This document shows, one piece after another, positions 1 through 32,336 of a stretch of 32,336 bases of DNA. The translations under genes were made by a program, and so were the position numbers. Within the stretch, counting starts at the first letter, position 1. Every line of letters begins with the position of its first letter. This DNA comes from an uncultured Muribaculaceae bacterium (GTDB lineage: Bacteria > Bacillota_I > Bacilli_A > RF39 > UBA660), in NCBI GenBank assembly GCA_964465245.1, contig CAYXHQ010000002.1, positions 1 to 32,336 of the forward strand, written 5' to 3'. The notes below the pieces were generated by a model. That model was not told where the DNA came from and did no database searches. It worked only from the letters and a program-made list of their open reading frames with translations.

Positions 1-10
1 TGTATCATTC

Positions 11-1291
11 CTATAGTAAAATGATATCATTCTTTTCCTTTTTATTCAACAATTTTACATTATAAAATTCATTTATTTTATAGTCACCTCTTAACTTCAA
101 ATATAAATAATTAGAAGTATGTCCATAAAAGTATCCATCTTTTTCATTTTCAATAAGCACACTTAATGCTTTATTATCAAAATTTCTTTCATATTCGGTC
201 TTTAAAATATCAGATAATTCTAATAGTTTTCTTACTCTTTCCTTTTTCATTTCTTCTTTTACTTTAAGTGTAGAATTGGAAGAAACAGTTCCATCTCTAT
301 CTGAATATGGAAAAACATGAATTTTTGAAAATCCCATTTTTTTACAAAAGTTATATGTTTCTATAAAATCTTCTTCTGTTTCTCCTGGATACCCTACAAT
401 TACATCAGTAGACAAAGATATTAATGGATTAATTTTTCTTATCTTTTTTACTTTTTCTTCATAGTATGCAGTATCATACCTTCTATTCATTAATTTAAGA
501 ATTTTATCACATCCACTTTGGAGTGGAATATGCATATGACTTGCAATTTTTTCATCTTTCAAAAGTGATATTATTTCATCTGTTACTTCAACAATTTCTA
601 TAGAAGAAATTCTTATTCTATAATTACTATTTATTTCTATTAAATCAAGAAGTAAATTAAATAATTTATATCCAGAATTATCATAATGTCCTGTATGAAT
701 TCCAGTTAATACTATTTCTTTGCATCCGTTATTTAATAGGGTATTAACTTCACTTAATATAGAATCTTTATTTTTACTTCTAACACTACCCCTAACATAT
801 GGAATAACGCAGTAACTGCAGTAATTATCACATCCATCTTCTATTTTAATAAATCCTCTTGTATGATTATGTGTTTCTTCTATTTTCATATCTTCAAATT
901 GAATGTTTTTCATATCACAAAATTTTATTATTTTATTTCCTGTTTTTATATATTCATTAATATATTCTAATATTTTACTTTTTCCGTAGTTTCCAATAAT
1001 TATATCGGCATAATCTATTATAATTTCAAGATTATTAGAGTTATATAAGTTTTGAACGTAACATCCCATTACTGCTACTATGCTATTAGGATTATTTTTT
1101 CTAATACTGTGAATTATCTTTTTGCTCTTTTTATCACTTTCATTTGTAACTGTGCATGTATTAATAACATAAATATCTGCGTTATTCTCTACTAAAGTAT
1201 ATCCATCACGCAAAAAAACACTTATGATATATTCGCTTTCATAAGTATTTACTTTACAACCTAAAGTTTTTATACATACTGTTTTATTCAT
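11..1291 (-). CDS. mtaB: tRNA methylthiotransferase MtaB (radical-SAM, MiaB-like family)
   Basis: 426-aa ORF with an N-terminal MTTase domain (KTLGCKVNTYESE) and a radical-SAM CxxxCxxC motif (CDNYCSYCVIPYVRG). ATG at 1289-1291. Lies downstream of rsmE, as in the Bacillus yqeU-yqeV arrangement. Confidence 0.85.
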   Translation of the reverse strand: MNKTVCIKTLGCKVNTYESEYIISVFLRDGYTLVENNADIYVINTCTVTNESDKKSKKIIHSIRKNNPNSIVAVMGCYVQNLYNSNNLEIIIDYADIIIGNYGKSKILEYINEYIKTGNKIIKFCDMKNIQFEDMKIEETHNHTRGFIKIEDGCDNYCSYCVIPYVRGSVRSKNKDSILSEVNTLLNNGCKEIVLTGIHTGHYDNSGYKLFNLLLDLIEINSNYRIRISSIEIVEVTDEIISLLKDEKIASHMHIPLQSGCDKILKLMNRRYDTAYYEEKVKKIRKINPLISLSTDVIVGYPGETEEDFIETYNFCKKMGFSKIHVFPYSDRDGTVSSNSTLKVKEEMKKERVRKLLELSDILKTEYERNFDNKALSVLIENEKDGYFYGHTSNYLYLKLRGDYKINEFYNVKLLNKKEKNDIILL

Positions 1292-1293
1292 TT

Positions 1294-1953
1294 TTACATC
1301 AAACTCGTTTTAAATTCTTTCAAAATACGTAAATATTCTTCTTCTGCGGCATATGACACACCCTTAAATGGAGTTGATTCAATTTCAACTTGTTTTATAA
1401 CTGGAGCATCTAATGCATCTAAAGCTGATGCATTTGTTTCTACACATTTTAGTTCCAAACTAGATGCATTTTTAAGTAGTTCTTCATAACTAATAATTGC
1501 TTTTTTCTCTTGTTCTTCTTCATATTGTTGTATTAATAAAGCATTATTTTCTTTTCCGTATTCTTTATCTCTTTCTATTTCAATATTTTCTAATTCTTTT
1601 GTACTTATAATTGCATTTTCTTCTTCATTAAGTTCATATGCTTCTATTGGATTTATAACAATATTCTTTTTTTCTTCATTATTACTTAAATCTTCAAATA
1701 TTATAGGTTCAACTTTTGGTTCGTTTTCTATCTCACTATTAAGACTCAAATTAATACTTTCTAAAATATCATTATCAGCCACTGTTTGACTTTTTAATGT
1801 ATCTTTAGAAATTGATGACTGTAATTTTATCAAATAAGCAATAATTACTAACAATATTAGCATTACTATTATAAGAAAAATTACAAAATACTCACTATTA
1901 AAAAATAAATCCACAAATTCATTAAAATTATTCATATTACCCATACTACTCAC
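1294..1953 (-). CDS. hypothetical membrane-anchored, Glu-rich protein
   Basis: 219-aa ORF with one N-terminal TM helix (YFVIFLIIVMLILLVIIAYLI) followed by an acidic region. No family recognised. The track start at 1953 is GTG, 1 nt after AGAGGA. The ATG at 1942-1944 (10 nt after AGAGGA) is the likelier start. Overlaps the rsmE 3' end by a few nt. Confidence 0.55.
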   Translation of the reverse strand: MSSMGNMNNFNEFVDLFFNSEYFVIFLIIVMLILLVIIAYLIKLQSSISKDTLKSQTVADNDILESINLSLNSEIENEPKVEPIIFEDLSNNEEKKNIVINPIEAYELNEEENAIISTKELENIEIERDKEYGKENNALLIQQYEEEQEKKAIISYEELLKNASSLELKCVETNASALDALDAPVIKQVEIESTPFKGVSYAAEEEYLRILKEFKTSLM

Positions 1954-2656
1954 ATCCTCTTAAATATTTAATAATGGACATTAAAAACACAGGGACAGTT
2001 TCAGTTCTAAGAACACTACTTCCAAGCAATACTTTAATGTATCCATTACTTTCTATTATACTTTCTTCTGATTCGGTTAAACCACCTTCTGGTCCGAACA
2101 CTATAGATATCTTATCACAAATATTTGGTTCTGTTAATACGTGTGTCAAGTTTTTTACATTTTCTTTGTCAAGTGAGCATAATATATTCATTCCGTTTAC
2201 ACTTTCTATTTTATTTGGTGTTATAAATTTATTTAGCACAGGTACTTCTGTTCTATAACTTTGTTCACTTGCTTCAGTTATTATTTTATTCCATCTAATT
2301 AATTTCTTTTCTTTAGTTTTAGCATCTATTTTATACTTACATCTTTCGTATTCAACTATTACAAACTCAGTCGCTCCAAGTTCAGTACATTTTTGAAATA
2401 TATAACTCATTTTTTCATCTTGCAAAAAAGGTACATAGATAGTAGTTTTATTGTTAGTAATGCTTTCTATAACTTCTGATTCTACTGTTACACTCTCTAG
2501 GTCTTTATTCAAAGTGCTTATATATCTTTTACCATCGAACACTGTATATACTTTTGCTCCTTTACTCATTCTCATAACATTTTTTATATGATTAAAATCT
2601 TTTTCGTTTAATTTAATTATGGATTCATTTTTACTTACTCCAAAATATTGTTGCAT
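1946..2656 (-). CDS. rsmE: 16S rRNA (uracil1498-N3)-methyltransferase RsmE
   Basis: C-terminal SPOUT motif GPEGGLTESEE plus the SLGSxILRTETA-like LLGSSVLRTETV. The ATG at 2654-2656 is preceded by GGAGG (MQQYFGV...). The 4-codon extension in the ORF track is unlikely to be translated. Confidence 0.85.
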   Translation of the reverse strand: MQQYFGVSKNESIIKLNEKDFNHIKNVMRMSKGAKVYTVFDGKRYISTLNKDLESVTVESEVIESITNNKTTIYVPFLQDEKMSYIFQKCTELGATEFVIVEYERCKYKIDAKTKEKKLIRWNKIITEASEQSYRTEVPVLNKFITPNKIESVNGMNILCSLDKENVKNLTHVLTEPNICDKISIVFGPEGGLTESEESIIESNGYIKVLLGSSVLRTETVPVFLMSIIKYLRGCE

Positions 2657-2692
2657 ACACGCCTCCAATTACCACTTATTATAAAATATAAA

Positions 2693-3040
2693 TTAAACAA
2701 TATCAACAATTCCTTCACCTTTAATCTCAATATATATTAATATAATTGTCCCTAAAATAAATAATATAGAAGCTCCCATATCTAAATTATTCGCAGCTTC
2801 CGAGTCATTATGGTTATATGTATATTTATCGTATAATATATATAAATAACTTATTAGAAATGCGACTAGTAGTATTACTTTTATTGTACTTACCATACTT
2901 TCGTGTTCATTTGTTCCATTTAATAAATCTTTTTTTTCTAAATAATTTAAATAAATAGATATCCCTGCGGCAACAAGAAAAACAATATAGATAATATCTA
3001 AACTTTTTAGTCTTTTTAGTTCACGCTCAATATCTTGCAT
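2693..3040 (-). CDS. hypothetical small integral membrane protein (3 predicted TM helices)
   Basis: 115-aa ORF with three hydrophobic segments. No recognisable family. Confidence 0.5.
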   Translation of the reverse strand: MQDIERELKRLKSLDIIYIVFLVAAGISIYLNYLEKKDLLNGTNEHESMVSTIKVILLVAFLISYLYILYDKYTYNHNDSEAANNLDMGASILFILGTIILIYIEIKGEGIVDIV

Positions 3041-3057
3041 ATTAAAATATATGAGTG

Positions 3058-3336
3058 TTACTTTAAATTAACTATAGTCATTCCGTCATTAAAAATATCT
3101 ATTTTATAATTTATTACATTTTTATTTTGTTTTAATTCTTCATAAACTGCTTTTTTAACTGTATATGTTCCTTTTCCATGTATTATAGCAATTTTTTTCT
3201 CACACACTTTTATATTATCTTCTATAAATATTTTCGTAAGTACCTTAGCGCTCTCATAAGTTTCTCCATGTAAGTCAAGTATAGGTGTGCCATATAAAAA
3301 AGGATCATTTATTTTGTTTGTAGATTTCATATACAC
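3058..3336 (-). CDS. stand-alone Smr (small MutS-related) domain protein
   Basis: 92-aa ORF with the Smr hallmarks LDLHG (ILDLHGETYESA) and HGxG (IIHGKGTYTVKKAV). Overlaps the 3' end of the upstream gene by about 26-32 nt. Confidence 0.7.
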   Translation of the reverse strand: MYMKSTNKINDPFLYGTPILDLHGETYESAKVLTKIFIEDNIKVCEKKIAIIHGKGTYTVKKAVYEELKQNKNVINYKIDIFNDGMTIVNLK

Positions 3337-4177
3337 TTCCTAACTCTGGTACAAATATTGATTTATTACTTTCTTTTAAAGATAAATATTCACTAATTGT
3401 AGAAATTTTTACACACTTTTCTATAGGCAAATCGTTAGAAATGCCATAAACAAATGCTCCATAGAATATATTTCTATTAGTTTCTTTGTAATTACCTTTA
3501 ATACGACCCATTAATTTAATTTTATCTTTTTCTTTATATAAAGAACCCATATTACCTAAATCAAGTATAATAGTTTTATTATAAAATGTTTCCAGTGCTC
3601 TATATAAATCAGATAATTTATTTAAATCATTTAAGTCTGCATTAATAGAAGTAATACTTTCTGCGACTTTTAAAGACATTATAATATAAGTAGAGTTTTT
3701 ACATATTTTTGGAACACTATTATTAAATTCTCTTACTATACTTACTTTTATTGCATCTTCATATTTATTAAATAAGACTTCAGTAAATTTAAGTTCACTC
3801 AAATCACTTACAATAACTTTAGGTTTAAATTTATAATTGGTGTGTAGTTTTATTTCATTTTCTTTAATGCTTTCTGTTATTTCTTTTTTATTATTTTCAT
3901 TTATTATTTTATAAGTAACACTAGTATTTTCAAGATCACTTTCTATTACATAATCTGTATTAACACGCACATTACGAATTTCTTCAAGTATTTTTTTGCC
4001 AAATGCATCACTGCTTACCACACCTTCAAAATAAACTTCTTCTTCCCATGAAGAAAGTAAATAAGAAATTACTAGAGATGTGCCTACAATTGTTTCTTCT
4101 TTTTTTATTACTTTATTATTTTTGTTTATTATTAGTTCTATATCATATCCGGTTTTTCCAACACAAAGAATACTCAT
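3305..4177 (-). CDS. ribokinase/PfkB-like protein with degenerate signature motifs
   Basis: About 290 aa. The N-terminus MSILCVGKTGYDIELII resembles the PfkB first strand (ivviGs.n.D). The length and the C-terminal ...YGAFVYGISNDLPIEKCVKISTISEYLSL resemble the PfkB C-terminus, but the DTxGAGD and GG.G.N motifs are not present. The ATG at 4175-4177 is preceded by GGAGG. Confidence 0.4.
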   Translation of the reverse strand: MSILCVGKTGYDIELIINKNNKVIKKEETIVGTSLVISYLLSSWEEEVYFEGVVSSDAFGKKILEEIRNVRVNTDYVIESDLENTSVTYKIINENNKKEITESIKENEIKLHTNYKFKPKVIVSDLSELKFTEVLFNKYEDAIKVSIVREFNNSVPKICKNSTYIIMSLKVAESITSINADLNDLNKLSDLYRALETFYNKTIILDLGNMGSLYKEKDKIKLMGRIKGNYKETNRNIFYGAFVYGISNDLPIEKCVKISTISEYLSLKESNKSIFVPELGSVYEIYKQNK

Positions 4178-4216
4178 GCACACCTCCACTATAAAATAAT
4201 ATTATCACAAAATTAG

Positions 4217-4240
4217 AAAAAAATAAGCAATTTTTGCTTA
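4217..4240 (-). terminator. rho-independent terminator after the 151-aa gene
   Basis: On the minus strand: TAAGCAA-AAA-TTGCTTA hairpin (4224-4240) followed by TTTTTTT (4217-4223). Confidence 0.6.
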
Positions 4241-4247
4241 CTTTTGG

Positions 4248-4703
4248 CTATCTTATATTTTCTTTATAATATTTTATATTATTTTCATCAAGAATACTAA
4301 CATCAACTATCTTTTTTTCAAGAGCATCTTCTAAAGTGTATTCTTCTATTCCTTTTATTACATAATAATCTTTTTGACAAGCAAAGTAATATTTATAATT
4401 TTCATCTGTATAGAAAAATTTTAAAGCTTCTCCACAATATTCAGTTCTATCAATTATTTTAATACTATTTTGACTTTCCATATTATTTTTATTATATATT
4501 AGTAAGAAAACAGTTATACCAATTAAACATCCGATGATTATAATTATATAAATAATATTTTTGTTTTCTATCTTAAAGTTTTTACCACTAGAACTCGTGA
4601 ATTTTTCTTCAGGCGAAAGCACAGATTTATCATTTATTATTTCTAATTTTGATCCATTTTCTTGATTAACATTATTAGTTTGATTCAAATTTTTATCATC
4701 CAT
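4248..4703 (-). CDS. hypothetical membrane-anchored protein
   Basis: 151-aa ORF with a polar N-terminus, one TM helix (IIYIIIIIGCLIGITVFLLIY) and a C-terminal globular part. AAGGGAG lies 8 nt upstream of the ATG. Confidence 0.55.
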   Translation of the reverse strand: MDDKNLNQTNNVNQENGSKLEIINDKSVLSPEEKFTSSSGKNFKIENKNIIYIIIIIGCLIGITVFLLIYNKNNMESQNSIKIIDRTEYCGEALKFFYTDENYKYYFACQKDYYVIKGIEEYTLEDALEKKIVDVSILDENNIKYYKENIR

Positions 4704-4745
4704 AATATAATCTCCCTTTATTCTAAGAATAAAATATCACATTTC

Positions 4746-6353
4746 TTATCTTTTTTCAATTGATTTTATTTCATTAATATTTTTGCCTTTTGCATATGTA
4801 ATATCTATATTGTCTCCTACTTTTAAGAATGGCAATATATTTTCACTAATACTTAGTTTTGATTTATATATTTCACTAGACGTACTTGTTATATAGTAAT
4901 ATGTATTGCCTTCTACCACTCCTGCGCTTATATAAGAAATAGTAATAGTACTTTTTGTGTTAGCAGTATCAGTTTCATAATTTGTATTATTTAAATAATT
5001 ATCAGCAGCACGTTCTATACCTAAAGCGGCATCAGTTACTACTACTTTTTGATAATCTTCTACATCTACAAATGCATACATTTTTACAAGACCCGCGTTA
5101 TCTTTTAGAGATATTAAGTATGTTGGTCTATTATTTAAATTAATAAGTAACGGAAATGTAGCATCATAATTCATTTGTTGTACTTGACCTTCTGCGCTAG
5201 ACATTGCTGAATATTCTTCTGCCCCAGGCACACTATAATAATTTGTTTTTTTAGTTCTAAGATTTGTTAATACAAAACCTATATTTGACTCATCACTTAC
5301 TGCTGAAGTTATACCTGTATATAAATATACATCATCATCCATTACTAAATAGTTATATCCGGTAGTTGTTTTAACTACTCCTTTTTGTCCAAAAATTGAA
5401 TTAAAGTATCCACGTATGTACAGTCCCCATGAATTTAATTCTTCTATAATTAAGTCTGCTGGGTATACATGATCTATCCAACTTGGCACATCTGATGCAT
5501 CATATTTAGTAGTATTACCTGTCAAAGGATCTAACATAACTACTCCACTTATTTTCCTTTTAAGTCCTACTCCAGTATATTCAATAATAGGAGCTATCCA
5601 ATAAGGTTTACCATCATTATCTATTTCAAATGATACAGTGTCAAATATGAGTGTCGGATACTTAAATCTTAATTTTCTAGATAAATTTTCACCAAACATT
5701 GCACTTGGCATATATTTCATACCTTTATCAAGTTTTATAAGTGAAGACTCTCCACTAACTGAGTCAACTGTTATATATCCTTTTACTCCTTCACGTCTAT
5801 TAGTAAAATATTTAATCCAGTCTGCATATTCAAGAGGTGTTACTCTTATGATTTTATTATTATAATTAATTTGAGTATATAAAGAAGATACATTAAATTG
5901 ACTAACAAGTTCAGGCATTTGTCCCATTACTCTGTCCCCTAGTTTAATAGAAGAATCTTTATCAAGTAAAGGTGTCGAACTAAAATCAACTTCATTAATA
6001 TTCTCTGTGAATAATTCAGTATCATCTACACTTATTCTACTTCTATAACTTTTTGAGTTAAAAAGTGGAGAACAAAATAAGTTTATTAATAAAATTAATA
6101 TAAAAACAAGTGGAAAAACTAATATAAGTTTAGATTTATTCTTAATCATTTTGATATTAGGCTTTTCACTAAGTAAAGATTTGTAATCAGCAAGACGTGA
6201 TACACTAGTAAATAGATAAAATCCAATTACAAACACTATATATACATAAAATCCTGGATTTTTAAAATTAATCGCAGGCAAAGTTACATAGAATAATATA
6301 AATGCAAATAAAAGAGTTAAACAAATACGAAATAACAATATTTTCTTTTTCAC
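4746..6353 (-). CDS. conserved-looking large membrane protein of unknown function (N-terminal TM helices plus large extracytoplasmic domain)
   Basis: 535-aa ORF with a GTG start at 6351-6353, 4 nt after GGTGG. Three N-terminal hydrophobic helices are followed by a roughly 430-aa soluble domain. I cannot name a family. Confidence 0.6.
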   Translation of the reverse strand: MKKKILLFRICLTLLFAFILFYVTLPAINFKNPGFYVYIVFVIGFYLFTSVSRLADYKSLLSEKPNIKMIKNKSKLILVFPLVFILILLINLFCSPLFNSKSYRSRISVDDTELFTENINEVDFSSTPLLDKDSSIKLGDRVMGQMPELVSQFNVSSLYTQINYNNKIIRVTPLEYADWIKYFTNRREGVKGYITVDSVSGESSLIKLDKGMKYMPSAMFGENLSRKLRFKYPTLIFDTVSFEIDNDGKPYWIAPIIEYTGVGLKRKISGVVMLDPLTGNTTKYDASDVPSWIDHVYPADLIIEELNSWGLYIRGYFNSIFGQKGVVKTTTGYNYLVMDDDVYLYTGITSAVSDESNIGFVLTNLRTKKTNYYSVPGAEEYSAMSSAEGQVQQMNYDATFPLLINLNNRPTYLISLKDNAGLVKMYAFVDVEDYQKVVVTDAALGIERAADNYLNNTNYETDTANTKSTITISYISAGVVEGNTYYYITSTSSEIYKSKLSISENILPFLKVGDNIDITYAKGKNINEIKSIEKR

Positions 6354-6374
6354 GAATCCACCATCCTTAAAAAT

Positions 6375-6383
6375 ATTATATCA
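6375..6383 (-). promoter_or_regulatory. extended -10 promoter element (TGATATAAT) for the 535-aa gene
   Basis: The minus strand reads TTAGAC-18 nt-TGA-TATAAT about 20 nt upstream of the GTG start, directly after the obg stop. Confidence 0.4.
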
Positions 6384-6407
6384 AATCATATGTATATTGT
6401 CTAACTT

Positions 6408-7679
6408 TTAATCATCTATTTCAAATTCATATTTTAAAATTCTAACAGTATCTCCTTCTTTTGCGCCTAGTGATTTTAATTCAGCATCTATTCCCATGTG
6501 TTTTAATTTTTTAGCAAATCTAGAAGCAGACTCGTCACTGTTAAATTTGGTCATTTTAAGAAGTTTAGTAAGTTCATCTCCACTAAGTACCCATGTATCT
6601 CCTTCTTTTGTAATTGTATATGGTTTAGTGTTTTTAAATTCATATAGTATATAATCTTCAAATTCGCCTTCTTCATACATTGATGCATCCGGTATATTTT
6701 TTAATTTTTCATTTAAGGCATACATTAATTCTTTTACTCCCGCATGTGTTACGGCACTTATTTCATATACTTTTAAATCAGGATATTCACTTTTGAATTT
6801 TTCAAGATTACCGATGGATGCAGGTAAATCCATTTTGTTAGCTACAACTACTTCTTCTTTATTGTATAGTTTTTCATCATATTTTTTGATTTCATTTCTA
6901 ATAATTTTATAGTCCTCTATAGGGTTTCTTCCGTCAGACCCACTCATATCTAATACATGACATATTATTTTGGTACGCGCGGCATGACGTAAGAATTTAT
7001 CTCCAAGGCCTACTCCTTCACTTGAGCCTTCAATAAGGCCTGGAAGGTCTGCGATAACAAAACTCTCACTTCCAACACTTACTACTCCTAAATTTGGAGT
7101 AAGCGTAGTAAAGTGATATGCTGCGATTTTGGGTTTTGATGCGCTTACTACTGAGATTAATGAACTTTTTCCAACTGAAGGAAATCCTACAAGACCAACA
7201 TCAGCAAGTAGCATAAGTTCACATTTTAATAGTTTTTCTTCTCCAGGTTCACCATTTTCACTAGTAAGAGGTGCTTTATTTTTGTTTGTTTTAAAAGCGG
7301 CATTTCCTTTTCCACCTCTTCCGCCTTTTGCGACTACACACTGTTGACCCGGTTTAGTGAGGTCACATATAATAAGTCCAGTATCTTCATCTTTAATGCT
7401 TGTCCCAACTGGTACTTTAATGATAGTGTTTTCTGCCGAAAAACCAGTTTTATCCATGCTTCCACCATTGCCACCATTCTGCCCTTTAATATTTTTGTTG
7501 TATCTTAAATCAATAAGTGTTCTAAGCCCAGAATCTGCTACAAATATAACGTCTGACCCATGTCCTCCGTTTCCTCCATCAGGTCCTCCCATTTCAACAT
7601 ATTTTTCATGCCTAAAAGAGGTACATCCATTACCACCAGACCCCGCTATTACTTTAATTACTACTTCATCTATAAACAT
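6408..7679 (-). CDS. obg: GTPase Obg/CgtA
   Basis: N-terminal Gly-rich Obg fold (MFIDEVVIKVIAGSGGNGCTSFRHEKYVEMGGPDGGNGGHG). G-domain motifs GFPSVGKSSL, DLPGLIEG and NKMD. C-terminal OCT/TGS-like domain. GGAGGT lies upstream of the ATG. Confidence 0.95.
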   Translation of the reverse strand: MFIDEVVIKVIAGSGGNGCTSFRHEKYVEMGGPDGGNGGHGSDVIFVADSGLRTLIDLRYNKNIKGQNGGNGGSMDKTGFSAENTIIKVPVGTSIKDEDTGLIICDLTKPGQQCVVAKGGRGGKGNAAFKTNKNKAPLTSENGEPGEEKLLKCELMLLADVGLVGFPSVGKSSLISVVSASKPKIAAYHFTTLTPNLGVVSVGSESFVIADLPGLIEGSSEGVGLGDKFLRHAARTKIICHVLDMSGSDGRNPIEDYKIIRNEIKKYDEKLYNKEEVVVANKMDLPASIGNLEKFKSEYPDLKVYEISAVTHAGVKELMYALNEKLKNIPDASMYEEGEFEDYILYEFKNTKPYTITKEGDTWVLSGDELTKLLKMTKFNSDESASRFAKKLKHMGIDAELKSLGAKEGDTVRILKYEFEIDD

Positions 7680-7689
7680 AACTTACCTC

Positions 7690-8022
7690 CTATAATGTTT
7701 TTTCTAAAAATATTCCTTTTTCAAAAGAACCTCTCACATTCTTTTTATATTCTCTTGTATTTATAAGTTCATCAAAAGACACACCAAAATAACTATTTAT
7801 TGCAATAATTACTTCTAATATATCAGCTGATTCTTCTAATACTTTTTTGGGGTCTTTTAATTCAATTGCTTCAGTTAATTCACTCATTTCTTCGCTTAGT
7901 TTAATTTTTAAATACTCTAATTTTTCTTCTTCTGGTAAAACCCTATAAATCGCAGTTTCCCCATTTTGTTCTATTTTTTCAATTATCTTATCTCTTACTA
8001 ATTTGTTATGTATTTGTTCCAT
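7690..8022 (-). CDS. small all-alpha NTP pyrophosphohydrolase (MazG / PRA-PH-like)
   Basis: 110 aa. The N-terminal HNKLVRDKIIEKIE is typical of this small family. Acidic metal-binding motifs EEMSELTE (ExxE) and EESADILE (ExxD) are present. GAGGTG lies 4 nt upstream of the ATG. Confidence 0.7.
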   Translation of the reverse strand: MEQIHNKLVRDKIIEKIEQNGETAIYRVLPEEEKLEYLKIKLSEEMSELTEAIELKDPKKVLEESADILEVIIAINSYFGVSFDELINTREYKKNVRGSFEKGIFLEKTL

Positions 8023-8079
8023 TTCACACCTCTATCTTTTCTAATGATTCCATATATTTTAATATTGAATTTAAGTTCA

Positions 8080-8631
8080 TTAATATACTTCTTTCATGAT
8101 AACGTCATATAAATATTCTTCGTTGTGAAATTTATTAATATAATCAGATATTTTTGATATATCTAATTCGTTTTTTGTTTCTCTATAATTATTTATTATT
8201 TCTTTATAATAATCAAACCCAAAAGATTTTCTATTTCTTATTAATTCAATTAACATTCTTTCTTTATCATAGATATTAATTTTTACATTATTAACTGTTA
8301 ATTCACTTTTACCAACTTCAAATAATGAGTCAATAACTTTCACTTGTATTATATCTTTATTATTAATTTTAGTAGAATCTCTTTTAATTGCTAGATATAT
8401 TTTTTGAGGAATAACATCGGTTAAATTATGATAAAAAAATGCACTATTTAATGTATATATAGCATTAGGATATTTTTTATTAATAATTTCAAATTGATTA
8501 ATATCTTTTTTATCACTATATAATCCTTTTTCAATTTTATAAATATCCATATTATATATTGCTTTTTTTAGTTTATACATTGATCCATATTTTTTTATTA
8601 TTTCTGTATAGGTATATAACAACTCTCTCAC
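8080..8631 (-). CDS. AbiEi/AbiGi-family antitoxin-like winged-HTH protein (orphan)
   Basis: 183 aa. Has the N-terminal wHTH pattern ending in IEKGLYS. The central YPNAIYTLNSAFFYHNLTDVIP and the later INIYDKERMLIELIRNRK match the conserved blocks of short AbiEi-type antitoxins (YP.A..s..SAl..h.LtD.iP; v.v.d.ERt..Dlir). The start is either GTG at 8631 or TTG at 8622 (6 nt after GAGGTG). Confidence 0.6.
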   Translation of the reverse strand: MRELLYTYTEIIKKYGSMYKLKKAIYNMDIYKIEKGLYSDKKDINQFEIINKKYPNAIYTLNSAFFYHNLTDVIPQKIYLAIKRDSTKINNKDIIQVKVIDSLFEVGKSELTVNNVKINIYDKERMLIELIRNRKSFGFDYYKEIINNYRETKNELDISKISDYINKFHNEEYLYDVIMKEVY

Positions 8632-8640
8632 CTCAAACTC

Positions 8641-8687
8641 ATTGTATACTAATTTGCCCCACTTGTCAATGTTGTGGGGTAAATTAG
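8641..8687 (-). promoter_or_regulatory. sigma-A promoter embedded in a 14-nt inverted repeat (candidate operator) for the AbiEi-like gene
   Basis: On the minus strand: TTGACA (8664-8669), a 17-nt spacer, then TACAAT (8641-8646). The inverted repeat is CTAATTTGCCCCAC (8649-8662) / GTGGGGTAAATTAG (8674-8687), 13 of 14 complementary with an 11-nt spacer. Confidence 0.6.
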
Positions 8688-8702
8688 TGAAATTGTTATA
8701 GA

Positions 8703-9557
8703 CTAATTTAAGTCAATTAAAGTTATTTCTGATGAATAAAAATGATTTAAAAATCTCAAAAACTTTGGTTTTCCTACCTTTTTTACACCTCGAGATATGA
8801 TAACGCTCATATTCTCTATTTTATGATGCCCTCTACAGTAAATCGGAAATGCTTTTTTCGCAGGTGATATAAGTCCAAGTCCTTTATGTTTAAAATCTAA
8901 AAATTCCAACCATTTTGGAAATGCTCCATTATGCATATGTCCACATAATATTAAATTAATATTGTTTTTTATGTCTGTGAGTCTACTATAATTACTTTTT
9001 TTAGTAATAGACACAGGTGAATGTGATATAAGTATTTTATAGTTATCATTTGTATCAATACTTATAGGATGTCTCATAAATTCATCATAAAAAGAATCTT
9101 TTTGTTTAGAATTATACCACTCTACTGTTGGACTATAATGAATAAATTCAATATTATTAAATACTATTTTTTCATTATATATATAATATACATTTGGATA
9201 TTTTGATAAAGATTCAAACCACTTTAACTGATTACCTTTTTTACTTCTATCTTTATAGTCATATACTAAATCGTGATTTCCTACTGTTACAATAGTTCTA
9301 GCAATACTACCTAATGACACAATAAAACTTTCTATGCTTCGCCTAAATATTTCATTTTCAACGACTTTTCCATTATCAATTATATCTCCTGCGAGTACAA
9401 TAAAATCAGGCTTTATTTTATTTATTTTATTTAATATTTTTTCATAATATTTTTTAGTGCTTTTCTCATTATGATGAATATCTGACAATAAACAAATTTT
9501 CTTATTTATTTGTTTATTTGTTTCTAAATTATAGTTTTGTATACTTATCTTTCCCAT
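8703..9557 (-). CDS. calcineurin-like metallophosphoesterase
   Basis: 284 aa with the metallophosphoesterase motif set: LSDIHHN (DxH), LAGDIID (GDxxD), GNHD and GHMHNG (GH.H). Confidence 0.8.
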   Translation of the reverse strand: MGKISIQNYNLETNKQINKKICLLSDIHHNEKSTKKYYEKILNKINKIKPDFIVLAGDIIDNGKVVENEIFRRSIESFIVSLGSIARTIVTVGNHDLVYDYKDRSKKGNQLKWFESLSKYPNVYYIYNEKIVFNNIEFIHYSPTVEWYNSKQKDSFYDEFMRHPISIDTNDNYKILISHSPVSITKKSNYSRLTDIKNNINLILCGHMHNGAFPKWLEFLDFKHKGLGLISPAKKAFPIYCRGHHKIENMSVIISRGVKKVGKPKFLRFLNHFYSSEITLIDLN

Positions 9558-9649
9558 ATTAATAATTATACACTTCCTAAGAATAAATTAGTAGTTCTTT
9601 TTTATGTATTTACAATGTACCTTAATTTTTGCATATTTTATAAAAACTA

Positions 9650-9678
9650 TTGATATTTATAATACTTTTTAGTATAAT
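9650..9678 (+). promoter_or_regulatory. sigma-A promoter of rpsD
   Basis: TTGATA (9650-9655), a 17-nt spacer, then TATAAT (9673-9678). Confidence 0.7.
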
Positions 9679-9684
9679 TTACTA

Positions 9685-9861
9685 GTATTCATTTGGCAGC
9701 AATATTATGAACGAGTGAATGTGTTTATTACTTTTAAAGCGTATAAGTAACCACTGCCAGGCGAAAGTATTTAAATAAACACCCCACTAGTGATTTCTTT
9801 TGGGAAATTTAATAATATTCGGTAGCCTTTGTTTACAATTATTGTAAAGGAGGTATTTTTT
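9685..9861 (+). promoter_or_regulatory. long structured 5' leader of rpsD (candidate S4 autoregulatory leader)
   Basis: About 175-nt untranslated leader. Long-range pairing TGGCAG (9694-9699) / CTGCCA (9754-9759). Hairpin TTTACAA (9832-9838) / TTGTAAA (9842-9848) whose 3' arm runs into the SD AAGGAGG (9847-9853). Confidence 0.45.
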
Positions 9862-10455
9862 ATGTCAAGATATACAGGACCTGTATATAAGAAATCTAGA
9901 AGATTAGGGTTTTCAATCCTTGAAACTGGAAAAGAATTAGCTAAAAGACCTACTGCTCCTGGACAACATGGAACAAGTAGAAAAAAATTAAGTGAATATG
10001 GAGTGCAACTTCAAGAAAAACAAAAAGTTAGAAATCTATATGGACTTAGTGAAAAGCAATTCAGAAAAACTTTTGACAAAGCTGGTAAAAGAAAAGGAGT
10101 TCACGGAACTAATTTACTTATAGCTTTAGAAAGTAGACTTGATAATTTAGTATATCGTTTAGGTATGGCTAAAACAAGAAGGGCTTCAAGACAAATCGTT
10201 AATCATGGACATATTTTAGTAAATGGCAAAAAAGTTGATATTCCATCATTTGAAGTAAAACCAGGAGATATCATCACTGCTAAAACTGAAAGTCATCCAG
10301 TAATTAAAGAATGTTTAGGAAATACTGAAGCTAGAGTTCCATTTGTAGCTTGGGATGACAAGAAACAAGAAGGAACTTATGTAAGATTCCCTGAACGTGA
10401 AGAACTAAATCTAGAAGTTAATGAAGCATTAATAGTTGAATATTACAACAGATAA
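9862..10455 (+). CDS. rpsD: 30S ribosomal protein S4
   Basis: [23 protein letters not shown]... is the canonical S4 N-terminus, and an S4 RNA-binding domain is present ([33 protein letters not shown]). The ATG at 9862 lies 8 nt after AAGGAGG. The 11-codon extension in the ORF track is rejected. Confidence 0.95.
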
Positions 10456-10469
10456 TAATTTGACACAAA

Positions 10470-10498
10470 AAAACATTTTGATTTTTTCAAAGTGTTTT
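10470..10498. terminator. bidirectional rho-independent terminator (rpsD and the convergent 185-aa gene)
   Basis: 12-bp stem AAAACATTTTGA (10470-10481) / TCAAAGTGTTTT (10487-10498) with one G-U pair on the plus strand and a TTTTT loop. T-rich tracts follow on both strands. Confidence 0.7.
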
Positions 10499-11055
10499 TA
10501 TTTTATTTTAAAAGTATTAAGCAGTTGTTTGATAGAACTAGCATACCCTTCTGTATATTCAAGTGGGTACTCTAATATTATTTCATATAAATCTTTATTA
10601 CTTGTTATAAAAAAATATTCTTTAATATTTTCTTCTACTTCTATAATGTATTTACTGTTATAATTATTTAATTTAATATCTTCAAAGTCTTCTATATTTT
10701 TTATATCATTAATACTTTTATCTTTATGATATTTTACTTTTAATTCAAAGTCATTTATTTTAAATTTTTCAGTTTCCCCTTCTTTTGTGTATTCAAAATC
10801 AGCAGGATAATTTAAATAGTAACCTAAACTACTATTTATTAAATTGGTCTTCACTATTTCAGTATTTCCTTCTAATTCTACTTCTTTGTCTTCACCTTCA
10901 GTTACTATACTGTTTTTTTCATCATTTTCTAGTATATTTATATCATTAGTTATATCAAATAACCTAATAGTATTAGTACTAAATAAGTATTGACCCAATA
11001 TAAAACCTATAAATATAAGTAGAATTGTTTTTAAAATACAACTAAATAATTTCAT
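10498..11055 (-). CDS. hypothetical membrane-anchored/secreted protein
   Basis: 185-aa ORF with an N-terminal hydrophobic anchor (ILKTILLIFIGFILGQYLF) and an acidic extracytoplasmic domain. AGGAGAG lies upstream of the ATG. Confidence 0.55.
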   Translation of the reverse strand: MKLFSCILKTILLIFIGFILGQYLFSTNTIRLFDITNDINILENDEKNSIVTEGEDKEVELEGNTEIVKTNLINSSLGYYLNYPADFEYTKEGETEKFKINDFELKVKYHKDKSINDIKNIEDFEDIKLNNYNSKYIIEVEENIKEYFFITSNKDLYEIILEYPLEYTEGYASSIKQLLNTFKIK

Positions 11056-11102
11056 AATTACTCTCCTATAATTTTAGTATTGACTTAAATAATACTTTTT
11101 AT

Positions 11103-11131
11103 AACAAAATAAAACGAGTTTAAACTCGTTT
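11103..11131 (-). terminator. rho-independent terminator after ftsZ
   Basis: On the minus strand: AAACGAG-TTTAAA-CTCGTTT followed by TATTTTGTT. Confidence 0.65.
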
Positions 11132-11192
11132 ATTATCCAATAACTTCCATATTTAAAATTTAATCTCCTATCATAAAAATTCTTCTATTATA

Positions 11193-12234
11193 TTATATGT
11201 CTCTGTTTCTTAAAAATACTGGGATGTCTATGTCTTCATCTAGTTCTTCTATTTTAGTTATTCTTTCTTTTGTTTTAGTGGCACTATTATTTTCATATTG
11301 ATATAATGGATCGCTTTCTTCTTCAAATCCTGTGGCAATTACTGTAACTATTACTTCATCAGTAAGTGCTTCATTGATAACTGCACCAAAGATAATATTT
11401 ACATCTGTATTAGATGCAGCTCTTACTACTTCTGCAGCATCTTCTGCTTCAAATAATGTAAGAGATTTTCCGCCTGTTATATTAATGATACAGTCTGTTG
11501 CTCCATTTATTGTAGTTTCAAGAAGTGGACTAGTAACTGCTTGTTTTGCAGCTTGCATAGCTCTATCTTCTCCAAATCCTACACCTATTCCAATAAGTGC
11601 AGTTCCTCTTGCTTCCATTATTGCTTTAACATCAGCAAAATCTAGGTTTACAAGCCCTGGCACACTTATTAAGTCTGAGATTGATTGAACACCAAGTCTT
11701 AAAACATTATCTACTTCTCTAAATGCATCTACCATAGGAGTTGATTTATCAATTAAATCTCTTAATCTATCATTTGGAATTACCACTAAAGTATCTACAT
11801 GCTTTTTAAGTTCATCTAGTCCATATAAAGCATTATCCATTCTCTTCTTACCTTCAAATTTGAAAGGTTTTGTTACTATTGCAACAGTTAAGGCACCAAG
11901 TTCTTGAGCCACCACCCATACCAGCGGCTACAAAAACCATGTCTGCTCCTCTTAATAGGTCTTCAATTTCACTTCTGCTTTCCATTGCTGCTTCACGACC
12001 TACTTCAGGGTCAGCTCCAGCTCCAAGTCCATCAGTAATAGTTTTACCTATTTGTAATTTAATTGGTGCTTTAGAACTATTTATAATTTGCAAATCTGTG
12101 TTTGCTACTATAAACTCTACTCCTTTTAAGCCATCGTCAATCATCCTGTTAACAGCATTACATCCTGCTCCACCTACTCCTATAACTTTAATTTTTGCTA
12201 TTTGGTCCATTTCTAAAGGGGTTCCACTATTCAT
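11193..12234 (-). pseudogene. ftsZ: cell division protein FtsZ, interrupted (out-of-frame internal deletion removing the GGGTGTG loop)
   Basis: The N-terminal part (ORF 11854-12243; likely ATG at 12232-12234, 8 nt after AAGGAG) reads ...[17 protein letters not shown]...[14 protein letters not shown] and then goes out of frame. The C-terminal part (ORF 11193-11915) resumes at [23 protein letters not shown]...NLDFADV...DIPVFLRNR. No frame encodes TGTGAAP. Confidence 0.85.
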
Positions 12235-12246
12235 ATCAATCACTCC

Positions 12247-13485
12247 TTAATTATCGAAAAAGTAACTAAATACTTTCCCGAGTATTGTATTATTTGTATT
12301 TTTCTTTTTACTATTAAATATTTCTTCAATATCTTCCGCACTCATTGTTGATGCTGTTTTTTTTCTAAACGCTAATTTTCTGTGATAATATTTAATGAGT
12401 CCTAGAGCACTACTATATTTATTTGATCTAACACCAAGTTCGCTTACATCTCCTAAAATTGCTGATTTACCTAAAACTTCTTCAACAACTTCTGATGCAT
12501 CATCTATATCTGTAGTACCTCCTGTAACTATTATATAACTATTTTCCTTCTTTGTTAAGAGATTTATTTGTTTTTTTGATAACTCTAGTATTTCTTTTAA
12601 CTTTGAGTAAACAATTTCACTTATTTCATACTGATTTATTTTGATTTTGATGCCATCTTTATTCTCTACTGTTTCAAGTTCAGTAGTACTTGTATTCTTT
12701 TTATGTGCGAATGCAAAGTTTTCTTTTAGATATATAGCAGTTTTCCTATTTACATTATAAGCATACATTATGTCTTTATCAATACTTATTCCACCAATAT
12801 CTAAAACTTCTACTGCAGTAAGTACACCTTTATTGATAATACTTACTTCTGTTTTTTCATCTCCTATATTAATAAGAGCACCCTGCGCTTCATTCATTTC
12901 ATCCAATTTATATTCATGATAATCAGCTAAAGCGTTAAAACAAATATCAGTAACACTTACTCCAATACTTTCTAATAATGTCACGAGTCCATAAATATTT
13001 TTCTTAGGTGTTAAAGATATTACATTTTTAACACTAAGCCTTGTAGCATTCATTCCCATTGGATTTGATACAGTTTCAGTTTCATTAATTATATATTCTA
13101 CTGGCATAATTGAAATTAATTCTTTGTTTGATGGAACTTTATTATAAACAGATGCTTGAAGAGCTCTTACGATATCATCTCCATTTATTTTTCCACTTTC
13201 ACGAGTAATAGTGGTATATCCTTCACATAAATCAAATTCAGCATAATAAGCAGGAGCACATATAAGAACATTTTTTATCTTTATATCTATTATATCTTCA
13301 CATTTTTTAAATAATTCTTTTAATGATTCAACTGCATCTTCAGGATTCACTATAAGCCCTTTTTTTACACCTTTAGACTTCACTTCAGAGCAAGCTAAAA
13401 CATTCAATCTTTTATTGTAGATTTCTCCAACAATCAATTTAAATGAACATGTTCCAATATCTAAACTTGTAATTATTTGTTTCAT
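12247..13485 (-). CDS. ftsA: cell division protein FtsA
   Basis: 412 aa counted from the ATG at 13483-13485 (AGGAAAG upstream): MKQIITSLDIGTCSFKLIVGE... has the actin-like ATPase fold (DIGT, GGTT). The stop overlaps the ftsZ SD. The 49-codon upstream extension in the track is rejected. Confidence 0.9.
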   Translation of the reverse strand: MKQIITSLDIGTCSFKLIVGEIYNKRLNVLACSEVKSKGVKKGLIVNPEDAVESLKELFKKCEDIIDIKIKNVLICAPAYYAEFDLCEGYTTITRESGKINGDDIVRALQASVYNKVPSNKELISIMPVEYIINETETVSNPMGMNATRLSVKNVISLTPKKNIYGLVTLLESIGVSVTDICFNALADYHEYKLDEMNEAQGALINIGDEKTEVSIINKGVLTAVEVLDIGGISIDKDIMYAYNVNRKTAIYLKENFAFAHKKNTSTTELETVENKDGIKIKINQYEISEIVYSKLKEILELSKKQINLLTKKENSYIIVTGGTTDIDDASEVVEEVLGKSAILGDVSELGVRSNKYSSALGLIKYYHRKLAFRKKTASTMSAEDIEEIFNSKKKNTNNTILGKVFSYFFDN

Positions 13486-13513
13486 AGTATCTTTCCTATC
13501 GTTACTAATAATA

Positions 13514-13522
13514 AGTATACCA
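13514..13522 (-). promoter_or_regulatory. extended -10 promoter element (TGGTATACT) upstream of ftsA
   Basis: The minus strand reads TGG-TATACT about 28 nt upstream of the ftsA ATG, just downstream of the adhesin terminator. Confidence 0.4.
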
Positions 13523-13529
13523 GTATTTT

Positions 13530-13567
13530 TAAAAAAAGTGAATACATTTTTAGGTGTAATCACTTTT
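13530..13567 (-). terminator. rho-independent terminator after the adhesin gene
   Basis: On the minus strand: AAAGTGA-T-TACA...TGTA-T-TCACTTT (11 bp with one mismatch) followed by TTTTT (13530-13534). Confidence 0.5.
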
Positions 13568-13570
13568 AAT

Positions 13571-16500
13571 TTAAATATTAAATACTTGTTTTTTTGATGC
13601 ATATAGGTATGCGAATATTGCAAATACAGCAAATCCTACAATTATAAAAATGTTATTATTTATTCCAGTTTTAGGATTTACAACTTTATTATAAGTATAA
13701 ATTATTTTTCCTGTTTCTTCAGAATATTCTCCATGCCAGTTATCTGTTACATTTATTAGTTCATAATCATCAAATTCTTTTTCTTCAGTTGTATATTCAT
13801 CTCCAACATATCCAGGTTTTTCATCACTTTCTAAAATGTTACCATCTTCATCTTGATAAATTATTTCTATTTTTGCCGGAGTTTTTTCAGTATAATAGTA
13901 TATAATTGTTTGAGGACTTAATGTAAATGTACCTACTGCATTATCTGGAGTACTAACTAAAGTATAGTTTTCTATATTTACTCTACTTGTAGTATAAGGT
14001 TTTGTAACTTTACCTGTTAATATAACATCATCACTAATTTGAGTTGTAGTACCATTTAAATAATGATGTACTGTTACATTTCCACCGGGTTTTAATTCAT
14101 ATATATAGATTACTTCTTGTGATTCTTCAGTAAATGTACCAGTAGCGTTATCTGGAGTACTTACAAGTTCATAGTTATCAAAGTCTTTTTCTTCTGTAGT
14201 ATAAGGAGTTCCTTCTTTATCAACCAAGTCATCTCTATCAAGAACACTATCTTCCGTACTTTTATATATTACTGTTACATTTGCTGGGTCTTTTAATCTA
14301 TAGTAATATGTTACATTTTGTGTTTCTCTTGTAAATACACCAGATGAATTTGTAGGAGTTGATACCAAAACATAATCTGAACTAGTAACTGCCGAAGTTG
14401 TATAATTTTCTCCTAGTTTTCCAGTTAAGTTTTGATCTTCTGCACCCGTAGCATCAATGGTAGTAGTCGTACCTTCTAAATAATGATGTACTGTAACTAC
14501 TCCACCTTGCATTATAGTATAGATATATATAACATCTGTGTTTTCTGCTTTAAGAATGCCATTAGCATTTGTAGGAGTAGTTTTTAATATATATCCTTCT
14601 TCATCATAATCATTACTTGTTGTTGTATATGGATTTCCTATATATCCACTAACTTGTGCTGTATCTAAAATTTCTCCACTATCGAGTTTATGAACCACAT
14701 CTACTGAAGCTCTTTCACGAAGTCTATAGTAATATGTTACTTCTTGAATTACAGATGTATAAACTCCTGTTTTATTACTTGGATTGTTAACAAGTTCGTA
14801 CTTTTCTATGTTCATAGGCGAAGTTGTATATGGCATCGTAATTTTACCAGATAAAAGTTGGTCACTAGCGCCATCTATTGTAACAGTTGTTCCATCTAAA
14901 TAATGATGAACTATAATGTTTCCACCTGCGTTTAGAGTATATGTATAAATTACATCTGCATTTTCCGTTTTAAGAGTGCCATCTGCATTTGCTGGAGTTG
15001 TTAATAATGTAGTATTTGGAAAAGTTTTACTATCTGTTTCATATGCATCATCAACATACCCATCTATCTTATATGAATTTAAAATTTCGTCCGTATCAAC
15101 AAGCCTGTGTATTACATTTACACTAGCTGGAGTTCTAAGCCTATAATAATATGTTACTGTTTGAGGTTCTAATGTAAATGTGCCTGTAGCATTATTTGGA
15201 GTACTAACTAACTCATATTTATTTATATCAAATGGATTAGTAGTATAGTTCTCGGTATATTTACCAGTAAGTATTTGGGTTTCGCCCCCATCAATAGTTG
15301 TAGTAGTATTCTCTATATAATGATATACTGTTACATTACCACCAGGCTTTAACTCATAAATGTAGATTACATCTGGGTTAGTAGCAGCTAAAGTGCCATT
15401 TGCATTACTTGGAACTGTTTTAACTACATAATTGTCATATGTATTAGTAGATGTTGTATAAGGTCTTCCTACATAACCCGAGATAGTAGATGAATCTAAT
15501 ACTGTATTATTTTCAAGTTTATGTATTACATTTATACTCGTAGTTTCCCTTAATTTATAATAATACGTTACTACTTGTATATTTAAATCGAATGTTCCCG
15601 TTTTATTACTTGGATTATTTACTAGTTCATACTTTTCTATATCCATAGCAGACGTTGTATATGAAGTTGTTACAGGTCCTGTTAATATTTGATCTGTAGC
15701 GCCTTCAATAGAGGTAGTACTTCCTTCTAAATAATGATGCACTATTACATTGCCTGATTTTAATCTATATATATAATCAACTGTTACACCATCTTCGTCC
15801 ATAATACCAGTTGCATTGGTAGGAGTTTTTGTTAACTCATAATTATCAAAATTTGTAAATGATGTAGGAGCCGAAGTTGTATAAGATTCATCTACCAATT
15901 CTTCACTTATATCACTCGCTTTTAAAGTTTGATTATTTTCAGTTTTATAATTTACAGTTAACGTAGCTTTAATTGGATCTTTTGTCCATCTATATTCAAC
16001 GTTACTTGTAACATAACTAATTTCAGATATTCTTGCGTGTCCATAACCTGTAGTATAGTTTGTCGTTGGTGTTGGTATCACTGCAGAAGCACCAACATCT
16101 GTATTCCATGAATATCCTTCCCCATCTATCATTATAGATTCACTAAATACCTTTTCACTATAGTGTTCACTACAAGTTTTATCAGTTTTTGCGCTTGCTA
16201 CAGTGCATAAAGTTCCGGTTGAATCATTTCTAGCAGTTCTTGATGTAGAAGATGCAATTGCGATTGAGCCTTGATGACCACTTATATATGATGAACCACC
16301 ACCCGATGCAGTAGCTGCACCTCCGCCACCTCCATAATATCCACCTCCGCCACCATCTCCGGCGTGAATTAACCAAGAACCAGTTCCAGTACCACAATCA
16401 ACAGGCCCGCCCCAGTTTCCGCCTCCACCTATTCCAAATGTTCCAATTTCGCCAGATTCTGTAATATACCCACAATATACAAAACTTCCAGCTGACCCAC

Positions 16501-17578
16501 CAGCAATTTGACTTCCACCATTGCCAGCAGAAGTATTAGGGTGCGAATATCCAACAAGGCCTCCGGCAGATCCTTTATAATTAACTGAATTATATGTTGT
16601 AGTTCTTACCCCGCCTCCGCCTGCAACCATTATTCTAGAATTTAATCCTAAAGCATTATTCCATGCTACATTAGAACTTTCTATAGTAGTGCATCTTTTT
16701 GTTTCTGTATCATAAAAACATCTAACATCAGTTGCGCCGCCGCCCCCAGCTCCTGGAGCACTAATAACACAACTATCAGCAGATCTTCCACCTGACCCAC
16801 CACCATTCCATCCGCCTGCTCCACCTTTACAGTTTGATGTAGACCAACTATCTGGTTCTCCTTGTCCACCAACATAAAAATATAATAATTCACCTTGTTT
16901 TAAATCAGTTTTACCTTTAGTATATCCTCCTACTCCACTAGGACTATAGCCAAATGGTGCACCCGATGCTCCCCAAAGTTCTATAATATATTGTCCGTCT
17001 TTTGGTGCAGTAAAACCTTGATATGCTCCAGTATATCCATAATTAGTAGTATTGCCTATTACTTCTATTTCATCAGTGTATACTTTTACTTTAAAGTTTC
17101 CGCTGATATTTGTAAGTCTAATATCTTGAATTGCTGTTTCCGCATACAAAGATAATTTATAATATGTTTTTGTAGCACTTAAATTATCATTATCTATAAA
17201 AACTAAATCTGTATTAAGAACAGTTGAATTAACAATTTTTGAATCTACTAAAGTGAACGTAGAATTATCAGTTGATTTTTCAAGTTTTAAAATATAATTT
17301 CCTGCTTCCAAAACTTTTTCAATACCTGTAGGCCTAAAAGAAACTGCAATATAATATTGATAAGAATTATTACCTTTTAAAGACACATCAAAATTAATTG
17401 TAGAATATAAACTCTCATCATTGTAGTTTATAACAACATTATTATCATCGGTAGTAAAAGAATCTTCCACGTTATAAATAGCCCCTAGTGTTTTATTAAT
17501 TAAAAATGGTAAACATGATATAATTACGATTGCTATTGCTGCGATTAGAATTATTTTTTTATTTTTTATTTTTTTCAT
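13571..17578 (-). CDS. cell-wall-anchored surface adhesin: signal anchor, ALK/LTK-type glycine-rich domain, 11 MucBP-like repeats, NPKTG sorting signal
   Basis: 1335-aa ORF. N-terminal signal/anchor MKKIKNKKIILIAAIAIVIISCLPF. Glycine-rich domain block YGYTGAYQGFTAPKDGQYIIELWGASGA...GGGGATDVR...VAGGGG...GGGGGYYGGGGG. Repeats carry the MucBP-type consensus (V.V.Y...G......LTG..G..YTT....Y.LV..P.NATGTFT...Q.V.Y.Y). C-terminus is NPKTG, a hydrophobic helix, then KK. Confidence 0.85.
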   Translation of the reverse strand: MKKIKNKKIILIAAIAIVIISCLPFLINKTLGAIYNVEDSFTTDDNNVVINYNDESLYSTINFDVSLKGNNSYQYYIAVSFRPTGIEKVLEAGNYILKLEKSTDNSTFTLVDSKIVNSTVLNTDLVFIDNDNLSATKTYYKLSLYAETAIQDIRLTNISGNFKVKVYTDEIEVIGNTTNYGYTGAYQGFTAPKDGQYIIELWGASGAPFGYSPSGVGGYTKGKTDLKQGELLYFYVGGQGEPDSWSTSNCKGGAGGWNGGGSGGRSADSCVISAPGAGGGGATDVRCFYDTETKRCTTIESSNVAWNNALGLNSRIMVAGGGGVRTTTYNSVNYKGSAGGLVGYSHPNTSAGNGGSQIAGGSAGSFVYCGYITESGEIGTFGIGGGGNWGGPVDCGTGTGSWLIHAGDGGGGGYYGGGGGAATASGGGSSYISGHQGSIAIASSTSRTARNDSTGTLCTVASAKTDKTCSEHYSEKVFSESIMIDGEGYSWNTDVGASAVIPTPTTNYTTGYGHARISEISYVTSNVEYRWTKDPIKATLTVNYKTENNQTLKASDISEELVDESYTTSAPTSFTNFDNYELTKTPTNATGIMDEDGVTVDYIYRLKSGNVIVHHYLEGSTTSIEGATDQILTGPVTTSYTTSAMDIEKYELVNNPSNKTGTFDLNIQVVTYYYKLRETTSINVIHKLENNTVLDSSTISGYVGRPYTTSTNTYDNYVVKTVPSNANGTLAATNPDVIYIYELKPGGNVTVYHYIENTTTTIDGGETQILTGKYTENYTTNPFDINKYELVSTPNNATGTFTLEPQTVTYYYRLRTPASVNVIHRLVDTDEILNSYKIDGYVDDAYETDSKTFPNTTLLTTPANADGTLKTENADVIYTYTLNAGGNIIVHHYLDGTTVTIDGASDQLLSGKITMPYTTSPMNIEKYELVNNPSNKTGVYTSVIQEVTYYYRLRERASVDVVHKLDSGEILDTAQVSGYIGNPYTTTSNDYDEEGYILKTTPTNANGILKAENTDVIYIYTIMQGGVVTVHHYLEGTTTTIDATGAEDQNLTGKLGENYTTSAVTSSDYVLVSTPTNSSGVFTRETQNVTYYYRLKDPANVTVIYKSTEDSVLDRDDLVDKEGTPYTTEEKDFDNYELVSTPDNATGTFTEESQEVIYIYELKPGGNVTVHHYLNGTTTQISDDVILTGKVTKPYTTSRVNIENYTLVSTPDNAVGTFTLSPQTIIYYYTEKTPAKIEIIYQDEDGNILESDEKPGYVGDEYTTEEKEFDDYELINVTDNWHGEYSEETGKIIYTYNKVVNPKTGINNNIFIIVGFAVFAIFAYLYASKKQVFNI
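13574..13678 (-). other. sortase sorting signal (NPKTG, TM helix, basic tail)
   Basis: NPKTG is encoded at 13664-13678, followed by INNNIFIIVGFAVFAIFAYLYA and SKKQVFNI. Confidence 0.7.
13685..15967 (-). repeat. tandem array of 11 MucBP-like coding repeats (about 65-70 aa each), two alternating subtypes
   Basis: Subtype 1 (V.VHHYL.GTTT...LTGK..YTTS..KYELV..P.N.TG.FT..Q.VTYYYRL) alternates with subtype 2 (V.VIHKL....LD....GY.G.PYTT...Y....TP.NANG.L....DVIYIY.L..GG). The nucleotide copies are similar but clearly diverged. Confidence 0.8.
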
Positions 17579-17657
17579 ACTTTTTCATTCCTCTTATCTT
17601 GCATATTCTATTTTTATGATACTAAATTTTATCAACAAATTCAACTCAACATTTAAA

Positions 17658-17696
17658 ACAAATAAAAAGCAATAGTGATTAATCACACTAATGCTT
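17658..17696 (-). terminator. rho-independent terminator after gatB
   Basis: On the minus strand there is an imperfect hairpin AAGC-ATTAGTGTGATT-AATCAC-TATT-GCTT, which starts inside the gatB stop codon. It is followed by TTTTTATTT. Confidence 0.5.
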
Positions 17697-19116
17697 ATTT
17701 TTCCAATTCTTTTCTTAATATTTCAGATGCTATACTTGGATTTACTTTACCACCCGAAGACTTTAATACAAGCCCTACTAAAAAACCTAATATATTTGTT
17801 TTTCCACTTTTATATGTACTAACTGCATCTGGATTTTTATCTAACACTTCTTTTATTATATTAATGATTTCACCTTCATCACTAACTTGTTTCATATCAT
17901 ATTTTTCTATTAATTCTAAAGGTTCCTTTTTTTCTTCTAATATAAGGTCAAATATTTTTTTACCTTGTTCTGTAGAAATAGTTTTATCATTTATTAAATT
18001 TATTAAATTAGATAACATTTTTGGAGTCATATAAATATTACTAACTGTTACATTATTTTTATTTAAATATCCAACAAGTCTTGTAGTCATCCAATTTGAT
18101 ACTTCTTTAGGATTAACACCCATATTTACAACATTTTCAAAAAAGTCAGATAATTCTTTTTCTTTTAAAAGCGTTCTTGATTCTACTTCTGTTAAGTTAT
18201 AATCATTCATATATTTTTTTAATCTATCCATTGGCAAAACTGGTATTTCTTTTTTTAAACTGTCTATAAATTCCTTTGTTATTTTATATTCAGGTATATT
18301 AGGTTCTACATAATATTTGTAATCTATTGCTTCAGCTTTTTCTCTCATACTATATGTTTTTTTGTCAGCATCAGAGTATCTTCTTGTTTCTCTAAGAACA
18401 TAGTCCCCACTTTCAAGTAATTCAGTTTGTCTTTTTATTTCATAATTAATTGTTTCTCTTACGCTTGAAAATGAATTTATGTTTTTTACTTCTGCTCTTA
18501 CACCTAACTCAGTATCAGTTTCACGCATTAAAGACACATTTACATCACATCTTATTTGTCCTTTTGACTGATCTGCATCAGATATTCCTAAATATTTTAT
18601 AACACTCCTTAGAGTTTCTAAAAATTCTATTGCTTCTTCTGCATTATTAATACAAGGTTCTGTTACTACTTCAATTAGGGGAACACCAACTCTATTATAG
18701 TCAATTAATGAATAATCATTTTCATGGGTAAAAGATGCAGCATCTTCTTCCACATGGAGTTGATGAATCAATATTTCTTTATATTCTTTATTTAATAAAA
18801 TGTTTAAACTACCATTTTTTCCTAAAGGTTTAGTCATTTGAGTTATTTGAAATCCTTTTGGTAAATCTGGGTAATAATAATTTTTTCTATCAAATAATAA
18901 ACTATCAGATATAGTACAATTTAATGCACTAGCAAGCTTAATCGCATCTTTAATTCCTTCTTCATTTACTACAGGCATTGTACCTGGGTATGCTATATCT
19001 ATTTCTGATACATTTGTATTAGCAATAGCGGAATATATATTTGAAGAAGGTGAAAACATTTTACTTTTTGTATTAAGTTCAATATGTATTTCAAGTCCTA
19101 TAACTGCTTTAAACAT
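17695..19116 (-). CDS. gatB: Asp-tRNA(Asn)/Glu-tRNA(Gln) amidotransferase subunit B
   Basis: MFKAVIGLEIHIELNTKSKMF...DRKNYYYPDLPKGFQITQ... is canonical GatB, with a C-terminal GatB/YqeY domain. The ATG at 19114-19116 lies 2 nt after the gatA stop and is preceded by GAGGTG. Confidence 0.95.
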   Translation of the reverse strand: MFKAVIGLEIHIELNTKSKMFSPSSNIYSAIANTNVSEIDIAYPGTMPVVNEEGIKDAIKLASALNCTISDSLLFDRKNYYYPDLPKGFQITQMTKPLGKNGSLNILLNKEYKEILIHQLHVEEDAASFTHENDYSLIDYNRVGVPLIEVVTEPCINNAEEAIEFLETLRSVIKYLGISDADQSKGQIRCDVNVSLMRETDTELGVRAEVKNINSFSSVRETINYEIKRQTELLESGDYVLRETRRYSDADKKTYSMREKAEAIDYKYYVEPNIPEYKITKEFIDSLKKEIPVLPMDRLKKYMNDYNLTEVESRTLLKEKELSDFFENVVNMGVNPKEVSNWMTTRLVGYLNKNNVTVSNIYMTPKMLSNLINLINDKTISTEQGKKIFDLILEEKKEPLELIEKYDMKQVSDEGEIINIIKEVLDKNPDAVSTYKSGKTNILGFLVGLVLKSSGGKVNPSIASEILRKELEK

Positions 19117-20518
19117 GATATTCACCTCTTTTAAAATCAATTGCACTCTCTATTTTGTGGGCTAAATTAAGAGTTAGTCCGTCTTTAAATTGCCCACATG
19201 TAATATTTACACCTATTGGCATTTCGTTTACATACCCATTAGGAATAGTAATACTAGGATATCCTCCCAAATTTCCAATTACTAAGTGATTTTCAAGAAT
19301 TAAGTATTCATCACTTATTTTATTGCCACTATTTCCTTCTATTTTAGGGGCAATACCTCCACTTGCTGGTAAAATAAGACCATCATACTTATCAAATAAT
19401 TCATTAAATCTAGTTACTATAAGATTTCTTGCTCTTAGGGCATTTAAATATAGTTTTTCTTGATTTTCTCTTTTTAATATATAACTTCCTAATATAAATC
19501 TTCTTTTAATAAGTTCTGAGAACCCTTCAGTTCTAGAACGCATCATAATACTTTCATAATCTTGTCCATCGATTCTATTGCCAAAATGTATTCCAGTTAA
19601 GTTTGAGTTATTACTTGTTGCTTCAGCACAAGAAATTGAATAATATATTCCGACCATTGCATCTAATAATTTTTTATCAAAACTCTCTATACATACTTCG
19701 ATACCTAAACTTTTTACTTTGTCAAGGGTATTATAAAAACTAGAAATGCTTTCTTTTGTTTCTGGATTTGTAGTTTGTGCGTCCACTATTTCTTTTATAT
19801 AGAAAAGTTTTTTACCTTTTATATCATTGTTTATATTTTCATAATATGAAGAGTCACTTTCTTTAATTGACGTCATATCTTTTGGGTCATATCCTTTAAT
19901 CACGTCGGTTACTATTGCAGCGTCTTCTGCGTTATTTGTAAATATTCCAACATGATCAAGAGTTGATGCAAAAGGAAAAAGTCCATATCTACTGATACGC
20001 CCATATGTAGGTTTAAATCCTACTATCCCACCAAAACTTGCAGGCTTTCTAACTGAGTCTCCCGTATCACTTCCAATTGCAAAAGGAACAATGCCTGAAG
20101 TTACAGCCGCAGCACTACCAGCAGAAGAACCACCCATTATTCTTGACGTATCAAGTGGGTTTCTAACTATTCCTGTGTGTCCTGTAGTGCCTGTCCCACC
20201 CATTGCAAGTTCATCTAATACAGTTTTACCAATAAGCACCGCACCACTTAACTTTAATTTTTTATAAACAGTCGCATCATACACTGGAACATAAGATGCT
20301 AAAATATTAGAAGATGCTGTAGTAAGTATGCCACTTGTAGAAAAATTATCTTTTAGAGCATATGGCACACCATTTAATAGTGAATCAGATTCATTATGTT
20401 CACACTTTTCACAAATAGTTACAAATGCATTATAAGCATCCTGATATTTAAGTGCTTTTTCTTTAGCTTCTTTAAAAGAATCACTTATATCTTTATTTTT
20501 ATAATCTATTATATTCAT
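19109..20518 (-). CDS. gatA: Asp-tRNA(Asn)/Glu-tRNA(Gln) amidotransferase subunit A
   Basis: 469 aa with the amidase signature region GGSSAGSAAAVTSG...GSDTGDSVRKPASF. The start overlaps the gatC stop (TAATG). Confidence 0.95.
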   Translation of the reverse strand: MNIIDYKNKDISDSFKEAKEKALKYQDAYNAFVTICEKCEHNESDSLLNGVPYALKDNFSTSGILTTASSNILASYVPVYDATVYKKLKLSGAVLIGKTVLDELAMGGTGTTGHTGIVRNPLDTSRIMGGSSAGSAAAVTSGIVPFAIGSDTGDSVRKPASFGGIVGFKPTYGRISRYGLFPFASTLDHVGIFTNNAEDAAIVTDVIKGYDPKDMTSIKESDSSYYENINNDIKGKKLFYIKEIVDAQTTNPETKESISSFYNTLDKVKSLGIEVCIESFDKKLLDAMVGIYYSISCAEATSNNSNLTGIHFGNRIDGQDYESIMMRSRTEGFSELIKRRFILGSYILKRENQEKLYLNALRARNLIVTRFNELFDKYDGLILPASGGIAPKIEGNSGNKISDEYLILENHLVIGNLGGYPSITIPNGYVNEMPIGVNITCGQFKDGLTLNLAHKIESAIDFKRGEYHV

Positions 20519-20808
20519 TATGCCACCACCCTTGGAACACTTACTTTATCATCTTGAACTTTTGGAGCATTTATAAATATTTCTTCTTTTGTAAGTGAGT
20601 TAACACTTGTATCACTTCTTAACTCTACGTCATTTTTCTTATATGGAAAATACATTGGTTCAATGGTTTCAATACCATCTATTTCACCTATTTTATCCAT
20701 CCAATGCAAAAATGTTTCAAATTCATGCATAAGTGTTACATACTCTTCTTCTTTCATTTCAAACATTAAATTTTTTCCTAATTCTTTTAATTCATCCGTA
20801 CTTATCAT
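20518..20808 (-). CDS. gatC: Asp-tRNA(Asn)/Glu-tRNA(Gln) amidotransferase subunit C
   Basis: 96 aa from the ATG at 20806-20808 (MISTDELKELGKN...), the size and position expected for GatC. Its SD AGGTGG overlaps the ftsQ stop codon. Confidence 0.8.
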   Translation of the reverse strand: MISTDELKELGKNLMFEMKEEEYVTLMHEFETFLHWMDKIGEIDGIETIEPMYFPYKKNDVELRSDTSVNSLTKEEIFINAPKVQDDKVSVPRVVA

Positions 20809-20817
20809 TACTACCAC

Positions 20818-21504
20818 CTATTCTTTTATTTCAAAATAATTTCCACTATCTAAGTAAAGTATTCCAGCGTGTCCTTCTAATTTCTCTTTTATATCATCAT
20901 ATTTATTTAAATTTGTTATTTTTGATAATGTAATATATACCATATTTCCATCTGTCATATAAAGAATAAATCTTTCATTATCATATGAAGTAGATGAATA
21001 CTCTATTTCACTTATTTTAAATAGTATATTTTCTTTCACTTTTGAAAATTTGTCTATCAATTTTTTTTCTATCTCTTCTGGAACATAATTTATTAAAGTA
21101 GGAATACCACTTAATGAATTATTCGATTTTAAAACAGTTCCATCACTTAATATAAAACTATCATCACTTCTTTTTTTGTATAATATTTGTTTTTCATCTA
21201 TATTTATTTCTACAATATATCCAAATTTCTTGTTTATTTTACATGACTCAACTAATTCTAATTTTTTAATTTTTTTACATATTTTAGAAGAACTAGTACG
21301 AATAAAAGATGGATAATTATCTAAGTTAGATATCTCTATTATCTCTTCATCAGTTATATTATTAGTACCCATAACTACTATATTTCTTATAGGTTCTTTT
21401 AAAACATACATTATAATGTAAAAAAGAATATACAAAAAAAGCACAAATATTAAAAATTTTAACAAATTAAATTTTTTTCTTTTTACTTTTTTTGTTTCTC
21501 CCAT
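20818..21504 (-). CDS. ftsQ: cell division protein FtsQ/DivIB
   Basis: 228 aa with a basic N-terminus, a single TM helix (FLIFVLFLYILFYIIMYV), then a POTRA-like start (IRNIVVMGTNNITDEEIIEISNL). Located directly after murG. Confidence 0.75.
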   Translation of the reverse strand: MGETKKVKRKKFNLLKFLIFVLFLYILFYIIMYVLKEPIRNIVVMGTNNITDEEIIEISNLDNYPSFIRTSSSKICKKIKKLELVESCKINKKFGYIVEINIDEKQILYKKRSDDSFILSDGTVLKSNNSLSGIPTLINYVPEEIEKKLIDKFSKVKENILFKISEIEYSSTSYDNERFILYMTDGNMVYITLSKITNLNKYDDIKEKLEGHAGILYLDSGNYFEIKE

Positions 21505-21514
21505 ATTTTCTCCA

Positions 21515-22585
21515 TTACTTTGTTTTTATTATTTCGTTATATATTTTTGTACTTGATTCTGGTTTTTCCATAAATTCTATCTTTTTAACAATATCATCAT
21601 ATTCTTTTTTATTATCCAAAATACTTTTAATACTTGTAAGTAATAATTCAGGAGTTAAATCACTCTGTTCTATCATTATACTAACTCCTAAGTCTTTTAA
21701 ACTAAGTGCATTGTAATACTGATGGTTATTAGCAACATATGGACTAGGTATTAAGATTGAAGGAATATTTGTACCAATAATCTCACTAATAGTTGAAGCT
21801 CCTGCTCTAGATATTATCAAGTCAGCACTCTTCATAAGTCCTGGTAAATCTTCATAAAATGATATTATTTTTACACTTGATGGCACTTTTAAATTATTGC
21901 TAAGTGCATTATATTGTCTACGCCCTGTAATAAATAGAATTTCTTTATCACTCTCATTGAAATTTCTTAAAAAATCTAATAATTTTTCATTCATCGCAGT
22001 AGAGCCTTCACTACCCATTACTATTAGTATTAATTTCTTACTTTTGCTAAATCCAAGTTCTGTTTTATCGTGTTTTTTAATAAACTTTGCACGTTCTAAA
22101 CAAGGATTTCCTGTGTATACTGTTTTAGATTCTTTAAAATATTTTTTAGTTTCAGGAAAAGATATAAAAATTTTTTTAGAATATTTACTTAATAATTTAT
22201 TGGTTTTACCCGGAATTACGTTTTGTTCATGAATGTAAACAGGTATTTTTCTACTGCGGGACGCTAAAATGACAGGTAAAGTCACATACCCACCAAATGC
22301 TACTACTGCATCTGGTTTAAATTCATCTATTATCTTTTTTGATTCTCTAATTGCTTTACTTATGGAAAAAATATTTTTTGCATCTTTTACAATATTTTTC
22401 TTATATCCATGTATTTCTAAGCCTTTATAAGGAATATTCATACTGGGGACTATTTCACTTTCCATTCTGTCAGTAGTCCCAACATAAATAAATCTATTTC
22501 TAGGATCTTTCTTAATTGTTTCTATTAATGATAAGGCTGGAAATATATGACCACCAGTTCCACCTGCAGATATTAAAAATCTCAT
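21515..22585 (-). CDS. murG: UDP-N-acetylglucosamine--N-acetylmuramyl-(pentapeptide) pyrophosphoryl-undecaprenol N-acetylglucosamine transferase MurG
   Basis: MRFLISAGGTGGHIFPALSL... is the MurG N-terminal G-loop, and the C-terminal block is ISRAGASTISEI. 356 aa. Confidence 0.92.
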   Translation of the reverse strand: MRFLISAGGTGGHIFPALSLIETIKKDPRNRFIYVGTTDRMESEIVPSMNIPYKGLEIHGYKKNIVKDAKNIFSISKAIRESKKIIDEFKPDAVVAFGGYVTLPVILASRSRKIPVYIHEQNVIPGKTNKLLSKYSKKIFISFPETKKYFKESKTVYTGNPCLERAKFIKKHDKTELGFSKSKKLILIVMGSEGSTAMNEKLLDFLRNFNESDKEILFITGRRQYNALSNNLKVPSSVKIISFYEDLPGLMKSADLIISRAGASTISEIIGTNIPSILIPSPYVANNHQYYNALSLKDLGVSIMIEQSDLTPELLLTSIKSILDNKKEYDDIVKKIEFMEKPESSTKIYNEIIKTK

Positions 22586-22617
22586 ATATAAAATCTCTCC
22601 TCCATAATATTATACTA

Positions 22618-22648
22618 AAAACTAATACTAAATAACAGTATTAGTTTT
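22618..22648 (-). terminator. rho-independent terminator after the Cys-rich protein gene
   Basis: Perfect 12-bp stem AAAACTAATACT (22618-22629) / AGTATTAGTTTT (22637-22648) with a 7-nt loop. On the minus strand the 3' arm ends in a U-run. A TATAAT for murG follows. Confidence 0.65.
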
Positions 22649-22661
22649 ATTTTTATGTAAA

Positions 22662-24863
22662 TTAGTCAGTTTCTAGTAATGTCCTATATTTATAATATAC
22701 TTTCTTTTGGATGGATATATTTGTATCAGTTTCAAGTTCTGATAAAGGTTTACCCATTTTAGTTTCAAATTCACTAAGTGGCAAATACTCTTCAAGTTTT
22801 AATGAGTCCGCTGATAAATATGATGTTCTCATTCTTTTTAATACTTTTGTTCTTACTTCCCTAGTATCAGTAGAATCTATTTTTTCATCTCCATATTCAC
22901 TCCATGAACCCCATTTAGCAGAAGATGTATCAATTTTACATCCACTTGCAGGAGACGAGGCAGAATACGCTCCATCATTACACATTGTTTTTGTACTTGC
23001 GCTTGTTTTAAACCATTTGAATTTATAAATATCTGCGGAATATAGCGTTTGCATCTTACATGTAGAAGTTTCTGTGTTACCTGGACAACTTCCATTTGTC
23101 CAATTAGACCAATTATATTCCACTTTTGAAGTTTTAGTATAACTAGAAGCACCTAATTTATTTTTTTCTTCTTCGGTTAAATAAGCAGCTTCGTTTATAT
23201 TAGTAGTATATCCTCCATTTGATTTTAAATATCTTGTCTCTATATTTTGATTATAATTAGTACACGATCCTTCCGTACAACTTGTACATTCACTTCCACA
23301 ACTTGTAACAGTTTTTGTGCCTGTGGTAGTTGAATAAGTCTCTTTATACGGATAATTTGAAGGACATGACTCTGAACCACTTATAACATTGGGTGAATAT
23401 ACTTTAGTTGAAGAACCTGAAGTCACAGGTGTACAATTATAACCACTTATAGGTGAAGATAATCCATTTTGTTGATCATAATATTTATATCCATATGTAG
23501 AAGTAGTACCTGATGAAGTATATGAAGCACTGCAATTTGAAATTGTTCCATAGCCACCAATTATAAGATTACAACTACTTCCACTAGACCAACAAGCTGT
23601 ATAGTTTGTTCCGTTATATGAGCATCTTCTTGTACTAGGCGATCCATTTAACATACAGTTTTGAACACTTACTTGATTGCTGCCTCCATATGAACCTCTA
23701 CAAGTTGAATTAGTATAAAGAGTTGGCAACGTACATCCTCTTACAGCACAAGAATATGTAATACCACTAGTTGATTTCCAATTAAAGGAAAGTGAATAAA
23801 CATATGGCCCAGATTCACTAGATTCCGTACAAGAATAAGCAGCGCAATTTAAATATCCAGCATTACTGCAAGCATTTAAGGCATCTGAAGAACTATTATA
23901 GTAACATCCTGATGAACTTTGTGTATTACTTGTGCAATTATATGTTGTTGTTCCACTTTGCAAATAGTAACATCTATATGTAGGAACTGAATAATTACAA
24001 GTATAATTTCTTGAAGCACAACTACCATTAGAAGTAACAGTCCTTGAATATATATATTTAGGTGTTGCTGTTCTATATTGAGTAGATGTTTTTAATTCAT
24101 ATTCACGTCCTGAAGTCTGCGAAGTTATGTCACTCCTATTTACACTTGGACCTATTGTCCTTGCTAAAGTTTTTGTTTCTGTTTCTTTTTCATATCCACT
24201 TGCAGGTCTTGTTTCATAATATGCGCCACCTCCATAATAAGAGGTTCCACCAGTTAACCTATACCATTTAAATGTTCCATCTCTATAACTATATTGAGTT
24301 TTCTCTTCAGTTTCAGTATCAAGAACTTGTACTCCACTAGGCACTACAGGAGATGTCTTCGTATCGCTCTTTTCTACCCAATCAGTCCATTCTGTATATT
24401 TAGCTGCTGCATCACTATAATTATAAAATAAACTTAATTCAACTTGTGTATTACCTTTAGATGTATCAGGGGCTGTTGGAGAATATTCACTCCAAGAAGA
24501 ATACAAATCTGATGATGTACATGCACCACAATTTATATCATGAGAATAATAATATTTTGTTCCACTTTTTCCAACATAAGCATTACCTGTACAACTAGTT
24601 CCTACTTCAGATAAATCTTTAGATGTTAAAACACGCTCATCTATTAAAGTCTGAACAGTTTCACTCTTCATTACTCCATCTTCAATAGGTAATTTATCTT
24701 GAAAATAATCTTGTGCTCTTACTTTTAATATTTCATTTAATCTTTCACATTCGCTGTTTCCTTCCACTATTGGTTTTTCTCCATTGGTACAAGATTTAGT
24801 AAAAAACAAGATTATAAAAGTAAATACTCCTAAAGTTATTAATATTTTTACAGTTTTACTCAT
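22662..24863 (-). CDS. secreted/membrane-anchored Cys-, Ser-, Thr-, Tyr-rich protein of unknown function
   Basis: 733 aa from the ATG at 24861-24863 (7 nt after GGAGG). N-terminal hydrophobic anchor KILITLGVFTFIILFF. 31 Cys, 22 of them within a roughly 250-aa S/T/Y/G/N-rich core. No family recognised. Confidence 0.7.
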   Translation of the reverse strand: MSKTVKILITLGVFTFIILFFTKSCTNGEKPIVEGNSECERLNEILKVRAQDYFQDKLPIEDGVMKSETVQTLIDERVLTSKDLSEVGTSCTGNAYVGKSGTKYYYSHDINCGACTSSDLYSSWSEYSPTAPDTSKGNTQVELSLFYNYSDAAAKYTEWTDWVEKSDTKTSPVVPSGVQVLDTETEEKTQYSYRDGTFKWYRLTGGTSYYGGGAYYETRPASGYEKETETKTLARTIGPSVNRSDITSQTSGREYELKTSTQYRTATPKYIYSRTVTSNGSCASRNYTCNYSVPTYRCYYLQSGTTTYNCTSNTQSSSGCYYNSSSDALNACSNAGYLNCAAYSCTESSESGPYVYSLSFNWKSTSGITYSCAVRGCTLPTLYTNSTCRGSYGGSNQVSVQNCMLNGSPSTRRCSYNGTNYTACWSSGSSCNLIIGGYGTISNCSASYTSSGTTSTYGYKYYDQQNGLSSPISGYNCTPVTSGSSTKVYSPNVISGSESCPSNYPYKETYSTTTGTKTVTSCGSECTSCTEGSCTNYNQNIETRYLKSNGGYTTNINEAAYLTEEEKNKLGASSYTKTSKVEYNWSNWTNGSCPGNTETSTCKMQTLYSADIYKFKWFKTSASTKTMCNDGAYSASSPASGCKIDTSSAKWGSWSEYGDEKIDSTDTREVRTKVLKRMRTSYLSADSLKLEEYLPLSEFETKMGKPLSELETDTNISIQKKVYYKYRTLLETD

Positions 24864-24953
24864 ATGCACGTCCTCCATCTATTTTATATAAACATTATAC
24901 TATATGTATCTTTTATTTTCTATCTATTTTTATTATTTTCTTATAAAAAGAAA

Positions 24954-24977
24954 AAAAGTAAAATTTTTATTACTTTT
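24954..24977 (-). terminator. weak AT-rich terminator hairpin after tyrS
   Basis: On the minus strand: AAAAGTAA-8 nt-TTACTTTT followed by TTTCTTTTT. The stem is all A/T apart from one G-C pair. Confidence 0.35.
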
Positions 24978-26168
24978 CTATATTGTTATTTTAAGAAATT
25001 TGCTTTTACCTTTTCCTATAATTAAAACATTATCTTTAAAATCATTTTCATTTATTATTTTTTTTACATCTCTAATTTTTTCATTATTGATGCTTATTCC
25101 ATTTTGTTCTATCATTCTTCTTGCTTCTGATTTAGACGGAACAAGCGATGTTTCAAATAGTAATTCTATTAATGTAATACTACCTACTTTTTCACTCGCT
25201 AATTTGTATATTTCAGTATTTTCTGGCACTCCACCACTAGCAATAGCTTTGTATCTTTCTTCAGCACCTGCTATAAATTCAGTTCCGTGATACATCTTAA
25301 TTATTTCTTTTGCATATTCTTTGTGTGCATTAATAATATCTGTTTCTATTAAATTTTTAGCATCATCCAAATTTATATCAGTAGTAAGTCTAAAATAATC
25401 TAATAATACATTATCCGGTATTTTCATAGCTTTTTCATACATTACTTCAGCACTTTCATCTATTCCAATGTAATTTCCTAAAGATTTACTCATTTTTTCT
25501 TTTCCATCAGTTCCTACTAAAAGTGGAAAGACTATAACGTCTTGTGGCTCATACCCATAATTTCTTTGAAGTTCTCTTCCAACAAGTAAATTAAATGTTT
25601 GGTCAGTTCCTCCAATTTCAATGTCTGCTTTAAGTGCAACTGAATCATATCCTTGAATTAAAGGATATAGCATTTCATGCATTCCAATAGGTGTTTTATT
25701 ATTAAATCTATTGTTAAAATCATCTCTTTCTAATACTCTTGCTACTGTATATTTACTAGTAAGTTCTATAACATCTTCAAAATTCATTTTACTAAGCCAT
25801 TCAGAGTTATATGCAATTCTTGTTTTTTCGGGGTCTAATATTTTAGTTACTTGTCTAAAATAAGTTTCTCCACTTTTTCTAGTTTCTTCCATAGTAAGAG
25901 ATGGTCTAGTTTTGGATTTACCACTAGGGTCTCCTATCATCGCAGTAAAGTCACCTATAACAAATACTACTTCATGACCTAAATCTTGAAATATTCTAAG
26001 CGCTCTTAAAACTACAGTGTGACCTAGATGTAAGTCAGGTCTTGAAGGGTCCGCTCCTAATTTAATAATTAATTTTTTATCTCCATTTAATTTTTTTAAA
26101 AAAGTATCTTTATTATAAATATCTACTGAACTCCTTACTATTAAATCAATTTTTTCTTCTTTTGTCAT
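24978..26168 (-). CDS. tyrS: tyrosine--tRNA ligase
   Basis: 396 aa with the class I HIGH motif (PDLHLGH), KMSKS (KMSKSLGN) and a C-terminal S4-like domain (SKSEARRMIEQNGISINNEKI). Confidence 0.93.
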   Translation of the reverse strand: MTKEEKIDLIVRSSVDIYNKDTFLKKLNGDKKLIIKLGADPSRPDLHLGHTVVLRALRIFQDLGHEVVFVIGDFTAMIGDPSGKSKTRPSLTMEETRKSGETYFRQVTKILDPEKTRIAYNSEWLSKMNFEDVIELTSKYTVARVLERDDFNNRFNNKTPIGMHEMLYPLIQGYDSVALKADIEIGGTDQTFNLLVGRELQRNYGYEPQDVIVFPLLVGTDGKEKMSKSLGNYIGIDESAEVMYEKAMKIPDNVLLDYFRLTTDINLDDAKNLIETDIINAHKEYAKEIIKMYHGTEFIAGAEERYKAIASGGVPENTEIYKLASEKVGSITLIELLFETSLVPSKSEARRMIEQNGISINNEKIRDVKKIINENDFKDNVLIIGKGKSKFLKITI

Positions 26169-26189
26169 TTTTTCCTCCTATTTTTATAC

Positions 26190-26360
26190 AAAAAAACGCC
26201 CTTATATAAAGGACGATATATACCGTGGTACCACCTTAATTCATAGAAATTCTATGCACTTTCATCTTTAACGGAATTATCCGGTTTTTAGCTCCTAATA
26301 TGTAATTCACATGTTTATATTTGTTTATTTTCACCTACCCATAAACTCTCTAACTTTTAA
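26190..26360 (-). promoter_or_regulatory. T-box riboswitch leader of tyrS
   Basis: The minus strand has an AGAGAG box (26346-26351) and the T-box sequence AAGGTGGTACCACGG (26223-26237). The terminator is CGTCCTT-TATAT-AAGGGCG plus TTTTTTT (26190-26196). The candidate specifier is UAC-A (26302-26304, in GUGAAUUACAUA). Confidence 0.85.
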
Positions 26361-26441
26361 ATATAAAATGCTACTTTTATTAATCAATGCCTAATAACAA
26401 ACTAATTATAATATATTTATTTATTATTTTCTAGTCTTTTC

Positions 26442-27284
26442 TTAAAAAAGTATGCCTATAAGTTCAATAATTATTCCACTAATTAGTCCTATACCATAAG
26501 TTATTAACAGTATTTTTATATTTTCTCTTAAATTTTTATTTGATTTAAAGAGCACTAATATTGCTACTCCACTACCAGTAAGAAGACCACCTATTAGAGA
26601 ACCAAATGAAACTGCTCCATTTAAGTAAAGTTCTGTTATCATTACACTTGCTCCACAATTTGGAATAAGTCCTATTAAACATGTTACAAAAGGTCCAAAA
26701 ACACTTCCTTTCAAGAATAAAGTAGATAAAAATTCTTCACCTGCGTATGCAAATAAAACATTTATTAGAAAAGATATAATAACAATAAATAAAATTGTAT
26801 TTAAAGTGTGCTTTATAGATGAAACAAATATACCTTTTTCACAGTGACAATGTACTTCATCACATATTTCATAATTTACTATTTCTTGTTTCTTTTTTCT
26901 TAATATAAAATCAATTATAAATCCCGAAGTAATACCAATAAATACTTTTATTAATAATATTGAAATAATTAGTTTAGCTTCTACATTTTGTGATATTAGT
27001 ATAGGTAACATTTCATCACTTGTAGATAAATATATAGAGATAAGTGTACCTAAAGATACTATTCTAGTTATATATAAATTTGTTGCCATAACAGAAAAGC
27101 CACATTGAGGTATTACTCCCAATACTGATCCTATTAAAGGTCCAAAATTACCTGAAGCACTTACTATCTTTTTTGCTTTATTACTAAATTTATGTTCAAT
27201 TACTTCAATAAGTAAAAATGCTACAAATAAAAATGGAAGTAATTTTAATGCATCAATTAAAGTGTCTAATATAACATCTATCAT
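26442..27284 (-). CDS. putative metal-ion permease (ArsP_2-like 10-TM family, often annotated 'putative manganese transporter')
   Basis: 280-aa polytopic membrane protein with an internal duplication carrying GVIPQCGFSVMATNLY and GLIPNCGASVMITELY. The central loop is CDEVHCHCEKG. The N-terminus MIDVILDTLIDALKLLPFLF is typical of this family. Confidence 0.65.
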   Translation of the reverse strand: MIDVILDTLIDALKLLPFLFVAFLLIEVIEHKFSNKAKKIVSASGNFGPLIGSVLGVIPQCGFSVMATNLYITRIVSLGTLISIYLSTSDEMLPILISQNVEAKLIISILLIKVFIGITSGFIIDFILRKKKQEIVNYEICDEVHCHCEKGIFVSSIKHTLNTILFIVIISFLINVLFAYAGEEFLSTLFLKGSVFGPFVTCLIGLIPNCGASVMITELYLNGAVSFGSLIGGLLTGSGVAILVLFKSNKNLRENIKILLITYGIGLISGIIIELIGILF

Positions 27285-27346
27285 TTTTTCTCCATTCCTG
27301 CAAATAGATTATATTATGTTAGATTATTATTGTCAACTTTAATTTT

Positions 27347-28165
27347 TTAATTAGATAAATGCTTAGTAACAGTTACTACATCTAATCCACGAGATTTTAT
27401 ATAATTTATTATTACTCCAAATTCATTAACTAAATTTACACTTTCTTTTAATATTATAAAGTCACCTTTTTTAACATCAGATTTTATATTAGACAAGTAT
27501 TCTTTATTAAAGTTTTTATTTACTTTTAAAGTATTAACTTTATTTTTAGTACACAACTCTTTTAAGTTTTCATCATCCGTATATACACAAAATAATTCAC
27601 TTTTAAGAGAATTTTTCAAAGTTTTAATTTCTGTTTCATCATTTCCTTTATATAAAATATCATAATTATTGTTTATAAGTTTATTAATATATTCTGTATT
27701 ATTCTTGTAATAATTATAATCCACTAAAATGCTTACATATGACCTTTTACTTTTACTTATACTTACTAATTTTTCAATATTTTTTCCAGTACTTACATCT
27801 ATTATTAAACTAACAGAATTTTTTGATTCATTACCTCCAATTATATAGTCATCTATATTATTTTGTTTACTAACCACACATGGGGACTCCGTATATTCAA
27901 TTAAAGATGCATCAAATCCAGTTGTAGTCATCACTGAATAACTTAAATTTTCATCTACCACTTTTCCACTTACTCCAAGCACAACACCTGCATCTGTAAT
28001 ATAACCTTCAGTGCATTCTTTGTTATATTTAAGAGCATGTGCATTTATTTCTTTCATAAGTTTATCTTCTTTATTCATAAAAAGTGCAATTTTATTTGTA
28101 TAATAAAAACTAAATGCCATCAATGAAATAACACCAATATATCCAAAAATTTTTTTTATTTTCAT
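27347..28165 (-). CDS. hypothetical membrane-anchored protein
   Basis: 272-aa ORF with an N-terminal anchor (IFGYIGVISLMAFSFYY). The C-terminal ...INYIKSRGLDVVTVTKHL is faintly reminiscent of polysaccharide-deacetylase C-termini, but no NodB catalytic motifs are visible. Confidence 0.5.
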   Translation of the reverse strand: MKIKKIFGYIGVISLMAFSFYYTNKIALFMNKEDKLMKEINAHALKYNKECTEGYITDAGVVLGVSGKVVDENLSYSVMTTTGFDASLIEYTESPCVVSKQNNIDDYIIGGNESKNSVSLIIDVSTGKNIEKLVSISKSKRSYVSILVDYNYYKNNTEYINKLINNNYDILYKGNDETEIKTLKNSLKSELFCVYTDDENLKELCTKNKVNTLKVNKNFNKEYLSNIKSDVKKGDFIILKESVNLVNEFGVIINYIKSRGLDVVTVTKHLSN

Positions 28166-28228
28166 TTTTTCACCTTGATAAATTATATGATTATAATACT
28201 TTTTTATTTCAAAAATAAAAGAGCATTT

Positions 28229-28474
28229 TTATCTGCCCTTTATATTATTTTCTTCTAAATATTCGTTATAACCTTTCATGAAAGATAATTCATTGTTAAG
28301 TCCCATTGATTCTATTTCTTCATAAGGTACACCATCTTCTGCATATTCTCTTCCTTGCGTATACATTTCATGTTCAAACAACATAGATTTTTCTTCAGGT
28401 GTAGCAGAAGCAATAAATTCTAGACCTTCATTAAATTCTTTTTCTTCCATCATTTTTTCTTTTTCGGTTTTCAT
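28229..28474 (-). CDS. hypothetical small acidic protein
   Basis: 81-aa Glu-rich ORF. Its ATG lies 1 nt after the serS stop, and the SD-like AGGAGGAAAA lies inside the serS 3' end. Confidence 0.5.
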   Translation of the reverse strand: MKTEKEKMMEEKEFNEGLEFIASATPEEKSMLFEHEMYTQGREYAEDGVPYEEIESMGLNNELSFMKGYNEYLEENNIKGR

Positions 28475-28475
28475 T

Positions 28476-29759
28476 TTATTTTCCTCCTATTATTTTTTTA
28501 TTTCCCATATAACTTTGTAGTGGTTCAGGGATATTTATAGACCCATCTTCATTTAAATTGTTTTCAACAAATGCAATTAACATTCTAGGTGGGGCTACTA
28601 CCGTGTTATTAAGCGTATGTGGATAATATTTTCCGTTCTCACCAGAAACTCTTATTCCAAGTCTTCTTGACTGAGCATCAGTTAGATTTGAACAACTTCC
28701 TACTTCAAAATATTTCTTTTGTCTAGGACTCCATGCTTCTACATCTATACTCTTTGATTTCAAATCAGCAAGGTCTCCACTACAGCATTCAATAGTTCTA
28801 ACAGGAATATTTAAACTTCTAAATAATTCTACAGTGTAATTCCACATTTTATTAAAATATTCCTTACTTTCTTCAGGTCTACATATTACTACCATTTCTT
28901 GTTTTTCAAATTGATGAATTCTATAAATACCTCTTTCTTCTAATCCATGCGCTCCTTTTTCTTTTCTAAAACATGGACTATAACTTGTAAGAGTTAAAGG
29001 TAAATTATTTTCTTTTATAATAGAGTCTTTATATCTACCTATAATAGAATGTTCAGATGTACCTATTAAATATAAGTCTTCTCCTTCTATTTTGTACATC
29101 ATACTATCCATCTCTTCGAAACTCATTACTCCGCTTACAACGTCTCCATGTATCATGTATGGAGGAATTACATAAGTAAATCCCTTATCTATCATAAAGT
29201 CTCTTGCGTATGAGATAACTGCAGAGTGTAGTCTTGCCACGTCTCCAGTTAAATAATAAAATCCATTACCTGCGACTTTACGTGCTGCGTCTAAATCTAG
29301 TCCACTTAGACTCTCAAGTATATCAGTGTGATATGGTACCTCAAAATTATATTCAGTTTGTTCTCCATATTTTTCTTTTTCTTTGTTTTCTGTATCGTTC
29401 TTTCCAATAGGAACAGTGTCATCTATTATATTTGGTATCCCATACATAATACTTTTTATTTTAGTATCAAGTTCTGTCTCTTTAATTTCAAGTTCACTTA
29501 TTTTATTATTGATTTCGTTAACTTTATTCTTAATTTCATCTGCTTCTTCACGTTTACCTTCTCTCATAAGAAGTCCTATAGAATCACTTAATTTATTTCT
29601 TTCGTTTCTATAATTGTCTGCTTCAGTTTTAATAGCTCTATATTCTATATCTGCGTTATATACTTCATCAACTAAAGGTAACTTTTTATCTTGAAATTTT
29701 TTCTTGATATTATTTATTATTAATTCTTTGTTTTCTCTAATTAATTTTATATCAATCAT
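28476..29759 (-). CDS. serS: serine--tRNA ligase
   Basis: 427 aa with an N-terminal coiled-coil arm (MIDIKLIRENKELI...) and class II motifs (FRKEKGAHG, RIHQFEKQEM, GSCSN...). AAGGAGG lies upstream. Confidence 0.95.
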   Translation of the reverse strand: MIDIKLIRENKELIINNIKKKFQDKKLPLVDEVYNADIEYRAIKTEADNYRNERNKLSDSIGLLMREGKREEADEIKNKVNEINNKISELEIKETELDTKIKSIMYGIPNIIDDTVPIGKNDTENKEKEKYGEQTEYNFEVPYHTDILESLSGLDLDAARKVAGNGFYYLTGDVARLHSAVISYARDFMIDKGFTYVIPPYMIHGDVVSGVMSFEEMDSMMYKIEGEDLYLIGTSEHSIIGRYKDSIIKENNLPLTLTSYSPCFRKEKGAHGLEERGIYRIHQFEKQEMVVICRPEESKEYFNKMWNYTVELFRSLNIPVRTIECCSGDLADLKSKSIDVEAWSPRQKKYFEVGSCSNLTDAQSRRLGIRVSGENGKYYPHTLNNTVVAPPRMLIAFVENNLNEDGSINIPEPLQSYMGNKKIIGGK

Positions 29760-29788
29760 GTATCCTCCTTTTATTATTATATCAGTTT

Positions 29789-31531
29789 TTACTTTTTTAT
29801 ATCAATATGTAATTCTTTTAATTGATACTCATCTACTGTATTTGGACATTCACTCATTAGACAAGATGCTGAAGATGTTTTAGGGAATGCTATTACATCT
29901 CTAATATTGTCAGTTTCAGATAGTAGCATAACTATTCTATCAAGTCCACAAGCATACCCACCATGTGGTGGTGCGCCATATTGGAATGCTTCCATAAAGT
30001 ATCCAAATTTTTCTTTTGCTTTTTCATAAGTAAGACCAAGGGACTCAAACATACGCTCTTGTACTTTTTTATCATGTATTCTAATACTGCCTCCTCCTGC
30101 TTCATAGCCATTTATTACAATGTCATATGCTTTTGAGTAACAGTTTGCTGGGTCAGTTAATAATTTATCAACATCTTCATCTTTTGGAGAAGTAAACGGA
30201 TGATGACAAGCCATAAATCTTCCTTCTTCTTCACTCCACTCAAATGATGGAAAATCTACTACCCAAAGAGCTTTGTATTCTCCTTTGGAATATAAATTTA
30301 ATTCTTTTCCTAAATGAGTTCTAAGTGCTCCTAAACTTGTTTTTACCATATTATAATCACCAAAAATTATTAACACTAAATCATTTAATTCAATATTCAG
30401 CCTGTTTTTAAGTTCATTTATTTCAATTTCACTCATTAATTTAGTAATGCTTCCAGTTACTTCTTCGTTAAATTTTATGTATGCAAGACCCCTTGCTCTA
30501 TAAGTTTTTACAAATTCAGTTAATTTATCTATTTCTTTTCTAGAATACTTATCAGCCGCATTTTTAGCCACTATTGCATTAATAACACCATTAGAATTAA
30601 TTACATTTTTAAACATATCTGCGTCATTATTTTTTAGTATTTCAGTAATATCATTTATTTTCATATCAAATCTTAAATCAGGTTTATCGGTTCCATAATC
30701 ACGAATAGCGTCTTTATATTTCATTTTCATAAGTGGAAGTGGTAAATCATACCCAATAGTATTTTTAAAAATATAATGCATCATATTTTCGCCCATATTC
30801 ATTACGTCACTCTCATCAACAAAACTCATTTCAACATCTATTTGAGTAAACTCTGGTTGTCTATCAGCTCTTAGGTCTTCATCTCTAAAGCACCTAGCGA
30901 TTTGAAAATATCTTTCAACTCCACCTATCATTAAAAGTTGTTTAAATAATTGAGGAGACTGAGGTAATGCATAGAATTTACCTTTATTAACTCTGCTTGG
31001 TACTAGATAATCTCTTGCCCCTTCAGGAGTGGACTTTCCTAATATTGGAGTTTCTACCTCTATGAAATTATTTTCATCAAAGAAATTTCTAACTGCCATC
31101 ATAGTTTTGTGTTTTAATATTAAATTATCTTTAATATTTTCTCTTCTTATATCTAAATATCTGTATTTTAGTCTTGTATCTTCTAAAGCAGTAGTGTCAC
31201 CAGTTATTTCAAATGGAAGATCAATAGATTCGTTAATTACTTCTAAAGATAACACATCTACTTCTATATCACCAGTCTTTATATTTTTATTTTTATTTTC
31301 TCTTTCAACTATTTTTCCACTTGCTTTTATTACATATTCATTTTTCAAGAAAGAAGCGACACTATAATATTCACTTTCTGGTCTTACAACTAATTGAATT
31401 ATCCCAGATCTATCTCTTAAATCAATAAAAACAAGACCACCTAAATTTCTTCTTTTAGCTACCCATCCATATAACTCTACTATTTCACCAACATTTTTAA
31501 TATTAAATTCTGTATTCATACATTTTTTCAT
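29789..31531 (-). CDS. aspS: aspartate--tRNA ligase (bacterial type)
   Basis: 580 aa with an OB-fold N-terminus (VELYGWVAKRRNLGGLVFIDLRDRSG) and class II motifs FQIARCFRDEDLRADRQPEFTQID and GGGSIRIH. GGAGG lies 6 nt upstream of the ATG at 31529-31531. Confidence 0.95.
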   Translation of the reverse strand: MKKCMNTEFNIKNVGEIVELYGWVAKRRNLGGLVFIDLRDRSGIIQLVVRPESEYYSVASFLKNEYVIKASGKIVERENKNKNIKTGDIEVDVLSLEVINESIDLPFEITGDTTALEDTRLKYRYLDIRRENIKDNLILKHKTMMAVRNFFDENNFIEVETPILGKSTPEGARDYLVPSRVNKGKFYALPQSPQLFKQLLMIGGVERYFQIARCFRDEDLRADRQPEFTQIDVEMSFVDESDVMNMGENMMHYIFKNTIGYDLPLPLMKMKYKDAIRDYGTDKPDLRFDMKINDITEILKNNDADMFKNVINSNGVINAIVAKNAADKYSRKEIDKLTEFVKTYRARGLAYIKFNEEVTGSITKLMSEIEINELKNRLNIELNDLVLIIFGDYNMVKTSLGALRTHLGKELNLYSKGEYKALWVVDFPSFEWSEEEGRFMACHHPFTSPKDEDVDKLLTDPANCYSKAYDIVINGYEAGGGSIRIHDKKVQERMFESLGLTYEKAKEKFGYFMEAFQYGAPPHGGYACGLDRIVMLLSETDNIRDVIAFPKTSSASCLMSECPNTVDEYQLKELHIDIKK

Positions 31532-31547
31532 ACTTTTCCTCCTAAAG

Positions 31548-31705
31548 AAAAAAATCCCATAAACATAAGGACGATATATACCGTGGTACCACCTTAATTC
31601 ATAGGATTATTATACTATCTTTTTGTTGTTAAAGCCAACATTACTTTTTACTTATACACTTTGTGTCACTAATATTTACATATTACCAAAGAAAGTAACT
31701 TTCTA
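31548..31705 (-). promoter_or_regulatory. T-box riboswitch leader of aspS (compact)
   Basis: The minus strand has the T-box sequence AAGGTGGTACCACGG (31581-31595), a weak terminator hairpin plus TTTTTTT (31548-31554), and a candidate specifier GAC-A (31665-31667, in UAGUGACACAAAG). Confidence 0.75.
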
Positions 31706-31711
31706 CAAATT

Positions 31712-31739
31712 ATTATACATCATTTCTTATTAAAGTCAA
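31712..31739 (-). promoter_or_regulatory. sigma-A promoter of the aspS T-box leader
   Basis: On the minus strand: TTGACT (31734-31739), a 16-nt spacer, then TATAAT (31712-31717). It starts 10 nt after the recA stop. Confidence 0.55.
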
Positions 31740-31749
31740 TTTAATATAA

Positions 31750-32336
31750 CTACTTTTCTTCTTCTAATTGTGGTAATTCTTTTTTCTCTTCTTTCTTTTC
31801 AAAATAATGTTTTCTTACCTTTGCATCTATTTCTTCAAACATTTTAGGATTATTTTTAAGTACAAGTTTTGTATTTTCTTTTCCTTGCCCTATTTTTTCT
31901 CCTTTGTATGAATACCATGCTCCACTTTTATCAATTACATCAATATTAGCAGCTAAATCAACTAGTTCTCCTTCTTTAGATACACCTTCACCATACATTA
32001 TTTCCACTTCAGCCGTTTTAAATGGTGGAGCTACTTTATTTTTAACAACTTTTACTACAGTTCTATTTCCTATAATATCAGTTCCCATTTTAATTTGTTC
32101 TGCACGCCTTACATCAAGTCTAACTGTTGAATAATATTTAAGTGCTCTTCCACCTGGTGTTGTCTCAGGATTGCCAAACATAACTCCAACTTTTTCTCTT
32201 AACTGATTAATAAATATACATATTGTATTCGTTTTACTTACTACACCGCTTAGTTTTCTAAGTGCTTGTGACATTAATCTTGCTTGTAATCCAACATGAG
32301 AATCCCCCATCTCCCCTTCAATTTCTGCTTGAGGAA
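31750..32336 (-). CDS. recA: recombinase RecA (C-terminal part; 5' end outside the window)
   Basis: The frame is open to the window edge: ...[77 protein letters not shown] is canonical RecA. Confidence 0.95.

Follow-up and report, generated by a model that had tools for sequence, protein, structure and literature searches.

The stretch analysed here (the window) is a whole metagenome contig of 32,336 nt, recorded from NCBI only, whose host lineage consists of uncultured, AT-rich (28% GC) gut Bacilli that carry the name 'Tenericutes' in some records. Read along the minus strand, it encodes a 738-aa ORF, murG, ftsQ/divIB, gatC, gatA, gatB, a 1335-aa MucBP surface protein, ftsA, ftsZ and a 185-aa ORF, next to which rpsD follows on the opposite strand. 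ftsQ/divIB and murG mark a peptidoglycan-based division apparatus, and the adjacency of ftsA and ftsZ recurs in the same order in relatives. The partner genes are intact (Table 1), with ftsA scoring 186.9 bits against TIGR01174 (cut-off, 175.85 bits) and aligning with its relatives across residues 1–412. ftsZ is the sole broken gene among the ~30 ORFs of the window: the other ~25 ORFs checked gave either near-full Pfam matches or no family, and no other split gene was found among them. The one exception is recA (31750–32310, minus strand), which matches profile positions 152–262 and RecA_C only, because the contig ends within it; this is no lesion.

Gene order around ftsA–ftsZ is fluid in this clade. 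In the window, gatC, gatA and gatB (17695–20817, minus strand) lie between ftsQ and ftsA; in one related locus (L113:1–1666) gatA and gatB are found directly upstream of ftsA, and two further relatives have the orders ftsQ, 124-aa ORF, ftsA (L081) and holA, ftsA (L082). The 1335-aa protein (13571–17578, minus strand), encoded between gatB and ftsA, contains 11 MucBP repeats and an ALK/LTK glycine-rich domain and is missing from the matching position in these three relatives; it is likely an adhesin inserted into the division/gat cluster. The 185-aa ORF between ftsZ and rpsD (10498–11055, minus strand) has neither a family match nor a relative in the JGI metagenomes, and rpsD directly follows ftsZ in related loci that are devoid of it; this ORF is a very lineage-restricted insertion. 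Directly upstream of murG, the 738-aa ORF (22662–24878, minus strand) matched no Pfam or NCBIfam entry. Counterparts of it are a 709-aa ORF at the same position in L081 (86% FtsZ identity), likewise without match, and a 733-aa ORF on a Logan contig of the same strain (L087), and we refer to it as an uncharacterised protein at a dcw-cluster position.

Table 1 Coordinates of ftsZ, its lesion and the accompanying division genes in the window
Feature	Position (nt)	Strand	Description
murG	21515–22585	minus	Intact; Pfam Glyco_transf_28 (1–139/139) and Glyco_tran_28_C
ftsQ/divIB	20818–21504	minus	Intact; Pfam POTRA_1 and FtsQ_DivIB_C
ftsA	12247–13485	minus	412 aa, ATG at 13485; intact, immediately upstream of ftsZ
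ftsZ Shine-Dalgarno sequence	12243–12248	minus	AAGGAG, read from sequence; overlaps the ftsA stop codon (12247–12249)
ftsZ N-terminal segment	11908–12234	minus	109 codons, ATG through third Gly codon of the T4 signature
Deletion junction	11909–11912	minus	Breakpoint ambiguous by 2–3 nt within GG/TG/G (repeated TGG)
Out-of-frame tail of the N-terminal frame	11854–11907	minus	17 codons; TGA stop at 11854–11856
ftsZ C-terminal segment	11193–11909	minus	Starts AQELGALTV, with GCT at 11909; stop codon at 11195–11193; assigned by Pfam, TIGR00065 and alignment
Terminator-like hairpin and T-run 3′ of ftsZ	11112–11131	minus	8-pair stem AAACGAGTTTAAACTCGTTT, then TATTTTGTTA

Mechanical ORF calling on the minus strand divides ftsZ into two frames, 11854–12243 and 11193–11915. 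That these represent the halves of one FtsZ, as proposed in the initial annotation, was borne out by Pfam, TIGR00065 and protein alignment. The GTG at 12243, with which the mechanical list opens the first frame, was discarded as start codon; the true start is the ATG at 12234, which aligns with the MNNTPLEMDQ of relatives and is spaced from the AAGGAG by 8 nt. The N-terminal segment gave a 100% tblastn match across residues 1–109 and ends in VAAGMGGG, with GGC (11910–11908) as its last in-frame codon. The bases of the tail that follows are, in the other frame, genuine ftsZ codons. The C-terminal segment is reached in the +1 frame relative to the N-terminal one, reading (V)(V) and then AQELGALTV, and comprises the remaining GTPase domain, the T7 loop NLDFAD, the FtsZ_C domain and the conserved C-terminal peptide. 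Both pieces have database entries (P0121, 126 aa; P0130, 239 aa), with this contig as the only source. Two antisense ORFs, of 126 and 118 aa, face ftsZ (11870–12250 and 11332–11688, plus strand); we interpret these as shadow ORFs, i.e. non-genes, opposite a gene under strong constraint.

Profile searches placed the break within the GTPase domain. Against the Pfam Tubulin/FtsZ domain (PF00091), the first ORF covered positions 1–122 of 190 and the second positions 134–189, and FtsZ_C (PF12327) is complete in the second (1–95/95). Such a profile alignment had been put forward in the initial annotation as a means of sizing the gap. In the sequence and its alignments with relatives, a complete T4 loop is not retained: of the signature GGGTG[ST]G, GGG alone is left. 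The NCBIfam model TIGR00065 was matched by the N-terminal part at profile positions 16–117 (144.1 bits) and by the C-terminal part at 127–345 (233.6 bits), so that neither ORF on its own reaches the equivalog cut-off of 295.2 bits; a conceptual join of both halves scored 367 bits, above the cut-off, and the intact relative P0001 scored 413 bits. Other hallmarks of the protein are in place, namely the T1 loop (GGGGxN-type), with one conservative private exchange of G to A, the T7 synergy loop (NxDxxD), and a C-terminal tail that aligns with those of relatives.

At the DNA level, alignment with six intact relatives (L081, L082, L085, L089, L001 and L002) resolved the lesion into a single gap of exactly 38 nt. 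The earlier estimate of 35–40 missing nucleotides was therefore accurate, and the lesion is, as had been stated, a multi-codon, out-of-frame deletion and not a 1-nt indel. Because 38 nt correspond to 12 codons plus 2 nt, the reading frame changes. In the protein, aligned to ten intact relatives, 12 residues are absent, the last being the [IV] that precedes AQELGALTV; they comprise TGTG, which belongs to the T4 loop, together with 8 residues after it, where the following helix starts. The claim that the GGGTGTG loop had been removed holds in part only: TGTG is gone, and the three glycine codons are still there. No frame at the junction or anywhere in the 32,336-nt window encodes TGTGAAP, extending what had been noted for the junction itself, and a translocated copy of the missing 38 nt, sought within the window, was not found.

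As deposited, the junction consists of GTAGCCGCTGGTATGGGTGG joined directly to TGGCTCAAGAACTTGGTGCC, and an intact allele would be expected to carry ACNGGNACNGGNGCNGCNCC between the window-specific flanks. The gap falls after GGTGG in the alignment with L081 and after GGTGGTG in that with L089. Relatives mostly have ATT or ATA as the codon ahead of AQ, with GTG in two loci and ATG in one. Provided that the ancestor had (G/A)TG at this position, the deletion would probably have taken place between (G)TGG direct repeats 38 nt apart.

As written, the gene is predicted to be unable to make functional FtsZ, because most of the protein is missing from the 126-aa product; the 238 codons that remain downstream lack a Shine-Dalgarno sequence of their own. 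The T4 loop is required for GTP binding, and even a joined product would lack the phosphate-binding TGTG part of this loop and is therefore predicted not to bind GTP. This bears on recoding, i.e. a programmed +1 frameshift or a translational bypass that would join both frames. The two frames do overlap, and a +1 shift after GGC would reach the frame of the C-terminal part, but 12–13 residues, from the T4 loop into the beginning of the next helix, would still be missing from the product, the coding information for them is nowhere on the contig, the join stays below the score of the intact relative (367 vs. 413 bits), and no relative uses such a mechanism. We put the probability of recoding close to nil and dropped this candidate for want of the coding information.

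Among database proteins, the nearest are intact FtsZs 355–357 aa in length, with 83–86% amino acid identity, and the related loci stem from metagenome-assembled genomes of uncultured gut 'Bacilli', 'Tenericutes' or 'CAG' bacteria, some of them recorded as 'Mycoplasma sp. CAG'. We recovered ftsZ sequence from 106 related loci. In the comparison with relatives that had been suggested as a check, all loci reading through the site proved to have an intact T4 loop with in-frame GGGTGTG; one related locus (L100), split by a scaffold join, is still disrupted there. A contig of the same species was found neither among GTDB representatives (best FtsZ identity, 78–80%) nor in the JGI metagenomes, where the best FtsA match had 69% identity. 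Database proteins of ~256 aa labelled as 'C-terminal' FtsZ were considered as parallel truncations and rejected, being N-truncated gene calls from an internal Met with intact T4 loops.

The two halves of ftsZ are not decaying, and purifying selection on them is as strong as in intact genes. dN/dS ratios (Nei–Gojobori, nearest relatives) amounted to 0.03–0.09 for the N-terminal and 0.09–0.11 for the C-terminal part, vs. 0.04–0.07 for pairs of intact genes. The window's ftsZ has six private substitutions at columns with at least 97% agreement among 119 relatives, all of them conservative (G>A, S>D, V>I, T>A, N>D, A>S), a number within the range of 3–16 counted for intact relatives that are comparably isolated. 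Extra stops or frameshifts, radical changes and raised dN/dS, by which an established pseudogene is recognised, are not seen; the lesion is single. Neither does the locus resemble that of an FtsZ-less lineage, in which partner division and wall genes are lost and sisters look alike, as murG, ftsQ and ftsA are intact. From the low dN/dS, the few private changes and the intact relatives, it therefore follows that the lesion has no evolutionary age and that the lineage needs FtsZ.

In light of these data, a genuine, fixed loss of FtsZ function—with the lineage dividing independently of FtsZ, akin to Mollicutes or L-forms, or relying on a second ftsZ elsewhere in the genome—appears very unlikely. 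The labels 'Tenericutes' and 'Mycoplasma sp. CAG' on related records would fit such a loss, and some Mollicutes have no ftsZ or tolerate its disruption, just as B. subtilis L-forms divide without it (PMC4164004). However, these precedents are wall-less and the window contig keeps murG, ftsQ/divIB and ftsA; there is no decay in either half, the Shine-Dalgarno sequence or the terminator; the closest relatives all possess an intact and highly constrained ftsZ; and a search of the 32-kb window did not find a second copy of the gene. That a walled gut Bacilli lineage is seen just after a true inactivation of the only ftsZ it has, with murG, ftsQ and ftsA retained, which would imply that such a cell divides independently of FtsZ, we consider extremely unlikely.

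An independent assembly offered a view of the same strain. Three neighbouring proteins are also present in the Logan assembly of run SRR8925823, and two Logan contigs of this run aligned to the window with 100% and 99.98% identity, i.e. belong to the same strain. The same-strain contigs are 1.4, 2.3 and 4.7 kb long and none crosses the junction, one stopping at position 11460 of the window and one starting at 20824. This fragmentation in the only run containing the strain suggests that the strain was sequenced at low coverage. Protein searches centred on the junction and the N-terminal half returned no 100%-identical fragment besides the window's own calls and no Logan protein fragment from either half, a look-up of the N-terminal half gave no entry, and a literature search on the run accession gave no match.

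Comparable lesions were encountered in other public metagenome contigs. In L100, an 'NN' scaffold join lies inside the T4 codons and the flanking sequence is duplicated (around nt 4560–4600). L112 (417–1332), a SPAdes contig at 1.8x coverage, has an 8-nt deletion inside the T4 codons, and in L111 (2335–3239) the T4 loop is lost to a 73-nt deletion, with a second deletion, of 78 nt, 345 nt downstream. L045 (1–20) breaks off at the contig end, 12 nt short of the AQ codons, in L113 2 nt are inserted at ftsZ codon 89, and further damaged ftsZ fragments break at codons 135–168; as the searches for damaged ftsZ were biased to N-terminal fragments of ~100–190 aa, we claim no hotspot for lesions from these cases. 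A JGI contig of 1099 nt (P0206) encodes a chimeric ORF in which an unrelated N-terminus leads into FtsZ at VAEIAQNLG, within a few codons of the window's 3′ breakpoint, and is probably another assembly chimera at this site.

As to what sets this site apart, we examined shared and repeated sequence. The T4-loop DNA did not qualify as a hotspot of k-mers shared between co-occurring species, by which the assembly graph would become tangled, sharing at k = 21, 27 and 31 being unremarkable there. Short direct repeats, on the other hand, reach their gene-wide peak at the T4 codons (60-nt windows, 82 dereplicated relatives), with values of 7.26 at k = 5 (mean, 3.39; sd, 1.17) and 2.74 at k = 6 (mean, 1.04; sd, 0.55). 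The repeat-rich stretch has the form GGT GGT GGN ACN GGN ACN GGN GCN GCN. Because short direct repeats are enriched there, the T4 site is prone to slippage or template switching, be it in the cell, during library PCR, or when reads are merged, corrected for errors or scaffolded.

The initial annotation had read the lesion as an artefact or a very recent event, and this reading gains support from the lack of relaxed constraint, the intact relatives and the analogous lesions in low-coverage contigs. Between the two, we favour a local assembly or library/sequencing artefact with a canonical ftsZ beneath it, which we deem the probable explanation; the lesion would then be absent from the living population. 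In such a scenario, the 38 nt between the short direct repeats (G)TGG...(G)TGG may be missing from the deposited contig owing to an error in the local consensus, made when short metagenome reads of low coverage were assembled: a join may have lacked support, or a read may have been chimeric or slipped. The error would fall where short direct repeats are densest in ftsZ. Only ftsZ is broken, all relatives that read through the site are intact, and low-coverage contigs elsewhere have analogous lesions. We prefer an artefact because a consensus null allele of an essential gene without other decay is most economically explained in this way.

A real deletion that is very recent, or confined to a minority of cells, and was captured as the consensus by virtue of low coverage is less probable in our view. 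It could have arisen by replication slippage or microhomology between the (G)TGG repeats, either in part of the cells or in the DNA of dead ones, with the lineage overall still dependent on intact ftsZ. For a De Bruijn assembler to emit a junction, its k-mers must normally occur in one read or more, and a microhomology of 3–4 nt alone cannot create a false graph edge; a molecule or a chimeric read with the junction may therefore have existed. Likewise, a real slippage deletion is accounted for equally well by the repeats of the T4 codons, where direct repeats are denser than anywhere else in ftsZ, and the combination of no secondary lesions and dN/dS values of 0.03–0.11 fits an event without evolutionary age. 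However, ftsZ is normally essential in walled bacteria, and a null allele is expected to kill a walled cell of the Firmicute type whose murG, ftsQ and ftsA are intact; a lethal allele should stay very rare and seldom become the consensus, and the T4 signature is kept by all related loci that read through the site.

Returning to the artefact as the preferred explanation, the contig would be an example of how essential genes enter public databases in broken form through isolated local errors, made where metagenomes are assembled at low coverage; this ftsZ shows up there as two 'proteins', one of 126 and one of 239 aa. Before ftsZ is scored as absent from the genome, flagging or re-checking of the contig is advisable. 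Curators may further make use of the observation that direct repeats are denser in the T4 codons than elsewhere in ftsZ and that several unrelated contigs are damaged there. Were the lesion real and fixed, it would represent a rare natural case of a walled bacterium without functional FtsZ and offer a view of the transition toward Mollicute-like division.

Compared with canonical FtsZ (TIGR00065; PF00091 plus PF12327), the window's gene has ftsA just upstream, the T1 loop, the T7 loop NLDFAD, a full FtsZ_C domain and the DIPVFLRNR peptide in common; it differs in the absence of 38 nt, by which TGTG and the next 8 residues are gone and the frame is broken. FtsZ-independent division is known from Mollicutes lacking ftsZ, an M. 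genitalium ftsZ knockout, B. subtilis L-forms and Chlamydiae, the latter of which keep peptidoglycan and have no ftsZ gene at all (PMC4164004). The window's lineage shares with these a Firmicute derivation, a small, AT-rich genome and an ftsZ that is predicted to be non-functional as written. Unlike the window, with its intact murG, ftsQ and ftsA, the Mollicute and L-form precedents are devoid of a peptidoglycan wall and of most dcw genes, and in contrast to Chlamydiae, which have no ftsZ gene, the window has one that shows no decay besides one deletion. Local assembly errors that lead to incorrect protein-coding sequences in public databases have been described (Chen et al. 2020, Genome Res 30:315; PMC7111523), among them the error type 'Ns inserted despite overlap'. 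Such errors are defined by the criterion that no read perfectly supports the consensus. The window resembles them in its single, isolated, non-biological-looking lesion in an essential and otherwise perfectly conserved gene from a low-abundance population, and the sibling cases in other public contigs comprise one of the described type 'Ns inserted despite overlap' (L100) and a multi-deletion gene (L111).
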